Shown: positions 1 through 60,053 of the stretch, piece after piece | How the letters are laid out: every line of letters starts with the position of its first letter | How positions within the stretch are numbered: the stretch's first letter is position 1 | DNA from: Minisyncoccota bacterium | Lineage (GTDB): Bacteria; Patescibacteriota; Minisyncoccia; Phycocordibacterales; CAJQIN01 | NCBI GenBank assembly: GCA_905478465.1 | Contig: CAJQIN010000012.1 | Coordinates: forward strand, 98,890-158,942 | Reading direction: 5' to 3' | DNA length: 60,053 nucleotides | Notes under the pieces: generated by a model | The model's input: only the letters and a program-made list of their open reading frames with translations | Databases searched by the model: none | Told to the model about the DNA's origin: nothing | Program-made: the position numbers and the translations under genes

Positions 1-416
1 GGAGTAATAATGAGTACAGTATCTCGCGTTTGTTGTGTTTTTATTTTTTGAATAATCGGCAATACAAAAGCTGCAGTTTTTCCACTTCCTGTATTTGAAA
101 GTCCTATAACATCTTTACCAGCTAGAATATGTGGAATTGACTCATCTTGCACACGTGTTGGGTTCACGTACCCCTTCTTTGTAAGGTTGTCCATAATATG
201 TGAGTGGAAACCAAAATCAGCAAAAGTATGCATAGGTGTGTATACAGTGTCCTCGTGTACAGAAGGATTCAAGTTAACAAACTTATCATGGCTGATAGTT
301 CTTGATTGTGATCTATTTCTTCCTCCACCGCCTGAGCGTTGACCTCTAAAAGGACGTCTGTTTTGAGTAAAACGTCCCCGTCCGCCTCGGTTTCGAGGCG
401 TAAATGAATTGTTCAT
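1..416 (-). CDS. DEAD/DEAH-box RNA helicase, N-terminal part (continues beyond window start)
   Basis: Manual translation from ATG at 416: RG-rich N-terminus, Q-motif (FADFGF...GYVNPTRVQ), Walker A LSNTGSGKT, then VLIITP. Not in the ORF track. Confidence 0.9.
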   Translation of the reverse strand, partial: MNNSFTPRNRGGRGRFTQNRRPFRGQRSGGGGRNRSQSRTISHDKFVNLNPSVHEDTVYTPMHTFADFGFHSHIMDNLTKKGYVNPTRVQDESIPHILAGKDVIGLSNTGSGKTAAFVLPIIQKIKTQQTRDTVLIIT

Positions 417-546
417 ATATAATTTTATTTATTGTGTTTAATATCGCTTTTGAATAGCGATACTTCAGGAGAGATCGACATCCAACATTGATATAACTAT
501 CATAGCATTATCAAATACTCCTGTCAAGGATACATGCCACAAGTAC

Positions 547-583
547 AAAAACAACACATACCTTTTAGGTATGTGTTGTTTTT
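547..583. terminator. Intrinsic terminator-like inverted repeat
   Basis: aaaaacaacacatacct / aggtatgtgttgttttt, 17-bp arms with A/T tails, just downstream of the 605-1279 gene. Confidence 0.8.
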
Positions 584-604
584 AAAATACACTCTCCGAA
601 GAAA

Positions 605-1279
605 TTATTTCTTCTTTTTTGCAGCCACCTTCTTCACAACTTTCTTTGTAGTAGACTTTTTTACAACTTTCTTTGTAACAGCCTTCTTTACAGCCTTTTT
701 AAGAGCTCCTTTCTTCACTGTCTTTTTCACAACTTCTTTTTTAGCAACTTTTGTAGGTTCTTTTTTTTGAGTATCAGCAACCACCTCCTTATTCACAGTT
801 TTTTTAGTGTCTGGAGTAGAAATATTATCTTTGATTATTTGAGTTAGTGTCTCAATCTTTCCTGCAACAATATCAAGCTGCTTCTTAATATCATCAATAC
901 GTCGATCAGATACTTGTGGTTGTGCAGCTGGTGCCCGCCCAAAGTCTTTTCGCGGTCGTTCGTTTGAACGTCCACCTGATCGATTATCTGAGTGTCCATG
1001 AGATTCCCCTTCTCTCATTTGAGAGAAACAGTCACTACAGTACACGGGCTTACTTCCATTTGGTCGAAACGGTACTTCACACTTCTGATGACACCCGTCA
1101 CATGTTGCACCAAACATTTCAGCAGGTCCTGAGTCTCGCCCCCCAGAACGCCCACCACTAAAACGAGAACTCTTACCGCCAAAACTTGGTCGACTAAATT
1201 CCCTTGATCCTCCTCTGTTATTATTAAATCCTCCTTCTCGTCTTTCTCCTCCTCCACGTGGTCCATTAAATTTTGCCAT
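605..1279 (-). CDS. CxxC-x17-CxxC zinc-ribbon protein with RGG-rich N-terminus and Lys-rich histone H1-like tail
   Basis: CDGC...VPFRP..SKPVYCSDC motif; KKVVKK/KKAVKK repeats at the C-terminus. Confidence 0.85.
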   Translation of the reverse strand: MAKFNGPRGGGERREGGFNNNRGGSREFSRPSFGGKSSRFSGGRSGGRDSGPAEMFGATCDGCHQKCEVPFRPNGSKPVYCSDCFSQMREGESHGHSDNRSGGRSNERPRKDFGRAPAAQPQVSDRRIDDIKKQLDIVAGKIETLTQIIKDNISTPDTKKTVNKEVVADTQKKEPTKVAKKEVVKKTVKKGALKKAVKKAVTKKVVKKSTTKKVVKKVAAKKKK

Positions 1280-1394
1280 TGAAATATTAATTAATTAGTT
1301 ATTCGTATCTAAGACACATAGTATACACAGTTTTAAAATAATAGATACCACTTTTTGACATTAGGCAAATAAGTACCTTGAATTAACCAGCACG

Positions 1395-1983
1395 TTAAAG
1401 GGCGGGATCAAATAGTTTTCGTAATTTCTCTTTTTTATTTAAACACATCTTAGCTTCAAATAATTCGGGTAATACCTCTTTTTCAGAAAATATTGGACTT
1501 GTTGATATTTCAAGAAATTCATCAAATGTAACAGGCTTTAATATAATTTTTTCTCCGCCATCGAGATTCAGATCTGCAACTTTTTTGAGACCCTTAGCAA
1601 TAAATGTATAGACAACCCAGTCAATCTTACTAGCTGGATGAGTTGCATTCCATAAAATAAACTCTTCTGCCTCATAACCAGTCTCTTCCAACAACTCTCT
1701 TTTTGCTCCAGCTAGAATTTCTTCTCCAGGATCTACCCTTCCTCCAGCTGCCCCCACAAAAGGCTCCTTCCCTGGTTGTTCTTGTTCAGTTAAAAGTATT
1801 TTTCCGTCAGGTAGAGTAGGAAATACTACAACTGTATCTGGTCTGGTCAGTTTCTCAAAAGTTGTCATTGTCCCATCAAACAACTCCTGTTCCCACTGAA
1901 TACGCATCAAACATTATTCCTGAAAATACCTTTTGCGCATGTTCTGGAATAGGTTGTTTAGATTTTGGTCGTTCAATGTTCAT
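1395..1983 (-). pseudogene. NUDIX hydrolase (ADP-ribose pyrophosphatase-like) with an apparent 1-nt frameshift near 1899
   Basis: Nudix box GGRVDPGEEILAGAKRELLEETGY. The upstream frame from ATG 1983 (MNIERPKSKQPIPEHAQKVFSGIMFDAY) joins QWEQELFDG only if one T is removed from GCG TAT T CAG TGG. Confidence 0.7.
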
Positions 1984-2017
1984 ATAAATATAACAATTAA
2001 TTTTATACTGAAAATTT

Positions 2018-2497
2018 CTATATTTTTAAATATAACACTTTATTCCCCATCTTTTCTATACACATCCTGAAATCACCAGACTCCAAAACAACTGTTTGTG
2101 TATTTATGTTCGGATGAAATCCAAGATGATCATTATCTAAGAGTTCTATATCTAAAACAAAAACAACCTCTTTTTCTGCATCATTCAAAAGACCAAATGG
2201 AGATACTGAGCCACGGGTAACATTAAGATATTTTTTAAGCCTTTCTTCACTAGCAAAACTCAGATCTTTTTCATCAAGTTTTTCTGCCAGATCATCTAAA
2301 CTTATCTGCTTAAAAGCAGGTAATGTTACAAGATAATGCTTATTACCCTTTCTATTTCTTAAAAAGAGATTCTTATTTTCACCAAATTCTATACCTTGAT
2401 AAACATCTCGTGCGTCATTTACACCAAATACAGCCACATGCTCATGGAGTTTATATGGAATACTATATTGTTTCAAAAAATCAAAAACATTTTCCAT
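2018..2497 (-). CDS. YbaK/ProX (PrdX-like) aminoacyl-tRNA deacylase
   Basis: KNLFL, GSVSPFGL and FHPNINTQT motifs; ATG 2497 (MENVFDFL) chosen as start. Confidence 0.85.
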   Translation of the reverse strand: MENVFDFLKQYSIPYKLHEHVAVFGVNDARDVYQGIEFGENKNLFLRNRKGNKHYLVTLPAFKQISLDDLAEKLDEKDLSFASEERLKKYLNVTRGSVSPFGLLNDAEKEVVFVLDIELLDNDHLGFHPNINTQTVVLESGDFRMCIEKMGNKVLYLKI

Positions 2498-2604
2498 TTT
2501 AAAAGTATACCAGACAAGCTTGCAAACAGAATTGAAAGTATGTATTGTTTTATTAAACACTGCACCTTGTTACTATTTTTGTATCTTTTACAAGAGAATT
2601 TATA

Positions 2605-2913
2605 ATGTTCCCAAGCAATTTAATCGAAGCTGTAAATCTGCTTGTTGATGTTTGTGAAGAATTAACAGATATAGAATATCCGTACACATGTATCACAGAC
2701 AAAACCAATCTGGCAATTTTTAAAATTGGAATGAGTACGCTTGGCCAAGGTGAGCTTCTAGAATTCAATCACCTTATTAAAAAATATTTCGGGGTCTCTT
2801 TCTCCAAAGACGAAATTCAAAACGTCACCAACCCTGGAACACTAACTCTGCGAGAAATTGCCCAGAGTTTACTCAAAAAACTAGAAAACTCTCCAGAACA
2901 ATCGGCTGCTTAA
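2605..2913 (+). CDS. Hypothetical protein, acyl-carrier-protein-like by eye
   Basis: 102-aa ORF with its own downstream terminator; helix pattern resembles ACP (GMSTL..E...KYFGVSFSKDEI...TLREI). Confidence 0.5.
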   Translation: MFPSNLIEAVNLLVDVCEELTDIEYPYTCITDKTNLAIFKIGMSTLGQGELLEFNHLIKKYFGVSFSKDEIQNVTNPGTLTLREIAQSLLKKLENSPEQSAA

Positions 2914-2930
2914 CCAATTACGAAGCAACC

Positions 2931-2967
2931 ATAAAGGCGTACGATGTATTACATCGTACGCCTTTAT
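2931..2967. terminator. Bidirectional terminator-like perfect palindrome
   Basis: 18-bp perfect arms ataaaggcgtacgatgta / tacatcgtacgcctttat with a 1-nt spacer, between convergent genes. Confidence 0.75.
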
Positions 2968-3008
2968 CACACCCCCCAACTCTTTCATACAAATAATTAT
3001 TTATATTT

Positions 3009-4406
3009 TTATAACAATCCCGCCACAAACTGATATACAAAATACCAATAAAATATTCCACTTGCTATCAAAACCGTGTTAGTTATCCAACCCGGACGAA
3101 TAAACTGCGGTAATTTGAAGTTATTCAGGTATAACAACAAAGGTATGTAGATTGCCATAACTAATCCCCCCAAAACAGATGTAATTATTAATAGAGTAAA
3201 AGGTTGTTGAAATGGCACAAGAAGAGCACTGATAACAACAAAGGCAAACATCAATCCATAATACAAATGATGTATGGACACTCTGTTAGCCCACATAAAC
3301 ACAGGAATCATTTTTCCGACTCTTGAATTAGTATGAACAATATCTGAAACAATTCTTGTCAAAGCATCAAGTACTGTCCACATAACAGAGAAGAGCATTA
3401 GATATGCCATAAAAAGATACAATTTCTCTCCCCATATCCCCCAAGAATCACTAAAAATTTTTGCTTGTGCTGAGACAAGGTCTAACCCTTCTGGAATAAT
3501 TCCCTGGGGTGAAAGTACGGCATAAGCATTCACAGATAATAGAAGTAGCGTAACAAGACCCAGAAGCCAAAAAATAATACCCTGATCGATCCTCACGAAG
3601 GTCATCCAACCCTTCCAATGTTTTCTATTCTCAGGAGTATCTTCAAAGGTATACCCTGTTACAGAAACAGCTTCTGCTTTTCCTGAAATTGGATTCGCAA
3701 TACGCCCAACATACTTTGCCATACCCAGTTGTTTATCTCTGTACCATAATGAAATGGCCAAATTCAGCATTCCACCAGCACCAGCGAATACTATAGCCCC
3801 AAGTAATAATGACCAATCAGCATTATCTGGAACATATCCAAAATTAATAACACCCTGGAACATTTCAATAAGCAATGTTCCATTCAAGTTCTTGAAACTA
3901 ATAATAATAAGTAACAGAAAGAAAGTTGGTACGGTAAATTTTAGTGTTTTTTCCAAGACTCCATAGGCAACTTTTCCTGAAAATGTAATAGCAAGTACCA
4001 AAGCAAGAGATAACCATGACCAGACCATGTAACTTCCAAAACCAAACAAAGAAGAGAGTATTGTACCAAGTGCAGCAGCCCAAGCAGGCCATACATACAG
4101 CAAAATAGCAGCAAAAAACCAGAAAACAGGAGAGAAGCTCAATATCCGTGCAGACGACGTGAAGAAACTTTCTCCTGTTGCAAGTGCATGACGTGCAACC
4201 TCTTGGTTTATAAAATACTGTATTGTAATTCCAATCAATCCTAACCACAGAATAGCTAGACCATACTTAGATACTAAATGAGGCCACAAAATAAGTTCAC
4301 CTGTACCCATTGCCATTCCAACAACAACGATACCCACACCTATGGCTTTCTTCCAATTAAAAGGTGGTGGAAGTTCTCTATATTCTAACGATGGAATTGT
4401 ATTCAT
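3009..4406 (-). CDS. Nramp-family (APC superfamily) divalent metal transporter-like protein
   Basis: About 11 hydrophobic segments; LPPP..W...IG.G.......GTGELILWP N-terminal signature. Confidence 0.75.
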   Translation of the reverse strand: MNTIPSLEYRELPPPFNWKKAIGVGIVVVGMAMGTGELILWPHLVSKYGLAILWLGLIGITIQYFINQEVARHALATGESFFTSSARILSFSPVFWFFAAILLYVWPAWAAALGTILSSLFGFGSYMVWSWLSLALVLAITFSGKVAYGVLEKTLKFTVPTFFLLLIIISFKNLNGTLLIEMFQGVINFGYVPDNADWSLLLGAIVFAGAGGMLNLAISLWYRDKQLGMAKYVGRIANPISGKAEAVSVTGYTFEDTPENRKHWKGWMTFVRIDQGIIFWLLGLVTLLLLSVNAYAVLSPQGIIPEGLDLVSAQAKIFSDSWGIWGEKLYLFMAYLMLFSVMWTVLDALTRIVSDIVHTNSRVGKMIPVFMWANRVSIHHLYYGLMFAFVVISALLVPFQQPFTLLIITSVLGGLVMAIYIPLLLYLNNFKLPQFIRPGWITNTVLIASGIFYWYFVYQFVAGLL

Positions 4407-4431
4407 ATTACCTTTATTTAATTACTAACTA

Positions 4432-4794
4432 TTATAAACAACCTTGCGCTTTCAAAAACTCAGTCACACTTGGAGAATCTCCGGCAATTATCTCATCCAC
4501 CCTCGAACTACCAATTTTTTCTCGAAAACACTTTTCTTGTTCAGGGGTAAACTGGGAAGGTATATCTGCAGGATCTATACCGATAGTTCTAAGTGTCTTC
4601 TCTTGGGAGTCCGAAAGAATCGGATTTACATCCATCAAGTCAGCAGAAATAGAAGAAGTGTCTTCTTGCTCCGTATTAAAAATAATAGACCGTATATTAA
4701 AAGGATTTCGTATCAAGATATACCCTACTAAAAGTATTATGATGAAAAAAATAATACCCAGCATTATGAAAAAAAATTTAAAAAAAGACTTCAT
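4432..4794 (-). CDS. Membrane-anchored hypothetical protein with a two-Cys C-terminal domain
   Basis: Single N-terminal TM helix; C...GSSRVDEI..G..P...E..KA..C pattern. Confidence 0.7.
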   Translation of the reverse strand: MKSFFKFFFIMLGIIFFIIILLVGYILIRNPFNIRSIIFNTEQEDTSSISADLMDVNPILSDSQEKTLRTIGIDPADIPSQFTPEQEKCFREKIGSSRVDEIIAGDSPSVTEFLKAQGCL

Positions 4795-4841
4795 TACCCA
4801 TAAGTATACCAGAAAGAATTATTCAAAAAAATACAAAACCT

Positions 4842-5843
4842 CTAAACATCTTCCTCTCCAGGCTCAAAATACTTTTGTTTTTGCATCTTAAAATACCCTT
4901 GTCGTAATTTTTTCAACTTATTCTTTTTTTGCCTTTCTAGTTCTTTATTATTTTTTGCATCAAGACGAACCTTTTCTTCTTTTAGTTTCAAATATGAATT
5001 ATATCGCTTTTGTTCCAACACCCCTGAATCAAGTGCTTTTTGTATAGCACAACCTGCACTTTTCTGATGATCACAATCACGAAACTCACACAAACTCAAT
5101 AATTCTTCAATATCAGAAAATATATCCACATTAACATCCTCGATAAGTCCAAGTTCTCGCATACCAGGAGTATCAATCAAATATCCTCCTGAAGGCAAGG
5201 TAAACATCTGTCGAGATGTTGTAGTGTGTCTTCCGCGACTATCATCCTCTCGAACCTCTTCTGTCACCTGAACATTCTGTGACAATAACCAATTTGTCAT
5301 TGTTGATTTACCCGAACCAGAAGATCCTAATAAAACTGTAGTAATATCTTTTTTAAAATATTCAAGTACTTTTTCCATATTCAAACCCGTTACAGAACTA
5401 ACTGCATGTACAGGATTATCTGGAAATCTAGATAAAACTTGTTGAACAAACTCCTCTGGATCAGAAACAATGTCGGCCTTATTTAGTAATATAACGGAAT
5501 CAATACCACTCTGTTTAGCAAGTATCACATATCTCTCAAGGCGATTTAAATTAAAATCACCATCAAGCCCTACCACAATACAGATCAAATCAATATTTAC
5601 AGCAATAACTTGTGGCTCAGCATTCCCAGAAGATTTTCTTACTATCTCTGTCTTTCGAGGAAGAATACTTTCTATAGTTACTTGGCCTTCAGAGTTGGGT
5701 TCATATACAACATAATCACCCACTTTAGGATATTGATTATCTTTAGTATGAAATTTTCCCCTAACCACTCCAATATACTCCTTACCATCATCAAAAATAA
5801 CGTAGTTTGTCTTATGTTCTTCTATAACTCTTCCTGTATGCAT
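4842..5843 (-). CDS. rsgA: Ribosome small subunit-dependent GTPase A
   Basis: Circularly permuted GTPase (NKAD, GSSGSGKS, DTPG), GRHTT, Zn site CEFRDCDHQKSAGC. Confidence 0.95.
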   Translation of the reverse strand: MHTGRVIEEHKTNYVIFDDGKEYIGVVRGKFHTKDNQYPKVGDYVVYEPNSEGQVTIESILPRKTEIVRKSSGNAEPQVIAVNIDLICIVVGLDGDFNLNRLERYVILAKQSGIDSVILLNKADIVSDPEEFVQQVLSRFPDNPVHAVSSVTGLNMEKVLEYFKKDITTVLLGSSGSGKSTMTNWLLSQNVQVTEEVREDDSRGRHTTTSRQMFTLPSGGYLIDTPGMRELGLIEDVNVDIFSDIEELLSLCEFRDCDHQKSAGCAIQKALDSGVLEQKRYNSYLKLKEEKVRLDAKNNKELERQKKNKLKKLRQGYFKMQKQKYFEPGEEDV

Positions 5844-5933
5844 TAAATGCAGTATAACAAATATATAAAAATACTAATAAAAAAATCAAAAAAACATGAA
5901 CTATCCACCCAAAACTATACTAGAAAAATTTAT

Positions 5934-6383
5934 TTAATCGATTGTTCTAGTTTCTCTGAGAAGAGACTGATATTCTTGTGGAAAATTAAAATCTTTGGCA
6001 GCACTTATCATAAGACCTAGGTAGTGTCTGGATGGCTTCAGAGAATAACTACTTTTTTCCACAACCTCATAAGTCTGAGCCACATATTCCTGACCATCTT
6101 CACTGATTACTTTAACAGTAAATCTTTTGTATTTATTTGGATGTTTCTCATAATCATCTAGCCTAAAAATATCACTTTCATCTACCTCATACAAAAGACC
6201 CCACACAGAATCACTCTTACTCTTTACAACATCAGCACATCCACATTTTCTTTTAGGTGAAAAGATAGTAAAATCAATTATATAATTTTTCAGCAGAGCT
6301 TTTCTAATAAACCTTGAGTTAGGACACCTCTCTTTCATCTGACCCCTATCCATATTTGATCCATATGCAAAATAATATTTCAT
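5934..6383 (-). CDS. Gamma-glutamylcyclotransferase (AIG2-like) family protein
   Basis: YFAYGSNM N-terminal motif, VWGLLY, LDDYEK..Y. Confidence 0.85.
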   Translation of the reverse strand: MKYYFAYGSNMDRGQMKERCPNSRFIRKALLKNYIIDFTIFSPKRKCGCADVVKSKSDSVWGLLYEVDESDIFRLDDYEKHPNKYKRFTVKVISEDGQEYVAQTYEVVEKSSYSLKPSRHYLGLMISAAKDFNFPQEYQSLLRETRTID

Positions 6384-6392
6384 AACCACAAG

Positions 6393-6430
6393 TATAGCAA
6401 AAACACCCCTTATGGGGTGTTTTTGCTATA
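6393..6430. terminator. Terminator downstream of tRNA-Gln
   Basis: 17-bp arms tatagcaaaaacacccc / ggggtgtttttgctata. Confidence 0.8.
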
Positions 6431-6484
6431 TTAATTAAACTATGACTATTGGTATACACTCCGTTCTCTGAATGTATCTCAAAC

Positions 6485-6559
6485 TGGCTGCCCGACAAGG
6501 ACTCGAACCTCGATTTCCTGGACCAAAACCAGGCGTCACTACCATTAGACGATCGGGCA
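6485..6559 (-). tRNA. tRNA-Gln(UUG), CCA encoded
   Basis: Cloverleaf; anticodon arm CCTGG-TT-TTG-GT-CCAGG; GGTTCGAGTCC T-arm. Confidence 0.95.
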
Positions 6560-6560
6560 A

Positions 6561-7250
6561 TTAATTTATATTATCACATATTCCCTCAATCCAGCCCATA
6601 ACTTTTCGATTGAGATCTGTACTCCTGCTAACGCGTATTCTTAACAATCCCCAATAACTATCACCTGTATTTTTTCGGACAGTTTTAGGATTATGTTTTT
6701 TGTAATACACGTAAGTAATTGCACTCTCAGGAAATCCCGTTACCTGAGACCAATTATTTTTTATATCTTTTACACGACATTTTGCTGTCTCATGTACATA
6801 CAAAGACAACTTTATCCTATCTCGTGTAACTAGCACTATATCAATTAACCACTTGATATACAACTTTATCATTCTAGGGTCCGAATTCCCAAAATCTAAC
6901 CCTGAAGACGGTCTGAGCTTTTTCGCTTTTGACCCCTCGGCCCAATAAAGTGCTGTACCGATAAGCCTCAACTCTTGCTTTGAAAGATTTTCAATATCTT
7001 TCTTTGCCTGAATAATGATTTTTTGCGTAGATTCTATTCTTTGTTTTTGTCGAGCTTCAGCACCTCTTTTTTGTGCGGCAATACGTTTTTGTGTGAGTTT
7101 TTGTTTCTGTGGTTTTGCAAGATTAACCTCCAAGAACCACAGAGAAAGTGTTGATTTTGCAACAGAAACAACTGATAAAATCTCTGAATAAGTTTTACCC
7201 GCCTTTCTCAAAGCAACTGCTTTCTTCTTTTCTTCAATTTTAGGTATCAT
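6561..7250 (-). CDS. HTH plus LAGLIDADG-like domain protein
   Basis: N-terminal HTH (GKTYSEILSVVSVAKSTLSLW); LIGTALYWAEGSK helix followed by LDFGNSDPRMIKLYIKWL, typical of LAGLIDADG-like folds. Confidence 0.6.
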   Translation of the reverse strand: MIPKIEEKKKAVALRKAGKTYSEILSVVSVAKSTLSLWFLEVNLAKPQKQKLTQKRIAAQKRGAEARQKQRIESTQKIIIQAKKDIENLSKQELRLIGTALYWAEGSKAKKLRPSSGLDFGNSDPRMIKLYIKWLIDIVLVTRDRIKLSLYVHETAKCRVKDIKNNWSQVTGFPESAITYVYYKKHNPKTVRKNTGDSYWGLLRIRVSRSTDLNRKVMGWIEGICDNIN

Positions 7251-7294
7251 GGTAGGATATACTTATCTTACCATGATACCTACCGCTAAGAACT

Positions 7295-8326
7295 CTACCC
7301 TTTTGAAATATCAATAATCGCAAGTTCCAAAGGGAGCTCCGGAAGAAAAGCTATTTTAATTTCATCATATGCCCGAAGAAGGGTCAGCAGAGTTTGTGAA
7401 TTATATTCATAGGTACTATTTTTTGAAATTTCCAAAAGAAATTCAAAATCATCTTCAGATGTTTGCACCTTAATAACATGCTCCATCTTTGGCGCATAAC
7501 GAAGCAACAAAAGAAAACGCATTCTCTGTAAAACAAGTTTAAAAAACACCTTCATTTCTACATTTGCATCAACTGCTTTTTTAACAGCCTCAATTCCCTT
7601 TTCTGTATCCTTTTCTACAATACCTCTAATATACTGATGGATAAGAGTTGTTTTAGGCGCACCCGTAATCCTCTCTACCTCCTCTACTGTAATGGTCTTA
7701 TCTACAGATGAAGAAATAACTTTCTGTAACATACCAAGAGTGTCTCTAAACGAACCATCACCAAGAAGAGCAATGAGATCTGCAGAAGATGTCTCAAAAG
7801 TATACCCCTCTTTTTCTGCCACACGCTGTGTCATTAAAGAAAGAGTTTTCTGATTTGGTTTTTTAAAATTATGAACCTGACAACGAGAAACTATAGTTTC
7901 TGGAAGCTTTTCTATTTCTGTTGTTGCTAGAACAAAAATCACATGCGCAGGTGGCTCTTCCAGAGTTTTCAAAAATGCATTGAATGCTGATTTTGAAAGC
8001 ATATGCACCTCATCAATAATATAAAATTTGTATGTTGAATGGAAAGGTAGAGTACTCACAGACTCCTTGAGTTCACGAATATCATCTACCCCAGTATTTG
8101 ATGCGGCATCTATTTCATAGACATCACTTTCATTTGTTTTCAGGGCTTTAGCAAAAATACGTGCAATAGATGTTTTCCCTGTTCCACGTGTACCCGAAAA
8201 AAGATACGCATGTGCTATTTTCTTTGTTTCGATAGCACCCTCAAGTGCCTGAACAACTTGTTCCTGACCGATAACATCTTTAAATGTTTCCGGGCGATAC
8301 TTTCTATACAATACAGTTTCTGACAT
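7295..8326 (-). CDS. dnaX: DNA polymerase III subunit gamma/tau (short form)
   Basis: LYRKYRP, GTRGTGKTS, IIDEVHML, TIVSRC. Confidence 0.95.
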   Translation of the reverse strand: MSETVLYRKYRPETFKDVIGQEQVVQALEGAIETKKIAHAYLFSGTRGTGKTSIARIFAKALKTNESDVYEIDAASNTGVDDIRELKESVSTLPFHSTYKFYIIDEVHMLSKSAFNAFLKTLEEPPAHVIFVLATTEIEKLPETIVSRCQVHNFKKPNQKTLSLMTQRVAEKEGYTFETSSADLIALLGDGSFRDTLGMLQKVISSSVDKTITVEEVERITGAPKTTLIHQYIRGIVEKDTEKGIEAVKKAVDANVEMKVFFKLVLQRMRFLLLLRYAPKMEHVIKVQTSEDDFEFLLEISKNSTYEYNSQTLLTLLRAYDEIKIAFLPELPLELAIIDISKG

Positions 8327-8359
8327 ATGAGAGCATTATAGCAGATAATACTTGAACAA

Positions 8360-8396
8360 TAAAAAAACAGGACAACGATTATGTTGTGCCCTGTTT
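8360..8396 (-). terminator. Intrinsic terminator upstream of dnaX
   Basis: Minus strand AAACAGGGCACAAC-ataatc-GTTGTCCTGTTT followed by a T run. Confidence 0.75.
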
Positions 8397-8399
8397 GTT

Positions 8400-8513
8400 G
8401 AGATTTGCTGACTGTCCAGTGTTTCTCGAAAGCTCTTATATCTCTTCTACGGAATCAAAAAATTGCAAGAGAAACTCCCCTTTGCCAGATCAGCATGAGA
8501 TTAAAAATCTCAT
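8400..8513 (-). ncRNA. Candidate structured RNA or leader between dus and dnaX (unassigned)
   Basis: Nested stems GCTGAT/GTCAGC and GTTTCTC/GAGAAAC, a 5' hairpin ATGAGATT/AATCTCAT, directly followed by a terminator. Confidence 0.35.
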
Positions 8514-8567
8514 AAAATGACGGAAAACAAAACTACTATTCAATTGTCAGAATCTTTCTTAAAGATA

Positions 8568-9551
8568 TCAAACACCCTTTTCATTGTCAATAAACCTCTC
8601 CACCACTTCCTCCACCTCACCCACACTACCGGTATCCATCAATTCTGACCGTAGCTCCTTTGAACCAGTCCACCCTGTGACGTATGCTTTAAAATGTTTT
8701 TTCATAATAGAAAAATTCTTCACATCACCAAGAATATCCTCAAACAATTTTGTATGCTCTAAAAGCGCCTTTAATATCTCTTCCGCACTTTTTTCTTCTT
8801 TTTTTTCTGTTGTACTAAAAAACCAAGGATTACCAAAAATACCTCTACCTACCATTACCCCATCACAACCAGTTTCTTCAACTCTTTTATTAGCCTCTTC
8901 TCTAGAAGAAACATCTCCATTACCAAAGATAAGTGTCTCACTTCCGAATTCATCACGAATCTCAACGGCACGCTTTATAACACTCCAGTTTGCAGGAACC
9001 TTTGACAACTCTTTTCTTGTGCGCGCATGAAGTGTGATGAGCGCAGGTTTTGTTTCCAACAACACAGGTAACCATGTTTCTATTTCATTTTTATTATATC
9101 CAATACGAGTTTTTACTGACACAGGCATATCACTCGCACCCTCTTTAGCAGCTAAAATTAATTCCTGTGCAAGCTTTGGATGCTTTATAAGCGCAGACCC
9201 TGCTATTTGTTTTTCCACACTCCTGTCAGGACATCCCATATTAATATCAAAACCATCAAAACCAAGTTCACGACAAAGTGCAGCTGCTTTTTTCATCCGT
9301 GCTGGATCTGATGTAAACATTTGAGCCACAATAGGTCGCTCATCTTCTGAGTAAAGAAGATCCCTCAATAGAAGATTGTATGCCTTATCACCCCCAAGAA
9401 ACATTCCATCAGCAGACACGAACTCTGTCCATGTAACATCAGGCTTGCCATACCTTGCAAACATACGCCGAAAAGCAGGATCTGTAACATCCGCCATTGG
9501 CGCCAGCACGATAGCAGGTTTTTTTATATCTTTCCAAAATCCATATGACAT
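8568..9551 (-). CDS. dus: tRNA-dihydrouridine synthase
   Basis: LAPMADVTD, DINMGCP, HAR, GNGDV, MVGRGIFGNPW. Confidence 0.92.
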   Translation of the reverse strand: MSYGFWKDIKKPAIVLAPMADVTDPAFRRMFARYGKPDVTWTEFVSADGMFLGGDKAYNLLLRDLLYSEDERPIVAQMFTSDPARMKKAAALCRELGFDGFDINMGCPDRSVEKQIAGSALIKHPKLAQELILAAKEGASDMPVSVKTRIGYNKNEIETWLPVLLETKPALITLHARTRKELSKVPANWSVIKRAVEIRDEFGSETLIFGNGDVSSREEANKRVEETGCDGVMVGRGIFGNPWFFSTTEKKEEKSAEEILKALLEHTKLFEDILGDVKNFSIMKKHFKAYVTGWTGSKELRSELMDTGSVGEVEEVVERFIDNEKGV

Positions 9552-9604
9552 ATACAGAGAACAATAAGGGACTTATACCTTGTTTGCAAGAGCAGACTCT
9601 AATT

Positions 9605-11983
9605 CTAGATAACAATGTCTTCTTTTGACAAAGTCACAACATCTCCACCTTTCACGCGACCCTCAAGCATTAATTCAGCAACCTTCTTCTCTACAGTATT
9701 TTGGATAACACGATTCAGCTCCCGAGCACCAAACTCTGTACTTGCACCGCACTCTACTAAATATTCTTTTGCATCTTCTGAAAGCCTTACATCTATACCC
9801 TTCTCCCTAACTCTTTTCGCAAGCTTTCGCACCATAATATCTGCAATCTTTATAAAATGTTCTTTATTGAGCGGATGAAAGACAATGACTCCATCAAAAC
9901 GATTCACAAGCTCCGGCTTAAACACGCCCTCACGAATTACACTATCTATAATTTCTTTGGTACGAAGTGACACATCATCTCCTTTTTTAGAATATTCCCA
10001 TATCAATTCACTTCCTGCATTTGAGGTTGCCACAATAATAGTATTTCTAGCATTTACTTTCTCGCCTCGCATATCTGTAAAAATTCCCTCATCAATAATC
10101 TGCAAAAAAACATCCAGAACGTTTTGATGTGTTTTTTCAAACTCATCAAGAAGAAGTACTCCATAAGGATTTTCTCTAAGCATTGAAGTTAATATTCCAG
10201 GCTTATCACTCTCAAAAGAACCTATCAATTTACCCAATGCATCTTCTGTTTTATATTCAGACATATCAAGACGCATAATTTTATTTTCATCTCCAAAAAA
10301 ACTTTCGGTTAAAGCTTTTGTAGTTTCTGTTTTTCCAACACCCGTTGGTCCCATAAAAAGAAAAGATCCAATAGGTCGTTTTGGATTTGATATCCCTGAA
10401 CGTGCACGACGTAATGCACTAGCAATAGCTACAATAGCCGTATCTTGTCCAATCACTCGTTTATGCAAATACTCCTCAAGATTAAGAAGTGTTTCTTTTT
10501 CTTTTTCAGACACATCCGATGTAGGAATACCTGTTTTCTCTTCAAAAATTCTATACACATCTTTCTCTGTAATAAGAGACATTTTATTCTTTTCAATACG
10601 TGTACGAATATCCACCAGGATGTCTGACACCTCATCGATAAGTGAGTCATTAACAAAATACCTCTCGACACCAGTAACGACAGCATCAATGGCATCATAG
10701 GTAAAAAATACATTACTTCGACGTTCAAAATATGTTACATAATTCTCTACAATTGCTCTAAGTATTTTTATATCTTTATCATCAGAAATAATATTTTCAA
10801 AACGTTCCCGTAAAATACTATTTGGTTCAATCATTTGATGGTACGCATTTTTTTCTGCAAAAGCTAGAATTTGCACACCCCTTGAAGCAAGATACATATC
10901 AAGAAGCGAAGGTACTACTGCACCTATTGAAAGAGCATTTTTTACAAATCCTGGAAAATCTGGAATAACCAAAATAATATTTCCTGCTGAAATAATTTGG
11001 CTCAAAATTCTAATAAAAGTTTGTTCAAAAATAGCCTTTTCTTTTGTTTCAGCAATAAGACCTTCTGTATCTAGCACAAAAAGTTGTTTATGCTCAAGTA
11101 ATGGATGAATATTTCCACTGGCTATTCTTTTTTCAAGAATAGGAATAATATGCTCATCTTCTTTGTCACCAACAATAAGTGCATTCGCCTCTTTGGATCT
11201 GATCAAAGTCTTTTCTATGAGATTAATTTCATCAGTAAAATATTCCTGTAAAACATCGCTATACCGATCAATAACAGGTAGAGCAAACTCCTCAAGCAAA
11301 TAAGCTCGTCCAAAAGAAAGCTTCGTTCCCACACTTGGAATACGAAAAAGATTTTCTTGTGACCACCAACGTCTTTCTTGTAGCAACATATACTCCCTCT
11401 GCTCAATCCAATGGGCCACATTTTTTACCCGTTCCATCTGCACCGACTGTGCAAACAAAAATTGTTGAAAAGCAGGATCATTAGTCACAAGTGATACGAA
11501 AATATCAGATAATGTCACGGAAGCACTTTGTCCTACCTCTACAGAATCCATAGATATTTTTATACGATTGACGTCTTTTATAAATTCCTTAATCAAAGCA
11601 TCCGAAATACCAAGACGTACAAGCAAAACTCTTCCCATTCTTGAGTGCATGAAAGACTTTGTCGCATCATCCTTGGACAAATAAAGTAATACCGAGGCAG
11701 CACTTACAGTCATGCCTGTTTTTTTATTCAGAGTATTTTGAAGAGAATTATAAAACATCTCCAGAGACATCCAGACTAACCAAAAAGCAGATAGTAGGTA
11801 CAGAGAAGCAACAGCATAATCTTGATCACCAAAAACAGCAAAAGTTTGTAGTGCTACAAGAACTACAATCATTAATGTATACAGAGTAAGTAACTTCCGA
11901 CGAGTATGCATACTTAGATATCTATCCATAGAAAAAATAGGTCTGTAGTATCTAGCCCTTTTTTGTAGAGTTTGTAGTGTCAT
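9605..11983 (-). CDS. Membrane-anchored ClpA/B-like AAA+ ATPase with degenerate first nucleotide-binding domain
   Basis: Two N-terminal TM segments. NBD2 intact ([29 protein letters not shown]); NBD1 lacks Walker A/B. Confidence 0.8.
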   Translation of the reverse strand: MTLQTLQKRARYYRPIFSMDRYLSMHTRRKLLTLYTLMIVVLVALQTFAVFGDQDYAVASLYLLSAFWLVWMSLEMFYNSLQNTLNKKTGMTVSAASVLLYLSKDDATKSFMHSRMGRVLLVRLGISDALIKEFIKDVNRIKISMDSVEVGQSASVTLSDIFVSLVTNDPAFQQFLFAQSVQMERVKNVAHWIEQREYMLLQERRWWSQENLFRIPSVGTKLSFGRAYLLEEFALPVIDRYSDVLQEYFTDEINLIEKTLIRSKEANALIVGDKEDEHIIPILEKRIASGNIHPLLEHKQLFVLDTEGLIAETKEKAIFEQTFIRILSQIISAGNIILVIPDFPGFVKNALSIGAVVPSLLDMYLASRGVQILAFAEKNAYHQMIEPNSILRERFENIISDDKDIKILRAIVENYVTYFERRSNVFFTYDAIDAVVTGVERYFVNDSLIDEVSDILVDIRTRIEKNKMSLITEKDVYRIFEEKTGIPTSDVSEKEKETLLNLEEYLHKRVIGQDTAIVAIASALRRARSGISNPKRPIGSFLFMGPTGVGKTETTKALTESFFGDENKIMRLDMSEYKTEDALGKLIGSFESDKPGILTSMLRENPYGVLLLDEFEKTHQNVLDVFLQIIDEGIFTDMRGEKVNARNTIIVATSNAGSELIWEYSKKGDDVSLRTKEIIDSVIREGVFKPELVNRFDGVIVFHPLNKEHFIKIADIMVRKLAKRVREKGIDVRLSEDAKEYLVECGASTEFGARELNRVIQNTVEKKVAELMLEGRVKGGDVVTLSKEDIVI

Positions 11984-11984
11984 A

Positions 11985-12395
11985 TTAAAAAAATAACATA
12001 AGGCTATAAATAATCATTCCACACACAATAACAGGCAACATGATCCACAACACAAGCGCAACTAGACCTAAAATAACAGTAAAAGTAATAACTATTAGCC
12101 CGCACAAAATAAGAACGCTACGTGCAAAAAAACCAACAACCCTCATTAAGGTATTAACAATAAAAGTAGAAACCCATTCGCCAATGTTAAATCCCTTTGC
12201 ATATCCTTCACCAAGCCTGCCGTACGTAGAAAAAAGTGTCCGAGAAAGAAGAGGTATTGAAAAATAGTAATAGAAAAAAGTTACAAAATTAGTCCACATA
12301 CGTATCCCCTGAAGGATTGCTCGACTATAGTGCCAAGAAAAATGATGTATAGTATCCATACAAATAGTATACATCTTCATGCATATTATTAACAC
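11985..12395 (-). CDS. Small membrane protein coupled to the Clp-like gene (start uncertain, possibly 12359)
   Basis: WHY and FSIPLL.RTLF motifs, long hydrophobic C-terminal half, stop 1 nt before the Clp-like start. Confidence 0.7.
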   Translation of the reverse strand: MLIICMKMYTICMDTIHHFSWHYSRAILQGIRMWTNFVTFFYYYFSIPLLSRTLFSTYGRLGEGYAKGFNIGEWVSTFIVNTLMRVVGFFARSVLILCGLIVITFTVILGLVALVLWIMLPVIVCGMIIYSLMLFF

Positions 12396-12409
12396 ACAAA
12401 CCCTAACAG

Positions 12410-13243
12410 CTATTGAACTTTGTAGAAAACTTTTCCTGGCAAACGAGCATCTACGTAATCAATAAAACTTCCATCTTCAATTTCATATAAAAAACTATCC
12501 TGGGACAAAAGAATAGAAACGTTTTCAAATGTCTGCGTAAGTCCAGTATTTAGATCAACAAATAAAGAACCTCCATTTTGGAGTCTGAAGGTTAAATTAG
12601 AATCCTTCTCAAAATTTAACCCTGTGATACGTAACATATAGGCATCTGATTTTGCATTTACGGCATTAACAAAAGAAATTATTTTTTGAAATGTTTCTCT
12701 TGGTACATACTGAGCTCCCAATGGCTCACCCTGTATACGCCCTGAATATTTCATCAATACACCATCAGAATAATTTGGTGATTTTTCAAAGACATATCCG
12801 CTATTATCAATAAAATAACATTCTTCTTTTTCTGACACATACCTACACCACACACCAATTTCTTGCCGCTCTTTAACGGTAATTTTTAAAGTTTTTGTGT
12901 GAAAAATATCTAATTCTATAGAATATTTTTCAATCTCAGGATAATTTAAAGAAAGAGCGTCTTCTATGTTAGATTTTGGATATAAAAAAATATTTGTTTT
13001 TGGAATTAACCACAGATATTTACCTTCTAATACACTGCCCACATCTTCTGATACTCGAGTACTCAAAGATGTGTACTCACCTTCAACATACACTTCCTGT
13101 ATTTGTAGATAATTTAGTCGTAATACATATATACAACCAAAAACAATAGCAAGTATCAATAAACAAAATACCCCCAGCTTCCACTGTAGTACTTTTTTCT
13201 TTTTCTTTCGTAATTTTTTAGAACGTAATGTACGAATAGACAT
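12410..13243 (-). CDS. FtsQ/DivIB-like cell division protein
   Basis: Basic N-terminus, one TM, POTRA-like segment, C-terminal YVDARLPGKVFYK. Confidence 0.75.
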   Translation of the reverse strand: MSIRTLRSKKLRKKKKKVLQWKLGVFCLLILAIVFGCIYVLRLNYLQIQEVYVEGEYTSLSTRVSEDVGSVLEGKYLWLIPKTNIFLYPKSNIEDALSLNYPEIEKYSIELDIFHTKTLKITVKERQEIGVWCRYVSEKEECYFIDNSGYVFEKSPNYSDGVLMKYSGRIQGEPLGAQYVPRETFQKIISFVNAVNAKSDAYMLRITGLNFEKDSNLTFRLQNGGSLFVDLNTGLTQTFENVSILLSQDSFLYEIEDGSFIDYVDARLPGKVFYKVQ

Positions 13244-13249
13244 ACACTT

Positions 13250-14524
13250 TTACTGAGAATTTGGAGATGATATAACATCTTTTCCAAGATATGGACGCAA
13301 TACTTCTGGAACACGAATTGAACCATCAGCTTGCTGAAAATTTTCAAGAAGAGAAACAAGAATACGTGGAGTTGGAATAGCAGTACAGTTTAACGAGTGG
13401 GCATATCTTAACTTTCCGTCTTCTGCCTTGTAGCGAGTATTAAAACGCCTGGTTTGATAGTCGTGGAAATATGATGCACTAGAAATTTCTCTATAGGTAT
13501 TTTCTTTTGGTACCCAAAGCTCTGTATCGTACTGCTTCACCTTACTTGCAGACAAATCTCCCGTACAAATAAATAAACGCCTATATGGAATACCAAGTGT
13601 TTCTATAAACTCTTCGACATTTTTATTTACCTCTTCGAAAAGAGCATCTGACGCCTCATGACTAGCCTCACAAAGTATAAGTTGTTCCCACTTATAAAAT
13701 TCATGTACACGGATAAGACCCTTTACATCTTTACTATGACTTCCCGCTTCTCGACGAAAACACGGAGAAAAAGCCAAATACTTTCTTGGTAATGTCTGTT
13801 TCTCAAGAACTTCATCAGAATGATATGCCATCATGGCAACTTCAGATGTTCCTGTTAAATATTCATCATCTTGTGTTTTAAACAAATCATTTTCTTCTCC
13901 TGGCAAGTGTCCTGTTCCATAGAAAAATTCTTTATGTAAAATTGCTGGAGTAATGAAGGGACTGAAACCACGCTTCAAAAAGAAATCTCGAGCATAGTTC
14001 CAAATAGCCCAAGAAAGAAGTGCTCCATCATTCTTGAGAAAATACCCACGAAACCCATGCACCTTTGTCCCTCTGTCAAAATCAGCCATATCAAGATTCT
14101 CCATCAAAGTAATATGGTCCCTTGGTTCAAAATCAAATACCGGTTTTTCTCCCCAAACCTTTGCTTCAACATTATCTTCTTCTCCCGCACCTTCTGGCAC
14201 AGACATATCAGGAATATTCGGAACCTGCAACATTAAACCTTGCCACTCCTTCATAACACTTTTTAGTAACTCTTCTTTCTTCTGAAGTTCCTCTTTCAAA
14301 ATAGTCATTTCTGCGATAAGAGTTTGTTTCTCCTCAATAGACACCTGTGTGATCCTCTGACTCACTTCATTTTGTTTTGTACGAAATGCCTCCACCTCCT
14401 GAATATGAGTTCGACGAGCATCATCAACTTCTATAAGTTTTTGTACGTCAAAATCTAAACCCTTCTTTTTAGCAGATAATTCTATGACTTCTTTATTTTC
14501 TCGTATAAATTTAATATCTAACAT
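13250..14524 (-). CDS. serS: Serine--tRNA ligase
   Basis: MLDIKFIREN start, GTSEV, FRREAG motif 2, EISSAS, LNCTAIPTPR motif 3. Confidence 0.97.
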   Translation of the reverse strand: MLDIKFIRENKEVIELSAKKKGLDFDVQKLIEVDDARRTHIQEVEAFRTKQNEVSQRITQVSIEEKQTLIAEMTILKEELQKKEELLKSVMKEWQGLMLQVPNIPDMSVPEGAGEEDNVEAKVWGEKPVFDFEPRDHITLMENLDMADFDRGTKVHGFRGYFLKNDGALLSWAIWNYARDFFLKRGFSPFITPAILHKEFFYGTGHLPGEENDLFKTQDDEYLTGTSEVAMMAYHSDEVLEKQTLPRKYLAFSPCFRREAGSHSKDVKGLIRVHEFYKWEQLILCEASHEASDALFEEVNKNVEEFIETLGIPYRRLFICTGDLSASKVKQYDTELWVPKENTYREISSASYFHDYQTRRFNTRYKAEDGKLRYAHSLNCTAIPTPRILVSLLENFQQADGSIRVPEVLRPYLGKDVISSPNSQ

Positions 14525-14563
14525 ATTCCTTATATAGTACCAGAAGTGATACAATTCTGGAAT

Positions 14564-15421
14564 ATGGACGATATTCAAACACAATCCATCCCTACACTTC
14601 TCCAGGAAATCAACGACCCTCCAAAAAGACTCTATCTTCGGGGAAAACTCCCACCAGACGAAGTGCCTAGAATCTGTTTTGTTGGTTCAAGAAAATACAC
14701 AACCTATGGCAAAGACGTGTGCGAGCATCTCATCCGAGCACTCAAAGGATACGATGTCTCTATTGTCTCAGGTCTTGCTCTTGGTATTGATAGTATCGCC
14801 CACAACACAGCCCTGGAGTGCGGACTGCACACTATTGCTGTCCCAGGATCCGGTATTAGTGATACAGCTATCTATCCCCGCAGCCACCTCTCTCTTGCCC
14901 AGAAAATTCTTTCTTCAGGAGGAGCACTCCTCTCAGAATTTGAACCAGATTTCCACGCAACAAAGTGGAGCTTTCCTCAAAGAAATAGAATCATGGCAGG
15001 TTTATCTAATATAGTAATTATTATTGAAGCTAGTGATAAATCTGGAACACTAATAACGGCACGTCTTGCCATGGAATATAATCGAGAAGTCTGCGCCGTC
15101 CCAGGGCCTATCTTTTCCAAAAATTCAGAAGGCCCACACAGACTCATTCGAGATGGTGCGACACCTATCACATCAAAAAAAGATTTATTAGAAGTTCTTG
15201 GTTTTGAATCAAACACAAAACCACTGACACAAAAGAAACTTTATTTCGACCTATCTGAAGATGAACAAAGTATTCTGACACTTCTTGAAAAGGGACCGCA
15301 GAGTAAAAATGATATTGCAGAAAATACTAGTTTCTCTATTTCACACACAAACATCACTCTCTCACTTATGGAATTAAAAGGATTAGTAAAAGAATTTTCT
15401 GGAAAAATACACATAAAATAA
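14564..15421 (+). CDS. dprA: DNA-processing protein DprA
   Basis: VGSRK, VSGLALGIDSIAH, FPQRNRIMAGLS, SGTLITA, AVPG, C-terminal winged helix. Confidence 0.95.
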   Translation: MDDIQTQSIPTLLQEINDPPKRLYLRGKLPPDEVPRICFVGSRKYTTYGKDVCEHLIRALKGYDVSIVSGLALGIDSIAHNTALECGLHTIAVPGSGISDTAIYPRSHLSLAQKILSSGGALLSEFEPDFHATKWSFPQRNRIMAGLSNIVIIIEASDKSGTLITARLAMEYNREVCAVPGPIFSKNSEGPHRLIRDGATPITSKKDLLEVLGFESNTKPLTQKKLYFDLSEDEQSILTLLEKGPQSKNDIAENTSFSISHTNITLSLMELKGLVKEFSGKIHIK

Positions 15422-15467
15422 TTTTAAACCTTGCAGAAAAACTACATATAGTGTACTAATATCTTCA

Positions 15468-17810
15468 ATGGCAACCAAAACAAAAAAACTTTTTATCGTT
15501 GAGTCTCCTGCAAAAGCAAAGACTGTTTCAAAATATATTGGAGATGATTATGTGGTACGAGCTTCTATTGGACACGTGCGTGACCTTCCCAAGAGTAATA
15601 AAAATGCAGTTGATATCAAGGCAGGTTTTGTACCAAGCTACATCATTAGTCCTGGAAAAGAAAAAGTCGTATCCGAACTCAAGGCTCTAGCAAAAGATGC
15701 AAAAGAAATACTTCTCGCAACTGACCCCGACCGCGAAGGCGAGGCTATAGCATGGCACCTTTCAGAACTTCTGGGCGGCAAAAATATAAAGCGTGTCACC
15801 TATAACGAAATTACCAAAGAAGCAGTTCAAACTGCTCTCAAAAAACCACGACCCATCGACATGCACCTCAAAGAAGCACAGGAAGCAAGACGAGTGCTCG
15901 ACAGACTCTTTGGGTATGACCTATCTGGACTTATCTGGAAAAAAGTTCGATATGGCCTTTCTGCGGGAAGAGTACAGTCACCAGCTCTTCGCATTCTCAT
16001 GGAAAGAGAACGGGAAATTCGCGCCTTTAATCCCGAAACATTTTGGACCATTACGGCGGACGTAACCGCACCAAGTAAAGAAACTTTCTTACTCACTTGT
16101 GCCGAAGAACCCAAAGAAAAAGAACGTCTAGATTTTATAGTAAAAGAAGCAAAAAAAGGAAAATGGATTGTTTCTAAAATAAAAGAAAGTCCTGCAAAAC
16201 GTGCACCAAAACCACCATTCATCACTTCAACACTCCAACAAACAGCAAGTACTCGACTTGGTTTTTCACCATCACGAACAATGGGTATTGCTCAGAAGCT
16301 ATACGAATCAGGACACATCACATATATGCGTACAGATAGTCCGAACCTGAGTGTAACAGCGATGTTGTCAGCAGAAGAAACTATCAAAAAACTTTTTGGA
16401 GATTCATATTATGAACGTCGAGCATATAAAGCCAAAGGCAAAAATGCCCAAGAAGCACATGAGGCTATTCGTCCAACACAATTTGAAAATAAAGATGCCG
16501 GATTAACAACAGAACAAAGAGAACTGTATAGACTAATATGGTCACGAACCCTTGCGAGCCAGATGACTGATGCACAAATGACAAAAACAAAGGTTTTGGT
16601 AAAAGTGGGCGAAAATAAAGATATGCCATTTTTTGCAGTGAACGGTTCTAGATACACTTTCGACGGATGGATGAAAGCCGATCCTGCATCACGCCGAGAA
16701 GACATTGAGGTACCGAAAGTAACAGAAAAAGACCTCTTAACACTAAAAGAACTCCACCCTGAAGAAAAACAAACACAACCTCTATCACGATACTCTGAAG
16801 CAGGACTTATCAAAGAACTCGAAAAAAGAGGAATCGGACGACCGAGTACATATGCAAGTATTATCAAAACCCTCGAAGACCGTGGATATGCCACAAAGGA
16901 AGGTCGAACTCTTTTTCCTACTGACACAGGAGATGTGGTTAGTTCTTTTGTCGAAGAAAACTTCGCAGATTATATTAGTGACTCTTTCACAGCAGAGATG
17001 GAAGATAACCTTGATGATATTGCTGATGGAAAAAAAGAGTACGTCAAGATATTAAAAAACTTCTACACTTCTTTTACAAAAGATATCGCTTCAAAAGAAA
17101 ATATCCCAAAAATTACCGACCTCGGACCAGCAGATAAAAAACACAAATGTCCTACCTGCAATAAAAAAATGGTTATCAAATTAGGAAGAATGGGAAAGTT
17201 TCTATCATGTGCCAACTATCCAGACTGCACAGGAGCACTTACCTTAGAAGGAAAAGAAATCGCCAGTGATACACCCATTGGAACACACCCTGATACAGGA
17301 GAATCTATTTATGTAAAAATAGGGCGCTTTGGTCCATATGTACAACAAGGAGAGAAAGTTAAAGGTTCAAAAATAAAACCTCGAATGGCAAGTATTCCAA
17401 AAGAAACTGATCCTGAAAATATAACAATGGAAGAAGCCCTTACCTACCTTTCACTTCCACGTGATCTTGGAACACACCCTGATACAGGAGAATCTATCGT
17501 TGCTAACAATGGACGCTTTGGTCCATACATAGCGCACAATGGAGAATTTAGGTCAATAAAATCACCAGACGATGTTTATAAAATTACTTTTGATCGTGCC
17601 CTAGAAATGCTCTCAATACCAAAACCACTGCCAAAAGGTGTGACACTTTTCAAAGAACTTGGAAAACATCCAAAAACAGGAAAAAAAATTGATCTTCTTG
17701 AAAGTAAAAAAGGTCTATTTTTGAAAAAAGGACTTCGACGTATTTTTATTCCTGACCATCTTGATCCAAAAACACTAACAATAGAAGATGTTGTGAAGCT
17801 ACTGGGATAA
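15468..17810 (+). CDS. topA: DNA topoisomerase I
   Basis: IVESPAK, ATDPDREGE, SAGRVQ, ITYMRTD, one Zn ribbon plus C-terminal GRFGPY repeats. Confidence 0.97.
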   Translation: MATKTKKLFIVESPAKAKTVSKYIGDDYVVRASIGHVRDLPKSNKNAVDIKAGFVPSYIISPGKEKVVSELKALAKDAKEILLATDPDREGEAIAWHLSELLGGKNIKRVTYNEITKEAVQTALKKPRPIDMHLKEAQEARRVLDRLFGYDLSGLIWKKVRYGLSAGRVQSPALRILMEREREIRAFNPETFWTITADVTAPSKETFLLTCAEEPKEKERLDFIVKEAKKGKWIVSKIKESPAKRAPKPPFITSTLQQTASTRLGFSPSRTMGIAQKLYESGHITYMRTDSPNLSVTAMLSAEETIKKLFGDSYYERRAYKAKGKNAQEAHEAIRPTQFENKDAGLTTEQRELYRLIWSRTLASQMTDAQMTKTKVLVKVGENKDMPFFAVNGSRYTFDGWMKADPASRREDIEVPKVTEKDLLTLKELHPEEKQTQPLSRYSEAGLIKELEKRGIGRPSTYASIIKTLEDRGYATKEGRTLFPTDTGDVVSSFVEENFADYISDSFTAEMEDNLDDIADGKKEYVKILKNFYTSFTKDIASKENIPKITDLGPADKKHKCPTCNKKMVIKLGRMGKFLSCANYPDCTGALTLEGKEIASDTPIGTHPDTGESIYVKIGRFGPYVQQGEKVKGSKIKPRMASIPKETDPENITMEEALTYLSLPRDLGTHPDTGESIVANNGRFGPYIAHNGEFRSIKSPDDVYKITFDRALEMLSIPKPLPKGVTLFKELGKHPKTGKKIDLLESKKGLFLKKGLRRIFIPDHLDPKTLTIEDVVKLLG
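17278..17497 (+). repeat. 31-bp exact direct repeat within the topA C-terminal repeats (17278-17308 and 17467-17497)
   Basis: ttggaacacaccctgatacaggagaatctat occurs twice, 189 nt apart. Confidence 0.85.
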
Positions 17811-17819
17811 CACAAAATA

Positions 17820-17870
17820 ACACCTTTATAAAAATAACTAGATACTATCTAGTTATTTTTATAAAGGTGT
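17820..17870. terminator. Bidirectional terminator-like 25-bp perfect inverted repeat
   Basis: acacctttataaaaataactagata-c-tatctagttatttttataaaggtgt between convergent topA and parB. Confidence 0.8.
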
Positions 17871-17920
17871 CCAATAATATTCTTAAGTAAACAACCTCTA
17901 CCGTAAAATAGTCATTCTTA

Positions 17921-18922
17921 TTACAAAGAAAAATTCTTTATAGAATACAAATCATCATCCTCTTCCGGCTCTTCTTGCGGAAGAGATTCATTTTCAATTT
18001 TATTATCCTCAACAGGGTCATGTTCGAAACCTGCAACCTGTTCTGCCTCAACATTATTTCCCTCTACATGCATGGCATTGGTTATATTTGCACTTGTCTC
18101 ATTTTTTACTGCCTCAAACAACTTTCGTAACTCATCTTTTGAAATAAAATCAATTGAAATAATTCCCCCATGTTCAAAACGTTCAATATTTACCCGCGTT
18201 CCCAAACTATCTGAAAGTCCCTGCTGAAGTTCCACAAGCTCAGGATCATCGATATATTTCTTTCTTCGTACTTTATCCTGTGCAATACGCCTAGACATCT
18301 TTTCTGTCTCACGCACATTAAGTTTTTTGAAAATAATCTCTTTTAAAAGTACTGCCTGCTCATCAACTCTGTCGTTCAGCATTCCTAGCGGACGAGTATG
18401 TCCTTCGGAAATCTTTCCTTCTGCAAGTGCCTGTAGAACTGGTTCTGGGAGCTCAAGGATACGAAGGGTATTGGTCACATACACACGACTCTTACCCACC
18501 TTCTTCCCTACCTGCTCATGAGTGAGCCCAAAATCAGCCACAAGACGCTTAAAAGCTTTAGCTCGATCTATTGCATTCAAGTCTTCTCTTTGAACATTTT
18601 CGATGATAGCAAGCTCAAGTTTCATCAAATCATCTTCTGCACCTGTTTTGATGAGAACAGGAACTTCTCGAAGTCCTGCAAGACGTGAAGCACGAAGACG
18701 CCGTTCTCCAGCGATAAGTTCATACCGAACAGCAATACCACCTTCTGGTTTCTGAATTTCTTTTCTGGTAACAACAAGAGCCTGAAGCACTCCATACTGA
18801 CGAATAGAGTCAGCTAGACTCTGTAGCTCTGTCTGATTGAACTCTCGTCGAGGTTGATACGGATTAGGTTCGATCTTGTCGACCTCAATCCAGAAAATTG
18901 AATCTTGATAAAACTGTGACAT
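17921..18922 (-). CDS. parB: ParB/Spo0J partition protein
   Basis: NPYQPRREF, LIAGERRLRA, ENVQREDLN, HTH, acidic tail. Confidence 0.93.
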   Translation of the reverse strand: MSQFYQDSIFWIEVDKIEPNPYQPRREFNQTELQSLADSIRQYGVLQALVVTRKEIQKPEGGIAVRYELIAGERRLRASRLAGLREVPVLIKTGAEDDLMKLELAIIENVQREDLNAIDRAKAFKRLVADFGLTHEQVGKKVGKSRVYVTNTLRILELPEPVLQALAEGKISEGHTRPLGMLNDRVDEQAVLLKEIIFKKLNVRETEKMSRRIAQDKVRRKKYIDDPELVELQQGLSDSLGTRVNIERFEHGGIISIDFISKDELRKLFEAVKNETSANITNAMHVEGNNVEAEQVAGFEHDPVEDNKIENESLPQEEPEEDDDLYSIKNFSL

Positions 18923-18987
18923 GCGAATATTTTAGCACGTCTTAAGGAGTTTCTTAAGTTGAAATTTTTTGGTAGTATCTCTTTATT

Positions 18988-19069
18988 GCCGGAGTGGTGG
19001 AATTGGTATACACGCACGACTCAAAATCGTGTGGCGCAAGCCTTGAGGGTTCAAGTCCCTCCTCCGGCA
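18988..19069 (+). tRNA. tRNA-Leu(CAA)
   Basis: Cloverleaf with long variable arm; CACGA-CT-CAA-AA-TCGTG; followed by CCG instead of CCA. Confidence 0.95.
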
Positions 19070-19071
19070 CC

Positions 19072-19959
19072 GTGAAAAAACTCATAGTAATCCTGGGACC
19101 AACATCCTCTGGCAAAAGCGACCTAGCCGTTGATATTGCAAAAAAATATTCAGGAGAAGTCATCTCTGCTGATTCTCGCCAAGTATACAGGGGCCTTGAT
19201 ATAGGAAGTGGAAAAATCACCAAAAAAGAAATGCAAGGCATACCACATCACTTATTAGATGTCGCATCACCTAAGCGAGTTTTTGAGGTCACAGCCTATC
19301 AAAAAAAGGCGAATAAGGCTCTTGCTGATATCTGGAGTAGAGACAATATTCCTGTTCTTTGTGGAGGTACAGGATTCTACATACAAGCAGTTGTTGACGG
19401 AACTGTTTTTCCAAAAGTACCACCGAACAAAAAACTACGTGCGGAACTAGAAAGCATGCCCCTCCAAGAACTCCAAAAAAAACTCCAAAAGCTTGACCCC
19501 AGAAGATACAAAGAAATAGATATCCAAAACCCCAGAAGACTTGTTCGTGCTATCGAAATAGCTACATCCCTCGGAAAAGTGCCTGAGCCAAAACAAATCA
19601 ACATAAATTTTGACTTACTCATCATTGGAATAGAAACCGACACAGAAAAACTCTACGAAAGAATTCACCATCGACTTATTACAAGACTCAAACAAGGAAT
19701 GGTTGCCGAAGTAAGGAAACTTCACGAACAAGGAGTATCCTGGAAAAGAATGGAATCACTCGGACTCGAATATCGCTATCTTGCACGCTTTCTACAAAAG
19801 AAAATCAATAAAACAGAAATGGTTGAGCAATTGGAAACGGAAATACGAAGATATGCTAAACGCCAGAAAACATGGTTTAAGCGAGACAATAGGATTAAGT
19901 GGTTTAAATTAAAAGACAAAAAGAAGATTGAGAAGGAAGTGAGAGAATTTTTAAAATAA
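19072..19959 (+). CDS. miaA: tRNA dimethylallyltransferase
   Basis: GPTSSGKS, ISADSRQVY, GGTGFY, RRYAKRQKTWF; GTG start at 19072, right after the tRNA. Confidence 0.95.
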   Translation: MKKLIVILGPTSSGKSDLAVDIAKKYSGEVISADSRQVYRGLDIGSGKITKKEMQGIPHHLLDVASPKRVFEVTAYQKKANKALADIWSRDNIPVLCGGTGFYIQAVVDGTVFPKVPPNKKLRAELESMPLQELQKKLQKLDPRRYKEIDIQNPRRLVRAIEIATSLGKVPEPKQININFDLLIIGIETDTEKLYERIHHRLITRLKQGMVAEVRKLHEQGVSWKRMESLGLEYRYLARFLQKKINKTEMVEQLETEIRRYAKRQKTWFKRDNRIKWFKLKDKKKIEKEVREFLK

Positions 19960-20038
19960 AGTTCAATAGTTCACAGAAAGATTCTTTTATGTATACTGTC
20001 TTTAGAACCTTTCTCTAACAAAACAGGAGGACATAACA

Positions 20039-20485
20039 ATGTCTCAAAACACTTTCCCGCACATTAAGGTCTACGTCGGCTGTGCACTTACCTATGCCTC
20101 TGAAGAATTCAAACAAGACGTCGAGAAATTTAAAGATGTACTCAGGACGCATTGCACAGTACTTGATTTTCTAGGTCTAGATGACACAACACCTAACGGT
20201 GTTTACCAGCATGATATTCACAACTGTGTTATGCAGTGCCATCTTTTGATTGCCATAGCCGATTATCCTTCAACAGGATTAGGTTATGAAATAGGTACAC
20301 AGTGTGAAAAAAGAGGTGCTCCAATACTTGCAGTTGCTCATACTGACGCTTTAGTAACTGACCTTATTTTGGACACACAACAACGAGGATTTGAATTCAA
20401 ACGATACAAAACTCTTGTTCAGGATGTTATTCCTTTGACACTAGAAAGACTCCAAGCAATAGACCTGTTACTGAAAGCAGCTTGA
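20039..20485 (+). CDS. Nucleoside 2-deoxyribosyltransferase / RCL-like N-glycosidase family protein
   Basis: KVY.GC, D...V..C.LLIA...PSTGLGYE.G motif; SD CAGGAGG upstream. Confidence 0.7.
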   Translation: MSQNTFPHIKVYVGCALTYASEEFKQDVEKFKDVLRTHCTVLDFLGLDDTTPNGVYQHDIHNCVMQCHLLIAIADYPSTGLGYEIGTQCEKRGAPILAVAHTDALVTDLILDTQQRGFEFKRYKTLVQDVIPLTLERLQAIDLLLKAA

Positions 20486-20564
20486 TGTAGTACTTTCAAA
20501 TCTGAATTCTTTTCTCCAATCCACCGTATATGTTTACAAACATGTCGGTGGATTTTATTATATG

Positions 20565-20635
20565 CGGGCGATGAGGGAATTGAACCCCCGACATCGGTTT
20601 TGGAGACCGAAGTTATACCACTTAACTAATCGCCC
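20565..20635 (-). tRNA. tRNA-Trp(CCA)
   Basis: TCGGT-CT-CCA-AA-ACCGA anticodon arm; GGTTCAATTCC T-arm. Confidence 0.95.
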
Positions 20636-20665
20636 GTGTTCCTAGGATAATAACAAGACTTAGCC

Positions 20666-20708
20666 CTAAAAGCAAAAAACCACACAATGTGTGGTTTTTT
20701 GCTTTTAG
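20666..20708. terminator. Terminator downstream of rpmG
   Basis: 21-bp perfect arms ctaaaagcaaaaaaccacaca / tgtgtggttttttgcttttag with a 1-nt spacer. Confidence 0.8.
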
Positions 20709-20717
20709 CTAGATGTT

Positions 20718-20873
20718 TTATTTCTTCACCTCTTTAAACACAATTCGCTTTCGAAGTTTTGAACTAAATTTCTTAAGTTCAATTTTTCGCTCAACAAGCT
20801 TCTTATTCTTGCGAGTCCAATACACCTCTTTGGTGTCTTTATTAACGAGTTTTATCAATTTATCTTGTGACAT
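20718..20873 (-). CDS. rpmG: 50S ribosomal protein bL33, Cys-free (zinc-independent) form
   Basis: Manual translation MSQDKLIKLVNKDTKEVYWTRKNKKLVERKIELKKFSSKLRKRIVFKEVKK (51 aa, below the ORF-track cutoff). Confidence 0.9.
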   Translation of the reverse strand: MSQDKLIKLVNKDTKEVYWTRKNKKLVERKIELKKFSSKLRKRIVFKEVKK

Positions 20874-20900
20874 TGTTTTTCTAGGTTACCAAAAAAACAT

Positions 20901-22202
20901 TTAAGATGCAAGGTATTTCACTACACAAGAAGCAATATGGTCAATATTATCCTTAAATTTCCCCTCATCTTCCTCAAGCAGAGTGAACCTAAACCCCGCA
21001 TGACTAGCGTTAAATCCCGAAGAAAGTGGTACCAAACATATACCTGTAGATGCCAGCATAAAATATACAAACCTCTTATCAAGAGAAATATTATCAAGTA
21101 ATTTCTCTATAACATTCAAAACATCAATATTAGACACTGACAATGTCTGCTGAGGTGTCAATATTCCCTCCTTGAAAACAATAGTCATATAAAAAGCCCC
21201 TTGAACTCTGTGCACGATAAGCTCAGGTATTTTTGAAAAAACATTATACGCATATTCCGAATATTTTTGATACCTTTCTACCCTATTTTCCAAATATGGA
21301 TAATATCTATCATCTGACATAACCCTGGGTAAAACTTTCTGAGGAAGAGTGGTCGAACATACCTCTAGCATTTTTGAATCAATGATTGATTTTGTATACC
21401 TATTAAAATCCTCATCTTTATCTCTATTATAAAATTCAACCCAGCCACACCGAGCACCTGGCCATGGAAATTCTTTTGAAATACCTCGCATGGCTATTGC
21501 AGGCACATCGTCTATTACTGAAGCAAGTTTTTTCATACCACTACCTGGAAAAGATAGATTGGAATAAATTTCATCTGAAATAATAAACAAATTATATTTT
21601 TTTGCTAAATCAACTATGCTCCGCAGAATATCCTGCGAGTACACAAATCCCGTTGGATTGTCAGGGTTAATAATAAGAATACCTACAATATTTTCATTTT
21701 CTTTTATTTTATCCTCCATCTCTACAAGATCTGGCTGCCAAGCATTTTCTGGACGAAGCGAATATGTAATGTGTGGAGCGCCTGCATGTGAAGCCTCAGC
21801 AGAAGAGTGTGTGGGATAAGCTGGATTCGGACCGATAATACGCGCATCCGGATGGAGGTTTTCATATATTTTTGTAATAGCATCTCCAAGTCCATTAAAA
21901 AAAAGAATGTCTTCTGCTGTAATCTGAATCCCCCCTTCAAGATTACGTTCGTCTGCAATATATTCTCGAGTCTCAAGAAGCCCTTTAGTAGGAGAGTATC
22001 CATAACTACCATTCTCTTGTGCAGCTTCTACAACAATTTCTTTTATCCACAAAGGAACTTCTGCCCCTTTTGCCACAGGGTCACCAATATTTTCCCAAAT
22101 AATAGGCAGACCAATTTTCTCAAGTTTTTTTGCAACCTCAACAATCTCTCGTATTTCATAAACGAGTTCGTCTGCTCCTGGATGAATGATATTCGTTCTC
22201 AT
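20901..22202 (-). CDS. PLP-dependent class I/II aminotransferase (AlaA-like)
   Basis: YEIREIV, NIGDP, NPDNPTG, SDEIY, SK...PGARCGW; ATG 22202. Confidence 0.88.
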   Translation of the reverse strand: MRTNIIHPGADELVYEIREIVEVAKKLEKIGLPIIWENIGDPVAKGAEVPLWIKEIVVEAAQENGSYGYSPTKGLLETREYIADERNLEGGIQITAEDILFFNGLGDAITKIYENLHPDARIIGPNPAYPTHSSAEASHAGAPHITYSLRPENAWQPDLVEMEDKIKENENIVGILIINPDNPTGFVYSQDILRSIVDLAKKYNLFIISDEIYSNLSFPGSGMKKLASVIDDVPAIAMRGISKEFPWPGARCGWVEFYNRDKDEDFNRYTKSIIDSKMLEVCSTTLPQKVLPRVMSDDRYYPYLENRVERYQKYSEYAYNVFSKIPELIVHRVQGAFYMTIVFKEGILTPQQTLSVSNIDVLNVIEKLLDNISLDKRFVYFMLASTGICLVPLSSGFNASHAGFRFTLLEEDEGKFKDNIDHIASCVVKYLAS

Positions 22203-22228
22203 AGACTCCAATATAGCGCAAGAAAGGG

Positions 22229-22267
22229 AAAAAGAAAAACCCGCAAGATGTATCACAATCTTGCAGG
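22229..22267 (-). terminator. Terminator after the 22287-22568 gene
   Basis: CCTGCAAGAT-loop-ATCTTGCGGG followed by TTTTTCTTTTT. Confidence 0.7.
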
Positions 22268-22286
22268 CCACAAACCTTTCGTTTTA

Positions 22287-22568
22287 TTATAAAATTCTAT
22301 ACTCATCATCTCTTGACTCTCGTAGTTTCGCACGTACTAAAGTAAGACGCGCTGGAAACATCCAGAAAAAAATAGTCAAAAAATGACATAGCACAAACAT
22401 AGAAAGAGTAATGATTACAGCATCATTCTTTGCATGTAAGTTAATTCCCCAAACAAAAACATATTCAAGCGAAAGTGCTACCAAAGCTACACCAAGTGTC
22501 CAAAGACACTGCCAACGCACTCCTTTTGTTAAACAATATCCAAAATATTCATTAGCTACATGAGTCAT
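22287..22568 (-). CDS. Small two-TM hypothetical protein
   Basis: 93-aa ORF, GGAGG 7 nt upstream of ATG, two hydrophobic segments, own terminator. Confidence 0.55.
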   Translation of the reverse strand: MTHVANEYFGYCLTKGVRWQCLWTLGVALVALSLEYVFVWGINLHAKNDAVIITLSMFVLCHFLTIFFWMFPARLTLVRAKLRESRDDEYRIL

Positions 22569-22649
22569 ACAAAACCTCCATGAGGAAGAGAATTATTTTA
22601 CCGTGCAATTCTAAAAAATATTCTATCTATATACTTATTTTTGTCAAAC

Positions 22650-23753
22650 TTATTCGTACAACCTTTTAATCAAAGGATTAATTCTTGTAATTGTTTCGTA
22701 ATAGCTAGTATCATCCAAAACTGACATTTCTGTCGCAGGAATATGTAAACCAATAAGCTCCACCTCATCTCCGACAGAAATACCCAGAATATCGGTCACA
22801 TCAAGAATAATAATATCCATAGATACACGCCCTATTATTCGCACACGACTATCTCGCACATACACCTGCCCAATACCAGAAAGTTTTCTGGACAATCCAT
22901 GCCAATATCCAACAGGACAAAGTGCCAGTATAGAATCTCTTTCAAGTCTTTCAGTGAAATCATAACCAACTCTCTCACCCTTCGAAACACTTTTTACCTC
23001 ACTCACGATAGTTTTCCAAGATAAAACAGGTTTTAATATTATTTTATGTTCCAAAAATTTCTTTGTTTCAATAGACGGCCATAGACCATATAGTCCTATA
23101 CCAATACGAACCATGTCAAAATGTGCCTCAGAAAACAACATAGTACCTGACGTTGCTGATGCATGGAAAATAGGCGTATAACCTTTTTCTTCAAACTCTT
23201 TTTTCCATACAAGGAATCGTTCTATTTGTTTTTTTGTATCTACGGGTAATACAGGATTTTTTGCAGCAGCAAAATGTGTAAATACTCCTTCAACAATCAT
23301 ACCGCTATCAGAAAGTTTTTTGAACAATTCTTCTTTTTGATTCTCCAAAAATCCCTGTCTAGACATTCCTGTATCAAGCTTAATGTGAATTTTTGCACTA
23401 GAGTATTCTGATACAGCATCTAGTGACTCGAAACTTGAAATAGATATACTAATATTATTTTCAACGGCCTCCTTCATCCTCTCTGGAAGAGTGTAACCAA
23501 GGATAAGAATTGGCTGAACGATACCCTCACGACGAAGTCGAAGTCCTTCGGTAATAGAATCTACAGCAAACCAATCAACACCTAGTTTGGCAAGCTCTTG
23601 AGCATATTCATAGAAACCATGACCATACGCATTAGATTTCACAACTGCACAAAACTTTACCTCAGGTGATACAAAACCTCGAAACACATCATAATTGTGC
23701 TTTATCGCCCCTTTATCAATCTCAATCCATGTTCGTAATCCTTTGTGATTCAT
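22650..23753 (-). CDS. alr: Alanine racemase
   Basis: AVVKSNAYGHG PLP motif, HIKLDTGMSRQG, VGYD, GRVSMD. Confidence 0.96.
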   Translation of the reverse strand: MNHKGLRTWIEIDKGAIKHNYDVFRGFVSPEVKFCAVVKSNAYGHGFYEYAQELAKLGVDWFAVDSITEGLRLRREGIVQPILILGYTLPERMKEAVENNISISISSFESLDAVSEYSSAKIHIKLDTGMSRQGFLENQKEELFKKLSDSGMIVEGVFTHFAAAKNPVLPVDTKKQIERFLVWKKEFEEKGYTPIFHASATSGTMLFSEAHFDMVRIGIGLYGLWPSIETKKFLEHKIILKPVLSWKTIVSEVKSVSKGERVGYDFTERLERDSILALCPVGYWHGLSRKLSGIGQVYVRDSRVRIIGRVSMDIIILDVTDILGISVGDEVELIGLHIPATEMSVLDDTSYYETITRINPLIKRLYE

Positions 23754-23836
23754 TGTCTGTTATCATACTATAAAAATTTATATTTGAAATTCACTAAAAA
23801 ATGAGTATGATGTTGTATATTGCTTTAGCAATAATT

Positions 23837-23920
23837 GCGTCGGTGGCAGAGTGGTCAATTGCATCAGACTGTAAATCTGACGACCTTTGGTCTACGCAGG
23901 TTCAAATCCTGCCCGGCGCA
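23837..23920 (+). tRNA. tRNA-Tyr(GUA)
   Basis: TCAGA-CT-GTA-AA-TCTGA anticodon arm; long variable arm; GGTTCAAATCC. Confidence 0.95.
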
Positions 23921-23926
23921 CAACTT

Positions 23927-23951
23927 AAAATACCCCATACAGGGGTATTTT
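23927..23951 (+). terminator. Terminator after tRNA-Tyr
   Basis: aaaatacccc / ggggtatttt. Confidence 0.7.
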
Positions 23952-23995
23952 TGTTTGACTGAAGTGAAAGTTAGAACTTTTGCTATAATTTAATC

Positions 23996-24715
23996 ATGGC
24001 AAATACAGAAAAAAGGTTTTCAAATAAAGCAGGAGAAGAATATGATCTGTTCAGCTTGGCTTTGCCACATCAATATGAAATCCAATCTAAGGCAGTTGAA
24101 ACCTTGATTAATCATTTCACTGGGGCAGATTCTATTAAAGTTTTAGAAATAGGATTTGGGACTGGTATTACTTCAAGTGAGTTACTATCAAAAGATAAAG
24201 ATATTCATTTAACTGGTATTGATAGTGAACCTAAGATGTTGAAAAAAGCACTGAGTAAGTTGCAATTCTTTCCAAAAGAACAATTTGAACTATGTACAGA
24301 TGAAGCCTATGAATACTTAAAGAAACAAGAAGACCAATCTTTCAATGCTATAATTTCAGTATGGGTTCTACATAATCTGAAAAGAGATTTTAGGAATAAA
24401 ATAATCTCTGAGATTTTTAGAGTATTAAAATCAGGAGGTATTTTTGTAAATGGAGACAAGATTGCCGTAACAGAACCTGCCTTACACAAAGAACATCTTG
24501 AATGGCAATTGAAAAAGTTTGATGTGTTTGAGGAGACTAGTAGACCAGATCTCAAAAAAGAATGGACTGATCATTATATTGAAGATGAAGATCCTGAGCG
24601 TATTCTTTATGAAAATGAGTTTATACAAAGATTAGAAAAGGAAGGTTTTGTGGATTTAAAAATAACAGATCGCCATTACATGGATGCCGTTGGTTTCGGA
24701 ACTAAACCTCAATAG
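23996..24715 (+). CDS. Class I SAM-dependent methyltransferase
   Basis: VLEIGFGTG motif I, GIDSEPKML, S.WVLHN, LKSGGIFVNGD. Confidence 0.88.
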   Translation: MANTEKRFSNKAGEEYDLFSLALPHQYEIQSKAVETLINHFTGADSIKVLEIGFGTGITSSELLSKDKDIHLTGIDSEPKMLKKALSKLQFFPKEQFELCTDEAYEYLKKQEDQSFNAIISVWVLHNLKRDFRNKIISEIFRVLKSGGIFVNGDKIAVTEPALHKEHLEWQLKKFDVFEETSRPDLKKEWTDHYIEDEDPERILYENEFIQRLEKEGFVDLKITDRHYMDAVGFGTKPQ

Positions 24716-24788
24716 ATTCTCTTTTAGAAACAAAAGAAGGTAAATAACAAAACTCCTCTGCTATAATTAAGTTTCTAACTTCTCGCAT

Positions 24789-24800
24789 CCCAGCGCACAA
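24789..24800 (+). repeat. Degenerate copy of the tRNA-Tyr 3' end (att-like remnant)
   Basis: cccagcgcacaa versus cccggcgcacaa at 23912-23923 (11/12), each followed by a terminator hairpin. Confidence 0.4.
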
Positions 24801-24834
24801 ATAAAAAACCAACTCTCATGAGTTGGTTTTTTAT
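24801..24834. terminator. Bidirectional terminator between the methyltransferase gene and clpB
   Basis: 15-bp arms ataaaaaaccaactc / gagttggttttttat. Confidence 0.75.
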
Positions 24835-24837
24835 CCT

Positions 24838-27531
24838 CTATTTAGTTGTAGTTTCTTGTATCAACTCTTTTCTCAACAAACTTCCCTTCCTACCCTTTTT
24901 TACATCAAACACAAATTCATCTTTTTTAACATCCACAGATACAGAACCACCTTTCATTATACCCTTCGAAATCATAAGGTTTGCAATCTGAGTCATTATT
25001 TTATTCTGAATTAATCTCTTCAAAGGTCGTGCACCGTACTGAGGATCATATCCCTTTTCAGCAAGATGTGCCAAAGCAGCCGGGGTAAGCTTAAGTTTAA
25101 TTTCTTTTTGCAAAAGACGTTCTTGTACAAAACCAATTTGGATTTTTACAATGTCAGCAATTGCCTCCTTACTCAAGATATCAAAAATAATGATATCATC
25201 TAAGCGATTCAAAAATTCTGGACGGAAGTAATCTTTCAAAGAATCCATCACCTTGTTTTTTGCTTCCATATAATTATCCTCAACAGCATCAGTTCCGAAA
25301 CCAAGCTTCTGCATCTTATCGATATGTTGTGCACCAATATTTGAAGTTAGTACAACAACTGTATTTTTAAAGTTTACTTTTCGCCCCTTGGCATCAGTTA
25401 GATGTCCGTTATCCAGAACCTGCAATAAAATATTAAATACTTCTGGATGAGCCTTTTCTATCTCATCAAAAAGTACCACTGAATAAGGACGATGTCTGAT
25501 TTTTTCAGTTAGATTTCCCCCTTCTTCATGTCCAACATATCCCGGAGGTGATCCGATAAGTTTTGATACTGAGTGCTTCTCCATAAATTCAGACATATCA
25601 ACTCTAATCAAAGCCTCTTCATTATCAAACATAAACTCTGCCAGAGTCTTGGTAAGTTCTGTCTTTCCAACTCCTGTTGGTCCAAGAAACAGAAATGAAC
25701 CTATGGGACGGTTTGGGTCAGCAATACCCACACGAGAACGTTTAATTGCATCCGCCACACGTCCAATGACATTGTTTTGACCAACTACTCGCTTAGTAAA
25801 CTCTTCTTCAATACGACTCAATTTCTCAGCTTCTCCTTCAAGCATTCGATTAACAGGAATACCAGTCCATCTAGAAACAATATCTGCTATTTCCTCTTCT
25901 GTAATTTCTTCTTTTAGAATTCGTCGAGAACTTTGCAAGCGCTTCAACCTTCTTGTCTTCAAGTCAAGATCTTTCTCTAAAGCAGGAATTTCTCCGTATC
26001 GAATTTCTGCAGCACGAGAAAGATCTGCTACAGCTTCTGCTGCCTCTGCTTCAAGACGAAGTTGCTCCAAATCTTTCTTGATTTGTTTGATACTTCCTAC
26101 TGTTTCTTTTTCATTTTTCCATTTAAGCTCAATTTCAGCAGTTTTTTCTTTTAAATCAGCAACCTGGGATTCTATTTCTTTTATACGTTTATGTTGCTTA
26201 GTATTAGCAGCCTTCTTTCCTTCAGTTTCTTTTTTTAGAGCTTCTCGTTCAATTTCTAATTTCATTACCTTTGAATGTGTTTCTTCAAGAATTGGCGGCA
26301 TATTTTCAAGAGAAATTTTCAACAATGACGCTGACTCATCGATAAGATCAATGGCTTTGTCTGGCAAAAATCTATCTGTAATATATCTACTAGAAAAATT
26401 AACAGCGGCAATAATAGCATCATCTGTAATTCGTACTCCGTGATATAGCTCATATTTTTCTTTTAGCCCTCTCAAAATAGTTATAGCATCCTCAATACTA
26501 GGCTCATTCACATGCACAGGTTGAAAACGACGCGTAAAAGCAGGATCCTTCTCAATATGTTGCTGATATTCTTTCAAAGTTGTTGCACCAATAACACGCA
26601 TATCTCCTCGCGCCAAAGCTGGCTTCAACATATTTGATGCATCCATTGATCCTTCCGCCGAACCAGCACCCATAATGGTGTGTATCTCATCAATAAAAAG
26701 AATAATCTTCCCTTCAGATCTTTCAATATCTTTCATCAGATTTTTTAATCTCTCCTCAAATTCACCACGAAATTTCGTTCCAGCAATAAGTAATCCTAGA
26801 TCAAGAGAAACAAGCTCTTTTTCTTTTAAAGATTCTGGCACATTACCTTGCGCAATACGCGTAGCAAGACCCTCTGCAATAGCAGTTTTTCCAACCCCAG
26901 ATTCTCCAATTAAAATTGGATTATTTTTCGTACGTCTAGAAAGAATTTGCAAAATACGAGAAATTTCGTTATCTCTTCCAATAACCGGATCAAGCTTATT
27001 CTCCATAGCCATCTTAGTAAGATTTCTTGTGTATTTCGCAACTGCTTTTGGTTTTGCAGGACCTTTTACATCACGAATAGTATTATGTTTTATCTCTTCA
27101 ACTATAGTAACTACGGCATTTTTTTCTACTTTAAAACGTCTTAAAATATCTTGTGCCGGAGAAGGTGTTGTCAGGACAGCAATAAATAAATGTTCAACCG
27201 CTACCTGTTTCTCATTCATATCTTCAGAAATTTTCCCAGATATTTCGATTGTTTGTGCCAGTTCTGGTGTGAGATAAATTTGATATGACGGAGAAAGAGT
27301 ATCTGCCTCAGAAACATCAACAGAATCAAAAACAGCGTCAGTTAAAATGATGGGATCAACATTAAGGCGCTCCAAAATAGAGGTAACAATAGACTCCTCT
27401 TGTTCTAGAAGTGAAGCCAAAAGATGCAGAGGATTAACATGATTCTGTCCTCCACTAATAGCTAATTCATGTGCTTTACGAATGGCTTCTTTTGCTTTTG
27501 TAGTAAAATTACTAAACGGTGGCATTTCCAT
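24838..27531 (-). CDS. clpB: ATP-dependent chaperone ClpB
   Basis: Clp N-domain, two intact NBDs ([16 protein letters not shown]), long coiled-coil M-domain. Confidence 0.93.
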
Positions 27532-27571
27532 ATAAAAACTATATTACAATAAAATAAAACTTTGTCAATAA

Positions 27572-28375
27572 TTAAAACGCTTCCCCTACTGATGCTGTAT
27601 TCGATGTCGACCCCGTAGCATTTTGTGATGCTTGTACCGGAACAAACATCTGCCTAGAGAATACATATATACCCACAACATCTCCTGAAAGATTAAAGAG
27701 TACGGAACCATTAGCAATATCTGTAAGATTCATATTGGTTGAAATACCTGTAATCACGCCATCATCAAGAATTAGGTCTGAAACAAGACCTGTTGCAATA
27801 ACATTACGCTCTCGTCCTTCAATCTTTATAACTGATTGACCAAGTTTTAATGACTCACCCGATATCGTAGCGAAGGTACTTCCAATTCCCTCTTCGGGGA
27901 TATTTATTTGTAGATAAGCAAGACCACTTTCAGCAAGTAAATCTGTTACTTTTGCTGTTAACACTTTTCCACTAGAAAGTGTAACGGTATATTCTATATC
28001 CTGAATAAGTCCAGAAACATCAGTTAAAACTCTTCCACTTTCTCCAAGTAACACTCCAACACCGTTGAACACAACTGGATTAGTTCCTTGTGTAATACGT
28101 ACAATACTATCTTTGTTTTTAGATACAGCATCAATCACTCGATCTTCTTCTGTAACCACAACAGTTTCTTTGACAGTAACTATCTTTTCTTTAGGCTGAA
28201 TATCTGACGGAACTACAGTTTCAACTGTCCTTTCAACAACTTTATTAATAGTTTGTGTTACTTCAACAGGAGCTTTATCCAGAAGTGACACTGTGATAAT
28301 ACCTGTTGCAATAGATGTCACAAAAGTAACAAGAAGCACTAGTAAAATAAGCTGTTGTTTATTTAGATCTTCCAT
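27572..28375 (-). CDS. Membrane-anchored trypsin-like (HtrA/S1C) domain protein, catalytic triad apparently absent
   Basis: N-terminal TM; VVRI/GVLL strands; the GNSGGPL equivalent reads ANGSVLFNLSGDVVGI. Confidence 0.65.
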   Translation of the reverse strand: MEDLNKQQLILLVLLVTFVTSIATGIITVSLLDKAPVEVTQTINKVVERTVETVVPSDIQPKEKIVTVKETVVVTEEDRVIDAVSKNKDSIVRITQGTNPVVFNGVGVLLGESGRVLTDVSGLIQDIEYTVTLSSGKVLTAKVTDLLAESGLAYLQINIPEEGIGSTFATISGESLKLGQSVIKIEGRERNVIATGLVSDLILDDGVITGISTNMNLTDIANGSVLFNLSGDVVGIYVFSRQMFVPVQASQNATGSTSNTASVGEAF

Positions 28376-28393
28376 ATATTTTAGTATAACAAA

Positions 28394-29572
28394 TTATTGA
28401 TCATTTTCTAAGACAATTCTTTTCACAACCCTCACAAAAACATCAATATCTGACTTTTTTGTATATCTTCCAAAAGTTACTCGTATACTAGATGCCGTAC
28501 AAGCATACTTCCCTATAGCTTCAATAACATATGAAGAAGCATTCCCTGCTTGCGTCTGACAAGAACTAGAGTATGAACAAGAAATACCAGCTTGATCAAG
28601 AACTATTACCGCAAATTCAGCATCAATACCAGGAAAACAAATATTCACATTATTTACGATTCCTTGCTCAGAATCACCATTTATTTCAGCACTTGGAATA
28701 TTTTTTTGTATACTAGAAAAAAGATATTCTTGTATTTTCTTGAGACGAACAACCTCTTTCTTTCTTTCAGACTTAGCAATAAAAAGAGCTTCTGCACACC
28801 CAGCTATTGCTGGTATATTTTCTGTTCCTGAACGCAAACCCCTTTCTTGTCCCCCACCATAAATAATCGGATCAAGTATAACTTTCCTTTTTTTATACAA
28901 GACACCACAACCACGCGGACCATATATTTTTAAACTATCAATTGTCATCATATCAACACCCAATGCCTGCATATGAATGTCTAAATAACAAGGAGCCTGA
29001 CTAGCGTCAGTGTGTACATACGGATACACTGTACCCATTTTTTTTCTGTAAGAAGCCACCTCTCTCGAAATAGATGCAACAGGCTCAATAACCCCTATTT
29101 CATTATTTACATACATCACAGACACAAGAACCGTTTCTGGAGACAATACGCGAGTAATTTCCTGAGGACGAATAAGACCTTTTTCATCTGGCGACACGTA
29201 CGTTATTCTAGCCTCTCCTTTTTTTTCTAAATATCGACACACTTCCAAAACAGATGAATGTTCAATGGAACTAGTTACAATATGCGGTAACCCTTTTCCT
29301 GTATAAGATTTCACTACACCAAGAATAGCTAAATTATTTGCTTCGGTACCACTTGCTGTGAAAAAAACCTCTTCCTCTTGCACCTGAGCAATTCGAGCCA
29401 CTCTTACTCTTGCACTTTGCAATATCTGCATTGCTTTTTTTCCATCAGCATGAATTGCCGAAGAGTTTGCATACACATCTCTTTCAATTTTAGAAACTTT
29501 TTTTTGCACTCGAGGATCTATAGGTGTTGCCCCTGCATAATCTAGGTATATTCGTTTTTTTCTAAAAAACAT
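28394..29572 (-). CDS. iscS: Cysteine desulfurase (IscS/NifS group)
   Basis: YLDYAGATP, SGTEANN, HTDASQ, LKIYGPRG, RSGTEN, catalytic Cys in SYSSSC. Confidence 0.9.
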   Translation of the reverse strand: MFFRKKRIYLDYAGATPIDPRVQKKVSKIERDVYANSSAIHADGKKAMQILQSARVRVARIAQVQEEEVFFTASGTEANNLAILGVVKSYTGKGLPHIVTSSIEHSSVLEVCRYLEKKGEARITYVSPDEKGLIRPQEITRVLSPETVLVSVMYVNNEIGVIEPVASISREVASYRKKMGTVYPYVHTDASQAPCYLDIHMQALGVDMMTIDSLKIYGPRGCGVLYKKRKVILDPIIYGGGQERGLRSGTENIPAIAGCAEALFIAKSERKKEVVRLKKIQEYLFSSIQKNIPSAEINGDSEQGIVNNVNICFPGIDAEFAVIVLDQAGISCSYSSSCQTQAGNASSYVIEAIGKYACTASSIRVTFGRYTKKSDIDVFVRVVKRIVLENDQ

Positions 29573-29629
29573 CTTTCAATCATACACAAAGAATACCCTT
29601 TTCAAAAGCCCCTTTTTGTGAAATAATAC

Positions 29630-30109
29630 GTGGTCATAATGCTTCTTACCTCGACAAACATCATTATTCTTAGTCTTATTCTGCTCAATATTATTATTGG
29701 GCTTCTTTTGTTACGTACAGAGCTACGTTTAAAAAAACTATTCCAAGGAAAAAAAATATCAAATTTAGAAACCCTCCTGAGTACACTTCATAAGGATGTT
29801 CAGGACTTTCATATATTTAAAAAAGAATCTATTGCAGGAATGCAACTTCTCAATGAAAAAATTGTAAAAAGTATTCGAGGTGTAGGACTTGTTCGTTTTA
29901 ACCCCTTCAAAGGAAAAGGGTTCGGCGGAGACCAAAGTTTCGCATCTGTGTTTTTGAATGATGATGGAGATGGAGTAATAATCTCCAGTATTTATTCTCG
30001 AGATCGCGTAAGTACATATGCCAAACCGATTAAAAATTTTGAATCAACATACGACCTTTCAACAGAAGAGCAGAAAGTTATTACTAATGTTAAAAAAGAA
30101 CTACTATGA
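29630..30109 (+). CDS. DUF4446-family membrane protein
   Basis: N-terminal TM; VGLVRFNPF...GGDQSF...L...DGVIISSIYSRD...YAKPI. Confidence 0.8.
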   Translation: MVIMLLTSTNIIILSLILLNIIIGLLLLRTELRLKKLFQGKKISNLETLLSTLHKDVQDFHIFKKESIAGMQLLNEKIVKSIRGVGLVRFNPFKGKGFGGDQSFASVFLNDDGDGVIISSIYSRDRVSTYAKPIKNFESTYDLSTEEQKVITNVKKELL

Positions 30110-31584
30110 GCACCACAGAAAGACCTCCAATAATCGCCGTCATGGGACATGTTGATCACGGAAAATCAACTCTTCTTGACTATATTCGTAAAAGTAACGT
30201 TGTCGATACAGAAAGCGGTGGTATAACCCAACATGTATCTGCCTATGAAGTAACACATACCACTGACGGTGTTGCCAAAAAAATAACATTTCTTGATACA
30301 CCAGGACATGCTGCTTTTTCAGCTATTCGAAACAGAAGCGCAAAAGTTGCAGACATTGCAATTCTTGTTGTGGCAGCTGATGATGGAGTAAAACCCCAAA
30401 CAGTCGAGGCTTTTGAATCTATAAAAAAAGCAAATACTCCTTTTGTAATTGCCATCAATAAAGTAGACAAGCCAGAAGCAAACATAGAACAAGTAAAAGC
30501 AAATCTAGCAGAAAACAATATTTTTGTTGAAGGATACGGCGGTGACGTACCTTTCGTAGCTGTCTCAGCTATTGAAGGAACAGGAGTTTCTGATCTTCTA
30601 GATACCATTCTTCTTGTGGCAGAAATGGAAAGCTTCAAAGGAAACACAGAAGTCTCTGCAACAGGCTTTATTGTTGAAAGTAAGCTAGATGCTCAAAAAG
30701 GTATTTCAGCAACCCTCCTAATCAAAAATGGGACACTCAATACCAATACTTTTGTAGTTACTGATAACAATTATTGTCCTGTTAGATATATTGAAAACTT
30801 CCTTGGAAAACAAATCGAAAGCGGAACACTCTCACAACCAGTTGTCGTGACCGGCTGGTCTTCTCTTCCTTCTGCAGGAGAAGAATTTACTATTGTAAAC
30901 ACCAAAAAAGAAGCCGAGAAAGTAACTGACCAAACACACAAAACATCACAGTCCAATATCGCACCAGAAGATGCCAATAAAAAACAAGTACCTCTTATTC
31001 TAAAATCAGATGCTTTTGGTTCACTCGATGCCGTTATTCAAGAAATTGGAAAACTTTCTTTCGAAAGAATATCTCCTCAGATTATTTTTGCAGGAATTGG
31101 ACCAATAACAGAAAAAGATATTCAACTTGCACACACTAAAGAGAATTCTCTTATCATTGGTTTCAATGTAGATACTGAAACACGCGCAAAGCACATGGTA
31201 GATAGAGAAGGATTAACAGCCCACACATTTAACATAATCTACAAACTAACTGAATGGCTTGAAGAAGAGCTTGTTCGACAAACACCACTAGTTGAAACTG
31301 ATGAAGTAACAGGTTCAGCTAAAATTCTAAAAATATTCAGTAAAACCAAAGACAAACAAGTAGTTGGAGGACGTATGGAAGAAGGTATTCTCAAAAAAGG
31401 ATCTCAGGTAAGAATTATGCGCCGAGAAAATGAAATCGGCACAGGTACGATCAAAGAACTTCAACAACAAAAAACTTCTGTAACAGAAATTTCAGAAGGT
31501 TCAGAATTTGGAACAATGATTGAATCAAAAGTTGAAATAGTTGCAGGAGATACTGTTCAGTCATTCCAGCGTGTTAAAAAATAA
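30106..31584 (+). CDS. infB: Translation initiation factor IF-2, short form lacking the N-domain
   Basis: RPPIIAVMGHVDHGKSTLLD, FLDTPGH, AINKVD. Confidence 0.96.
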   Translation: MSTTERPPIIAVMGHVDHGKSTLLDYIRKSNVVDTESGGITQHVSAYEVTHTTDGVAKKITFLDTPGHAAFSAIRNRSAKVADIAILVVAADDGVKPQTVEAFESIKKANTPFVIAINKVDKPEANIEQVKANLAENNIFVEGYGGDVPFVAVSAIEGTGVSDLLDTILLVAEMESFKGNTEVSATGFIVESKLDAQKGISATLLIKNGTLNTNTFVVTDNNYCPVRYIENFLGKQIESGTLSQPVVVTGWSSLPSAGEEFTIVNTKKEAEKVTDQTHKTSQSNIAPEDANKKQVPLILKSDAFGSLDAVIQEIGKLSFERISPQIIFAGIGPITEKDIQLAHTKENSLIIGFNVDTETRAKHMVDREGLTAHTFNIIYKLTEWLEEELVRQTPLVETDEVTGSAKILKIFSKTKDKQVVGGRMEEGILKKGSQVRIMRRENEIGTGTIKELQQQKTSVTEISEGSEFGTMIESKVEIVAGDTVQSFQRVKK

Positions 31585-31589
31585 TACTT

Positions 31590-31913
31590 ATGGAAAAATC
31601 TTACGCAAATAGACTCAGTGAACAAATACGTGAACAAGTCTCAGAATTTTTTAACCGAGAATCCAACAAGTCTTCTCTTATTACAGTCACTAGAGTAAAA
31701 CTAGCTGACTCCTTGAAAAATGCTTCAATTTTGCTTAGTGTATACCCAGTAACAAGCGAAGAAGAAGTTCTCTTGTTCACGAAACGTCGTAGTACTGATA
31801 TTCGCAATTATTTAAAGAAGAACATCAGAACAAGATATATCCCCTTCCTTGATTTTCAAATTGATGACGGGGAAAAGAATCGACAAAAAATCGATGCACT
31901 TTTACAAGAATAA
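31590..31913 (+). CDS. rbfA: Ribosome-binding factor A
   Basis: Follows infB; ITVTRV.L..L..A, RYIPFLDF..D.G. Confidence 0.85.
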   Translation: MEKSYANRLSEQIREQVSEFFNRESNKSSLITVTRVKLADSLKNASILLSVYPVTSEEEVLLFTKRRSTDIRNYLKKNIRTRYIPFLDFQIDDGEKNRQKIDALLQE

Positions 31914-31927
31914 ATAGTATATTAAAG

Positions 31928-31999
31928 AGGCATGGGTGAGAATCGAACTCACGTATAGCGGTTTTGCAAACCGATGCGTTACCACTTCGCCACCATGCC
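31928..31999 (-). tRNA. tRNA-Cys(GCA)
   Basis: GGCATGG acceptor stem, TT-GCA-AA loop, U discriminator. Confidence 0.93.
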
Positions 32000-32052
32000 T
32001 TCACAAAATAGAATACCCTAATATAATACTCATAGCAATCATATATAATAAT

Positions 32053-32135
32053 GGGCCAATGGCGGAATTGGTATACGCGCAACACTTAAAATGTTGTCCG
32101 CAACGCGGATGAGGGTTCGATTCCCTCTTGGCCCA
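32053..32135 (+). tRNA. tRNA-Leu(UAA)
   Basis: CAACA-CT-TAA-AA-TGTTG; long variable arm. Confidence 0.95.
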
Positions 32136-32218
32136 CAGTTACAGAAACAAGACTAGAAAAAAAATTGTTTTTAACGTAACATGCTTATACTTACAATATT
32201 TAGTAAGTAACAATACAT

Positions 32219-32291
32219 CCGCCCATAGCTCAGCTGGTAGAGCAGTCGCCTCTTAAGCGAATGGTCGCAGGTTCAAGTCCTGCTGGGCGGA
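32219..32291 (+). tRNA. tRNA-Lys(CUU)
   Basis: CCGCCCA/TGGGCGG acceptor stem; CT-CTT-AA loop. Confidence 0.93.
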
Positions 32292-32407
32292 CAGATTCAA
32301 AAAATATCTTAACCTTACGCCTTGCATAAGATTCACAGTACGATATACTCTTTTTACAGTTTATACGGCTACACCAGGCAATAAACAGTTCTTATAAAAA
32401 ATAATAT

Positions 32408-32489
32408 GCGCGAGTGGTGAAATTGGTATACACGCTAGTCTTAGGAACTAGTGCCTTACGGCGTGGAGGTTCAAGTCCTCTCTCGCGCA
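32408..32489 (+). tRNA. tRNA-Leu(UAG)
   Basis: CTAGT-CT-TAG-GA-ACTAG; long variable arm. Confidence 0.95.
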
Positions 32490-32498
32490 CACATAAAC

Positions 32499-32529
32499 AA
32501 AAAACTGACACTAAAAGAGTCAGTTTTTT
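32499..32529 (+). terminator. Terminator after tRNA-Leu(UAG)
   Basis: aaaaaactgac / gtcagtttttt. Confidence 0.65.
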
Positions 32530-32678
32530 GTTTTCTACTTTGTAATTTTTCAAACTTTCCTACCTTGACTTTAGTTAAAAATAATAGTATCATATTTTCC
32601 AGAATGAGAATTGTATTCTCACCAGGTCTTTGACGTAATCAAATTAAATTAAACTTTTTTCAGAAAAGGATATCTTTC

Positions 32679-33905
32679 ATGAAATCTCTGTCAAAAAAAA
32701 TGTTCGCACTTGTGATATTTATTGGATTAGTATTACTAATAACACTAATCCAACAACTTCAACACATAGAATTATATAAAATTATTGGTTACACATTCAT
32801 AGCAATATGTTGTGTAGTAATAATTCTAAATATATTCGACAAATTAGCGAAGAAGGGAATTTTATTCATATACCCTATTCAAGGTAGTATGATAGCTATT
32901 GTGGCTGGTGGAACATATGTAAAACTAATTTACAGCATCTCTAAACACGTTTTTGATGAAAAATCAGGAGAAATGGTAGACGGTGATCGTACAAAAAGTT
33001 TACTCGAAATCATTACAGGAGCCCAGTTTATCGGAATACCCCCTTCTCGCAAACCTCTACATTTTGATCTTGCAGGAGAGGAGTACGGAAAAGAAGACGG
33101 CAAAGAAGGACAATCACTTTTATCTTTTAACAAAAAAGGTATAACCACTCTTTTCTTTCGACATCCATATGCCGCAGTAGTAAAAGACGCTGAAACAGGG
33201 GGTAATATTCCTGTTAACATGCGTTTTCAAGTAGTGTTAGTTAGAAAACGTCCTCTTGATACTTTTTTTGGCAATGGTACTCCAGGAAAGGGTTTAGATC
33301 TGGCCATAGGCCTAGTCATTAGTACAGCTCGTGAAATACTTCGAGAAATGAACATCGACTCAGTATTAGGTTTTACTTCTGATGGTTCCATAAAAAAAGA
33401 AGGTTCCATTAATACTGATCGAAAAACCATGATTTTAGATTGTATTTATGCAATCAAAGACCAGTTACTAACTGAAACAGGTTATTTACTTGAACTTGTT
33501 ACTATTGAAAGCGTCGAACCATCTGTTACACAAAAAGAACTAGAAACTTTAAGGAAAAAACCTATTGCTCAGATGGAGGCTGTTGTTCTACTTATTGAAG
33601 CAGAAGCTAGTAAGAAGGCAACCATCTTAGCGTCAGAAGCTGAAGCTACTGCAATTGAACAAATTTCAGTTGCCAGATCTATTGAAATTGCAAATATCTC
33701 AGTAGCTGAAGCTACTGCAATTGAAAACGTATCAACTGCTCAAGCTAAGGAATTGGAAAGAAAAGCTAAGGTTATGTCAGCATCACCTGAAGCAGCACAC
33801 TTGCAAGAGTTAATGTCTCTTGAAAATACTAACCTTAGTGTTCTTGGCAGCGACAGCAAAGTCCAACTTCTTGTTAACACACCAAAAGACGGAGGTGCAA
33901 ATTGA
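32679..33905 (+). CDS. SPFH/band-7-like membrane protein
   Basis: Two N-terminal TMs; ETGGNIPVNMRFQV; G..L..V.IESV.P; EA-rich coiled coil (AEATAIE repeat). Confidence 0.6.
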   Translation: MKSLSKKMFALVIFIGLVLLITLIQQLQHIELYKIIGYTFIAICCVVIILNIFDKLAKKGILFIYPIQGSMIAIVAGGTYVKLIYSISKHVFDEKSGEMVDGDRTKSLLEIITGAQFIGIPPSRKPLHFDLAGEEYGKEDGKEGQSLLSFNKKGITTLFFRHPYAAVVKDAETGGNIPVNMRFQVVLVRKRPLDTFFGNGTPGKGLDLAIGLVISTAREILREMNIDSVLGFTSDGSIKKEGSINTDRKTMILDCIYAIKDQLLTETGYLLELVTIESVEPSVTQKELETLRKKPIAQMEAVVLLIEAEASKKATILASEAEATAIEQISVARSIEIANISVAEATAIENVSTAQAKELERKAKVMSASPEAAHLQELMSLENTNLSVLGSDSKVQLLVNTPKDGGAN

Positions 33906-34348
33906 CACCATTTATTATGGTATTGTTGGTTAGTTTTTTTGTAGGATTAGTAATACTGTTATCTGCCTGGAAAAATAATTTAGCCAGAAAAACCGGAATT
34001 AGTTTAATTGTTATCGCCATCTGCCTCGGCGCACTAACCTTTAGTCCAATTGATTTTGGAAGTACCCAAAAAACACCTTCTGTCAAAAGAAGTGCCTGGG
34101 TATATCAAAAGAGTTACGATGCACACCACGATGATTTTACATACGTGAAAGCTCCACGAGGAGAGGCCTTTATCGAATATCGTCCCCAAGGGTCGGTATG
34201 GATAAAGAATCCAAACACCAAAGAAGTATTTGCGTATACTCCAGGCGAACCCTTAACACACGTAGGTGAAATACGTGGGAAAATTGGATTCAAGTCGGCC
34301 TCTCTAAAAACAGTAGAGATACACCTCTACACAAAGAGAGCCCGTTAA
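33902..34348 (+). CDS. Two-TM hypothetical protein, translationally coupled to the SPFH-like gene
   Basis: TTG start overlaps the upstream TGA; two hydrophobic helices then a soluble beta-rich domain; terminator follows. Confidence 0.55.
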   Translation: MTPFIMVLLVSFFVGLVILLSAWKNNLARKTGISLIVIAICLGALTFSPIDFGSTQKTPSVKRSAWVYQKSYDAHHDDFTYVKAPRGEAFIEYRPQGSVWIKNPNTKEVFAYTPGEPLTHVGEIRGKIGFKSASLKTVEIHLYTKRAR

Positions 34349-34365
34349 AAAATTTGGTTACAACA

Positions 34366-34400
34366 AAAAAGCGAAGAGTCATTCAGACTCTTCGCTTTTT
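34366..34400. terminator. Bidirectional terminator
   Basis: 15-bp arms aaaaagcgaagagtc / gactcttcgcttttt. Confidence 0.8.
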
Positions 34401-34425
34401 CTTTTTATACAGGACCAAAATTCTC

Positions 34426-34695
34426 TTACCTAAAGATAAAGAGTCCGCCCGTATCAATTCCAAAAGTATTCAATGCAACACGTATGATACCGTATACAGA
34501 GACCATGATGAGCATACCCACAAGTCCCCACAGTATATTTTTTCGGCCATCGCTTCTACCTGTATCAGAATCTGAGTTCATCATGAACTGAACCATGCCC
34601 CACAAAAATACTACCACAGCTACACCAAATATTAGTTCGATGGTGGGATTTAGTATGACTCTATTTACTCGCTCTAATAGTTCAATTGGTTGCAT
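34426..34695 (-). CDS. VirB2/TrbC-like pilin (array copy 7)
   Basis: FLWG..QF.......GRKNILWGLVGM two-TM pattern. Confidence 0.75.
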   Translation of the reverse strand: MQPIELLERVNRVILNPTIELIFGVAVVVFLWGMVQFMMNSDSDTGRSDGRKNILWGLVGMLIMVSVYGIIRVALNTFGIDTGGLFIFR

Positions 34696-34708
34696 TCCGT
34701 AACTAAAA

Positions 34709-35050
34709 TTACAATACGCTAGGAATATTTATAGTAGCATTATCATCAATTCCAAGGTTACTCTGCAAGAACCCTACAAGACCCCATACTGATGCCATAA
34801 TGAAGAGTGCTACAACACCCCAAATCATTATGTTTTTTCCCTCAGCTTGTGCATCAGAATTACCAGCAGCAAGAATAAACTTCGCAAGTCCCCAGAAGAA
34901 AAATAGAAGTGCTAGAGCAAATACAATAGGAGTTGCCCTAGAAACAAGAGAAGCTACATTACCCAAAAACGTATCTAAACTATTTAAATCCTGAGCAAAT
35001 GCCAAAACAGGAAGTGTTAACAAAGACCCACTTATAATTACTTTTTTCAT
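34709..35050 (-). CDS. VirB2/TrbC-like pilin with signal peptide (copy 6)
   Basis: AFA|QD signal site; FFWGLAKFI...GKNIMIWGVVALF...SVWG. Confidence 0.8.
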   Translation of the reverse strand: MKKVIISGSLLTLPVLAFAQDLNSLDTFLGNVASLVSRATPIVFALALLFFFWGLAKFILAAGNSDAQAEGKNIMIWGVVALFIMASVWGLVGFLQSNLGIDDNATINIPSVL

Positions 35051-35146
35051 GTTACAAATATCTAATTAATAATTTTTTAAAACCTATAATAAGGTACTTT
35101 TATTATAGTACAAAAAACACCATCGAGGAACCTTACTGTGTATATC

Positions 35147-35863
35147 TTAATACGTCATTATTGCAGGTCCACTACCAGGAAGAGAATCTTCAGTATCCAT
35201 CATAGGAGTTGTGCTGTTTGCATCATTTGCATCATTTGCATCATTCATTTGTTGCATATCAGACTCAGCATTCATAGCATCTTCATCGTAATTTATTTCA
35301 ACTTCTGGTTCTGATTCTACAGGTGGCTGATATGCAGCCGAAGTATCACCTTCATATTCTTGACCATAAAATTGACCATCAGCAGAATACCCCTCATCAT
35401 TGACGTTTACCATGCTTCCATCATCTCCCTCTATGACATTACCGTAATCACTCCAGGCGTCATATGTGTCATAAGTATCAATATCCGCAGAACTACTGGT
35501 CCTATTAGTTGATCCTGTTTGTCTGCCAAAGCCCGGTATTGAAATATTACTGTTATTAGTAATACCTAAGTTCTCTTGTAGAAACCTTACCAATCCCCAG
35601 ACAGAAGCACTGACGAACAATGCCGTAACACCCCAAATCATAATATTTTTTCCCTGTTCTTTTGAAGTACTATCCCCTGCTACAAGAACAAATCTAGCAA
35701 GTCCCCAGAAGAAAAATAGAAGTGCGAGTGCAAAAGCAACAGGTGCCGCTATACCAACAATATCTCCTACTGAAACAACAAGTGATCGAATTCTACTTAA
35801 ATCTTGTGCAGATACAAAAACTGGAACGATCAAAAGAAAACTACTTATAAATATTTTTTTCAT
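35147..35863 (-). CDS. VirB2/TrbC-like pilin with long acidic C-terminal extension (copy 5)
   Basis: VSA|QD signal site; FFWGLARFV...GKNIMIWG; D/E/Y-rich tail with NDANDAN repeat. Confidence 0.75.
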   Translation of the reverse strand: MKKIFISSFLLIVPVFVSAQDLSRIRSLVVSVGDIVGIAAPVAFALALLFFFWGLARFVLVAGDSTSKEQGKNIMIWGVTALFVSASVWGLVRFLQENLGITNNSNISIPGFGRQTGSTNRTSSSADIDTYDTYDAWSDYGNVIEGDDGSMVNVNDEGYSADGQFYGQEYEGDTSAAYQPPVESEPEVEINYDEDAMNAESDMQQMNDANDANDANSTTPMMDTEDSLPGSGPAIMTY

Positions 35864-35905
35864 TTTTAATAAAAACTACTGAATAATTCACATTACTTTA
35901 TTTAA

Positions 35906-36202
35906 TCATAAAATTAAAGTGACATCTACCAAAGCTACCACACTAGTATTTGTCTCAATCCCTAAGAGTGTTTCCTGTACAAATCTCACTAATCCCCAAA
36001 CAGAAAGCAGAACAAAAAGTGCTACGACACCCCAAAGCATCAACTGTCTACCCTCTTGATTACCTTTAGCATCTCCCGCATTAAATATAAACTTAGCTAA
36101 TCCCCAGAAGAAAAAAAGAAGTGCACACCCAGCAGCAACAGTCACCAGCACATCCAGAATACCCTGAGTTCCCAATATTAATCCTTGTATATTTTGATTC
36201 AT
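35906..36202 (-). CDS. VirB2/TrbC-like pilin (copy 4)
   Basis: FFWGLAKFI...GRQLMLWGVVALF..SVWGLV. Confidence 0.8.
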   Translation of the reverse strand: MNQNIQGLILGTQGILDVLVTVAAGCALLFFFWGLAKFIFNAGDAKGNQEGRQLMLWGVVALFVLLSVWGLVRFVQETLLGIETNTSVVALVDVTLIL

Positions 36203-36208
36203 AATATG

Positions 36209-36496
36209 TTATTGAGGTAATGAGGGAGGAAAATTAAATGATCCTCCAAAAATATCACCATGAAATAATTGTAAAATACCTAAAAAAGATAACATTATAA
36301 ACAGAATGATAATACCCCAAAACATAAGCTGCTTACCTGTTTTTACAGACTCTTCATTGCCGCCATTCCAAATAAACTTCGCGATTCCCCAAAAAAATAA
36401 TACTAGTGCTAATGTTACCAAAAGAGGTATCAGTAGATCTATAATGCCATTAAAAATGGTAACGACATCGCTATATTGTTGTGGAGTATTAGGCAT
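36209..36496 (-). CDS. VirB2/TrbC-like pilin (copy 3)
   Basis: FFWGIAKFI...GKQLMFWGII. Confidence 0.8.
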   Translation of the reverse strand: MPNTPQQYSDVVTIFNGIIDLLIPLLVTLALVLFFWGIAKFIWNGGNEESVKTGKQLMFWGIIILFIMLSFLGILQLFHGDIFGGSFNFPPSLPQ

Positions 36497-36541
36497 ATTT
36501 TTATTTACTAATTTTTATACTAAAGATTATCGATTAACGGT

Positions 36542-36940
36542 CTAATTGCCACAATCCAAAGAAGATGGAGGATTATTTCCATACAACAGACACACCGTTT
36601 CTTTTATAGTACTTGCAATAACCCAAGACCCTAAAAGAATCACAGTTCCGATAACTGAATACATAAAAGCATTTTTTGCTTTAGAGAGCTTTGTATCATT
36701 TCCTTGCGCTGTTACAAACAAAAAACCTGCCCATATTATCATTAGTACCACAATAACTGATCCAAAAGGAAGTACCACTTTATCTATAACAACTTCAACA
36801 AATTTGGGAATACTATTTATATTATTACCAAGTGGATTAGGGAATTCTGTTACAAGAGTACTCCCGGATACAGCAAGTACAGAAAGAGGAGAGCAGAAGG
36901 CGACTATACTAAAAAAAAGTTTTGTAAAATTATTCAACAT
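36542..36940 (-). CDS. VirB2/TrbC-like pilin, second subtype (copy 2)
   Basis: Signal peptide; NPLG; AGFLFVTAQG....LSKAK.AF...IG..I.LGSW. Confidence 0.8.
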   Translation of the reverse strand: MLNNFTKLFFSIVAFCSPLSVLAVSGSTLVTEFPNPLGNNINSIPKFVEVVIDKVVLPFGSVIVVLMIIWAGFLFVTAQGNDTKLSKAKNAFMYSVIGTVILLGSWVIASTIKETVCLLYGNNPPSSLDCGN

Positions 36941-36943
36941 ATA

Positions 36944-37327
36944 TTATTCAGTTAAAAATACTTCATACTGATTTTCATCTAGCAAAGTACTAGTAATAGT
37001 ATACACGATAAGCCAGGCAGATATAATAAGCACAAATCCTATAAATATCTTAGTGAAAATATCTTTTGCTTTTTTAAGATTACCCTCACCTTCTATACCA
37101 GCAGTTAAGTATAGATATCCTGCATATGAAAAACCAATAGCAGCAATTGGAATCGACAGCACAACTATAAAATCCAAAATATTTTTTCCAAGCTGCACAA
37201 GATCTTGATATCCACACATGTCACCTGTGCTGTTACCACAGGTAACTAAAGGTTCTGCATACAAAAAAACTGGTAAAAAAGAACTTGAACTAATTAAAAT
37301 TTGTATTATTTTTTTTAATTGATACAT
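36944..37327 (-). CDS. VirB2/TrbC-like pilin, second subtype with N-terminal Cys pair (copy 1)
   Basis: LVTCG....C..DL; YAGYLYLTA.......KAK.IF....IGF..I.SAWLIV. Confidence 0.8.
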   Translation of the reverse strand: MYQLKKIIQILISSSSFLPVFLYAEPLVTCGNSTGDMCGYQDLVQLGKNILDFIVVLSIPIAAIGFSYAGYLYLTAGIEGEGNLKKAKDIFTKIFIGFVLIISAWLIVYTITSTLLDENQYEVFLTE

Positions 37328-37336
37328 AAAAATTTT

Positions 37337-38641
37337 TTAAAAACTTTTCCCTTCAAGCATTGTTTGCAACAGAGTGCTCGCATCTCGTACAGAAGTGCTT
37401 ATACTCGATCGTCCTGATGTAACTGATTCTATCATATTCCTAAAAAGTGTTGCTGTTCTATTTTTATCTGGGTCATACCAACCACGAGACCATAATGCTG
37501 AATTGTAGAACACAACAGACGAAGGATTTGTTGGTTTGTTAGAAAGCATACCTCTTCTAACAGGAGGTAATCCTGTCATATTCTCAAGTTCAGTTAATGA
37601 ACCTATACCCGAAAGCATATTTGCAGCAGTAAATGCCGCTGCTATGTTATTAGATGTTTTAGGAATTGATAATGCAGTAAGTTTTCCATATGTCAGAATT
37701 TCATTTGATCCACGAGCTTGGGGAAAAGAAGAGACATCAAAATTCAAATTTGGATTTTTTAAATTAATGGTTGATAACTCTGAAGCAAAACCAAAATATA
37801 TTGCAGAATCTCCAGAAACAAAAAAATCTTGAGCAGAAGGAAGCGACCTGTTCCAAGAATAATATGAATTTGAAGGATTCGAAAATTGTGTATAGTAATT
37901 TAATACAGCTTCCGATGGAACAACAGTCTCGTTGTGCTTATTCACCAAATCGCTTGATACCACTTCTCCATTTTTTACAGTAACAGAACCGCCGGCCTGC
38001 ATAATAAGCGCACTCAGTATTTCTTTAGCATTTGTAACATTCAAATATTCACCGAGAGCAGAAGATGTTTGTGAAATATTAAGCGAAGTATCTTTTACCA
38101 CAAACGTAGAGGCTAGGTTAAAAAACTCATCCCAATATTTTGGTGCTTCAGATATTCCCGCATTATTAAACATTGTTCTATTCCAATACATTACAAGAGG
38201 ATCCACTGAAAATGGCAAACCTACAACACCCTCAGTAGAAAGAAAAAGTTCTCCTTCTTCAATAAATGATTCCTTGAAAGCTCTTTCAGAATAACTCTCA
38301 TACGGAATAGCAAATAACTTATCTCGATGTTTTAAAACTGAATCTTGTGAAATAAATACAAGATCTGGACCTGCTCCACGCGCTAATGCTTCTATGAAAG
38401 ACTGGTCAAAACTAGCTTCGTTAATTTCTACATATGTCACATTTAAAGTATCGTCTCCATAGATACCAGAAGCTTTCTCGAGAACAGAGTACTCTGTCGG
38501 CGTCAAGGTTCCCCATATAGTAATATTTGAAACTACCCCCGAAGAAGAACCCTTTGAAAGTGAGAAGAAAATAACACCGACTAGAATAAAAACAGCAAAA
38601 ACTCCAGTAAATATCAACTGAAAAGGTGTCATATTTTTCAT
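37337..38641 (-). CDS. Membrane-anchored extracellular solute-binding protein (sugar-binding family-like)
   Basis: N-terminal TM; ITIWG, GPDLV, GLPFSVDPLVMYWNR..F, FVSG..A.YFG. Confidence 0.8.
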   Translation of the reverse strand: MKNMTPFQLIFTGVFAVFILVGVIFFSLSKGSSSGVVSNITIWGTLTPTEYSVLEKASGIYGDDTLNVTYVEINEASFDQSFIEALARGAGPDLVFISQDSVLKHRDKLFAIPYESYSERAFKESFIEEGELFLSTEGVVGLPFSVDPLVMYWNRTMFNNAGISEAPKYWDEFFNLASTFVVKDTSLNISQTSSALGEYLNVTNAKEILSALIMQAGGSVTVKNGEVVSSDLVNKHNETVVPSEAVLNYYTQFSNPSNSYYSWNRSLPSAQDFFVSGDSAIYFGFASELSTINLKNPNLNFDVSSFPQARGSNEILTYGKLTALSIPKTSNNIAAAFTAANMLSGIGSLTELENMTGLPPVRRGMLSNKPTNPSSVVFYNSALWSRGWYDPDKNRTATLFRNMIESVTSGRSSISTSVRDASTLLQTMLEGKSF

Positions 38642-39168
38642 ATTTGTTTTTCAAAAATTAAACCATAATGATGTTCTCCCGCATCAAACTCTGATATCTT
38701 CTGGCAACCGTGTGCCGAAAATAGTTCTTGTGCTTTTTCAGAATTTATAACATCTGATATTTGTGGACCCATTCCACCAAAGGATTCTTGCCAATCGACA
38801 ATAAAAATACGTCCCTTAGGTCGCAATATTCGCAAAGTCTCTTTTATTAGACCTTCAATATCTTCAACTTGAAACATAATATTTGCCAAAATAACTGCAT
38901 CAACTGACTCATCCTGAAGACCAGTCCCCCGCAACTTCTCAACATCTCCCCATAAAATTTCAATATTTCTAAGACTTGCTTCATCCGCACGCTGTTTAAG
39001 TCGTGAAAGTAAATCCTTCTGAACATCAACTGCATAGACCTTTCCTCCTCCACCAACAATACGTGCCGCCTCTAATGAGTACTCTCCTGTTCCTGACCCA
39101 AGATCAACAACAGTAGTACCAAGTATCAAACCAAATCTTTCAACATTATTTTGTGGATTAGAAAACAT
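38638..39168 (-). CDS. Class I SAM-dependent methyltransferase (UbiE-like)
   Basis: VVDLGSGTG, GKVYAVD, ILRPKGRIFIVDW; its stop overlaps the start of the binding-protein gene. Confidence 0.88.
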   Translation of the reverse strand: MFSNPQNNVERFGLILGTTVVDLGSGTGEYSLEAARIVGGGGKVYAVDVQKDLLSRLKQRADEASLRNIEILWGDVEKLRGTGLQDESVDAVILANIMFQVEDIEGLIKETLRILRPKGRIFIVDWQESFGGMGPQISDVINSEKAQELFSAHGCQKISEFDAGEHHYGLIFEKQI

Positions 39169-39267
39169 ATTTATAGTATACCAGAGCTTTGAAATGAATT
39201 TATCATAATGTGTGGATATAAAAATACATCTTTTTAATAACGATATATTTTTATATCTTTTTTAGAA

Positions 39268-41727
39268 TTATAAACACACAACAGATGCAAGAGAATCTCC
39301 ATCACGAAGCTTCATGATACGCACACCTTGTGTTTGTCGTCCAAGACTTGGCACTTCTTTTGTTTCAAGTCGAATAACCTGACTCTTTTTTGACATAGCA
39401 ACTATTTCTTCTTGATCAGTAAGTACTTGTGCTGCAATAAGATCACCTGTTTTTGCAGTTACCTTAGCAGTCTTAATCCCACTTCCTCCACGATTTTGAA
39501 CTTTGTAATCAGTAAATAGAGTAGTTTTTCCATATCCATGTTCTGAAACAACAAGCAGAGCAACTGTTTTTTCTGAATCCTTTGGAATCACACCAGTACC
39601 AATCACCATATCTCCTTTTGCAAGTTTCATTCCTCTAACACCAGCCGCATTTCTGCCCATTTCCCGAATTCCTTTTTCACTAAAACGAATAGCTTGTCCT
39701 TTCTTGGTAACAATAACGGCAGTATCATCCTTTTCTACAAAAGAAGCAGAAACTAACGTGTCATCATTTGCAAGTTTAATAGCAATAATTCCATTACGTC
39801 GCACATCATGGAAACTCTCTCCTGTCACCTTCTTTGTTGTTCCATTTTTAGTCACCATTAAAATAGAGACATCTTTTGTTTTCACCTCTTTTGACATTGG
39901 TAAAACTGAGGTTACTTTTTCATCCCCTTCAAGTGAGATAAGGTTCATAATAGATTTTCCACGCGTAGCTCGTCGTCCCTCTGGCACATCATACATTTTT
40001 GTTTGATACACCTTTCCTTTATCAGTAAAGAAAAGAAGATCACTATGTGTGTTTGACTTAAGGAAAGTTGTTACAAAATCTTCTTCTTTTGTATTCAAAT
40101 CAACAACGCCAACTCCTCCACGTTTCTGTTTTTTAAACTCTTCAGGACTTGTACGCTTGATATACCCTCCGGAAGTTAGAACAAGAGCATTTTCTTCACT
40201 AGGAATAAGATCTTCTACTGAAATAGACTTCACGCCAGAAGATACAACTTTTGTTCTTCGAGGATCTGCATGCTTTTCCACAAGTTCCGTCATTTCTTTT
40301 TTGATTAGATCACGCACCTTCTTTTCACTACCAAGAAGATCTTTTAGTTCTTTGATAAGAGCCTGTAAAACCTTTAACTCATCTTCTATTTTCTTTCTTT
40401 CAAGTCCAGCAAGTTTCTGCAGCTTCATTTCAAGGATAGCTGTCGCCTGTCTATCTGAGAACTTGAACTCTTTCATCAAACTTTTATGTGCCGTTGGCGC
40501 ATCAGATGATGCACGAATAAGTTTTATGATTTTATCAATATGATCCAGGGCTTTTTTCAAACCAAGTAAGATATGTTCTCGGTCTTCTGCTTTTGCCAAA
40601 TCATAAGCAGCACGCCTGCGGACTACTTCTGTTCTAAATTCCACAAAAGACTCTAAAATACCCTTAAGATTAACTGTTTGTGGTACACCTTTTACCAAAG
40701 CCACAACATTAAAGTGGAAAGATTCCTCTAGAGAAGTATGTTTATACAAAGCATTAAGAATTTTTTGAGGATGTGCATTTCCTTTCAACTCTACGACCAC
40801 ACGGATATCTTTGGCAGACTCATCTCGAATATCTCGAATTCCTTCAATTCTTTTATCGCGAACAAGGTCAGCAATCTTGATAATAAGATCCGCCTTATTT
40901 ACACGAAACGGAATAGAACTAATAACAATAGAAAAAGCACCTTTCTTGTCCTCTACAATCTCAGCAATACCACGCGTCACTACACCACCACGTCCAGTAG
41001 CATATGCCTGATGAATGTCTTTTTTATTAAAAATAATACCTCCTGTCGGGAAATCTGGGCCCTTAACAAATTCAAGCAAATCTTCTGTTGTTGCTTCAGG
41101 ATTATCAATCAAATGTATCGTCGCACCTACCACCTCACCTAAATTATGTGGAGGAATATTAGTTGCCATACCAACTGCAATACCAAGAGTTCCATTAACC
41201 AAAAGATTTGGAAAACCAGCAGGAAGAACTTTTGGTTCTTTACGCGTACCATCATAGTTAGGAACAAAATCAACTGTTCCTTTTTCAATATCTTTTAACA
41301 AATCACTTGAGATTTTTGACATCTTAGCCTCTGTATAACGCATAGCCGCGGCTCCATCACCATCAACGTTTCCAAAGTTACCTTGTCCTGCAATAAGAGG
41401 AGCTCTTGTCTTAAAATCTTGTTCCATATTCACCAGAGAGTCGTATACCGCAACATCACCATGCGGATGATAATTACCCAACACTTCTCCAACCACAGAT
41501 GCAGATTTTCGAAACTTTGCACTTGCTGTTAATCCCATAGCATTCATTGCATATAGAATACGTCTATGCACAGGTTTGAGCCCATCACGAACATCAGGAA
41601 GAGCACGTGCAGTAATAACCGACATCGCATAATCGATATATGAAGACTTCATTTCATCCGTAATATTTTGAGGAATGATTGAAAGTCTTGGTTGTGGTAC
41701 TTCTGGTTGTTTCTTTTTTGGTGCCAT
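39268..41727 (-). CDS. gyrA: DNA gyrase subunit A
   Basis: [29 protein letters not shown], GyrA-box QKRGGVG. Confidence 0.97.
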
Positions 41728-41776
41728 ACAGAGCGCTATTATAGCATATTATTATACAAATTTATATCTATTTTTA

Positions 41777-41989
41777 TTACTTCTGTGGAATAAGTTTAAA
41801 AAGAGAATTTTTAATAAGAGTAAGAGGATTTTCTGTTGTTATTCCATCTGACACCCGAACTAAACGTACCTGAATAACACCTAGCCAAACCACCAAAACA
41901 CAGCCAGTAATACACAAAGCCCCCCAAAGAGCAATTTTTTGTCGAGAACTTTTTGATTTTTGACGAAGGTTTTGAATCACCTTTTTCAT
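41777..41989 (-). CDS. Small single-TM hypothetical protein
   Basis: 70-aa ORF starting within the stop region of the MBL-fold gene; basic N-terminus plus one TM. Confidence 0.55.
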   Translation of the reverse strand: MKKVIQNLRQKSKSSRQKIALWGALCITGCVLVVWLGVIQVRLVRVSDGITTENPLTLIKNSLFKLIPQK

Positions 41990-41998
41990 ATAAAAGTT

Positions 41999-42622
41999 TT
42001 ATTTTTGCGCCTTAAATACAATTACCTCTCCTTGTTTTCCCGCAAGATCCTTCTTTTTTATAGTAAGCTTTTCAACTGGCTTTACATCTTGTCCGATTTC
42101 ATCAAGGAATTTCTTAAGCACATCAGTACTGTGCGACATAGGAATTACAACTCGTGCTTCAAGACGTGCTGCAATCTTAGCCGCATCTGATGCAGAAAGA
42201 ACGCCCTTAGAACCAACTGGAACGAATAGGATATCTACCTCATCTAGAGTTTCTTTAGCTTTATTAGGCAAATCTAGTGTATCTATAGCGCCCAAAAAGC
42301 AGATTTTCATTCCCTCTAGTTCTATAGAATAAATAGTATTGATGTGTTCATCTCCGCCATAATGAGAAGTACTGGCAAAACCTTTAATGAAAACCTCTTT
42401 GGCTTCATATTCACCAGGACCAGAGACCACAAAAGATTTTTTATCCCCATGATTATTCTGACTTGCACCATTAAAATCTGGATGCTTCACCGATACAAGA
42501 GTTATATCCGCACTAAAACGAGACTCTTTTTCTTTTGATTCTTTTGAAATCGGATCAAATGCAAGAATAGTATCCCCAAACTGGACCTTAAAAGACTGTA
42601 AACCATAATGTGTCACTATCAT
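41999..42622 (-). CDS. MBL-fold metallo-hydrolase-like protein, degenerate metal site
   Basis: ILAFDP, ADITLVS.KHPDFN, GPGEYE, ICFLG, DILFVPVG, VIPMSH. Confidence 0.8.
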   Translation of the reverse strand: MIVTHYGLQSFKVQFGDTILAFDPISKESKEKESRFSADITLVSVKHPDFNGASQNNHGDKKSFVVSGPGEYEAKEVFIKGFASTSHYGGDEHINTIYSIELEGMKICFLGAIDTLDLPNKAKETLDEVDILFVPVGSKGVLSASDAAKIAARLEARVVIPMSHSTDVLKKFLDEIGQDVKPVEKLTIKKKDLAGKQGEVIVFKAQK

Positions 42623-42701
42623 GAGAGAGAGTATACACGATTCAACACTCCGAAGTAAATAGTAGGAACAATTTATATCACGACGTTATTTCAATATAAT
42701 G

Positions 42702-42730
42702 TTGACAAATAAATACTTGCCATATATTAT
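42702..42730 (+). promoter_or_regulatory. Sigma70-type promoter upstream of the rpsA leader
   Basis: TTGACA (42702) - 17 nt - TATTAT (42725). Confidence 0.65.
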
Positions 42731-42736
42731 TTATAT

Positions 42737-42858
42737 TGAAATAGTTTTACTGTTCTTATCTTTTTACCATCGAGGATGTGCTCTCCCCTTCTTATGAAGG
42801 CCCAACGCATCCGCCTCCCTCCCCCCTTGGTCTACAGAGACCAAGGGGCTTTTTTTTT
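42737..42858 (+). ncRNA. Candidate small RNA or attenuator leader upstream of rpsA
   Basis: GC-rich stretch in AT-rich DNA; stem GGATGTG/CGCATCC with inner CTTC/GAAG; C-rich tract; terminator CCCCTTGGTCT/AGACCAAGGGG plus T run. Confidence 0.45.
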
Positions 42859-42992
42859 CCTAAAAACAATGTATAGTAACTTTATATCTGGAATCATCCA
42901 GATATTATTATTAATATTTAAAGGTATCTCTATCTTTACGCACACAGTAGAACGACAGAAAGATACGACCCTTTAAACTAGAATTATAAAAT

Positions 42993-44087
42993 ATGACTAC
43001 AATAGTTGATGAGAAAGCTTTGAAAGCTGCTCGTATAACCGAGATTCTCAATTCAATTGCTACCCCTCCTTCTGTAGGAGATATGGTCGAAGGACCAGTT
43101 ATCGCAATCGAAAAAAATGCCGTTTATGTTGATATGGCACCATTTGGTACCGGAATCATCTACGGTCGTGAATTTATAAACTCACGAGATGTTATCAAAC
43201 GTATCGGTATTGGAGACGAAGTAAGTGCCAAAATTATAGACACTGATGGTCTAAAAGGATACGTGGAATTATCCCTAAAAGAAGCTCGACAAGCACTTGT
43301 ATGGGGTGAAGCTGAAACAGCTATCGAAAATAAGGCTGTTCTTGAACTTCCCGTTATTGAAGCAAACAAGGGTGGACTTATTCTAAACTGGCAAGGTATT
43401 CACGGATTCCTTCCAGCATCTCAACTAAAAAGTGAACATTATCCACGAGTACCAGACGGAGACAAGGATAAGATTTTTGAAGAACTCAAAAAGCTCATTG
43501 GCGACAAGCTTTCAGTAACTATCATTACCGCTGATCCAAAAGAAGGAAAACTTATCTTCTCAGAAAGAAGTCCTGAAGAAAAAGACAAAGGAGCTATCGC
43601 CAAGAAGTACTCTCTTGCTGATGAAGTAACAGGAGAAGTAACTGGCGTTGTTGATTTTGGTATCTTTGTAAAAATTGAGGAAGGTCTTGAAGGACTTGTG
43701 CATATTTCAGAAATTGACTGGGCACTTGTTGAAGATCCAAAAGCTCTGTACAAGGTTGGAGACAAAGTACAGGTAAAAATAATTGAAATTAAAGAAGGAA
43801 AAATTTCTCTCTCAATCAAGGCTCTACGAAAAAACCCTTGGATGGAAGCAGAGAGTAAATACAAGAAAGGACAAAAAGTGGAGGGAGTTATCATCAAATA
43901 CAATAAGCATGGAGCTCTTGCTTCTGTTGAAGAAGGAATTGCAGGACTTGTGCATATTTCAGAATTTGAAAACGAAGATAAACTTCGAGAAACACTTGAA
44001 CTTGGAAAGGTTTATAGCTTTGCAGTGACACTCTTCGATGTTAAAGAACAAAGAATGGCACTTTCTTGGAAAGAAGCTAATAAATAA
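42993..44087 (+). CDS. rpsA: 30S ribosomal protein bS1 (four S1 domains)
   Basis: Repeated S1 domains (GFLPASQL, FGIFV..EGLVHISE). Confidence 0.9.
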   Translation: MTTIVDEKALKAARITEILNSIATPPSVGDMVEGPVIAIEKNAVYVDMAPFGTGIIYGREFINSRDVIKRIGIGDEVSAKIIDTDGLKGYVELSLKEARQALVWGEAETAIENKAVLELPVIEANKGGLILNWQGIHGFLPASQLKSEHYPRVPDGDKDKIFEELKKLIGDKLSVTIITADPKEGKLIFSERSPEEKDKGAIAKKYSLADEVTGEVTGVVDFGIFVKIEEGLEGLVHISEIDWALVEDPKALYKVGDKVQVKIIEIKEGKISLSIKALRKNPWMEAESKYKKGQKVEGVIIKYNKHGALASVEEGIAGLVHISEFENEDKLRETLELGKVYSFAVTLFDVKEQRMALSWKEANK

Positions 44088-44117
44088 TACACCCCTAAGA
44101 ACTTAGGATTAGACCCA

Positions 44118-44154
44118 ATAATACCCCGGATCGTTTTACGATCCGGGGTATTAT
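44118..44154. terminator. Bidirectional terminator between rpsA and pth
   Basis: 17-bp arms ataataccccggatcgt / acgatccggggtattat. Confidence 0.85.
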
Positions 44155-44179
44155 ATTTTTATATAAAATTATTATAACT

Positions 44180-44764
44180 CTAATTAAACCCATTCATCGC
44201 ACTCACCCTTCCCTCCATCACAATAACCTCAAGAGCCTCAACTGCTTTTTTTATCGTTTTCTTCAAGACTTCCTCTTCTTTTTTTGAAAAATTACCAATA
44301 ACAAAATTAACAACCTTTTCTTCCCCTTTTGGTTTACGTAACTTTCCTGTCGGCGTGCTCGGAGAGATACCCATACGCAACCTTGTAAACTCCTTGGTCG
44401 TCAGTGCACGTGATACAGACTCAATACCTTTATGCCCTCCCGAACCACGATTAAAAACAACTTTCATTTTACCAAGAGCCATATCCATATCGTCATACAC
44501 AACCACAAGATCTTGTGCTTTCTTTTTACTAGTCACTAGTTTCTTTACACTCGTACCAGATTTATTCATAAACGTTTCTGGTAACAAAACTTCTACCTTT
44601 GTCTTACCAATTTTACCCACAGACACAAGTCCAAGCATTTTTTTATTTTCCTGCCACTCTGAAAAATCATTTTTCTTACAAAAAGCTTCCACAACCATGC
44701 GCCCAACATTGTGTCGTGATTTTTCATATTCTTTTCCAGGATTTCCTAAGCCGACTATATACAT
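44180..44764 (-). CDS. pth: Peptidyl-tRNA hydrolase
   Basis: IVGLGNPG..Y..SRHNVG, PETFMN.SG, GSGGHKG; ATG 44764. Confidence 0.95.
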   Translation of the reverse strand: MYIVGLGNPGKEYEKSRHNVGRMVVEAFCKKNDFSEWQENKKMLGLVSVGKIGKTKVEVLLPETFMNKSGTSVKKLVTSKKKAQDLVVVYDDMDMALGKMKVVFNRGSGGHKGIESVSRALTTKEFTRLRMGISPSTPTGKLRKPKGEEKVVNFVIGNFSKKEEEVLKKTIKKAVEALEVIVMEGRVSAMNGFN

Positions 44765-44822
44765 ACCCAAATTGTAACATAAACTTGTTTTAAGCCAATT
44801 TTCGTACTATAATTGCGAAACT

Positions 44823-45365
44823 ATGAAAAAATTTCTCTTAGAAATACTCCAATTTGCCCTTATTGCTGTATTTATCGTTGTACCCTTTCGTATATTTATT
44901 GCCCAACCTTTTATTGTAAGCGGTCAATCTATGTACCCCACCTTCCATGACGGAGATTATTTAGTAATTGACCAGCTCACCTACCGTTTTGATACACCAG
45001 AGCGCGGTTCTGTGGTTATTTTCAAATATCCATACGATACAAGTAAATATTTTATTAAGCGTATTATTGGTCTTCCCGGAGAAACTATACGTATACAAAA
45101 TGGTGCTATTACTATAGAAAATAACTCTAACCCCGAAGGATTTATACTAGACAGCTCTTATATCACCAATACAAAAGAAGACAATTCTGTCACAACTCTT
45201 GGACAAAATGAATACTTTGTCCTGGGAGATAATCGTTCAAATAGCTCTGATTCTCGTATCTGGGGAGCTCTAAATGAAGAATACATTGTTGGACGACCTC
45301 TGATGCGACTCTTGCCTATACAAGACTTTGATGCATTTCCTGGAGATTATTCAGATATAAATTAA
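44823..45365 (+). CDS. lepB: Signal peptidase I
   Basis: SGQSMYPT, FIKRIIGLPGE, GDNRSNSSDSR. Confidence 0.95.
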   Translation: MKKFLLEILQFALIAVFIVVPFRIFIAQPFIVSGQSMYPTFHDGDYLVIDQLTYRFDTPERGSVVIFKYPYDTSKYFIKRIIGLPGETIRIQNGAITIENNSNPEGFILDSSYITNTKEDNSVTTLGQNEYFVLGDNRSNSSDSRIWGALNEEYIVGRPLMRLLPIQDFDAFPGDYSDIN

Positions 45366-45373
45366 TTGTCATT

Positions 45374-46606
45374 ATGAGTAAAAAAAATAAAAAAATTCAG
45401 CAAGAACTTGATATTGCACAAGAATATGACCAAGCTGCTGAAATCGCACGGTATTTTGGATTTACCCCAATAAACACACCTTCATACAATCCTGAAGCAC
45501 TTGAGAGAATAAAATCTCTAAAAGAAGATACTTATAAAAGCGTCTACAAAACAAAAACGGAAGAAACTCTTCGATCCAGCCATTTAAACGAAAAAGCAAC
45601 AATCGCATACAGCTACATAAACGGATGGCAGAATTTCTCTCAGACTCTTTCTATTTTTACTCCTCTTCCTTTTAAAAAGGGTTCTAAAAAACTACCCAAA
45701 ACAGCCGAGTACGGTATCGATATTATTGGTAGCGGACAAAGTATTGCTGATGCCCTCTTAATGCAAACTATCAAATCTATTCTTGAAGAAGAAGGATTTA
45801 AAGGTATTCACTTTGAAATAAACTGCATCGGAGAAAAAGATGCCACACACCAATTTGAAAAAGAACTTAATGCTTATTTCCGAAAAAATATTAACCTATT
45901 AACCCCAGACCAACAAAAACTCTTCAAACACAATGTCTTTCACCTGATCCAAGAAGCAGCGCGTACCGAAACATTTATTGAATTACTAAAGGAAGCCCCT
46001 CAAGCCATGAACTTCCTTTCTGAAGCGGGTCGAAAACACTTTAAAGAAGTACTCGAACACCTAGAGAATCTAAATATTGATTATGAAATAGATGGTTTCT
46101 TGATTGAGAATAAATACTACTCAACTCATACCATTTTTGCTGCACGAGATAAAAACGGAACACTTCTAGCACTCGGAGGACGCTACAATAACATCACCAA
46201 AAAACTCGGAACCCGAAAAGATATTCCCGCTATTGGCGCCACGCTATGTTACAAATATACAAAAGAAAGAAAACAACAAAAACGAGATTCATTTCCAAAA
46301 CAATCTTTCTACTTCATGCAACTTGGACAAGAAGCAAAAGTAAAAGGTCTTGCCATGTTAGAACAATTACGGAAAAAGAAAATTCCTATTGTTCATTCAA
46401 TTACTCGAGACAAAGCATCTAGCCAACTCGGAACAGCCGACAATCTAAAACTTCCATACATAATTATTATCGGAAAAAAAGAAGCTTACGAAAATACCGT
46501 AGCCTTAAGAGAAAGTTCTACTCGTGCACAAAAAATTATCGGCTTTGATACACTTCCAAAGCAACTCAAGGTTCTCCAAAGTGCCCTTGCAAAAAAGAAA
46601 AAATAG
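45374..46606 (+). CDS. Histidyl-tRNA-synthetase-like protein with degenerate catalytic motifs
   Basis: GF.PI.TP motif 1, GGRY, PAIG and HGTP anticodon-binding domain retained; motif-2 RxE/Q and motif-3 Arg not seen. Confidence 0.7.
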   Translation: MSKKNKKIQQELDIAQEYDQAAEIARYFGFTPINTPSYNPEALERIKSLKEDTYKSVYKTKTEETLRSSHLNEKATIAYSYINGWQNFSQTLSIFTPLPFKKGSKKLPKTAEYGIDIIGSGQSIADALLMQTIKSILEEEGFKGIHFEINCIGEKDATHQFEKELNAYFRKNINLLTPDQQKLFKHNVFHLIQEAARTETFIELLKEAPQAMNFLSEAGRKHFKEVLEHLENLNIDYEIDGFLIENKYYSTHTIFAARDKNGTLLALGGRYNNITKKLGTRKDIPAIGATLCYKYTKERKQQKRDSFPKQSFYFMQLGQEAKVKGLAMLEQLRKKKIPIVHSITRDKASSQLGTADNLKLPYIIIIGKKEAYENTVALRESSTRAQKIIGFDTLPKQLKVLQSALAKKKK

Positions 46607-46654
46607 GGTATATTTTGATATATCACAGATACGTTTCTGCGATATCAACCCCGG

Positions 46655-46693
46655 GGACTACCGAACAACATTGTTGTAAGGTAGTCCTTTTTT
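46655..46693 (+). terminator. Terminator after the HisRS-like gene
   Basis: GGACTACC...GGTAGTCC followed by a T run. Confidence 0.65.
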
Positions 46694-46742
46694 CTTTTTA
46701 ACTCTTGCATCTATCCAAATATATGCTAAATTTGTATCTTAT

Positions 46743-46991
46743 ATGGCAATAATAAACGCAGAGGTACAAAAAAATAACAACGAAAACTCATTGAGTATCA
46801 TCCGAAGATTTACTAAACGTATGCAAGGAACAGGTATCCTTCGACGAGTTCGATCTATTCGTTACGCACAACGCCCTCTTTCAAAATACGTACAAAAGAA
46901 AGGTAAACTGAAACGAATTGAAAAACGTACAGAAATTGAAAGACTCATGAAATTAGGAAAATTCAAAGTTGCACCACGAAGAGGAAGATAA
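46743..46991 (+). CDS. bS21-like ribosomal protein (divergent)
   Basis: E....IIRRFTKR...TGIL...R..RY...P pattern; highly basic 82 aa; lies upstream of ybeY. Confidence 0.7.
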   Translation: MAIINAEVQKNNNENSLSIIRRFTKRMQGTGILRRVRSIRYAQRPLSKYVQKKGKLKRIEKRTEIERLMKLGKFKVAPRRGR

Positions 46992-46994
46992 CTC

Positions 46995-47378
46995 ATGAAT
47001 GACTTATTTGATATTACAAATAAAACAAAAGGCAAGCTTCCACGCTTGCCTTTTGTTGATATAAAAAATGAAATACTTGGAAAAAAATACAATCTCAGCC
47101 TGGTGTTCATTGGAGAAAGACGTTCTCTAAAACTCAATCAAACATATAGACGAAAAACTACTTCAACAAATATACTCTCCTTCCCTTTAACAAAAACAGA
47201 CGGAGAAATATTTATCACCCCTGCCAGAGCACGTCGACAAATGCATTTATTTGAAAAAAACGAGAGAGAATTTATCGGATTTTTATTTATCCACGGACTT
47301 TTGCATTTGAAAGGAATGGCACACGGTAGTAGAATGGAGGAAGCGGAAAAGAAATACTGTAAAAAGTTTCATCTTTAA
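46995..47378 (+). CDS. ybeY: rRNA maturation endonuclease YbeY
   Basis: LNQTYR.K...TNILSFP, GEIFI, IHGLLHLKGMAH zinc motif. Confidence 0.9.
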   Translation: MNDLFDITNKTKGKLPRLPFVDIKNEILGKKYNLSLVFIGERRSLKLNQTYRRKTTSTNILSFPLTKTDGEIFITPARARRQMHLFEKNEREFIGFLFIHGLLHLKGMAHGSRMEEAEKKYCKKFHL

Positions 47379-47406
47379 CACCTGCTAGATTTTTATATTT
47401 TAATTT

Positions 47407-48573
47407 ATGTCCCGAAACATTACAGTCGGTATCGATATTGGTACGTACCAAATCAAAGTTGTTGTTGCTGAACAGAGCAAACAACGAGGTTTGCCACGCA
47501 TCATTGGTACGGGATATGCTGAATCAAAAGGAATGCGTCATGGGTACATTATTAATACAACAGACATCACTCGCTCTCTTCTGATAGCGAAACAACAAGC
47601 AGAAAAAATATCTGGGCATATTATAAAAAAAGCCTATCTCTCAATAGGAGGTGTAGGGCTTGGAAGTGTTATCTCCACAGGGAAAACAATAGTCTCTCGT
47701 GCTGACGCACAAATCAGCGACCTTGATATAGAAAACTCTATTCAAAAGGCAGAGCAAAGTATCTCCGAAGCCCAGAGTATCAACAGAAAAATTATTCACA
47801 CCATACCAATCAAACATAGAATTGATGGCAAAATAATTCTTGGTCGTCCTGATGATATGAGGGGTACACAATTAGAGTCCGAGGTACTTTTTGTAACCTC
47901 TCTTGAAAATCATCTTAATGACCTCATAGAAGCGGTAGAAGATGCAGACATCGAAGTAATAGACGTTATGGCATCTCCTGTGGCAGCTAGTTTTGTAACC
48001 CTCACCAAAACACAAAAGGTAGCAGGATGTGTTCTTGCTAATATCGGAGCAGAGACCGTATCAATTGTTGTATTCGAAAATAGTGTCCCAATATCCCTAG
48101 AGGTCTTCCCTGTTGGATCAACAGATATAACTAATGACATTGCTTTGGGATTAAAAATACCCCTTGAAGAAGCTGAGCAGGTAAAAAGAGGAAGTATGAT
48201 TGGTAGCGTTTATTCACAAAAGAAACTTGATGATATTATTGCTGACAGACTTTCTGATATTATGGAACTTATCGATGCACATCTCAAAAAAATAGGACGA
48301 AGTGGACTTCTTCCTGCAGGTATCATCATTACCGGTGGAGGATCTGGCTTAAAAAACCTAAACGATCTTGCAAAAAGTTCCCTGAAACTTCCATCACGTA
48401 TTGCAACCATAGCAACAGAAAACAATAATATAAAAGACTCTACTTGGGCTGTCGCATACGGACTCTGTATTCTTGGCTTTTCAACAGACGATCAAAGTTC
48501 TCTAGGAGTGACCAAAATCACAAAAAATTTATTTAATTCTGTTTTCAAAACTATCAAACAGTTTTTACCATAA
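47407..48573 (+). CDS. ftsA: Cell division protein FtsA
   Basis: GIDIGT..IK, G...G.I, ANIG.ETV, GIIITGGGS. Confidence 0.93.
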   Translation: MSRNITVGIDIGTYQIKVVVAEQSKQRGLPRIIGTGYAESKGMRHGYIINTTDITRSLLIAKQQAEKISGHIIKKAYLSIGGVGLGSVISTGKTIVSRADAQISDLDIENSIQKAEQSISEAQSINRKIIHTIPIKHRIDGKIILGRPDDMRGTQLESEVLFVTSLENHLNDLIEAVEDADIEVIDVMASPVAASFVTLTKTQKVAGCVLANIGAETVSIVVFENSVPISLEVFPVGSTDITNDIALGLKIPLEEAEQVKRGSMIGSVYSQKKLDDIIADRLSDIMELIDAHLKKIGRSGLLPAGIIITGGGSGLKNLNDLAKSSLKLPSRIATIATENNNIKDSTWAVAYGLCILGFSTDDQSSLGVTKITKNLFNSVFKTIKQFLP

Positions 48574-48692
48574 ACTATCACTTCTATATATAGTGAATAG
48601 AACACAAATACCCACTATCAACAAGGTATTTTCATTTTGCTGGCTTCTGTTATGATGTAACTAATCAGTTAAATGAAGGAATAATACTATAT

Positions 48693-49880
48693 ATGCCACA
48701 AGTAAAATCAGACGTAGAAACATTTGCACGGATTAAAGTCCTAGGAATCGGAGGATCAGGAAATAATGCCCTTGAACACATGATTGCCTCAAAGGTACAT
48801 GGGGTTGAATTTATATCCATAAATACCGACTCTCAAGATCTTCACAAATCATCAGCAAAGAAAAAAATTCATATTGGAAAAAATGTTACCAAAGGACTCG
48901 GAGCCGGAATGAACCCTGAAGTAGGAAGACGAGCAGCCGAAGAAACCCTTGAGGAAATCCAAGAATCAGTAAAAGGTGCCGACATGGTCTTTGTTGCTGG
49001 AGGATGTGGAGGAGGAACATTTTCAGGAGCATCTCCAAAAATTGCACAGACAGCAAAAGAATCTGGTGCTCTTACCGTTGCAGTAGCAACAAAACCATTC
49101 TTCTTTGAAGGAAAAATGAGAATGCAAATTGCAGAAAAAGCAATCGAGGATCTACGAAAATCAGTAGATGCTTACATTATTATTCCAAATGATAGACTTC
49201 TCGGTGTTATAGACAAAGAAACAACAGCAAAAAATGCTTTTGCTAAATGTGATGAGGTTCTCAAGCAAGCAGTTGAGGGTATCTCAGACCTAATCACTAC
49301 ACCAGGTATCATTAACGTCGACTTCGCAGATATCCGAGCTATCCTTATGAATGCAGGAGCTGCTCTTATGGGTATCGGTATTGCCAACGGAGAAAAACGA
49401 GCTGAAGAAGCTGCCAAAATGGCTATCAATTCCCCACTTCTTGATATCTCAATTGCTGGTGCAAATGGTGTTCTCTTCTCTATTGCAGGAGGTGATGACC
49501 TTACCATGTTTGAAATACAAGAAGCTGCAAAAGTTATTACAGAATCAGTTGATGCTGATGCCAAGATCATTTTTGGAACAGTTAAAGACGACAAACTCAA
49601 AAAGGGTGAGGTGAAAGTAACTGTTATCGCTTCAGGTTTCCCAGAAGGAAGTCTCAAGAAAACACTTTTTGGAAATACAGCAACTCCTGAACCAGAAGCA
49701 AAACCAGAAAAGAAAGGAATTTTCAACTCAATCACCCACACAGAAGACAAGAAAGAAGAGGTGAAGAAAGAAAAAGAAGAGGTGAAGAAAAAAGAAGATA
49801 CCTCTCCAAAAACTCTTCCTGACGATGATGATGAATGGGGTGCAGTTCCTTCATTCCTTCGACGATCTAAATTAAAATAA
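48693..49880 (+). CDS. ftsZ: Cell division protein FtsZ
   Basis: IKVLGIGGSGNNA, GLGAG.NP, INVDFAD T7 loop, C-terminal VPSFLRR; signature loop reads GGGTFSG. Confidence 0.95.
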   Translation: MPQVKSDVETFARIKVLGIGGSGNNALEHMIASKVHGVEFISINTDSQDLHKSSAKKKIHIGKNVTKGLGAGMNPEVGRRAAEETLEEIQESVKGADMVFVAGGCGGGTFSGASPKIAQTAKESGALTVAVATKPFFFEGKMRMQIAEKAIEDLRKSVDAYIIIPNDRLLGVIDKETTAKNAFAKCDEVLKQAVEGISDLITTPGIINVDFADIRAILMNAGAALMGIGIANGEKRAEEAAKMAINSPLLDISIAGANGVLFSIAGGDDLTMFEIQEAAKVITESVDADAKIIFGTVKDDKLKKGEVKVTVIASGFPEGSLKKTLFGNTATPEPEAKPEKKGIFNSITHTEDKKEEVKKEKEEVKKKEDTSPKTLPDDDDEWGAVPSFLRRSKLK

Positions 49881-49895
49881 AAACATTCACAGATT

Positions 49896-49927
49896 AAAAA
49901 TTCCAACTCGTACGAGTTGGAATTTTT
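49896..49927. terminator. Terminator-like perfect 32-bp palindrome after ftsZ
   Basis: aaaaattccaactcgt|acgagttggaattttt, no spacer. Confidence 0.75.
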
Positions 49928-49966
49928 GTTATAATCTAATAACTAACAATTAAAAATAGAAATTCT

Positions 49967-50893
49967 ATGTACGATCTAGTTATAATTGGAGGAGGACCCG
50001 CAGGTGTTGCCGCTGGAGTCTATGCTTCTAGAAAACAACTTAAAAGCCTACTTATCACAGAAAACTTCGGTGGACAGAGCGTTGTATCTGAAGATATCCA
50101 AAACTGGATTGGAACAGTATCGATTAGCGGCGAGAAACTAGCAAAAGATCTTGAAGCACACCTTCGCGCATATTCAGGAGACATTGTTGATATAAAAACA
50201 GGAACTCGTGTGACACATATAACAAAAAAAGAAAATACCTTCACAATAGAAACGACAAATGGAGATCTTATTGAATCTAGATCTGTTCTCGTTGCCACAG
50301 GAAGTACTCGCCGAAAACTCCAAGTGCCTGGAGCAGAAGAATTTGATAATAAAGGTCTCACCTACTGTGCCACTTGTGATGGACCGCTCTTTTCTGGAAA
50401 AGACGTGGTTGTCATCGGAGGAGGAAATGCCGCCTTTGAAAGTGCTGCGCAACTTCTCGCATATGCAAAAAGTGTCACCCTGATCAACCGAAGTGACAAG
50501 TTTCGAGCTGATGAAGTCACTGTCGAAAAAGTTCTGGCACATCCAAATATGAAAGCCATCACAAAAGCAGTCATGAAAGAAGTAAGAGGAGAAAAGTTTG
50601 TTACAGGATTTATCTACACAAACACAGAGACCAATGAAGACACAGAAATGCCCATTGACGGCATCTTTGTAGAAATTGGACTCATTCCTACAACAGACTT
50701 CGTTGATGGCGTAGCAGAGAGAAATGACCACAATCAAGTCATTACAGACCCTCGAACGGGACGTACAAACACCCTCGGTATCTGGGCTGCTGGAGACTGC
50801 ACAGACGGACTCTATCACCAGAACAATATTGCTGCAGGAGATGCGGTAAAAGCTCTGGAAGATATTTACATGTACATACAGACAACAAAATAA
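49967..50893 (+). CDS. Thioredoxin-reductase/AhpF-like FAD-dependent disulfide oxidoreductase
   Basis: IIGGGPAG, CATCDGP active site, VIGGGN, GIWAAGD. Confidence 0.9.
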   Translation: MYDLVIIGGGPAGVAAGVYASRKQLKSLLITENFGGQSVVSEDIQNWIGTVSISGEKLAKDLEAHLRAYSGDIVDIKTGTRVTHITKKENTFTIETTNGDLIESRSVLVATGSTRRKLQVPGAEEFDNKGLTYCATCDGPLFSGKDVVVIGGGNAAFESAAQLLAYAKSVTLINRSDKFRADEVTVEKVLAHPNMKAITKAVMKEVRGEKFVTGFIYTNTETNEDTEMPIDGIFVEIGLIPTTDFVDGVAERNDHNQVITDPRTGRTNTLGIWAAGDCTDGLYHQNNIAAGDAVKALEDIYMYIQTTK

Positions 50894-50901
50894 ATCTATA
50901 C

Positions 50902-50941
50902 AAACAACCCCTTGTATGAGTTTTCATGCAAGGGGTTGTTT
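50902..50941 (+). terminator. Terminator after the oxidoreductase gene
   Basis: aaacaaccccttgtatga / tcatgcaaggggttgttt (one G-T pair). Confidence 0.75.
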
Positions 50942-51007
50942 TTTAAAAAAAATACTCTAATATCAAAATTAGAAACTAATCTATCGTAATTTTACAGGAG
51001 AAAAGTC

Positions 51008-51295
51008 ATGAATATTGAAAAAATGGCATATTTCGTAATGCCAGACGGATCAAACTCCGGAATTATTGTTTTTTCAAATGACCTGGAAATAAAAGTTACA
51101 AGCAAAGAACATGCCGCACTTATCATCTCTGCAGCGCTTCAAGAGGGTTATATTACAGAAAATGAACTAGCTAGTTTGTCAGAGATGATCTGTGAGAGTT
51201 GTCTTATTTCAGAACCAATAAGTGTTGTGTTATGTTCCGCTCCACCAAAAAATACCCCTTTCATCAAAGGATGTCTGGATATGTACCCAAATTAA
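51008..51295 (+). CDS. Hypothetical protein
   Basis: 95-aa ORF with SD CAGGAG upstream and hairpin agatgccga/tcggcatct (51305-51329) downstream. Confidence 0.55.
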   Translation: MNIEKMAYFVMPDGSNSGIIVFSNDLEIKVTSKEHAALIISAALQEGYITENELASLSEMICESCLISEPISVVLCSAPPKNTPFIKGCLDMYPN

Positions 51296-51332
51296 AAAGA
51301 ATTTAGATGCCGACACAAGATCGGCATCTTTT

Positions 51333-51917
51333 TTATTTATCTACGGCCTCACCTGCCAAAAGCTCATCTACCAAATCCTCAATACCCACTTTTGTCTTCG
51401 AAGAATATGGAAAAAGTTTATGTCCCTCCAATTGTTCACCCAGCTTTTGTAAGCGATGCTTACAATGAGATTTTTTAATCTTATCTATCTTATTCAAAAC
51501 AACAACAATTTCTTTTCCTGTTGTTTCTAATTCATTTAACATTTCTATATCATCAACAGTAGGTCCAATATTCGCATCAATGAGTAAGACTATCTTTTGA
51601 TTATGATGAGAAACAAAAAGATACCAAAATAGAAGCTTACTCAGCTTCTCTAATGTTTTCATTTTTGTCTTAGCAAAACCATAACCAGGTAAATCCACAA
51701 AATAATGAGTATCATTTATCAAAAAGACATTCATTTCCTGAGTTCGACCGGGAGTATTACTGGTTCTAGCCAACTTCTTTATTCCTGTTAGAGAATTCAT
51801 GAGACTAGACTTCCCCGCATTTGAACGACCAATAAAAGCGATCTGAGGTATTCCGTCTTCCAGAATCTCATTATCACCCTTTATTCCTCGCATAAATTTT
51901 GCAGAATTTATTTTCAT
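51333..51917 (-). CDS. engB: Ribosome biogenesis GTP-binding protein YihA/YsxC
   Basis: GRSNAGKSS, SNTPGRTQ, DLPGYG, NKID. Confidence 0.93.
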   Translation of the reverse strand: MKINSAKFMRGIKGDNEILEDGIPQIAFIGRSNAGKSSLMNSLTGIKKLARTSNTPGRTQEMNVFLINDTHYFVDLPGYGFAKTKMKTLEKLSKLLFWYLFVSHHNQKIVLLIDANIGPTVDDIEMLNELETTGKEIVVVLNKIDKIKKSHCKHRLQKLGEQLEGHKLFPYSSKTKVGIEDLVDELLAGEAVDK

Positions 51918-51985
51918 AAAAGAACTATAGCATATTGAGTACTACAGACTAATTTAGACTGAAATATGATAATTTTTTACAAAAA

Positions 51986-52249
51986 TTAATTATCAAATCT
52001 GTAATCAGTCACCTCATCAAGATTAACTCCATAATATTTTTGATGTACCACCTTTTGATCTTCAAAAATAGCATCATCCCAATTAAGATCCAGAAATTTT
52101 ACACCTTCACGAACTTTTTCTTCAGAAGTAGACTCTATCTCAAGAACCATTGGAATTTTTGGCCAATAATTTATTTCAAACAAAATACCATCTTTTTTAT
52201 ACCTGACAATTTTCTTTTCTTGGTATCGTACCAGAGGAATACCAGGCAC
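51986..52249 (-). pseudogene. 3' fragment of a CYTH (class IV adenylate cyclase-like) gene
   Basis: YQEKK..Y....FEI..WP.IP..LEIE...EE.V C-terminal CYTH pattern; no N-terminal ExExK half and no credible start. Confidence 0.6.
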
Positions 52250-52250
52250 T

Positions 52251-52808
52251 CCTAAAAATTCTGGTCAATGGTACAACGGAGCACATGAGCCATTAATTAC
52301 TAGGGAGCTCTTTGATTTGGTCCAAACGAACATGAAGAGTAATATTCTCGAGCCAAGGTCAAAACAAAAAGAGTTTGCGTTTACCAAAATAATGACTTGT
52401 GGACTTTGTGGTTCAGGTATTACTGCGGATGAAAAGTTTAAGAAGCAGAAGAATGGTAATGTCCACCGTTACGTTTATTACAAATGTACTCGCACCAGAG
52501 ACCCAAATTGTGATTGTGGTTTTATTAATGAAAACGACCTTATCTCACAGCTGCAGAATCTGATTAATGATATCGATATTAAAGTAGTACCAATGAGAGA
52601 CAAAATTACTGCTGAAGTGAAGCGGTACAAACAATTTCAACAAATGCTACTCGGAGACGAGATCCAGATTGTAATAAAAGATATCGATATCAGAGACTAC
52701 GCTAAATTCCTTCTTCGGGAAGGTTCCCTTGATGAGAAACGTGAACTCCTTAGTTGTTTAAAAAACAGTATTTTTTTAAACAAAAAACATATTCGAATTG
52801 CTCAATAA
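52251..52808 (+). pseudogene. 3' fragment of a large serine recombinase (end of Recombinase domain plus Zn ribbon)
   Basis: In-frame PKNSGQWYNGAHEPLIT..LF upstream of the ORF-track start; CGLCG...YYKC Zn ribbon; catalytic resolvase domain missing. Confidence 0.75.
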
Positions 52809-52830
52809 AGTCTATATTCTAATTTTGGTT

Positions 52831-55800
52831 TTAAAGAACTGCTTTTAACTCTTCCTTATAATCATCGGGGAGGTTTATTTCTTTTAGTGTGAAAATTTCA
52901 TCAATCCTTCCTTGAAGCGTACGTTTTTGATCAGGCGGTGCAGAGTTCATGATATTCAGTAGACCTTGGTATATCTTTTCATGCTTCTTATAGCGGGGTT
53001 TAGTTTCAATAATGAGGTCAACTAAAGCATTGAGAGATACAACCGAACGGTGTCGTGAAAAGAAATCAAATACTTGTTCAGCTATTTGTATTTCTGTATC
53101 AGTCATTTTGTATTTTCTCGCAAGTAAGAAATATTTCTTTGTAACCAGAGACCACCTTTGAGGTTCAGATTGCTGGCCCATAAAAGTAATGTGGTCGCCA
53201 ACCAGCTCTGTTATTGCTCCTTTGTCGAGTAGTCCACAATCAGTGAAAATATCCAACAATGTAATACCTGTTTGCTGGATTTCAGCATTTGGGTTACGCA
53301 CTCTGTCTTTTACTGCATTAAATGCTGGCGTTCTCAAATCGTCACCATCTTGTTTGGTGTGTGCAATCAGGTTGGCCAGCTCAATGACTAGGTCGTGCCT
53401 GTTCTGTACGTGATGCTTCATTCTGCTAAATGAAGCGTTTGCGACCTTGTTGGCGTCAAAGTAGTTCTCTCTAGTTTGAAGCCATTGCACAACGTCCAAG
53501 CAGTTGTCTGTGTCAACGATTTTGCGACAAGCTAAAGTTTCAGCCACTTCTCGGTTTACCAAGCCAGCTTCTATAAGTTTTAACAAGGCCCCCTCTTCAC
53601 GGGTGACTCTTTCTCGCAAAATGTTCATGTGTGTATCAAGTAAGATGTCTTTATCTGTACTCGGTATGTGCTTCAAAAACTCAACAACTTCCTCAATTGG
53701 CACAGTTTTAAGTTGGTTGTCTATTATTGTCTTCATCTCACCGTCTAGTTCTGTCTTGTACGTATAAAGACGGGCATAAAGTGCGAGTAAGAAATCTATG
53801 ATTAACACTTTCTCTTTGCTTTCGTTTCTGTTATAGATCTGTGTCCACTCAGCAGCGAGCTGATGAACCAAGCCAGCATATTGTTGGTCACATTCATTCA
53901 CAAACCGCTTTATTGTTGTGAGTATATTTTCTAGAACCTCTTTCTTGGTCACTGACGAAGCATTGTCACCCAATGAAATAAATTGAGTTAAAATCGCCTT
54001 TTTATTTCTTGATGTATTTTCTGTTAGAGCAATCTTGCGTTGTACCCGCAATGCTTCGTCTTCTTGCGGTGAGAAATCGTTTAGGCTGATTGAGGTTATC
54101 AGAGCATCTTGAACTTGCTGTGGCAGTTCAAAAAGTCCTTTCATATTTTCGAGTGACTCGATTTCCTCGTAAAGAGTTAGGTTTTTCAGTGTTTCCTTCA
54201 GTCTTTTAATGGCTTCTGCATCTTTGTCTTCACTGAGTAGGATGGTGAGATATTTTGTCAATTCTAACTTGTAGTCAGGTATTTCAATCCTAGAGTCAAC
54301 GTCTGAATTGTTGCCCTCAAACACTTGGCTAAGCAAGTCAATCAGTCCATCAAACAGACGTTGTCTGTGAATACTATTAAGACCATTGGCCAAGAGGTAG
54401 TCTGCATTTTTTAGTTCAAATAGTTCGAGTCCGCCGAACTTGCTTTCATTTAGTATCAAATCCACAAATCTTTGAGTTTGCGTGTGGTGCATTTGTAGTT
54501 TGTGGGATTTTGCATACGCAATATAAGAGTGAATGCTGTTTCGAACGATAGAGTCATTAACTGTTTTATCAAGCTTGCTTAAAAGCATTCGCTCGAAGTT
54601 ATCTTTTTGATTTGCTTCTACGACTGAAAATATCTTCGCAAACGTATCAAGGTCTTCTTCCGATAGTGCTTCTAACATCTGTGTGCTACCAGAGATAGAA
54701 GTTGCCCCGTTTGGTGTTTTTAAGTATATAAATGGCTCAATATCGCTAGTCAAGACACTTTCAGTTGTTTTGAGGAAAGTGTACAACTCAGCATCCTTTA
54801 GCAACTCAGAGAAATATTTGTTTGGCACTTTCCCAGAGCTAACAATATGTTCCTGAAGATTGACCCAGTAATGTGGGTGATGTTTAAGCTCGTCAAATAG
54901 ATCTCGAAAATCTCTCTGGAATATAAGTACTTTGGCAAGCATTGCGATATTTCCCGACACCACGCCCTTTGGTTGCAGGGCGGGAGTGGGTGAGTTCTCA
55001 CGAGCAAGTGCGAGTTTATAAGCGGTCTGAAGTGAGTTTACAAACTGAATGATTTTTCGAGGATTGTCCTTGTGTGCTTGTGCAATAACTGAAATGAGAC
55101 TATTACTTCCCGGCACGTTACTTTTATTAAGTGCTTTTCTGGCAAAATCTTCGAGATCGTCGCTATAAATTGGCGGGATGCGAAGATTGACGTTGAAGAA
55201 CTTTCTCAAAAATTCGTCAATAATTTTATGTTCCTTGGGTTCATAACTGTAGTAGTTTCTCAGATGTCTAATGACAGCGTCTTCGTCACATTGCACAATG
55301 AAAGCAACTTTTTTATGACACACGTACGTTTTGATCGCAGTCAAAAGCTCAACAGCTTTTTCGTCAGAGACTCGATCAAGGTTGTCAATGATAATTACGA
55401 TTCTGTCGTATCCGTGCTGACTGCTCTCGATGACGTCCTTGTAGATAGATGAAAACTCTTCGATACCTTTCACAGGGTCTTTTGAATAGGTTACCTTCTT
55501 TTGCTCAAAGTACTTACCAAAAAAATCGAGAGCAGATGGGGTAAGAAAGGCAAAGAAACTTGTTCCTGCCACCAATGTAATTATCCATCGTTTATAGAGA
55601 AACAGCACTTCAGCAGGTGATAGTCCGCCAGGAACATAACTCACTAAATAGGCTACGAGAAGTGCTAAAAAGACTATGAGTGTGTAGAAAGGTAGAAACT
55701 TATTAAGAACAATTTCTCCAGTGGGTACAGTCTCAGTTTTCCTCAGATACATCCTCTCAACATCATGATTTTTAACACGGAGCTGTTGAGAGACAGTTGT

Positions 55801-56097
55801 TAAAAATTCCCTACGAAATGATCCTGCTTCATGTTTCCAAACATCGAAAGTTATAACCTTCACTTTTTTGTTCTTTAAGTAGTTTCGTTCCAGTGAGTCA
55901 CCAATACTGCTTTTTCCAGTACCCCAACCACCCAATAGTCCGATGGTCAAGTCGCTAGCATCTACCTTTCCACTCCACTCATCAATCATTTCTTGAAGTA
56001 TCGAAACAATATGAACGTGACCAAAATCATCGGCTTCATGTAAATTGAGAACCTTATCTTCAATTATCTTTATAGAGTTGTCTTTTTTTGACGACAT
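52831..56097 (-). CDS. KAP-family P-loop NTPase with two TM helices and a long helical C-terminal region
   Basis: Walker A GGWGTGKS, two TMs between the Walker motifs, Walker B IVIIIDNLDR, FLRKFFNV.LRIP; ATG 56097. Confidence 0.88.
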   Translation of the reverse strand: MSSKKDNSIKIIEDKVLNLHEADDFGHVHIVSILQEMIDEWSGKVDASDLTIGLLGGWGTGKSSIGDSLERNYLKNKKVKVITFDVWKHEAGSFRREFLTTVSQQLRVKNHDVERMYLRKTETVPTGEIVLNKFLPFYTLIVFLALLVAYLVSYVPGGLSPAEVLFLYKRWIITLVAGTSFFAFLTPSALDFFGKYFEQKKVTYSKDPVKGIEEFSSIYKDVIESSQHGYDRIVIIIDNLDRVSDEKAVELLTAIKTYVCHKKVAFIVQCDEDAVIRHLRNYYSYEPKEHKIIDEFLRKFFNVNLRIPPIYSDDLEDFARKALNKSNVPGSNSLISVIAQAHKDNPRKIIQFVNSLQTAYKLALARENSPTPALQPKGVVSGNIAMLAKVLIFQRDFRDLFDELKHHPHYWVNLQEHIVSSGKVPNKYFSELLKDAELYTFLKTTESVLTSDIEPFIYLKTPNGATSISGSTQMLEALSEEDLDTFAKIFSVVEANQKDNFERMLLSKLDKTVNDSIVRNSIHSYIAYAKSHKLQMHHTQTQRFVDLILNESKFGGLELFELKNADYLLANGLNSIHRQRLFDGLIDLLSQVFEGNNSDVDSRIEIPDYKLELTKYLTILLSEDKDAEAIKRLKETLKNLTLYEEIESLENMKGLFELPQQVQDALITSISLNDFSPQEDEALRVQRKIALTENTSRNKKAILTQFISLGDNASSVTKKEVLENILTTIKRFVNECDQQYAGLVHQLAAEWTQIYNRNESKEKVLIIDFLLALYARLYTYKTELDGEMKTIIDNQLKTVPIEEVVEFLKHIPSTDKDILLDTHMNILRERVTREEGALLKLIEAGLVNREVAETLACRKIVDTDNCLDVVQWLQTRENYFDANKVANASFSRMKHHVQNRHDLVIELANLIAHTKQDGDDLRTPAFNAVKDRVRNPNAEIQQTGITLLDIFTDCGLLDKGAITELVGDHITFMGQQSEPQRWSLVTKKYFLLARKYKMTDTEIQIAEQVFDFFSRHRSVVSLNALVDLIIETKPRYKKHEKIYQGLLNIMNSAPPDQKRTLQGRIDEIFTLKEINLPDDYKEELKAVL

Positions 56098-56128
56098 GTA
56101 CTTTGAATTATAGCAATTTATACCTTCT

Positions 56129-56174
56129 GAAGCATTCAAAAACAGCCTCATTTGAGGCTGTTTTTGAATGCTTC
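56129..56174 (-). terminator. 22-bp perfect inverted repeat downstream of the att-like tRNA fragment
   Basis: gaagcattcaaaaacagcctca-tt-tgaggctgtttttgaatgcttc. Confidence 0.7.
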
Positions 56175-56190
56175 TCGTGCTAGCACGAAT

Positions 56191-56201
56191 TGGTGACCCC
56201 A
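56191..56201 (-). repeat. att-like site matching a tRNA 3' end (TGGGGTC-A-CCA; tRNA-Glu-like)
   Basis: Minus strand reads TGGGGTCACCA then a 14-bp palindrome and a terminator, as after a tRNA gene, but there is no 5' tRNA half. Confidence 0.5.
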
Positions 56202-56327
56202 ATTAGAACGAATTGGAACCAGATAGTAAAGGAGTTGGTGGAGTGGAGGAAATTTAGACCTGAGCAAAGGATTGTATACGTATCAAGATAGGATTGAAAA
56301 ATAATTTCATAGGTATAAGGTGTAGTT

Positions 56328-56819
56328 ATGAGTATCCCAATAACAATTAATTTTTTTAGGGAGATCGAACTGTATCAGGAGCTTAAGACTCTTGATAAAA
56401 AATTTAAGAAAGACAAGGCTGCTGGATGGAAAGTTTGGAATACAGAAAAAGCAATACTAAGTTGGTGTGCAGACGACACATCTTTGGCAAACAAAAGAAC
56501 TTCGCAGAAAATTAGAAGAGCTGTCCTAAAGGAAGGTAGTTTAAGTCTAGCTGAAATTATCAAGGAGCACGATATTCATCTGACTGTCCCCATGGAAAAC
56601 CTAATAAAAAGAGGTTTCGCCGAGGGGAATAGAGAAGAAATTATTCTTACTAAAGAAGGCGTTCTAATGGGCACCGTTATCAATAAATCAAAAAAAATAT
56701 CTGGGAAGATTCATTACGAACTTTTCTATTGGCTGACTTGGGCAGCAATAATATCTGGATCTTTTATAGTTATACTTAACGCATTAGAAAAACTTTCTAG
56801 GTTGATACCTTGGACATAA
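56328..56819 (+). CDS. Hypothetical protein, possible winged helix plus C-terminal TM
   Basis: MENLIKRGFAE...I.LTKEG wing-like motif; hydrophobic C-terminal helix. Confidence 0.55.
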   Translation: MSIPITINFFREIELYQELKTLDKKFKKDKAAGWKVWNTEKAILSWCADDTSLANKRTSQKIRRAVLKEGSLSLAEIIKEHDIHLTVPMENLIKRGFAEGNREEIILTKEGVLMGTVINKSKKISGKIHYELFYWLTWAAIISGSFIVILNALEKLSRLIPWT

Positions 56820-56837
56820 TTAATAAGAAAAAGAACT

Positions 56838-57749
56838 ATGAATATAAAAATAAAAATGTTAAGTGTCATTATGGTGGTATTCATGCTTCCACAGATCGTT
56901 TTTGCTGCTTGGTGGAATCCTCTTAGTTGGTTTGATAATTGGAACTTTTTATTGTCAGAAAGAGAGAGCGAAACCGAGATTCTTGAACAAAGAGTTGCAG
57001 AGCTTGAAGATAAGCTGTTGGAAGAAAAAACTACTGAGGAAAATCTAACCAAAGAAGAGGTTGTGTCTGAAACTTCAGAAGAGGCTTCTGTAAAAAATAC
57101 TGAACCCATAGCACCTAGCGAACCAGATGTGTCATTGATTGTTGCTGCCTATTACCAAGAAACAGCTCTTGGACCAATATCTTCTTCTATTGACTTATTT
57201 AGAGCTTATTCAACGGAGCTTAATAGATACATACAAGGTATTCCAGAGGTGGCTAACAACTTAGAAACAATGGTTCTGATTGGTTTCGATGGAGATGCTG
57301 ATGGCCTTATAGATTTCATAGATACGTGGGAAGATGATTACTTAAGAGACTTTCAAGATCTCAAAAACATAGTTGACGGCTATATACAGGAAGTCGAGGA
57401 ACAAAAAAACTTATTGATAAGAGTGAGTGGTGATTTAAGAACGAAATATATACCACTAAGCCAAGAGTCAAAATATTCCCAAGAGATAGACACATATCAT
57501 AATCAAATCGATGTTTGGATTGAAGATATAAAAACCGCACAGAGCAGACTAACGAACAGATTTATTGAAGAAAAGGATTATATGAATGAGGCAGTTTATG
57601 AAGCCTCAGTAAATAGAGTGTCTGTGTCTATACCTTCTTTACCAACCTATTCTCCTCCACCCCCAAGTATCAGCTCTTACAAACCACCGATAACTACTTA
57701 TTGTGACAACTATGGAAATAGCATTTCTTGCACATCATATTCTTGGTAA
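56838..57749 (+). CDS. Secreted coiled-coil protein with WWNPLSWF motif
   Basis: Signal peptide ending VFA|A; WWNPLSWF; long amphipathic helices; Pro/Ser linker; C-terminal C..YGNSI.C. Confidence 0.7.
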   Translation: MNIKIKMLSVIMVVFMLPQIVFAAWWNPLSWFDNWNFLLSERESETEILEQRVAELEDKLLEEKTTEENLTKEEVVSETSEEASVKNTEPIAPSEPDVSLIVAAYYQETALGPISSSIDLFRAYSTELNRYIQGIPEVANNLETMVLIGFDGDADGLIDFIDTWEDDYLRDFQDLKNIVDGYIQEVEEQKNLLIRVSGDLRTKYIPLSQESKYSQEIDTYHNQIDVWIEDIKTAQSRLTNRFIEEKDYMNEAVYEASVNRVSVSIPSLPTYSPPPPSISSYKPPITTYCDNYGNSISCTSYSW

Positions 57750-57751
57750 AA

Positions 57752-58141
57752 ATGCCTAGGCCCACTAAACTAACAGAGCTTGCGGTCAAAAAACTAGAGG
57801 AGGCTTTTGCACTTGGTTGCACAGACCAAGAAGCCTGTGTTTATGCCAATATTTGCAAACAAACACTGTATAATTATCAGGCAAAAAATAAAGAGTTTTT
57901 AGACCGAAAAGAGCTGCTTAAATCTACACCTTTCCTAGAGGCGAGGATGGCTGTTATAAGGAATTTTAAGAAAGACCCGAGACTTGCTTTGAGATTCTTA
58001 GAAAGAAGAAAGAGTGACGAGTTTAATACTAGGCAAACAATAAATTCTGACCGAAAGGTTGAGATCACTTTTGATAGTGCTTTTAAAGAAAGTAAGAAAA
58101 AATCTGATATGGCAATAAGAGAATATTTGAGTAAGACTTGA
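57752..58141 (+). CDS. Phage terminase small subunit-like HTH protein
   Basis: MPRPTKLT N-terminus; homeodomain-like G.TD.EAC.YA.I...TLYNY; A...LERR...EF C-terminal pattern. Confidence 0.55.
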   Translation: MPRPTKLTELAVKKLEEAFALGCTDQEACVYANICKQTLYNYQAKNKEFLDRKELLKSTPFLEARMAVIRNFKKDPRLALRFLERRKSDEFNTRQTINSDRKVEITFDSAFKESKKKSDMAIREYLSKT

Positions 58142-58175
58142 AAAACTAACCCAAAAAGGATAGATTTGGTTAATA

Positions 58176-58427
58176 ATGAACGCCACTCATTCAGCCGACA
58201 TTAGCTCGGCAGACAACAAAAAATTGATAGTCTTAGAATTCTTAAAGGAAGAATGGGATCTTTCCCCTAAAAATAGTGGTGACGTGTTGATAAAAATCTC
58301 TGGAGAACGTGCCGCTATGCTAATGCGAATGACGGGCCTAGATTATTATCAACTTGATCGTGTCTTAGAAAGCTTTAAAGAAGATGGTCTTATTATGAGA
58401 CACGAATTTATTAACCCAGCAATGTAA
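58176..58427 (+). CDS. Hypothetical protein, possible winged helix
   Basis: 83-aa ORF; QLDRVLESFKEDGLI helix-wing pattern. Confidence 0.5.
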   Translation: MNATHSADISSADNKKLIVLEFLKEEWDLSPKNSGDVLIKISGERAAMLMRMTGLDYYQLDRVLESFKEDGLIMRHEFINPAM

Positions 58428-58429
58428 CC

Positions 58430-58864
58430 ATGTTTAATAACCTCTATATTGATTTTCCTAGTGATTTTGAAGAAAGATATGAAGAATACAAGGAAGGCAT
58501 TTTGGGCGTGACTAGTATCCAAGAAAAAGAGGTAAACGTATCCTACAATCACGTTACAGGTATAGGTTATATAAACTCTAAAAAATTTAGATTCACAGAC
58601 GGGACGTCCGAATACAGGATTTTTGAAAAATTATACAAAAGCATTAACTGTAAAGTTTCAAGGTATGACGTGCTTGAAGCAATCAAATTTTACGAAGATG
58701 GAGAAGATATTGATCCTGCAAGAAAAACAGCCGAAACAGAGGCAATAAACAAAGTTGCAAAGAGCTTAAGGTCTAAAACAGGATTAAACACAGAACACCT
58801 TGTTGTAAACAATGGAAATATGACCCTAGTGGGCGAGAATAAACCAGATAATACCCAAACGTAA
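58430..58864 (+). CDS. Hypothetical protein with OmpR-like C-terminal winged HTH
   Basis: EYRIFEKLY...KVSRYDVL...AINKVAKSLRSK pattern. Confidence 0.55.
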   Translation: MFNNLYIDFPSDFEERYEEYKEGILGVTSIQEKEVNVSYNHVTGIGYINSKKFRFTDGTSEYRIFEKLYKSINCKVSRYDVLEAIKFYEDGEDIDPARKTAETEAINKVAKSLRSKTGLNTEHLVVNNGNMTLVGENKPDNTQT

Positions 58865-58895
58865 CCCAAACTACACCTACATACGAAACCTTTTT

Positions 58896-58923
58896 AAAAA
58901 TAGACTAATAAGAGTCTATTTTT
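58896..58923 (+). terminator. Terminator
   Basis: aaaaatagact / agtctattttt. Confidence 0.6.
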
Positions 58924-59023
58924 TGTTTTTACAGACAATAGAACCTTTAATCTAGCAAGCCTGCTAAGGCGTTCGGCAGACTTGCTCTTGATTAGAGCCT
59001 TATAAGCATTAATAAAAAAAATA

Positions 59024-59269
59024 ATGAAAGCAAAAATTACTTATGTCGGCGGCTTAGAGAGAAGTAGGAACGGCGGCGTTTATAAGCTCGTTTCTCTACA
59101 GATACTTGAAGGGTCTGTATCAAGCGGACACGTTTATCTAAACCCAGAAAACAGGAATTATTCCAATTGGGAAAGCGTCCTCGAAGAAGGAAACTTACTA
59201 ACAGGTCTTGTTTGGAGAAATAAGAAAAAAAGGCTTATTGACGGAGATTCACCAGTAGAAAATTTGTAG
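59024..59269 (+). CDS. Small beta-rich hypothetical protein (OB-fold-like by eye)
   Basis: 81-aa ORF with A-rich leader; MKAKIT...SRNG...RNYSNW. Confidence 0.6.
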   Translation: MKAKITYVGGLERSRNGGVYKLVSLQILEGSVSSGHVYLNPENRNYSNWESVLEEGNLLTGLVWRNKKKRLIDGDSPVENL

Positions 59270-59271
59270 AA

Positions 59272-59463
59272 GTGATTAATCTTGAGTCGTTTAGAAAAAC
59301 TGACCCTGAACTAGGAGGTCTCAGCAATAAGGAAGTCGAAGAGATTCGACAGTATTTCTATGACTTCGGACAAATTATTTTTGAGCAATGGTGTGAAGAT
59401 AAGTTCGGTTCCAAAAATCCCCTTGGGTCTATTCACAATAAAGATAAGGATAGTATGCTTTAA
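59272..59463 (+). CDS. Small helical protein immediately upstream of the recombinase
   Basis: 63-aa ORF with GTG start, 2 nt after the previous stop and 2 nt before the LSR ATG. Confidence 0.6.
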   Translation: MINLESFRKTDPELGGLSNKEVEEIRQYFYDFGQIIFEQWCEDKFGSKNPLGSIHNKDKDSML

Positions 59464-59465
59464 AC

Positions 59466-60053
59466 ATGGACCAGAAAGAACTAAAAACAGGGATAATCTA
59501 TTGTCGAGTTTCCTCCTTAGAACAGGTTGAGAACACTAGCCTAGAATCACAAGAAGCTCGCTGTAGAGAGTATGCTGAAAAAGAAAACATAAAAGTTCTT
59601 AAAGTATTTATAGAAAAAGGAGAATCAGCAAAAACAGCCGATCGGACTAAGTTTCAAGAAGCACTACAATACTGCGGTTTAAAAAAGAGCTCTGTAGACA
59701 AATTTATCGTGTATAAACTTGACCGTTTCGCACGCAATCAAATAGACCATGTAACAACAAGAGCAATACTAACCAAGTGCGGAACATCTCTAGTCTCTGC
59801 TACCGAACCTATAAACGATGAACCCATTGGCCGACTTATGGAGGGCGTTTTATCAAGCTTTGCAGAATTTGATAATAATGTCAGAACGGAAAGATCAAAA
59901 GGAGGAATGTATGAAAAAGTTAAGCAAGGAATTTGGCAGTGGGGCGCTCCAATTGGGTATTACCGACCACACAAGGGATCTAACCTTGAAATAGATAAAG
60001 ACAAGAAATTACTTATACACTTGGCTTTTGTGGAATACGCCAAGGGAGGTCAC
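59466..60053 (+). CDS. Large serine recombinase, N-terminal catalytic part (runs off the window)
   Basis: Manual translation: IIYCRVSS.EQ (catalytic Ser), E.GESAKT.DR..F, YKLDRFARN, FAEFDN..R.ER..GGM...G.W.W.AP.GY; open to the window end. Confidence 0.95.
   Translation, partial: MDQKELKTGIIYCRVSSLEQVENTSLESQEARCREYAEKENIKVLKVFIEKGESAKTADRTKFQEALQYCGLKKSSVDKFIVYKLDRFARNQIDHVTTRAILTKCGTSLVSATEPINDEPIGRLMEGVLSSFAEFDNNVRTERSKGGMYEKVKQGIWQWGAPIGYYRPHKGSNLEIDKDKKLLIHLAFVEYAKGGH

What the first reader, a model, noticed from the sequence alone, without database searches (positions are those of the whole stretch)
6485..7282. HTH/LAGLIDADG-like gene abutting a tRNA, with its start codon locked in a 19-bp hairpin
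The ORF stops 1 nt before the tRNA-Gln 5' end on the same strand, wedged between dnaX and the tRNA. Arms 7241-7259 and 7264-7282 (taggtatcatggtaggata / tatcttaccatgataccta, one mismatch, 4-nt loop) cover the ATG and first three codons. As RNA this would silence translation; as DNA it is a dyad operator for the protein's own HTH. Established: homing endonuclease genes are often translationally repressed by hairpins over their start. Inference: a self-silenced, tRNA-targeting selfish element or a tRNA-linked regulator.
Basis: partly seen in the sequence, partly recalled or inferred. Interest (0 to 1): 0.6.

Follow-up and report, generated by a model that had tools for sequence, protein, structure and literature searches.

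The report
tRNA-linked endonuclease-like gene with gated start
A gene for a DNA-binding, homing-endonuclease-like protein is wedged between dnaX and tRNA-Gln in a tiny-genome bacterium, with its start codon inside a conserved hairpin that also carries a likely promoter, a control layout known so far mainly from selfish genes of phage T4.

Summary
ORF 6561-7250(-) ends 1 nt before tRNA-Gln(UUG), and an 18/19-bp hairpin (7241-7282) covers its ATG.

The protein has an HTH, a long helix and a domain with a LAGLIDADG-like fold. It belongs to a large unnamed family of Patescibacteria and big phages.
- Members lie almost always beside tRNA genes: 74 of 77 Gln-type loci, other tRNAs for paralogs, and tRNA arrays in phages.
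- In same-order relatives without the gene, the dnaX stop lies 1-5 nt from tRNA-Gln. These are clean empty sites.

The hairpin is not a one-off. An inverted repeat ending at the ATG is enriched across orthologs.
- It shows compensatory covariation and more G·U than A·C mispairs, which points to pairing in sense RNA.
- In 72 of 77 loci an extended -10 box (TGnTATAAT) lies upstream of the ATG, in 54 of them between the arms. In this window it lies inside the 5' arm.

Best reading: a free-standing homing-endonuclease-type gene whose start is hidden on read-through dnaX transcripts and exposed on transcripts from its own promoter.

Against active mobility: the gene tree follows the dnaX tree and dN/dS is about 0.1. 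Cleavage and transcript ends are untested.

This scan had already noted the family on other genomes. The promoter-in-hairpin analysis and the empty sites are new here.

The parts
7295..8326 (-). dnaX-like gene (343 aa), upstream neighbour; probable source of read-through transcripts
   Evidence: ORF list. It is upstream of the family gene in 53 of 80 ortholog loci. No terminator-like site lies between it and the ORF.
7264..7282 (-). 5' arm of the hairpin
7265..7273 (-). Extended -10-like box TGgTAAGAT inside the 5' arm; hexamer ends 14 nt before the ATG
   Evidence: it is in register with the TGnTATAAT boxes of 72 of 77 orthologous loci, 50 of them with TG. Controls inside the ORF gave 8/77 and 1/77. 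The transcription start has not been mapped.
7260..7263 (-). 4-nt loop
7241..7259 (-). 3' arm of the hairpin, covering the ATG (7248-7250) and the next two codons
6561..7250 (-). ORF of 229 aa: HTH + long helix + LAGLIDADG-like domain
7122..7250 (-). N-terminal three-helix HTH (residues 1-43)
   Evidence: Pfam HTH_23. VIA matches to resolvase, Tc3 and TrpR HTH domains, Z 5.7-6.3, rmsd 1.4-2.1.
6990..7091 (-). Long connecting helix (residues 54-87)
   Evidence: AlphaFold model
6564..6986 (-). C-terminal LAGLIDADG-like domain (residues 89-229)
   Evidence: Model pLDDT 94. VIA: WhiA 7.5, I-DmoI 7.2, TliVMA intein endonuclease 6.8, E-DreI 6.3, I-Tsp061I 6.2, I-Vdi141I 5.7.
6927..6950 (-). Motif LYWAEGSK (residues 101-108) at the end of the first helix of the domain; E105 is the candidate metal-binding acid
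   Evidence: Y102, W103, E105, G106 and K108 are invariant in A1 and at least 90% conserved in 94 diverse members. hhalign places YWAEG on FAADG of canonical LAGLIDADG_3 proteins.
6485..6559 (-). tRNA-Gln(UUG), starting 1 nt after the stop codon; the only UUG copy in the assembly
6393..6430 (-). Intrinsic terminator (17-bp stem, then T run) that closes the unit after the tRNA

Best explanation
The ORF is a free-standing gene of the homing-endonuclease type: an N-terminal HTH, a linker helix and one LAGLIDADG-like domain that keeps its acidic residue. It occupies the 1-5-nt gap that otherwise separates the dnaX stop codon from tRNA-Gln(UUG).

Its expression appears to be gated by a promoter-in-hairpin module.
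- Transcripts that read through from dnaX carry both arms. They fold the 18/19-bp stem and bury the AUG, so the host's dnaX-tRNA transcript yields tRNA but little protein.
- Transcripts that start about 7 nt downstream of the extended -10 box (TGgTAAGAT, inside the 5' arm) lack the 5' arm. They have a short leader of about 8 nt and can be translated.
- Both kinds of transcript end in tRNA-Gln, which RNase P would release by a cut one base after the stop codon.

Shown here: the anatomy, the family-wide tRNA linkage, the empty sites, the fold similarity, the covariation in the stem and the conserved -10 box. Inferred: DNA cleavage or homing, the transcript start sites, translational repression, and co-transcription with the tRNA.
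For: **Anatomy**
- ORF, tRNA and hairpin are as described.

**Fold**
- HTH plus a LAGLIDADG-like domain.
- Invariant YWAEG-K motif.
- 3 of 94 members touch Pfam LAGLIDADG_3.

**tRNA linkage**
- 73 of 77 Gln-type loci have tRNA-Gln(UUG) starting -21..+76 nt from the stop; 30 overlap the tRNA by 15-21 nt. One more was found by Rfam.
- 17 of 19 metagenome loci have it too.
- 27 of 47 paralogs sit directly 5' of Arg, Lys, Met, Gly, Ile, Asp or Ala tRNAs, and others sit just 3' of a tRNA.
- All 11 phage-contig relatives lie in tRNA arrays.

**Distribution**
- Patchy and multicopy: 130 of 301 genomes of the class have a match, with up to 9 matches in one genome.

**Empty sites**
- In the same order, about 17 loci have dnaX followed directly by tRNA-Gln with no ORF. 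The gap is 1-5 nt in five of them.

**Hairpin**
- Enriched at the start codon.
- In 28 aligned loci, 88.9% of cells are paired. The covariation score is 0.385 against 0.18 in shuffles (0 of 500 as high), and five pairs change on both sides.
- G·U 21 against A·C 8.

**Promoter and transcription unit**
- A TATAAT-like box in 72 of 77 loci, with TG in 50, between the arms in 54. Controls gave 8 and 1.
- Paralogs show the same GAAC...(-10)...GTTC layout.
- No terminator between dnaX and the ORF; a terminator follows the tRNA.
- No consistent -10 box just before the tRNA.

**Precedent**
- In T4, I-TevI/II/III, segB and Aeh1 mobE use an RNA structure that hides the translation start on upstream transcripts. 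A promoter is placed so that their own transcripts cannot form it. segB is a free-standing endonuclease gene in the T4 tRNA cluster (PMC2988022).
Against: **Weak homology**
- No sequence-level link to known LAGLIDADG families: Pfam gives only a weak HTH for this protein, a PDB profile search found nothing, hhalign gave E 0.24 and Foldseek found no match.
- Structural Z scores are middling (at most 7.5), and the non-catalytic WhiA scores as high as the true endonucleases.

**Signs of a host-kept gene**
- The ORF tree recovers the dnaX clades (A1, A2, A3, and 17 of 18 members of B). The Mantel correlation is r = 0.60. Inheritance is therefore mostly vertical.
- dN/dS of 0.05-0.22 shows long-term purifying selection. 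Both fit a domesticated gene as well as a selfish one.

**Uncertain control module**
- The window's -10 hexamer (TAAGAT) matches only 4 of 6 positions, and the consensus promoter scan did not call it.
- The one mismatch in the window's own stem is A-C, not G-U.
- The closest available relative (58% identity, L174) keeps the -10 box and the TATCCTACC-ATG leader but not the long 5' arm.
- No transcript data could be obtained.
Confidence: 0.5

Rival explanations
1. The gene is a domesticated DNA-binding protein, a WhiA-like descendant of a LAGLIDADG enzyme. It regulates transcription of its own promoter and the attached tRNA gene, and it is kept by the host rather than spreading as a selfish element.
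For: - WhiA is the best structural match (Z 7.5).
- The ORF tree is congruent with the dnaX tree.
- dN/dS is about 0.1.
- A GAAC...GTTC core flanking the -10 box is shared even by paralogs, and the HTH recognition helix is nearly invariant.
Against: - The distribution is patchy: 2 of about 24 informative dnaX loci in the order, and about 7% of the class for the Gln type.
- There is a separate paralog for each tRNA and up to 9 matches per genome.
- Relatives lie in phage tRNA arrays.
- The LAGLIDADG acidic residue, which WhiA has lost, is retained here (the loss in WhiA is from my own knowledge of the WhiA structure papers).
- The architecture differs from WhiA: one domain and an N-terminal HTH.
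Confidence: 0.22
2. The inverted repeat works mainly as DNA. It is a dyad operator around the -10 box, bound by a dimer of the protein's own HTH or LAGLIDADG domain, giving transcriptional autorepression as I-TevI does at its operator. It is not an RNA hairpin.
For: - The dyad brackets or overlaps the -10 box in 54 of 77 loci.
- The AAC/GTT core is invariant in 28 aligned loci.
- I-TevI autorepression through an operator overlapping its promoter is a precedent (PMC2988022).
- This reading is compatible with the best explanation, and both could operate.
Against: - Five stem positions change on both sides while keeping complementarity, although the HTH recognition helix (KSTLSxW) is nearly invariant.
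- Mispairs favour G·U over A·C, 21 to 8, a strand asymmetry that duplex DNA does not explain.
- Clade A1 and this window lack the GAAC/GTTC core altogether.
Confidence: 0.15
3. The hairpin belongs to dnaX rather than to the ORF. It would be a 3'-end stabiliser, processing site or weak terminator for the dnaX message, and it overlaps the next start codon only because the spacer is short.
For: - It begins 12 nt after the dnaX stop.
- This genome uses many long hairpins as terminators.
- Two loci (L036, L050) have a T run after the stem.
Against: - There is no T tract after the stem in the window or in most loci.
- The 3' arm tracks the family's ATG rather than the upstream stop. It is also found in paralogs and orthologs with other upstream genes.
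- Empty sites have no such hairpin after dnaX, because the tRNA follows within 1-5 nt.
Confidence: 0.08

Closest known systems
[quoted passage not shown]
   Same: - The gene sits in a host transcription unit.
- An RNA structure hides the translation start on transcripts from upstream promoters.
- A promoter of its own is placed so that its transcripts cannot form the structure.
- segB lies among tRNA genes and targets that region (PMC2988022).
   Different: - The T4 enzymes are GIY-YIG or HNH; this protein is LAGLIDADG-like with an HTH.
- This is a cellular (Patescibacteria) chromosome, with no early/late phage programme.
- The stem here hides the AUG itself, and no Shine-Dalgarno sequence is evident.
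- Endonuclease activity is untested here.
Single-motif and pseudo-dimeric LAGLIDADG homing endonucleases (I-CeuI, I-CreI type; I-DmoI, I-Tsp061I, I-Vdi141I)
   Same: - A core domain of similar fold (Z 5.0-7.2 over the whole 144-residue domain).
- A small-xxx-small helix ending in an acidic residue followed by Gly (YWAEG).
   Different: - No significant sequence or profile similarity.
- An extra helix lies between the strands.
- It has an N-terminal HTH and a 34-residue linker helix.
- It is free-standing, beside tRNA genes, rather than inside introns or inteins.
WhiA (DUF199), a LAGLIDADG-derived transcription factor
   Same: The best structural match (Z 7.5). It also combines a LAGLIDADG fold with an HTH for DNA binding.
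   Different: - WhiA has two degenerate LAGLIDADG domains and a C-terminal HTH, lacks the catalytic acids, and is a conserved single-copy host gene (my own knowledge).
- This family has one domain, an N-terminal HTH and a conserved Glu, and it is patchy and multicopy.
LAGLIDADG endonucleases in rRNA-gene insertions of CPR bacteria (J Bacteriol 2024, PMC11270868)
   Same: The same host group, and LAGLIDADG-type genes associated with genes for stable RNAs.
   Different: - Those lie inside rRNA insertion sequences and are recognisable LAGLIDADG proteins.
- That paper does not mention tRNA, free-standing genes or HTH (0 occurrences).

Membership tests
LAGLIDADG homing endonucleases | alpha-beta-beta-alpha-beta-beta-alpha core fold | tested here: met
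   With the domain model (pLDDT 94), 8 of the top 10 VIA-align matches are LAGLIDADG-fold chains spanning residues 1-144, Z 5.7-7.5. The same set was found with the full-length model. Confidence is moderate: Z is below 8 and Foldseek found none.
LAGLIDADG homing endonucleases | LAGLIDADG helix ending in a conserved acidic residue followed by Gly | tested here: met
   In LYWAEGSK, E105 and G106 are invariant in 27 sequences and at least 90% conserved in 94. hhalign places YWAEG on FAADG of canonical proteins.
LAGLIDADG homing endonucleases | Significant sequence or profile similarity to curated LAGLIDADG families | tested here: not met
   There is no LAGLIDADG Pfam hit for this protein. Only 3 of 94 members reach E 0.0014 for LAGLIDADG_3. 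The PDB profile search was empty. hhalign against LAGLIDADG_3 proteins of related genomes gave E 0.24.
LAGLIDADG homing endonucleases | Site-specific double-strand cleavage of an allele that lacks the gene | not testable with these tools
   This needs purified protein and empty-site DNA.
Homing (mobile) endonuclease genes in general | Presence/absence polymorphism at one precise site, with intact empty sites | tested here: met
   In the same order, dnaX is followed directly by tRNA-Gln in about 17 loci without the ORF and by the ORF in 2. The empty gap is 1-5 nt in five loci.
Homing (mobile) endonuclease genes in general | Gene phylogeny incongruent with the host, showing horizontal spread | tested here: not met
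   The ORF tree recovers the dnaX clades and needs only 5 label changes where 4 is the minimum. Family relatives in phage tRNA arrays show that transfer happened at deeper levels.
T4-type hairpin/promoter control of endonuclease genes | Stable RNA structure that sequesters the translation start | tested here: met
   The predicted stem covers the AUG. Its occurrence is conserved, with covariation and a G·U bias. The effect on translation is untested.
T4-type hairpin/promoter control of endonuclease genes | The gene's own promoter is placed so that its transcripts lack the 5' arm | tested here: inconclusive
   The extended -10 motif is conserved in the right place, in 72 of 77 loci and between the arms in 54. 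No transcription start data exist, and no RNA run was listed.
WhiA-like regulators | Two degenerate LAGLIDADG domains plus a C-terminal HTH, catalytic acids lost, conserved single-copy gene | tested here: not met
   This protein has one domain, an N-terminal HTH and a conserved Glu, and the family is patchy and multicopy.
Intrinsic terminator | G+C-rich stem followed by a T tract | tested here: not met
   AAAATTGAAG follows the stem. The scan called only the site at 6393-6430.

The most novel reading that the evidence does not exclude
This is a selfish endonuclease gene that lives inside the 5' leader of an essential tRNA and is locked in place by it.
- It brought the promoter that now helps to make tRNA-Gln.
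- Its mRNA is the tRNA precursor, so RNase P cutting one base after the stop codon (or inside the ORF in the 30 loci that overlap the tRNA by 15-21 nt) competes with its translation.
- The start-codon hairpin keeps it silent on host dnaX transcripts.
- This dependence would explain why a homing-type gene is inherited vertically under purifying selection for a very long time, and why each branch of the family is tied to one tRNA.
Probability: 0.2. Interest if true: 0.75.

Novelty: new variant of a known kind. Interest (0 to 1): 0.6.

Why it matters
If the reading is right, it has four consequences.
- A large unnamed protein family is a new branch of LAGLIDADG-type enzymes with an HTH targeting module. 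It has 3,347 clusters at 50% identity with E up to 0.001 and no matching family in Pfam, NCBIfam or PHROGs. It specialises in tRNA genes of ultra-small bacteria and large phages.
- The promoter-in-hairpin trick described for phage T4 endonuclease genes is a general solution for selfish genes embedded in host transcription units. Here it is supported by covariation across dozens of lineages.
- In these bacteria a protein-coding message routinely serves as the 5' leader of a tRNA, with the dnaX stop 1-5 nt from tRNA-Gln. This bears on how their tRNAs are made.
- Such enzymes could be a source of new long-site nucleases.

Everything functional is still inference, and the family had already been noticed by this scan on other genomes.

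Tried and rejected
**Homology searches that found nothing useful**
- Foldseek against the PDB gave no LAGLIDADG hit with either model. The top rows (YfiB, IspF, MotB; E above 0.008) were judged spurious.
- A PDB profile search gave 0 hits.
- NCBIfam gave only a noise hit. PHROGs gave nothing for this protein. The ESM Atlas gave no usable hit.
- hhalign against canonical LAGLIDADG_3 proteins from related genomes was not significant. Against HTH+LAGLIDADG_3 proteins only the HTH aligned (E 3.4e-4).

**Ideas tested and dropped**
- A tRNA promoter hidden in the 3' end of the ORF: there is no positionally consistent TAnnnT before the tRNA in 73 loci.
- The hairpin arms copy or complement the tRNA, as an I-TevI-like operator resembles its homing site: no overall enrichment, median z about 0. 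Only clade A1 has a leader, GTCCTACC, complementary to the D-arm.
- Chance: rejected.
- Terminator: rejected, as there is no T tract.

**Searches that were uninformative**
- The tRNA-Gln(UUG) loci of two ORF-less genomes (L123, L130) are not next to dnaX and show no dyad.
- The same-genus genome G336 has neither dnaX nor the UUG locus assembled, only tRNA-Gln(CUG).
- No RNA holder was listed for the region.

Full report
**1.

On the minus strand the window reads, in order:
- a dnaX-like ORF (7295-8326);
- 12 nt of spacer;
- a hairpin (arms 7282-7264 and 7259-7241, loop 7263-7260);
- a 229-aa ORF (7250-6561);
- one base;
- tRNA-Gln(UUG) (6559-6485);
- a strong intrinsic terminator (6430-6393).

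The stem has 18 of 19 pairs, with one A-C mismatch. It covers positions -9 to +10 around the ATG. As RNA it folds at -32.1 kcal/mol, z = -6.0. The window is full of long inverted repeats, but those are A-run/T-run terminators between genes. This one has no T tract and sits on a start codon.

**2. The protein**

Pfam sees only a weak HTH_23 match. Homology searches nevertheless find 3,598 proteins of about 230 aa, all 'hypothetical' and from Parcubacteria/Paceibacteria-type metagenome genomes. They fall into 3,347 clusters at 50% identity with E up to 0.001.

AlphaFold gives three parts:
- a three-helix HTH (residues 1-43);
- a 34-residue helix;
- a compact C-terminal domain. Modelled alone with 94 sequences, this domain reaches pLDDT 94.

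Foldseek finds nothing convincing. An exhaustive structural alignment does better. Eight of its top ten matches have the LAGLIDADG fold, each spanning the whole domain (the same set):
- WhiA (Z 7.5, 6.3, 6.1);
- I-DmoI (7.2);
- the endonuclease domain of the TliVMA intein (6.8);
- E-DreI (6.3);
- I-Tsp061I (6.2);
- I-Vdi141I (5.7).

The family's most conserved block, LYWAEGSK, lies at the end of the first helix of that domain. Its Glu-Gly is invariant. Profile alignment puts YWAEG on FAADG of canonical enzymes, although that comparison is not significant (E 0.24). The N-terminal domain resembles resolvase, Tc3 and TrpR HTH domains (Z about 6), and 80 of 94 members match HTH_23.

I therefore accept 'HTH plus a divergent single LAGLIDADG-like domain with its acidic residue kept'. 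Confidence is moderate, and nuclease activity is unproven.

**3. The tRNA linkage is a property of the whole family**

*Gln-type orthologs*
- Relatives are encoded in 505 of the species-representative genomes.
- Of the 80 loci fetched, 77 could be analysed. In 73 of them tRNA-Gln(UUG) starts -21 to +76 nt from the stop on the same strand. One more was found by Rfam, and the other three loci end 60-98 nt after the stop.
- In 30 loci the ORF runs 15-21 nt into the tRNA, with the stop codon in the D-arm.
- 17 of 19 metagenome loci have the tRNA as well.

*Paralogs*
- 27 of 47 lie directly 5' of tRNA-Arg, -Lys, -Met, -Gly, -Ile, -Asp or -Ala.
- Many of the rest lie just 3' of a tRNA or next to a group I intron.
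- The window's own genome has a paralog 14 nt upstream of a tRNA-Arg/Gly/Pro cluster.

*Phage contigs*
- All 11 relatives, on contigs of 12-499 kb, are embedded in tRNA arrays.

*Distribution*
- It is patchy and multicopy. 130 of 301 sampled genomes of the class have a match, only about 21 have the Gln type, and one genome has up to nine matches.

**4. Empty sites**

In the window's own order, dnaX is followed directly by tRNA-Gln(UUG) without the ORF in about 17 of 24 informative loci. Only the window and one other genome carry the ORF there.

In five empty sites the dnaX stop codon is 1-5 nt from the tRNA's first base. Two conclusions follow:
- A coding gene abutting tRNA-Gln is the ancestral state, which implies that dnaX and the tRNA are co-transcribed.
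- The ORF with its upstream module is a clean insertion into a gap of a few bases, or a clean deletion from it.

**5. The hairpin is conserved, and it contains a promoter**

*Occurrence.* In most orthologous loci, a segment at or over the ATG is complementary to a segment 30-50 nt upstream. Such a repeat is individually significant in 43% of loci, against 13.5% at dnaX starts and 4% inside the ORF.

*Covariation.* I aligned 28 upstream regions and tested a 10-bp helix:
- 88.9% of cells are paired, against 27-46% when the partner column is slid.
- The covariation score is 0.385, against 0.18 in shuffles (0 of 500 as high).
- Five positions change on both sides. One of them is A-U in 11 loci, C-G in 7 and U-A in 6.

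*Strand asymmetry.* Mispairs are G·U 21 times and A·C 8 times (one-sided binomial p = 0.012; the lineages are not independent). That asymmetry is expected for pairing in sense RNA and not for duplex DNA.

*Promoter.* An extended -10 box occupies the space between the arms:
- A TATAAT-like hexamer lies 8-45 nt before the ATG in 72 of 77 loci. The control inside the ORF gives 8 of 77.
- It is preceded by TG in 50 loci (control 1).
- It lies between the arms in 54 loci.
- It ends 14-15 nt before the ATG in one host clade and 23-27 nt before it in the other.

In this window the box is TGgTAAGAT (7273-7265). It lies inside the 5' arm, 14 nt from the ATG, in register with the TGnTATAAT boxes of its relatives. 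A transcript started there would begin at about the first base of the 3' arm and could not form the stem.

Paralogs next to other tRNAs show the same GAAC...(-10)...GTTC layout. Nothing terminator-like lies between dnaX and the ORF. No consistent promoter precedes the tRNA inside the ORF.

**6. Mechanism proposed**

Read-through transcripts from dnaX are the ancestral route to tRNA-Gln. They carry both arms and hide the AUG. Transcripts from the element's own promoter lack the 5' arm and can be translated from a very short leader. Both kinds deliver the tRNA.

[quoted passage not shown] There, an RNA structure forms only on transcripts from upstream promoters, and a late promoter placed next to the gene frees the start site. 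segB is itself a free-standing endonuclease gene in the T4 tRNA cluster (PMC2988022).

The DNA-operator alternative also has a T4 precedent, I-TevI autorepression. It is not excluded, but it is the weaker reading. The stem covaries while the HTH recognition helix is almost invariant, and the G·U bias is strand-specific.

**7. What argues against an actively mobile element**

- The ORF tree recovers the dnaX clades: A1, A2 and A3 intact and B 17 of 18, with 5 label changes where 4 is the minimum.
- Pairwise distances of the two proteins correlate (r = 0.60, Mantel p = 0.0005). The ORF distance plateaus at 0.50.
- dN/dS is 0.05-0.22.

The gene has therefore been inherited with its locus for a long time, under selection, and lost often. 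That fits a domesticated regulator. It equally fits a selfish gene that has become hard to delete because the tRNA's expression now runs through it. The T4 review makes the same argument for promoters embedded in seg and mob genes.

**8. Verdict**

Its interpretation is largely right, with one amendment: the hairpin is one half of a two-transcript switch, not a plain self-silencer.

The family has no name in Pfam, NCBIfam or PHROGs, and I found no paper that describes it. This scan had already flagged the same family on other genomes, and one follow-up reached the 'tRNA-gene-specific free-standing LAGLIDADG endonuclease' reading. I re-derived the tRNA linkage and the phage-array context independently.

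New here are the empty sites, the mostly vertical inheritance and the covariation-supported promoter-in-hairpin module. Cleavage activity, transcript starts and translational repression remain to be shown.

Noticed in passing
G000 contig C2:2502-3014(-) (own genome, outside the window; locus L201:1081-1788): A canonical two-motif LAGLIDADG_3 gene (236 aa, two Pfam hits above cut-off) lies between tRNA-Met (C2:3789-3863) and tRNA-Asp (C2:2312-2387) on the same strand. It is a second, recognisable LAGLIDADG gene beside tRNA genes in this genome.
   Followed up: partly
G000 contig C2:97009-97605(-) (locus L002): A paralog of the window's protein (33% identity) ends 14 nt before a tRNA-Arg(TCG)/tRNA-Gly/tRNA-Pro cluster.
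   Followed up: partly
loci L135, L136, L149, L152, L161 (same-order genomes): Without the inserted gene, the dnaX stop codon lies only 1-5 nt from the first base of tRNA-Gln. The dnaX message itself would then be the tRNA's 5' leader in these bacteria.
   Followed up: partly
window 7241-7258(-) and tRNA D-arm; loci L071, L056, L049, L040, L018, L009: The short leader (G)TCCTACC just before the ATG in one clade (CTACCAT in the window) is complementary to GGTAGGA(C) in the D-arm of the tRNA-Gln about 700 nt downstream. It is not enriched across all loci (median z about 0), so it may be chance or a clade-specific long-range pairing.
   Followed up: partly
window 7400-7427(-): A promoter-like site, TTCAAA-16-TATAAT (10 of 12), lies inside the 3' end of dnaX. 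A transcript from it would carry the whole hairpin in its leader. It is a single consensus match and is not significant against shuffles.
   Followed up: no
loci L112, L089, L103: Group I introns (Rfam RF00028, 64-83 bits) lie within about 30-130 nt of family paralogs. In L112 the intron is 33 nt downstream of the ORF, probably inside an intron-split tRNA gene that ARAGORN missed.
   Followed up: no
loci L091 and L101: Two family paralogs lie in tandem, one directly after the other, upstream of a single tRNA-Lys(CTT). The 420-580-aa proteins with two matched stretches may be such tandems read as one.
   Followed up: no
loci L194, L195, L196 (same-order genomes): These Pfam-recognisable LAGLIDADG_3 proteins carry an N-terminal HTH whose sequence aligns with this family's HTH (hhalign E 3.4e-4, HTH only). 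They may be a bridge between the family and canonical enzymes.
   Followed up: partly
window 17820-17870, 56129-56174, 20666-20708, 2931-2967: Perfect inverted repeats with arms of 18-25 nt and loops of 1-2 nt lie elsewhere in the window. Several have A-run/T-run flanks and look like bidirectional terminators.
   Followed up: no
G000 contig C23, upstream of tRNA-Asn (411-484): A tandem repeat of an ATATATACGATA-like unit fills the 90 nt upstream of tRNA-Asn.
   Followed up: no

Follow-up and report, generated by a model that had tools for sequence, protein, structure and literature searches.

A membrane-anchored sugar-binding-type protein encoded at the head of an ordered VirB2-like pilin array in Patescibacteria

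Gene content of the locus

The window, a 60,053-nt stretch of DNA from an ultra-small bacterium of the Patescibacteria, carries nine minus-strand genes at 34426-39168 that, according to translation of the open reading frames, encode a methyltransferase (MTase), a solute-binding protein (SBP), and seven VirB2-like pilins of the PF18895 family. The arrangement that had been predicted, nine genes on one strand with mostly short gaps, was recovered in full; every open reading frame was present where it had been placed, and the largest gap was 96 nt. The features of the locus are as follows.

39268..41727, minus strand: gyrA, same-strand upstream neighbor, 99 nt from the MTase gene (translation)
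38638..39168, minus strand: MTase, class I SAM-dependent methyltransferase, 176 aa, cytoplasmic
37337..38641, minus strand: SBP, membrane-anchored MalE-type carbohydrate-binding protein (SBP_bac_1), 434 aa
36944..37327, minus strand: pilin p1, subtype B, 127 aa; signal peptide, Cys pair C30/C38, two-helix hairpin
36542..36940, minus strand: pilin p2, subtype B, 132 aa; signal peptide, C-terminal Cys pair
36209..36496, minus strand: pilin p3, subtype A, 95 aa; without signal peptide
35906..36202, minus strand: pilin p4, subtype A, 98 aa; without signal peptide
35147..35863, minus strand: pilin p5, subtype A, 238 aa; signal peptide, hairpin, 134-aa acidic low-complexity C-terminal tail
34709..35050, minus strand: pilin p6, subtype A, 113 aa, "penultimate" type; signal peptide MKK...AFAQ
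34426..34695, minus strand: pilin p7, subtype A, 89 aa, terminal type; without signal peptide
34366..34400, unstranded: candidate terminator hairpin, 15-bp stem flanked by A and T runs (terminator scan and sequence)

The stop codon of the MTase gene and the start codon of the SBP gene overlap by 4 nt (ATGA), and the remaining gaps, from SBP through p7, are 9, 3, 45, 6, 42, 96, and 13 nt. Judging from its sequence, this strong hairpin is a predicted bidirectional intrinsic terminator, at which both the pilin operon and the plus-strand genes converging on it would end. A promoter scan of the locus did no better than a scan of shuffled sequence. gyrA was not considered part of the functional module. 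As originally predicted, no permease, ABC ATPase, or VirB4 was found within the window. A 9-bp tandem repeat is located at 35217-35245, in the region of the p5 tail.

The MTase had above-threshold Pfam matches to Methyltransf_31, Methyltransf_25, and Methyltransf_11 (E values of 7e-20 to 1e-16) and no equivalog-level family match. Its closest PDB sequence was 3dh0, an uncharacterized SAM-dependent MTase (E value, 2.5e-18).

The pilin array and the type IV secretion machinery

All seven small proteins matched the Pfam family T4SS_pilin (PF18895), in agreement with their original identification as pilins. Five exceeded the gathering score of 26.6 bits (p1, 36.6; p2, 32.9; p4, 31; p5, 37.8; and p6, the best match, 47.1). 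p3 (23.8 bits) and p7 (24.5 bits) were just under this score, yet both are clear paralogues of the other pilins. Matches to TrbC/VirB2 (PF04956) were sub-threshold and restricted to p1 (E value, 4e-4) and p2 (E value, 2.9e-5). The proposed division into two subtypes also held, with the motif F[FL]WG...G[KR]..[MIL].WG shared by p3 to p7 (subtype A) and [YW]AG[YF]L[YF][LV]TA...AK shared by p1 and p2 (subtype B).

The pilin alignments have a TM1-loop(GK/GR)-TM2 pattern, i.e., two hydrophobic helices joined by a short polar loop, and in its AF2 model (pLDDT 79), p6 folds into a hairpin of two helices (H4-60 and H65-99). The best PDB sequence match of the p6 profile was the pKM101 pilin TraM (8cw4), a weak match with an E value of 0.031. 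A Foldseek search with the p6 model returned no significant match to solved pilins, a result that is uninformative for such a simple hairpin. The apparent likeness of these pilins to VirB2 rests on the Pfam and weak sequence matches. VirB2, TrbC, TraA, and TraM (PF04956; pKM101 TraM, 8cw4) are likewise small, with a pair of hydrophobic helices and a short polar loop bearing a conserved basic residue, and some have a signal peptide. The pilins described here differ from them in coming from a monoderm host and in being seven paralogues rather than one major pilin, three of them leaderless.

Signal-peptide-like N termini were predicted for p1, p2, p5, and p6, and p3, p4, and p7 begin directly before helix 1. 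When the pilins were compared with related arrays, the best match of p1 was the pilin in position 1 in 20/20 arrays, that of p2 was in position 2 in 15/20, and that of p7 was the last gene of the array in 18/20; orthologues of p6 occupy the penultimate position. The p1 Cys pair (C30, C38) is kept in at least 70% of orthologues. Within subtype A, p3 is homologous to p4 through p7 at 30 to 41% identity. p4 shares 50 to 60% identity with p5 and p6, which are 59% identical to each other, and by sequence p4, p5, and p6 are recent paralogues. The p5 tail is rich in D, S, G, N, A, and E. Related arrays have 2 to 8 pilins in total, with the number of middle genes varying. These alignments indicate a fixed array order, with a Cys-capped p1, p2, middle genes that vary, and a final pilin that is short and leaderless. 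The positional orthology of p1, p2, and the penultimate and last pilins across 20 families fits distinct structural roles for these proteins.

The original prediction regarded the assembly system of such pilins as unresolved, and this view did not stand. A VirB6/PrgI/VirB4 cluster with an eighth pilin is present in the genome on contig C2, adjoining yidC-rnpA-dnaA-dnaN, and the array is on a different contig. Scores for the cluster were E values of 4e-25 for P-loop_TraG, 2.2e-9 for PrgI, and 1.1e-4 (sub-threshold) for TrbL/VirB6. The VirB4 ATPase, PrgI/VirB3, and VirB6 partners of conjugative MPF-FATA T4SS are thus also found in this genome, and VirB4 is a single-copy core gene in 143 of the 151 genomes of the same order. 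In one relative (locus L034), the genes for MTase, SBP, two pilins, PrgI, an additional open reading frame, and VirB4 directly follow one another on a single strand, 7 to 22 nt apart. At another locus (L064), the array is followed on its own strand by a VirB6-like gene, ∼1.5 kb beyond the last detected pilin. The only match to the coupling protein family PF02534 was barely above threshold (29.6 bits; C19:9802-11697), and this protein has no TM segment and is encoded away from the T4SS. A coupling-protein candidate on contig C9 was rejected because it is FtsK.

VirB2-like pilin arrays in Patescibacteria have already been published. They have been defined as 2 to 11 pilin genes, either in tandem or with one non-pilin gene between them, in genomes that also encode VirB4, and were reported in 383 assemblies (Quinonero-Coronel et al. 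2025, PMC12102498); the seven tandem pilins described here and the VirB4 on C2 conform to this definition. Such arrays have been tied to a T4SS of the MPF-FATA type, which is essential to Southlakia epibionticum (PMC12102498, PMC10633639), whose array is SEML1_0014-0019 (Wang et al. 2023, PMC10633639). No report of a visualized Patescibacteria T4SS pilus was found in the literature on these systems. The published arrays likewise consist of tandem PF18895 pilins with low mutual identity, and their genomes have an MPF-FATA-like VirB4/VirB6/PrgI core near dnaA. However, the array described here is far from virB4, is headed by an orphan sugar-type SBP and an MTase, and has positional orthology rather than free variation. 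The S. epibionticum array, in contrast, forms part of the T4SS cluster, and no such SBP is encoded in that genome. No mention of an SBP or MTase was found in the searched papers on Patescibacteria pilin arrays.

The orphan binding protein and its conserved position

SBP matched SBP_bac_1 (E value, 2.9e-16), and the best PDB sequence match of its profile was MnBP1 (4r9f; E value, 2.6e-17). A Foldseek search with the AF2 model (pLDDT 92.4) matched sugar SBPs, MalE, and CpMnBP1 at TM scores of 0.65 to 0.72, and the predicted structure shows an intact two-lobe sugar-SBP fold. SBP D100, which is conserved, and D147, which is invariant, occupy the alignment positions of two MalE sugar-binding residues, D65 and E111; most of the MalE pocket residues had no confident mapping. 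There is an N-terminal TM helix at residues 6 to 30, with no lipobox Cys. This anchor is conserved to a similar extent as the ectodomain (identity, 0.54 versus 0.49), and the near-invariant residues F7, F15, I19, G22, and F26 are all on one face, a pattern that suggests a membrane partner.

The prediction that SBP is an orphan was substantiated. A profile search for the permease family PF00528 (BPD_transp_1), which yielded matches in 14/14 control genomes, had no match in the whole genome, estimated to be 100% complete. SBP is present as a single copy in 145/151 genomes of the same order, and any permease was detected in only 22 of the 151; all of these but one had one permease gene each, distant from SBP where the positions were compared. 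With permeases missing from this genome and from most of the order, SBP cannot feed a classical ABC importer, and it is an SBP-family member outside any ABC import system. Importer SBPs of the MalE/CpMnBP1 type are homologous in sequence and share the two-lobe fold and acidic residues at two MalE sugar-contact positions, but SBP differs from them in the lack of a MalF/G-type permease, in its conserved TM-helix anchor, and in being encoded with pilins.

At the order level, the pilins are directly behind SBP in 25 of 29 related loci; in the remaining four, a contig end interrupts the locus, and at one of these ends a pilin-like open reading frame runs off the contig. The gap between SBP and p1 is ≤23 nt in 21/21 order loci. 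SBP followed by pilins was also found in 37 of the 40 phylum-level loci sampled, from ∼35 families with SBP identities of 22 to 31%, and this adjacency persists while the flanking genes on both sides change. The absence of SBP-pilin synteny elsewhere, named beforehand as a result that would count against the original prediction, was therefore not borne out. The recurrence of this gene order in dozens of genomes is far beyond chance. At three of the 40 phylum loci, an SBP homologue had no detected pilin neighbor. gyrA is upstream in most of the order-level loci and missing from most phylum-level loci, and infB-rbfA, galU, and gyrA recur near SBP-pilin loci. Because gyrA is also syntenic within the order, conserved order by itself is no proof of function.

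The MTase had been predicted to belong to the same syntenic unit, and this part of the prediction applies only to a limited group. The MTase gene is directly upstream of SBP in 25/29 order loci and in L032-L035 and L039, two of which have no gyrA. Its adjacency is limited to the class of the window and one further lineage. In ∼27 of the 40 phylum-level loci, in most other classes, galU holds this position, and thus the MTase is not a universal part of the module.

SBP was found as a single copy in 241/301 phylum genomes, and PF18895 pilins are kept in 57 of the 60 SBP-less genomes. The S. epibionticum genome had no PF01547 or PF13416 protein, though its pilin array is essential. SBP therefore appears to be an accessory rather than a requirement.

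Possible roles of the binding protein

We propose, with a probability of roughly 0.5, that this locus represents, in Paceibacteria, an ancient operon of the Patescibacteria, in which an anchored MalE-type SBP heads ordered VirB2-like pilins, and that SBP may function as a receptor for a ligand, coupled to the pilin apparatus of the T4SS. SBP would be surface exposed and anchored in the membrane, and Sec/YidC would insert the pilins into the membrane. From these pilins, the VirB4/VirB6 machine could then form a heteromeric pilus or conduit, with SBP, held in the membrane by its conserved TM helix, as the ligand receptor of the apparatus. By binding a saccharide that belongs to or derives from the surface of the host cell, SBP might link recognition of the host to the function of the pilus or T4SS. 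The MTase would be a lineage-specific cytoplasmic partner, probably translationally coupled, and the pilins might be its substrate, as originally suggested. No paper describing a pairing of SBP and pilins was found in the literature, and the phylum-wide recurrence of the SBP with pilins is a testable clue to the function of the pilin arrays.

It is possible, but unlikely, that SBP captures a sugar or glycoconjugate originating from the host and passes it to a conduit of VirB2-like hairpins and the T4SS that replaces the missing ABC importers. The order has kept a sugar-type SBP despite the near absence of ABC permeases, the set of hairpin proteins is heteromeric and fixed, there is no membrane-anchored coupling protein beside the T4SS, and an import role for Patescibacteria T4SS has been the subject of speculation (PMC11665869). 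However, small-solute import is known for no T4SS or VirB2 assembly, and lineages without SBP retain both the arrays and the T4SS.

The strict adjacency of SBP and p1, with probable translational coupling, and the conserved face of the TM helix would also be consistent with a chaperone or assembly factor, in which the SBP fold holds or delivers pilin subunits or their lipid partner rather than an external ligand. Some periplasmic binding proteins have chaperone-like activity. This role seems improbable, as the pilins persist in nearly all SBP-less genomes and in S. epibionticum, and SBP has conserved acidic residues at MalE sugar-binding positions.

In Agrobacterium, the sugar-binding protein ChvE acts on VirA to potentiate T4SS gene induction, signaling host presence, and it provides a precedent for a ligand-loaded SBP that signals host proximity to a membrane partner and switches on the T4SS or pilus. 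Such a sensor co-receptor would be in accord with the anchored SBP and its conserved TM face and with the genomic coupling of SBP to T4SS parts. It is nonetheless quite unlikely: the locus encodes no kinase, conservation of a kinase or regulator in it was not found, and ChvE is from another class of binding protein, works with an ABC transporter as well, and is encoded separately from virB2.

The gene neighborhood might also reflect no joint function, with SBP an independent surface lectin or adhesin, or a protein serving another transporter, that merely shares a strongly expressed operon. The recurrence nearby of gyrA, galU, and infB-rbfA, of which at least gyrA is functionally unrelated, and the three phylum loci with SBP but no detected pilins are in line with this possibility. 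It is distinctly doubtful, because the adjacency outlasts divergence of SBP to 22 to 31% identity with both flanks changing, and the short SBP-p1 gap is kept in every order locus.

A role of the seven pilins as interchangeable variants, giving host-range or immune-type variation of the kind suggested for such arrays from the analogous tandem amplification of T4SS pilin genes in Bartonella and Anaplasma (PMC12102498), is very improbable. The recent paralogy of p4, p5, and p6, the changing number of middle genes, and the variable p5 tail would favor it, but the positional orthologues with class-specific features speak against it. Whereas the Bartonella and Anaplasma arrays are thought to provide antigenic or host-range variation, most positions of the array described here are ancient conserved orthologues. 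For the middle genes, such variation is compatible with the proposed receptor coupled to the pilin apparatus.

Organization of the pilin locus

The pilin locus (positions 34426 to 39168, minus strand) is in a 927-kb genome of 50 contigs with a G+C content of ∼36%. Its neighbors are housekeeping genes, including those for ClpB, a cysteine desulfurase-type aminotransferase, infB, rbfA, four tRNAs, and gyrA, as well as genes for an MBL-fold protein, an S1-domain protein, signal peptidase I, and a HisRS-like protein, and the locus is therefore chromosomal rather than part of an obvious mobile element. The features of the locus were as follows.

Features of the pilin locus
39268-41727, minus strand, gyrA, first of the co-directional genes
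38638-39168, minus strand, class I SAM methyltransferase (MTase), 176 aa (Pfam)
37337-38641, minus strand, SBP_bac_1 sugar-binding protein (SBP), 434 aa (Pfam)
36944 down to 34426, minus strand, seven small PF18895 (T4SS_pilin) proteins, p1 to p7 in gene order (Pfam, five of seven above threshold)
34366-34400, hairpin with a 15-bp stem and A and T runs on its flanks (terminator scan and sequence)

Open reading frames, Pfam matches, and comparison of the pilins bore out the original prediction of nine genes on one strand, with two subtype-B pilins (p1 and p2) followed by five of subtype A. The MTase stop codon and the SBP start codon overlap (ATGA), and the remaining gaps from SBP through p7 are, in order, 9, 3, 45, 6, 42, 96, and 13 nt. 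The hairpin is predicted to mark the end of the putative pilin operon against convergent genes. No Shine-Dalgarno sequence was recognizable upstream of any of the ten minus-strand genes between 34426 and 41727, all of which have an ATG start preceded by an A/T-rich leader. A promoter scan was uninformative (21 sites versus 26 expected from shuffled sequences).

The convergent plus-strand genes (32679-34348) encode a 408-aa protein that has a membrane segment at its N terminus and a 148-aa protein; neither had a Pfam match, and neither gene is kept beside the array in relatives. The signal peptidase I gene (Peptidase_S26, 44823-45365), 5.6 kb upstream of the operon, is a candidate for the enzyme that processes the leaders of p1, p2, p5, and p6.

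Genomic association of the binding protein with pilins

The SBP-pilin gene order, for which a synteny check had been proposed, was kept in relatives. Within the GTDB order of this genome, pilins were directly behind the SBP gene in 25 of 29 loci (SBP identity, 43 to 58%); the other four loci end at contig edges, and in one of them the edge cuts through a pilin-like ORF. SBP and p1 were separated by ≤23 nt in each of the 21 order loci compared. Among 301 genomes sampled across the phylum, 241 had an SBP homologue, nearly always as one copy, and 37 of 40 loci from ∼35 families, with SBP identities of 22 to 31%, had SBP followed by 2 to 10 same-strand pilins. A permease was likewise absent from the three loci without pilins behind SBP. 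The window is a typical example of this module rather than a special case, and these sequence comparisons point to an ancient link between SBP and pilins. Apparent fusions of SBP with pilins or other domains were rejected, the long "SBPs" being longest-ORF artifacts or proteins with low-complexity N-terminal linkers.

It is possible that the SBP acts as a pilin chaperone, and its position immediately ahead of the pilin genes is consistent with such a role. However, PF18895 pilins were found in 297 of the 301 phylum genomes and were retained, at similar copy number, in 57 of the 60 genomes that lack SBP. In Southlakia epibionticum, the T4SS cluster includes an essential array of six pilins (PMC10633639), and no PF01547 or PF13416 protein was found in the genome. 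The SBP module is absent from Saccharibacteria. Thus, pilins persist without SBP, and SBP is almost never found away from pilins, a pattern more consistent with an added receptor than with a factor obligatory for assembly; the chaperone function seems unlikely. Among 14 control genomes, the only PF18895 match above threshold was in Haloferax volcanii.

In the AlphaFold2 model of the SBP (pLDDT, 92.4), an N-terminal transmembrane helix (residues 6 to 30) is joined by a linker of low conservation to a two-lobe binding-protein fold. Foldseek and profile searches matched it to CpMnBP1 (4r9f/4r9g), MalE, and cyclodextrin and sucrose binders, and these matches place the SBP among the carbohydrate-binding proteins. 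In a profile alignment made with hhalign, the conserved D100 and invariant D147 align with the sugar-contact residues D65 and E111 of Escherichia coli MalE, the pocket positions at which the alignment is reliable; others could not be mapped with confidence. The transmembrane anchor is as conserved as the ectodomain, and five near-invariant residues (F7, F15, I19, G22, and F26) share one face of the helix, which hints at a specific membrane partner.

The SBP was single copy and full length in 145 of the 151 genomes profiled in the order. No BPD_transp_1 (PF00528) permease was detected in the genome of the window by a search that was positive in 14 of 14 control genomes, as expected if the SBP is the orphan it had been taken for. 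A permease of any kind was present in 22 of the 151 order genomes, with one gene only in all but one of these, and, where compared, the permease genes were far from SBP. Therefore, the SBP, though a member of the SBP_bac_1 family, is not part of a classical ABC importer. Alternatively, the SBP might be a sensor like ChvE, which we consider improbable.

The best-supported reading, whose mechanistic steps we infer throughout, assigns to the SBP the role of ligand receptor for the T4SS pilin apparatus. Pilin arrays and T4SS of Patescibacteria have already been described (PMC12102498, PMC10633639, PMC12857230), and in the only Patescibacteria that can be manipulated genetically both are essential; their role has been called completely unknown (PMC11665869, PMC10633639). 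Nothing relevant to an SBP-pilin link was found in the literature searched, and the key papers on pilin arrays and T4SS mention no solute-binding protein. A soluble, easily expressed sugar-type SBP that has no transporter to serve and heads the array in most classes of the phylum provides a concrete experimental handle. Its ligand and partners, once identified, would show what the apparatus recognizes on, or takes from, the host.

The T4SS core and its connection to the module

The prediction that neither VirB4 nor VirD4 is encoded nearby was correct for the window but not for the organism, because VirB4 is encoded in a T4SS core cluster on another contig, C2.

T4SS core cluster on contig C2
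117.6-126.6 kb (L001:2647-11581), T4SS core cluster beside yidC-rnpA-dnaA-dnaN
within the cluster, TrbL/VirB6-like membrane protein, 730 aa
within the cluster, PrgI/VirB3
within the cluster, VirB4 ATPase (P-loop_TraG, E 4e-25)
within the cluster, eighth PF18895 pilin, 211 aa, with a Cys-rich C-terminal domain

Five more ORFs in the cluster (173, 204, 208, 235, and 410 aa) had no Pfam match. The arrangement is the same as that published for Patescibacteria (PMC12102498). VirB4 was single copy in 143 of the 151 order genomes (68 to 87% identity) and, where one large contig holds both, it was separated from the SBP array by hundreds of kilobases. Two genomes (G037 and G149) are of a genus that lacks VirB4; in G037, SBP is followed by a pilin-like ORF that is interrupted by the contig end. 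A 631-aa soluble protein (C19:9802-11697) with no transmembrane segment matched T4SS-DNA_transf (PF02534, VirD4 family) just above threshold; its gene is away from the T4SS, between cell wall genes and a run of glycosyltransferase-like genes. A 733-aa open frame on contig C9 was rejected as a coupling protein because it is FtsK. In two order genomes VirB4 was within an open frame of 1,264 to 1,280 aa (L092:374-4168 in G059:C28 and probably G140:C9:30866-34612), and the G059 frame carries an intein (Intein_splicing and LAGLIDADG_3 homing endonuclease), which interrupts the ATPase at its P-loop region.

The adjacency of SBP and pilins could reflect a gene neighborhood without joint function, an explanation that we consider improbable. 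Conservation does not extend to the flanks: infB-rbfA was present in 8 of 20 loci, the neighbor genes downstream of the array in the window recur in 0 to 2 of 20, and the upstream neighbor of the module varies by lineage. In a locus of the same class (L034; G227:C6, 6387-12635), MTase, SBP, two pilins, PrgI, a conserved ORF (orf241), and VirB4 form one string on one strand with gaps of 7 to 22 nt, the only one of the 40 sampled loci in which the module is joined to the T4SS core. In a further locus (L064), sampled across the phylum, a VirB6-like gene lies on the same strand ∼1.5 kb downstream of the last detected pilin. Through gene neighborhood, these two arrangements connect the module with the T4SS.

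A further, speculative and rather unlikely possibility is that the SBP, the ordered VirB2-like hairpins, and the chromosomal T4SS work together as a device for uptake or exchange that depends on the binding protein. In this model, a saccharide or glycolipid from the host would be captured by the anchored MalE-like receptor and would pass into a pilin-lined conduit powered by VirB4. Such a device would make up for the loss of ABC importers in these bacteria and would account for the essentiality of the T4SS in epibiotic Patescibacteria.

The ordered pilin set and the methyltransferase

Twenty complete arrays of 2 to 8 pilins, drawn from different families within the order, were compared. p1 was best matched by the first array gene in every case, p2 by the second in 15, p7 by the last in 18, and p6 usually by the penultimate gene. 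At phylum depth the positional signal was kept by p1 only (12 of 30), the other pilins being too diverged for BLAST. In p1, a conserved pair of Cys residues immediately follows the signal peptide; pilins of the penultimate type combine a signal peptide with an FFWG...GK..MIWG core, and those of the last type are leaderless. p4, p5, and p6 share 50 to 60% identity with one another and resemble recently duplicated copies of the penultimate type. p5 has an extra acidic, low-complexity tail of 134 aa rich in D, S, G, N, and E (35147-35560), which includes DANDANDAN, and its gene contains 3.2 copies of a 9-bp tandem repeat (35217-35245). p6 was modeled as a two-helix hairpin. Its profile best matched the pKM101 TraM pilin among PDB sequences, with a weak E value of 0.031, and a Foldseek search with the model gave nothing below E 0.6, which is uninformative for a simple helical hairpin.

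Such constancy of position favors different structural roles for the pilins, for example as major and minor subunits, and an ordered set favors a heteromeric structure over interchangeable variants. A purely variational role of the arrays, suggested by analogy with Bartonella (PMC12102498), is highly unlikely given these fixed positions, but the variable middle of the array may still serve variation.

The MTase is a minimal class I SAM enzyme, with generic class I matches and no equivalog-level family. Of the 29 order loci, 25 had its gene directly upstream of SBP, in many cases with an overlap or a gap of ≤27 nt, and it stayed with SBP in two same-class loci without gyrA, one of them the string that includes VirB4. 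No clear galU was found in the genome of the window. Median identities to the window within the order were 49% for MTase, 46% for SBP, 40 to 48% for the pilins, and 69% for gyrA, compared with a range of 68 to 87% for VirB4. In ∼27 of the 40 phylum loci (L036-L071), the position of the MTase is taken by a galU-like gene on the same strand as SBP, recognized by the UTP-glucose-1-phosphate uridylyltransferase motif AVIPxAGxGTRFLP. The adjacency, the replacement by galU, and the identity levels suggest that the MTase is probably a lineage-specific partner of the module; that it methylates the pilins is pure conjecture. In three of the loci with galU, a membrane-anchored protein of ∼180 aa is encoded just before it.

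Follow-up and report, generated by a model that had tools for sequence, protein, structure and literature searches.

The window, by which we mean the whole stretch of DNA analysed here (G000:C12:98890-158942; 60,053 nucleotides), has a right edge that coincides with the end of its contig. Towards that edge, a short region (56129-56291) is flanked on one side by the start of a minus-strand gene for a KAP-family NTPase (52831-56097; PF07693) and on the other side by eight plus-strand ORFs, the last of which encodes a resolvase-domain protein, starts at 59466 and runs off the window. With large serine recombinase abbreviated as LSR, the features of the locus are the following.

52236-52808, plus strand: recombinase remnant that encodes the last part of a Recombinase domain along with a zinc ribbon and a coiled coil; abuts a 5'-truncated 87-aa ORF on the other strand
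56129-56174, minus strand: perfect hairpin with 22-nt arms, a 2-nt gap and flanking A/T runs (AAAAACAGCCTCA..TGAGGCTGTTTTT); single copy in the genome
56175-56188: 14-bp palindrome TCGTGCTAGCACGA between the hairpin and the putative att core, in predicted host-side (B-arm) DNA; single copy in the 927-kb genome
56190-56199: putative attL core TTGGTGACCC, antisense of a tRNA-Glu 3' end and the same as the attR core
56190-56291, plus strand: orphan frame, LVT + PIRTNWNQIVKELVEWRKFRPEQRIVYVSR*, a putative C-terminal LSR tail that matches a tail profile built without the window
56200-56220: putative P' arm of the former attP, with GAATTGGAACC at 56210-56220, translated W-N
56328-59269, plus strand: element cargo of six same-strand ORFs (163, 303, 129, 83, 144 and 81 aa) without Pfam matches
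57752-58141, plus strand: the 129-aa ORF, which resembles a terminase small subunit (phrog_4102, E = 2.8e-17)
59272-59463, plus strand: 63-aa ORF whose end is 2 nt short of the LSR start
59466-60053, plus strand: first 196 codons of an LSR (PF00239, E = 1.2e-34), cut by the contig end

The initial annotation had described, at the left of this locus, a tRNA-like 3' end, a palindrome, a terminator and a start-less frame, each of which is found at the position given for it. On the minus strand, positions 56201-56191 read TGGGGTCACCA, whereas on the plus strand the core TTGGTGACCC opens the orphan frame LVTPIRTNWNQIVKELVEWRKF…, which spans 56190-56291 and translates to LVTPIRTNWNQIVKELVEWRKFRPEQRIVYVSR* (33 codons). 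As had also been proposed, the 11-mer at 56191-56201 lacks a 5' tRNA half: no tRNA was detected by ARAGORN in the region 56129-56291, and a tRNA remnant with a T-arm beside the 11-mer was rejected on the same negative result and on the failure, by eye, to fold any T-arm there, which limits the tRNA-derived sequence to the last 10 nt. The resemblance to the 3' end of tRNA-Glu, put at 11 bases, therefore holds for 10 of them, since these match a real tRNA-Glu while the 11th base (G) belongs to the P' arm on the element side of the putative attL. Read on the tRNA strand, the core GGGTCACCAA comprises five nucleotides of the acceptor stem, the discriminator, CCA and one more nucleotide.

The remainder of the recombinase gene was recovered from outside the bin, within which no overlap between the contig of the window and other contigs was found by k-mer or BLAST comparison. 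Two proteins of the element, matched exactly in public assemblies, led to longer contigs of the same organism (e.g. ENA ERZ1764458 NODE_45, 135,944 bp), and one of the contigs, L030, is identical to the window across all 10,054 shared bases and supplies both the full LSR gene and a tRNA-Glu. The complete product has 502 residues with Resolvase, Recombinase and Zn_ribbon_recom domains, the latter two matching PF07508 and PF13408, and its C-terminus, …KSNLVTLQGIEP (in a longer stretch, …GDEKSNLVTLQGIEP), lies inside the antisense of tRNA-Glu(ttc). In L030, ARAGORN places this tRNA on the minus strand at 11923-11997 and the LSR stops at 11951, so that the last 29 nt of the recombinase gene overlap the tRNA, exactly the antisense reading into a tRNA-Glu beyond the window that had been predicted. 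The window-equivalent position of the tRNA is 60946-61020, and it is followed in the longer contigs by a tRNA-Ser(cga) and a UbiA gene. The end of the tRNA-Glu reads …TAGGGTCACCA, which on the plus strand is TTGGTGACCC, translated L-V-T in the frame that matches 56190; the repeat is thus in frame at both sites, as anticipated. The two cores, 56190-56199 and 60945-60954, are identical at 10 of 10 positions and lie 4,755 bp apart, the putative attR being located just past the contig end.

Taken alone, such a repeat is unconvincing. The 10-mer occurs seven times in the 927-kb genome, and the probability of a chance copy within 20 kb on one strand is about 0.08; the case for attL accordingly rests on the homology of the tail that follows the core. 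The 502-aa LSR has 2,153 homologues at E <= 1e-20, from Patescibacteria wherever the source is named, and we examined the C-termini of the 120 closest. Most of these (97 of 120) end in …LV(T/A/P)xx(G/R)(I/F/V)E(P/L)…, the antisense translation of a tRNA acceptor stem and T-arm, in which GIEP corresponds to GGAATCGAACC. Eleven of the 120 are longer (517-555 aa) and continue after LV(T/A) with x(V/I)(G/R)xxWNx(I/L)(V/I)xxLxxWxxF(G/A)xD, as exemplified by P0027 (LVTQVGANWNQLIAELITWSHFGRD) and P0058 (LVALVGRNWDTLLAELNEWHRFGEE). The frame in the window, LVTPIRTNWNQIVKELVEWRKFRPE, fits this long-form motif. Against a profile constructed from the 11 long-form tails, with the window excluded, the orphan frame reached 26.4 bits (E = 2.9e-6 across the scanned regions), and it was the sole significant match when the entire genome was scanned in six frames (E = 8.9e-6; next best, 0.068). 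The resemblance of the tail to the C-termini of LSRs from the candidate phyla radiation (CPR), proposed at first, is thereby borne out.

The same arrangement recurs across the family. Among 29 homologous loci in genomes of the same order, 26 show the 3' end of the LSR gene overlapped antisense by a tRNA or, in one case, by a tmRNA, the targets being tRNAs for Glu, Lys, Arg, Ala, Met, Leu, Val and Ser; in two of the remaining three, the LSR ends in a tRNA-like antisense peptide. When the tail profile was run on the sequences upstream of 20 integrated LSRs (as much as 20 kb for each), the eight best matches were all on the strand of the LSR, and in front of each of the five orphan tails that could be paired there is a short copy of the cognate tRNA's 3' end.

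L083: target tRNA-Lys; core GTGCGCC; orphan tail LVRLVGQNWNQLVYELGGWYQLGRD; 8.9 kb
L085: target tRNA-Arg; core TGGTGCCCC; orphan tail VVPLVSECWNQILYEIHNF; 6.7 kb
L086: target tRNA-Ala; core GTGGAC; orphan tail VDYVRVHWNQFIKELQEWQQ; 9.9 kb
L087: target tRNA-Met; core ATGTTGCG; orphan tail VANVIRDWNSIIASIKEIYEF; 18 kb
L089: target tRNA-Met; core GTTGCG; orphan tail VALVGREWNRIIV (decayed); 7.3 kb

In addition, a genome of the same genus as the window (G001) contains a fossil in which the tail TVTPIRTNWNQIVRELVGWRELEVV* follows GTGACCC at 2.7 kb from a tRNA-Glu, with no LSR between them. The shared cores of these six cases, whose targets are tRNA-Lys, Arg, Ala, Met and Glu, are 6-10 nt long. The proposal of an att site within the 3' end of the integrase gene hence extends, as a pairing of a tail at attL with a tRNA at attR, to five other integrated elements and one fossil.

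An unsplit form of the gene is available as well. The long-form protein P0027 (528 aa) is encoded on two contigs of about 4 kb, one of which (L106; NCBI, 4,154 bp) has a 141-bp terminal overlap, while the other (L107), assembled independently (ENA), has the sequence of the first in circularly permuted form with 99.97-100% identity; neither carries a tRNA. By their sequences, the two contigs represent a circular element of ~4.0 kb (alternatively a tandem junction), with the LSR frame continuing across the attP. The natural attP of L106 is aataAATCTAAT-TTGGTGACCC-aagtgggagcgaat-TGGAATCAG, and that of the window element, reconstructed by joining the left side of attR to the right side of attL, is gagAAATCTAAT-TTGGTGACCC-caattagaacgaat-TGGAACCAG. 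The core, the P arm and the spacing are alike in the two, as the patterns AAATCTAAT-TTGGTGACCC-N14-TGGAAT (natural) and AAATCTAAT-TTGGTGACCC-N14-TGGAAC (reconstructed) demonstrate. The reconstructed attP spans codons 494-505 of the LSR, with the L-V-T of the core at codons 494-496, and the reconstructed long form would have ~526 residues, compared with 528 in P0027. The suggestion that the integrated and circular forms encode different C-termini thus finds its counterpart in a circular relative of 4.0 kb with an unsplit gene across an attP of the same core. Two further contexts fit the integration model: L103, a tandem in which a long-form LSR is followed by five ORFs and then by a short-form LSR ending in a tRNA-Ala, and L105, an 18-kb contig that lacks a tRNA and on which the long form is accompanied by relaxase-like, TraG-like and primase genes. 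A loose version of the attP pattern retrieved four further LVT-tail junctions from unrelated metagenomes and metagenome-assembled genomes, and the exact pattern was not found in JGI metagenome contigs or in IMG/VR.

It could be argued that the 10-nt repeat and the 33-codon frame are a coincidence and that the true left end lies elsewhere, for example at the recombinase remnant near 52240, where two truncated genes meet at ~52236-52250; the chance probability of about 0.08 for the 10-mer would allow this. The orphan frame is, however, the unique genome-wide match to an independently built tail profile, and the attP reconstructed from it shares its core, its P arm (AAATCTAAT) and its spacing with the natural attP of the circular relative. 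The fragment at 52236-52808, moreover, derives from a different LSR family, of 437-465 aa. We consider a coincidental origin very improbable. The fragment is a separate recombinase remnant, and a fully split gene of the SSV type, with the resolvase N-terminus at 59466 and the zinc-ribbon portion at 52236-52808, was rejected: the gene that starts at 59466 is complete, and the fragment belongs to the other family. The assignment of the adjoining 87-aa ORF (51986-52249) to the CYTH-domain proteins was not supported by Pfam.

With great confidence, then, we interpret the interval from 56190 to ~905 bp past the contig end as an integrative element of 4,755 bp that is inserted in the 3' end of tRNA-Glu(ttc) and carries its attP inside the coding sequence of its own LSR. 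In the free, circular form, the LSR gene would read through attP and add ~30 residues that include a conserved amphipathic helix (WNxIVxxLxxWxxF). Serine integrases catalyse recombination between attP and attB, and excision requires a recombination directionality factor (RDF). Here, attB would consist of the CCA, the discriminator and the acceptor end of the tRNA, and recombination of attP with it would leave at attR an LSR that terminates with six tRNA-antisense codons (LQGIEP*), and at attL the tail as an orphan frame, beside the old terminator of the tRNA. As the 10-bp core is identical at both sites, the tRNA would be regenerated unchanged. Excision would rejoin the tail to LSR codon 496, giving a protein of ~526 aa. 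At the level of sequence comparison, the data establish the element boundaries, the position of attP in the 3' coding end of the LSR gene, the regeneration of the tRNA, the existence of two C-termini depending on the integration state, and the generality of this arrangement in the family.

The DNA on the host side of attL is accounted for in the same terms. A same-genus genome (G002) has an unoccupied tRNA-Glu with a terminator hairpin directly after its 3' end, and in the reconstructed attB flanks of five other elements a terminator hairpin likewise occurs right after the tRNA's 3' end. On the strength of these parallels, the hairpin at 56129-56174 is interpreted as the intrinsic terminator that originally served the minus-strand tRNA-Glu and which integration would have stranded on the host side of attL.

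A comparison of seven att pairs suggests how the sites are recognised. GT, which is antisense to the discriminator and C74, is present in each of the seven cores together with 4-5 nt of acceptor stem. In every pair, the T-arm motif GAACC begins 11-12 nt beyond the core in the tRNA-side arm (B') and 16-17 nt beyond it in the element-side arm (P'), where it is translated W-N (TGG AAC); the offset between the two arms is therefore a constant 5 bp outward. In the window, this copy is represented by GAATTGGAACC, which mimics the T-arm antisense GGAATCGAACC but is placed 5 bp further from the core. Counted from the T of GT, the motif spans positions 11-21 in B' and 16-26 in P'. For a Listeria LSR, Rutherford et al. 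(2013) described a motif for the zinc-ribbon domain (ZD) that is 5 bp nearer the centre in attB than in attP, at bp 11-19 and 16-24, respectively (PMC3783163). Given that the constant offset matches this geometry, crossover probably takes place at or next to GT, which in attL corresponds to 56193-56194, and the ZD probably reads the universal T-arm GAACC of the tRNA in attB and its copy 5 bp further out in attP. If so, the near-invariance of W-N in the tail would reflect a constraint at the DNA level, namely the GAACC copy in attP, and the reading of a universal T-arm would explain the ease with which the family switches among many tRNAs.

The enzyme itself has the properties of an LSR throughout. 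Residues Y11, R13, V14 and S15 are invariant in an alignment of 78 sequences, with the resolvase-type serine motif R-V-S-S present, and the predicted attP and attB sequences are short and share little beyond their central core, as is characteristic of LSRs. An AlphaFold2 model of P0027 based on the 78-sequence alignment (mean pLDDT 89.8) shows two long helices, 342-389 and 395-419, as expected of the coiled coil that LSRs have inserted in their zinc ribbon. The best Foldseek matches of the model are serine integrase-att complexes (E = 7e-19), with Bxb1, phiC31 and 4kis also among the matches, and the modelled fold is that of a bona fide LSR.

Whether the exchange of the C-terminus has a function is a separate question. 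When the tail in the window is aligned with 17 other tails, hydrophobic residues are conserved at positions 12/13, 16, 19, 22 and 26, with variable positions between them, a spacing that is the predicted pattern of an amphipathic helix. We give even chances to the proposition that the tail modulates the recombinase activity and that episomal and integrated copies consequently produce functionally different enzymes. The swap could instead be a neutral by-product of an attP that merely overlaps the end of the gene, with the tail tolerated, its conservation reflecting the DNA site and the two isoforms functioning alike. The most conserved residues, W-N, do coincide with the GAACC motif, which copies the T-arm with the canonical 5-bp shift; the ends of the tails (…RIVYVSR, …DISFAV, …SKEYA) vary in both length and sequence and are not ssrA-like; and some orphan tails, such as that of L089, have decayed. 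Nevertheless, the conserved hydrophobic positions, with their helical periodicity and variable intervening residues, fall 33-78 nt past the point where the core begins, outside a half-site of ~25 bp, and residues 504-523 of P0027 (WNQLIAELITWSHFGRDIIT) are modelled confidently as a helix (pLDDT ~90) even though only 11 rows of the alignment cover the tail. The orphan frames are, furthermore, open in five of the seven integrated copies. Weighing these observations, we regard a neutral swap as less likely than not.

A stronger version of the functional proposal, which we put forward tentatively, is that the exchangeable helix acts as a sensor of state, the long LSR being made only from the episome and the integrated, tail-less enzyme differing in activity. 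Should this be the case, the integrated enzyme might, for instance, be unable to integrate further copies, be autoinhibited, or show an altered RDF dependence for excision, and directionality would be encoded in part by the position of attP in the gene. It would amount to a 'soft' form of the suicidal-integrase logic, independently evolved in a family of thousands of serine recombinases that reads the universal T-arm.

As for the copy in the window, it might be regarded as a fixed, dead remnant that no longer excises, the orphan frame being a fossil of a past integration. The 25 public contigs with genes of this element that were checked are all collinear with the integrated arrangement, and neither a circular junction nor an empty site of the window element was found among them; these contigs come from many samples of one time series and differ by 0-5 mismatches. 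The fossil tail without an LSR in G001 demonstrates, in addition, that orphan tails can persist. Set against this, the 502-aa LSR, the 63-aa ORF that precedes it, the 33-codon tail and the core (10 of 10 positions) are all intact in this copy, and the lack of a junction in contigs is weak evidence because assemblers drop rare variants. On balance, a dead remnant appears rather unlikely.

The gene content of the element is modest. No capsid, tail or replication genes were recognised among the eight plus-strand ORFs of the 4.76-kb element, which may be satellite-like or mobilisable; we know of no helper phage for it. The 63-aa ORF is kept directly upstream of the LSR in L106/L107 (54% identity), L103, L105 and L083, as determined by tblastn, and is a candidate partner of the recombinase, either as an RDF or as a regulator.

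Among known systems, the closest parallel is provided by the 'suicidal' tyrosine integrases of the SSV type (type I), found in archaeal viruses and plasmids, which have attP within the integrase ORF, target the 3' portion of tRNA genes and are oriented antiparallel to the tRNA (Badel et al., PMC7253208; PMC8371274); such enzymes are described as 'so far restricted to archaea', use many tRNA targets within a family and can regain an intact gene by tandem integration (PMC7253208). As in SSV1, pTN3 and pT26-2, attP is located inside the recombinase ORF here and is translated into protein, as the read-through in the circular L106 illustrates; the target is again a tRNA 3' end, the recombinase again antiparallel to the tRNA (26 of 29 loci) and switching again extends over many tRNAs, while L103 compares with the tandems that restore an intact gene. 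The enzyme is, however, a serine rather than a tyrosine recombinase, and its host is bacterial rather than archaeal. Whereas SSV-type integration cuts the gene into two inactive halves, the cut here follows all recognised domains and exchanges a helix of ~30 aa, so that a 502-aa ORF with three Pfam domains, catalytic and DNA-binding, remains encoded after integration.

In its domain architecture (Resolvase, Recombinase and zinc ribbon with coiled coil), the enzyme resembles the phage LSRs A118/LI, Bxb1, phiC31 and SPbeta, and it shares with the canonical phage enzymes short att sites with a short common core and a ZD motif 5 bp further out in attP (PMC3783163). In those systems, by contrast, attP is external to the integrase ORF, and integration goes into protein-coding genes or intergenic sites and leaves the protein product unchanged, whereas here attP occupies codons 494-505, the target is a regenerated tRNA 3' end and two isoforms are predicted.

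A further parallel is integration-dependent immunity in mycobacteriophages, reportedly described by Broussard et al. in 2013, in which attP is said to lie inside the repressor gene and recombination by a tyrosine integrase to remove a C-terminal degradation tag. Common to both are an attP in coding sequence, a C-terminus altered by integration and a difference between the free and integrated isoforms; in the present case, however, it is the recombinase itself that is altered rather than a repressor, and the tail is an amphipathic helix, not an ssrA-like tag. A full-text literature search of limited scope retrieved neither a description of an LSR whose own gene contains attP nor one of Patescibacteria LSRs that target tRNAs, and the present system seems to be a so far unreported equivalent, in bacteria, of the archaeal integrases with the site inside their own gene.

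These comparisons carry the principle of a recombinase gene that contains its own attP beyond the tyrosine integrases of archaea, to a very large family of bacterial serine recombinases (the 2,153 homologues above). Directionality is a central question for LSRs and for their use in genome engineering, and two natural isoforms per element, set by the integration state, make its control directly testable. The data further suggest a single LSR scaffold that is retargeted among tRNAs, with the ZD reading the universal T-arm and the core tracking the acceptor end, a logic that would be useful for att-site prediction and for the design of programmable landing sites. They also yield a rule for delimiting mobile elements in Patescibacteria: an LSR that ends in tRNA-antisense codons, together with an upstream orphan WN-helix frame.

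For the window element, the predicted junction sequences are …AAATCTAATTTGGTGACCCCAATTAGAACG… / …GAGAAATCTAATTTGGTGACCCCAATTAGAACGAATTGG… for attP and …GCTAGCACGAATTGGTGACCCTACAGGGAATCG… for attB. A 24-bp near-dyad, TCTAATTTGG TGAC CCCAATTAGA, which is not obviously common to other family members, can be discerned by eye in the reconstructed attP.

Two elements lie side by side in another genome, on the contig designated L103 (NCBI GCA_043739925.1, JAYUDG010000032.1):

L103, 1347-8089: tandem arrangement of two elements

Here, a long-form large serine recombinase (LSR) of 525 aa, which carries the C-terminal tail, is followed by five ORFs and then by a short-form LSR of 522 aa that ends in antisense tRNA-Ala, and an intact long LSR gene is restored at the junction between the two tandem elements. 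Such restoration by tandem integration was predicted for suicidal integrases, without an observed case (Badel et al., PMC7253208), and the arrangement in L103 is the one predicted.

Within the 4,755-bp element that starts in the window, two ORFs are of note:

57752-58141, plus strand: 129-aa ORF with a match to phrog_4102 (phage terminase, small subunit; E = 2.8e-17)
59272-59463, plus strand: 63-aa ORF whose stop lies 2 nt ahead of the LSR start

The 63-aa ORF is kept at the same position in the circular relative L106/L107 (54% identity), in L103, in L105 (a long form on an 18-kb contig) and in L083 (integrated, tRNA-Lys), and may serve this LSR family as a recombination directionality factor or as a regulator. 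Apart from the terminase-like ORF, no other packaging or structural genes were recognised in the element, which may be satellite-like; the circular relative L106 encodes a 113-aa ORF with a weak TerS-type match.

One member of the LSR family (L079, G235:C11, 3007-3393) ends antisense in a tmRNA gene instead of a tRNA gene, which fits the view that the tRNA-like end, with its acceptor and T-arm, is what these enzymes recognise. An LVT-tail junction (…KSGLVTQIFTSWNQMVSWLRQL…, at 1015-1055) lies within a 75-aa frame of L125, a contig (CAWIBS010000028.1) of a metagenome-assembled genome labelled Vicinamibacterales, Acidobacteriota, hinting that the architecture, or contamination, reaches beyond Patescibacteria.

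A tail separated from any recombinase gene is found in a genome of the same genus (G001):

L120 (G001:C53), 520-3290, reverse strand: fossil attL

This fossil tail is 87.5% identical in DNA sequence to window positions 56193-56248, compared with only ~76% for the neighbouring trxB 3' region, and is 2.7 kb away from tRNA-Glu(ttc), with no LSR in between. In the window's own genome, the second-best match to the tail profile, on contig C6 (3699-3872, minus strand; E = 0.068, 14 bits), might be another decayed orphan tail, derived from one of the genome's other LSRs (C2, C17). Separately, in L119 (G002:C80, ~3875-3940) the TTGGAACCAA motif occurs ~50 nt upstream of an unoccupied tRNA-Glu 3' end, on the host side, and may be due to chance or be the trace of an earlier element.

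To the left of attL, two 5'-truncated genes meet:

51986-52249, minus strand: 87-aa ORF remnant (~200 aa in relatives)
52236-52808, plus strand: orphan C-terminal LSR fragment comprising the Recombinase-domain end, zinc ribbon and coiled coil

The fragment belongs to a different LSR family from the recombinase at 59466, with full-length relatives of 437-465 aa. The junction, which has the look of a scar left either by an older element or by a deletion, forms together with the KAP NTPase an island bounded by EngB and the attL of the element.

Follow-up and report, generated by a model that had tools for sequence, protein, structure and literature searches.

Introduction

PICIs and SaPIs are site-specific integrative islands with a terS of their own, by which helper packaging is redirected; they lack tail and lysis genes and bear variable cargo. 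PICIs have a median length of 9.5 kb, and beside a tyrosine integrase and a primase-replicase they encode a regulator of the alpA/stl type and, in many cases, genes for capsid morphogenesis (de Sousa et al. 2023, PMC10085698). PLE, a phage satellite of Vibrio cholerae found in Vibrio only, integrates and excises by a large serine recombinase (LSR), is about 18 kb long and encodes RepA, a nickase, CapR and many specific genes (PMC9618062; PMC10085698). PICMI is a 6.1 kb satellite of Vibrionaceae that lacks capsid-remodelling genes and is packaged as concatemers in full-size helper capsids; its core consists of a tyrosine integrase, AlpA and a primase, it has no terS, it integrates beside fis, and its excision requires a small gene that overlaps the integrase (PMC10803314). 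VEIMEs, the virion-encapsidated integrative mobile elements of marine plankton, are likewise small and free of capsid-remodelling genes, and their defining trait is that they are recovered, as concatemers, from virus particles; many have genes for a serine recombinase and for TerS homologues similar to those of co-occurring phages, and their serine-recombinase "module 3" has been linked to Cyanobacteria and Verrucomicrobia and often has plasmid-like replication genes (Eppley et al. 2022, PMC9618062). Tycheposons, known from Prochlorococcus and other marine bacteria, target tRNA genes and build islands by serial integration that leaves integrase fragments and partial tRNAs behind; 474 of 501 have a specific clade of tyrosine recombinase, plus replication modules, and some carry terS and resemble PICIs (Hackl et al., bioRxiv 10.1101/2020.12.28.424599). 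The ssrA islands of Dehalococcoides, finally, accrete in tandem at the tmRNA gene, carry a six-gene integration module that includes the small serine recombinase DsiA and ParB, have no terS, and encode a serine recombinase, DsiB, whose gene in every case has its 3' end overlapping the att repeat (McMurdie et al. 2011, PMC3146451).

Here we analyse a 4.76 kb integrative element of an ultra-small, CPR-type Minisyncoccota bacterium (Patescibacteria), whose closest known analogues are VEIMEs, PLE, PICIs and tycheposons. Like VEIMEs it is small, lacks capsid-remodelling genes and comes from marine metagenomes (SOLA sample names), but its family belongs to Patescibacteria and has no recognisable replication gene. 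With PICIs it shares an integrase and a small terminase unaccompanied by tail or holin genes; its integrase, however, is an LSR, and it would fall short of the four-of-five core rule for PICIs (SatelliteFinder core, PMC10085698). For a regulator, no AlpA or MerR match was obtained, and weak winged-helix candidates lie at 58176-58864; neither a primase, Rep or helicase family nor a capsid-morphogenesis gene was found in the element or among the 63 ORFs of seven relatives. An earlier note on this DNA observed that satellites usually have tyrosine integrases, which is correct as a rule, although PLE, like many marine VEIMEs, relies on a serine recombinase (PMC9618062). None of the PLE markers is found in the element. 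It differs from PICMI in having terS, in lacking all three PICMI core genes and in targeting tRNA-Glu, while a 63-aa ORF that abuts its LSR gene parallels the small PICMI excision gene.

A bounded element at a tRNA-Glu gene

The window, by which we mean the whole 60,053-nucleotide stretch that was analysed, ends where its contig ends (60053), and the right part of the element is missing from it. The rest was read from two 135-kb contigs of other assemblies, L031 and L032, which match the window with 100% identity over 11,030 bases. A copy of a tRNA 3' end at 56190-56199 and a tRNA-Glu gene at the other end thus delimit an intact element of 4755 bp, from 56190 to virtual position 60945, which an LSR has inserted at the 3' end of tRNA-Glu(ttc). 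Its attachment sites are as follows.

56190-56219, + strand: attL, the 10-bp core TTGGTGACCC followed by an element-side arm that ends in TGGAAC (56214-56219)
L031:11923-11997, convergent to the LSR gene: attR, tRNA-Glu(ttc), overlapped by the last 29 nt of the LSR gene

The left core is a displaced copy of the tRNA-Glu 3' end and is repeated at L031:11922-11931 inside the tRNA gene, the two copies lying 4755 bp apart; by chance, this 10-mer would be expected 0.04 times in the window. TGGAAC is spaced exactly 23 nt from the crossover (counted after TGG) in all seven bounded members of the family, and the rebuilt attP has dyad symmetry about TGAC, with symmetry at 9 of 15 positions. The complete LSR gene (L031:10443-11951) encodes 502 aa with Resolvase catalytic, Recombinase and zinc-ribbon domains (PF00239, PF07508, PF13408). 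With these domains, the bounding attL and attR and the dyad-symmetric attP, and with the recurrence described below, there is little doubt that the element is bounded, was inserted by an LSR and belongs to a recurrent TerS+LSR family.

The start given in the earlier note, 56191, coincides with a genuine boundary, that of the core at 56190-56199.

The right flank, read from L031/L032, holds tRNA-Glu, tRNA-Ser, UbiA, a LexA-like S24 peptidase, tRNA-Val and tsaD. Prophage is absent from both flanks (window and L031/L032), which are chromosomal; a full prophage in the flanking sequence, which would have spoken against the earlier note, was thus not found. On the left lie the following features.

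52251-52808, + strand: remnant of a different LSR, in which the last part of the recombinase domain is followed by the zinc ribbon and the tail
52831-56097, - strand: KAP-family NTPase, 1088 aa, QatA/PifA-like, the left neighbour of the element
56129-56174, no strand: perfect inverted repeat of 22+22 nt, outside the element and just downstream of the displaced tRNA 3' end

The LSR remnant, 3.4 kb left of the element and 30% identical to its LSR, adjoins a truncated host gene at 51986-52249 (- strand); the KAP NTPase is cargo of an older island, and the inverted repeat is probably the old terminator of the tRNA. With its LSR remnant and KAP gene, this trxB-tsaD variable region fits the accretion model proposed for tycheposons, although the integrases of the family described here are LSRs. 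An empty site was not seen: the KAP gene was found on 13 contigs, and the element is present in all 13.

Genes of the element

Eight genes, all on the + strand, occupy 56328-60053, and the ORFs are all present as the earlier note described them.

56328-56819, + strand: cargo ORF, 163 aa, with a C-terminal hydrophobic transmembrane helix (residues 132-154) and no family match
56838-57749, + strand: cargo ORF, 303 aa, acidic, with an N-terminal hydrophobic signal or anchor segment (residues 3-28) and no family match
57752-58141, + strand: orphan TerS homologue, 129 aa (phrog_4102, 1e-17; phrog_309, 4e-8)
58176-58427, + strand: small protein, 83 aa, with a weak HTH_29 match (E 0.013, which does not reach the cut-off)
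58430-58864, + strand: protein of 144 aa with a domain at about residues 35-137
59024-59269, + strand: ORF of 81 aa, which opens the 81-63-LSR unit
59272-59463, + strand: ORF of 63 aa, whose stop lies 2 nt ahead of the LSR start
59466-60053, + strand: LSR, residues 1-196 of 502 (Resolvase, 1e-34), interrupted by the contig end

Only TerS and the LSR are recognisable. The absence of capsid, portal, TerL and primase genes that the earlier note remarked upon was borne out by Pfam, PHROGs and PADLOC, which gave no family match in the element for these or for tail and Rep proteins; structural, replication and lysis genes are all lacking there. The 83-aa protein is possibly a winged helix, to judge by its sequence. 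The domain of the 144-aa protein recurs C-terminally in 176 representative proteins of unknown function and by eye looks like an OmpR-type winged helix; its single-sequence fold (pLDDT 36.5) is too low for use. The last three genes form a unit with 2-nt gaps, in which the 63-aa ORF is homologous to an equally placed 82-aa ORF in the closest relative, L134, and may encode an excision cofactor.

A phage terminase gene without its partner

By homology, the TerS-like gene is a member of a genuine phage TerS family. We found 45 homologues at 47-70% identity, and the protein is full length (129 aa, compared with 112-164 aa in the homologues) and more than a bare HTH. Among IMG/VR relatives, the best 80 of 225 were inspected, and in 76 of the 78 viral contigs with sufficient downstream DNA a TerL-sized ORF follows the TerS homologue directly, which argues against a non-packaging HTH family, in keeping with what the earlier note supposed. 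None of the 80 contigs carried a module-type LSR, and no element-type contig was among the matches inspected; the element itself is absent from the JGI metagenome / IMG/VR collection. In the element and its relatives, terS is an orphan, with no TerL there by Pfam or PHROG, and neither a TerL homologue nor a prophage was found in the element's own MAG.

The AF2 model of TerS (mean pLDDT 76.5) is all-helical with an N-terminal HTH, and its best Foldseek matches in the PDB, Sf6 gp1 TerS and 2ao9, are weak (E 0.14, TM 0.39); no Pfam TerS model matches the protein, nor did a profile search of PDB sequences return a match. The closest TerS relatives with readable context also reside in elements, and Patescibacteria (pro)phages proper with the same TerS family exist (L030, L144). 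The TerS tree lacks the resolution to show either co-evolution with phages or a single clade of elements.

A recurrent family with two common genes

The arrangement of TerS followed by an LSR gene that runs into a tRNA 3' end, without TerL, is repeated at no fewer than 12 further loci, most of them in Patescibacteria (L009, L015/L014, L016, L026, L164, L134-L138, L140, L143, L145). The TerS family is carried by 16 of the 401 Patescibacteria species searched, and at least nine of these 16 have such TerS+LSR+tRNA elements without TerL, with further examples on metagenome contigs; this supports the earlier suggestion that CPR bacteria harbour a new class of very small elements, and the family is apparently undescribed so far. 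In all 11 loci examined, the LSR ORF extends 15-93 nt into the convergent tRNA, a likeness to DsiB of the Dehalococcoides islands. Family members measure 3-10 kb and have only TerS and the LSR in common; an XRE HTH gene lies upstream of terS in four relatives. In the 63 ORFs of seven bounded elements, Pfam and PHROG detected no capsid, portal, TerL, tail, primase, Rep or relaxase gene.

This recurrence bears on whether the element is a degraded prophage, also entertained in the earlier note, in which an internal deletion had left only the terS-side and integrase-side ends. In favour of this, the two conserved genes both derive from phages, related LSRs are found beside tRNAs at the ends of 46-47-kb viral contigs (L147, L154), and a decayed LSR remnant lies to the left of the element. 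However, at least 12 divergent elements have kept this pair of genes, and in none of them does a remnant of TerL, portal, capsid or tail survive. Their ORFs are intact and under purifying selection, with pN of 0.20-0.49 for TerS and LSR against saturated pS of 0.79-0.83, that is, far fewer non-synonymous differences; the att sites are intact and the arm motif is conserved. The TerS module also recombines with differing LSRs, as in L015 and L016, where it is 66% identical while the LSRs share just 30%. Random prophage decay is an unlikely origin for such a set, and with its ends and genes intact we consider a degraded prophage highly improbable for the present element.

The cargo differs between members: membrane or secreted proteins here, and elsewhere Mrr, PIN, SRAP with a Y-family polymerase, NUDIX proteins and nucleases. 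Satellites are known to interfere with helper packaging through proteins that target TerS, such as Ppi of SaPIs and Rpp of PICIs. An orphan TerS might similarly compete with the phage TerS for TerL and derail packaging, making the element a defence island for the benefit of the host; the defence-type cargo of some relatives (Mrr, PIN, nucleases) and the adjoining KAP NTPase, which matches QatA/PifA models, would suit such a decoy. Yet none of this element's own genes matches a known defence family, and a decoy leaves the strict coupling of TerS to an intact integrase and intact att sites unexplained. We therefore regard this alternative as improbable, while noting that hitchhiking and interference may coexist.

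A possible route of transfer

Phage hitchhiking is the best reading of these elements: the family probably travels in the capsids of other phages, and we give roughly even chances to the joint proposition that this discrete LSR element of a recurrent TerS+LSR family functions as a minimal phage hitchhiker. When a phage whose TerL is compatible infects the cell, excision by the LSR would follow, possibly aided by the conserved small ORF immediately upstream of the LSR gene; the element's TerS would bind a putative pac site on the element and recruit the helper TerL, element DNA would be packaged by the headful into helper capsids, and after delivery to another cell, recombination between attP and the tRNA 3' end, catalysed by the LSR, would insert it again. 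There are precedents: marine VEIMEs that carry serine recombinases and TerS homologues and occur in virions, PLE (PMC9618062), and PICMI, a 6-kb satellite packaged as concatemers (PMC10803314). Counting against hitchhiking, Pfam and PHROGs reveal no replication gene, unlike in PICI, PICMI and PLE, which leaves the formation of concatemers without an explanation, and we found no helper phage and no virion-derived copy of the element. The weak fold match of TerS, the lack of a TerL homologue or prophage in the MAG, the lack of element-type contigs among the IMG/VR matches inspected and the presence of the element on all 13 KAP contigs weigh on the same side. The satellite-like reading of the earlier note thus holds for the TerS family and for recurrence, whereas the satellite function itself is better put conditionally, as neither a replication module nor a circular form, virion copy or helper was found.

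The element could also be an island that moves by another route, be it in vesicles, by natural transformation or through the type IV machinery that many such bacteria possess. The TerS-like protein would then have been recruited as an accessory that binds DNA, acting for instance as a recombination directionality factor or controlling transcription of the LSR operon. The conserved portion of the protein is its N-terminal HTH, terS is invariably linked to the LSR gene, mostly upstream on the same strand, and a replication or packaging partner is absent; moreover, the Dehalococcoides ssrA islands, with a similar overlap of LSR gene and att site, have been read as integrative mobilizable elements for which no route of transfer is known (PMC3146451). 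On the other hand, phages with this LSR clade have no gene of the TerS family within 10 kb of the LSR, and phages with this TerS family have no LSR nearby, indicating that the two genes are not obligate partners. TerS has also kept its full length and 55-65% identity to TerL-adjacent phage proteins, and the separate small ORF directly ahead of the LSR is a better candidate for a directionality factor. Transfer by another route is therefore unlikely in our view, though it deserves more weight than a relic or a decoy.

Returning to phage hitchhiking, attP lies inside the LSR ORF, so that the free form would encode a protein of 526 aa with a 31-residue tail differing from that of the 502-aa integrated form. 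A collection of 5.8 billion proteins contained the integrated form alone and not the circular form. JGI metagenomes and IMG/VR yielded no attP junction either, a result of no weight given that the element is missing from that collection. It is tempting, if rather doubtful, to generalize to phylum-wide "two-gene" satellites of Patescibacteria, composed of terS and a tRNA-targeting serine integrase whose tail switches upon integration. If true, such satellites would need no replication or capsid genes of their own, and the LSR tail, amphipathic in the free form (526 aa) and ending in tRNA-antisense codons in the integrated form (502 aa), would give the element a built-in sense of whether it is free or integrated.

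Extent and gene content of the element

The eight plus-strand ORFs described in the earlier note at 56191-60053 are all present, and its statement that no structural genes occur there holds, with no match to a capsid, portal, terminase large subunit (TerL) or primase family. More broadly, structural, lysis, primase, Rep and known defence families have zero matches among the genes of this stretch (Pfam, PHROGs, PADLOC), and PADLOC finds no defence family inside the element. The large serine recombinase (LSR) gene runs up to the window end, which is the exact end of contig C12 (the MAG comprises 927 kb in 50 contigs); its remainder is absent from the rest of the MAG assembly, and C26, which carries tsaD, is probably the contig-end partner of C12. 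A look-up of the 81-aa ORF placed it on 22 contigs of other assemblies. Two contigs of ~135 kb each (L031 and L032) match the window at 100% identity over 11,030 bases and extend beyond its end, giving a full LSR of 502 aa with Resolvase, Recombinase and zinc-ribbon domains. Neither side of the element holds a prophage on these contigs.

Features of the element and its flanks (window coordinates; right flank beyond the window)
52251-52808: LSR remnant, 3' half of another LSR, 30% identical to that of the element
52831-56097, minus strand: KAP-family NTPase, 1088 aa, left of attL
56328-56819, plus strand: ORF1, hydrophobic helix at the C-terminus
56838-57749, plus strand: ORF2, hydrophobic helix at the N-terminus
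57752-58141, plus strand: TerS-like gene, matching two PHROG terminase-small-subunit families (phrog_4102, 1e-17; phrog_309, 4e-8)
59466-60053, plus strand: LSR, N-terminal 196 aa of a serine recombinase (Resolvase, 1e-34)
Right flank, in order after the LSR: tRNA-Glu(ttc) on the opposite strand, tRNA-Ser, UbiA-family gene, LexA-like S24 peptidase, tRNA-Val, tsaD

We considered whether the C-terminal piece at 52251-52808 and the N-terminal piece at the window end were one LSR gene split by a linearised circle. This chimera was rejected, since in L031/L032 the 502-aa LSR continues beyond the contig end, with just 30% identity between it and the left fragment. An Rfam search returned the two tRNAs alone, with no structured RNA in the element, and the promoter and terminator scan was close to that of shuffled sequence (10 promoter-like sites versus 14.2; 5 terminator-like sites versus 4.0).

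The 144-aa protein at 58430-58864 matched solely itself in a word-index search, and a full HMMER scan recognised its residues 35-137 as the C-terminal domain of 176 representative proteins of 145-447 aa. Pfam matched none of ten proteins from this domain family, which is uncharacterised and probably DNA-binding. As a candidate third core gene it was discarded, being unrelated to the 235/238-aa proteins of two related elements (L015 and L016) and missing from all other fetched loci.

Attachment sites

At its end, the LSR gene runs 29 nt into the 3' end of tRNA-Glu. The 10-mer TTGGTGACCC that ends this tRNA has a single other copy in the window, at 56190-56199, where 0.04 would be expected by chance, and the core-to-core distance is 4755 bp. 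An attP junction rebuilt from the left side of attR and the right side of attL reads ...GAGAAATCTAATTTGGTGACCCCAATTAGAACGAATTGGAACC... and has dyad symmetry around TGAC, as expected of a serine integrase site; the predicted empty attB reads ...GCTAGCACGAATTGGTGACCCTACAGGGAATCGAACC.... Given the repeated tRNA end and the symmetry of the rebuilt attP, the start coordinate chosen in the earlier note coincides with a real attL. The LSR has integrated the element site-specifically into the 3' end of a tRNA gene.

Candidate attL sites were found for seven elements of 4.8-9.6 kb, which target tRNA-Glu, -Met, -Lys and -Gln. Each is a copy of the element's own tRNA 3' end followed by TGGAAC, at a spacing of exactly 23 nt counted from TGG in all seven. 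That this spacing is constant across elements with different tRNA targets is strong evidence that the candidate att sites are real.

Two further observations concern the vicinity of such sites. Outside the element, the stretch from the displaced 3' end of the tRNA to the start of the KAP gene contains an inverted repeat of two perfect 22-nt arms around a 2-nt centre (56129-56174). It is probably the terminator that the tRNA originally had; its length is about that of a serine-integrase site. On a Saccharibacteria contig (L026), an 8.7-kb element has at its left end two partial copies of the tRNA-Met 3' end (3955-3985 and 4124-4160), 170 nt apart, which suggests that the same site has been integrated into repeatedly.

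An orphan terS homologue

Pfam gives no significant match for 57752-58141, and none of its 45 homologues, at 47-70% identity, carries a name. On long contigs, homologues are found immediately before TerL, portal and capsid genes, with at least three TerL families represented. IMG/VR holds 225 relatives, and the analysis covered the best 80 loci. Downstream DNA sufficed for the comparison in 78 of them; in 76 a TerL-sized ORF adjoins the homologue, and in the remaining two the TerL match is split. In length the protein is a normal TerS, with a highly conserved N-terminal HTH region of ~95 residues and a variable C-terminus. Its AF2 model is all-helical (pLDDT 76.5), with the Sf6 small terminase and 2ao9 as best, albeit weak, PDB matches (E 0.14, TM 0.39). 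The TerS-like label of the earlier note stands, as the protein belongs to a packaging family. Taken together, the PHROG match, the TerL-adjacent homologues and the length identify the gene as a genuine terS homologue, an orphan in the element. The TerS tree did not separate element from phage proteins, which are intermixed in it (12 label changes versus a shuffled mean of 12.4).

A recurrent family of TerS and LSR islands

Some TerS homologues occur outside phages, in a small arrangement like that of the window, on metagenome loci (L009, L015/L014, L016, L164) and on the 147-kb Saccharibacteria contig L026. A census of 401 species in the phylum found the TerS family in 16; among those examined, at least nine have terS, an LSR and a convergent tRNA and lack TerL, and only one has terS with TerL. 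The gene is missing from all 60 closer relatives and is therefore sporadic and accessory. Phages with the same TerS family are also present in the phylum (phage or prophage contigs L030 and L144).

In an all-against-all comparison of ORFs, LSR and TerS were the sole genes common to all elements, and the LSR frame extends 15-93 nt into the tRNA gene in all 11 loci examined. In both genes, non-synonymous differences are far below synonymous ones, with saturation at synonymous sites. An XRE-type HTH precedes terS in four elements. Abutting the LSR of the window is a 63-aa ORF, a homologue of which occupies the same position in L134, the closest relative (54% LSR identity). Among the 63 ORFs of the seven bounded elements, screened against Pfam and PHROG, none matched a capsid, portal, TerL, tail, primase, Rep or relaxase family; SRAP with a Y-family polymerase, Mrr, PIN, NUDIX and a nuclease are among the cargo. 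The element has a conserved orphan terS and lacks genes for particles, conjugation or replication.

L015 (2868-4505) and L016 (3313-4764) have a common module of XRE, TerS and the 235/238-aa protein (66% identity for TerS, 52% for the 235/238-aa protein). Their LSRs are only 30% identical, and that of L016 does not overlap a tRNA, which points to an exchange of packaging and integration parts as modules.

The same two genes are intact in every element, which random decay of prophages would not produce. We thus reject the degraded prophage as the main explanation; of the two options in the earlier note, satellite or degraded prophage, a satellite-like element is the one we infer.

attP lies within the integrase gene

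The crossover sits a few codons upstream of the LSR stop, so that attP falls within the LSR reading frame (window 56190-56291 joined to L031:11900-11951). The integrated LSR ends in ...SNLVTLQGIEP, its last codons being antisense to the tRNA, and the rebuilt free form reads ...SNLVTPIRTNWNQIVKELVEWRKFRPEQRIVYVSR before its stop, for a predicted 526 aa. Integration would accordingly swap a predicted 31-residue tail, PIRTNWNQIVKELVEWRKFRPEQRIVYVSR, for six tRNA-antisense codons (LQGIEP). Over attL, the LSR frame of six of the seven elements remains open for 24-38 codons, and the two alternative frames are mostly short. Conservation of an 'NWN' tail motif at the protein level was not upheld: TGGAAC is out of the LSR frame in two of the elements (L009 and L143) and is thus primarily a DNA motif. 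Our prediction concerns the swap of the tail and not conservation of its sequence.

IMG/VR contigs of phage size carry related LSRs (28-34% identity). Some, on viral contigs of 46-47 kb (L147 and L154), overlap a tRNA; others have no tRNA nearby and carry a tail after a tRNA-like core.

Tails of related viral LSRs without a nearby tRNA
L148:11420-11539: ends in -LLAAA
L151:11380-11521: ends in -VMEAA
L152:2380-2596: ends in -FDMAA
L155:5876-6056: ends in -LKGAA

These endings (-AAA, -EAA, -MAA or -GAA) are reminiscent of ssrA-like degradation tags, and if the tails are such tags, integration would strip a degron. In mycobacteriophages with integration-dependent immunity, integration likewise removes a degron. 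An overlap of the gene end with the att site, like that of the LSR, is known for DsiB of the Dehalococcoides ssrA islands, an enzyme suggested to be complete perhaps only on the circle (PMC3146451). The element may be a natural case of integration rewriting the C-terminus of the integrase itself, with a possible effect on directionality or stability.

How the element may move

Hitchhiking on phages is the favoured reading of how the element moves, with about as much weight as its three alternatives combined. SaPI and PICI elements use their own TerS to direct the TerL of a helper to element DNA, and the TerS of the element would mark its DNA for a helper TerL in the same way; no TerL was found in the MAG. 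As for PICMI and VEIMEs (PMC10803314, PMC9618062), packaging would fill normal capsids by the headful mechanism. The weak point is amplification: as there is no replication gene, concatemers would have to come from helper or host functions, or else packaging might begin in situ from the integrated copy.

The other half of the weight is shared by the prophage remnant, by a packaging decoy serving as defence, and by a TerS-like protein that is a DNA-binding accessory of an island moving in another way. An RDF role for such an accessory is weakened from both directions: terS is not near the LSR in phages of this LSR clade, and no LSR lies near terS in those of this TerS family.

Mobility gained no direct support from searches for a circular form, junctions or an empty site. 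Queried against proteins, the rebuilt 526-aa LSR returned the integrated form only. The exact attP junction had no match in JGI metagenomes or IMG/VR; in JGI, a control with the element-side arm alone had no match either, so that this negative is uninformative, the collection lacking even the integrated form. The element is present in all 13 contigs that carry the KAP gene. In two genomes of the same genus (G001 and G002), the genes of the trxB-tsaD interval are entirely different from those of the window, which makes an attB comparison impossible and places the element in a variable chromosomal region.

Relation to known satellites

By the PICI core gene set (PMC10085698), the element falls outside the PICIs: genes for a primase-replicase and for capsid morphogenesis are absent, and its integrase is a serine rather than a tyrosine recombinase. 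It likewise differs from the PICMI core of tyrosine integrase, AlpA and primase, and PLE markers are absent. It resembles those marine VEIMEs in which a serine recombinase and TerS homologues occur together; VEIMEs are defined by presence in virions, and those elements were linked to other phyla. Full-text literature searches turned up no description of such elements in Patescibacteria. We regard the element as real and well bounded, and as one of an apparently undescribed variant of serine-integrase islands and phage hitchhikers, the latter function being the one we infer.

Patescibacteria have tiny genomes with few known plasmids or conjugative elements, and gene flow among them is poorly understood. 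Recurrent 3-10-kb islands whose only constant genes are an integrase and a phage gene for packaging specificity, with a variable cargo of restriction enzymes, toxins and repair genes, could account for movement of accessory and defence genes. They would extend the lower limit of phage satellites to elements with neither a replication module nor capsid genes, and they offer a compact set of tRNA-targeting serine integrases whose att sites are readily deduced.

Chromosomal surroundings

The LSR remnant left of the KAP gene begins abruptly at the truncation point of a minus-strand host gene (51986-52249) that is CYTH-like by eye, with no match to PF01928; both appear to have been left by an older insertion or deletion event. 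Such surroundings are expected where elements integrate serially at one tRNA and the older ones decay, as in tycheposon islands (10.1101/2020.12.28.424599). The QatA, PifA and PDC-S20 defence models match only the N-terminal third of the KAP NTPase, the remaining ~700 aa having no family match. An EngB/YsxC-type GTPase gene (51333-51917, minus strand) also lies within the variable trxB-tsaD interval, and G001/G002 have no clear orthologue of it (weak matches, E 8e-4, or none). Elsewhere, the MAG carries three more LSR genes (C2:27049-34365 and C17:20039-21574), 23-26% identical to that of the element.
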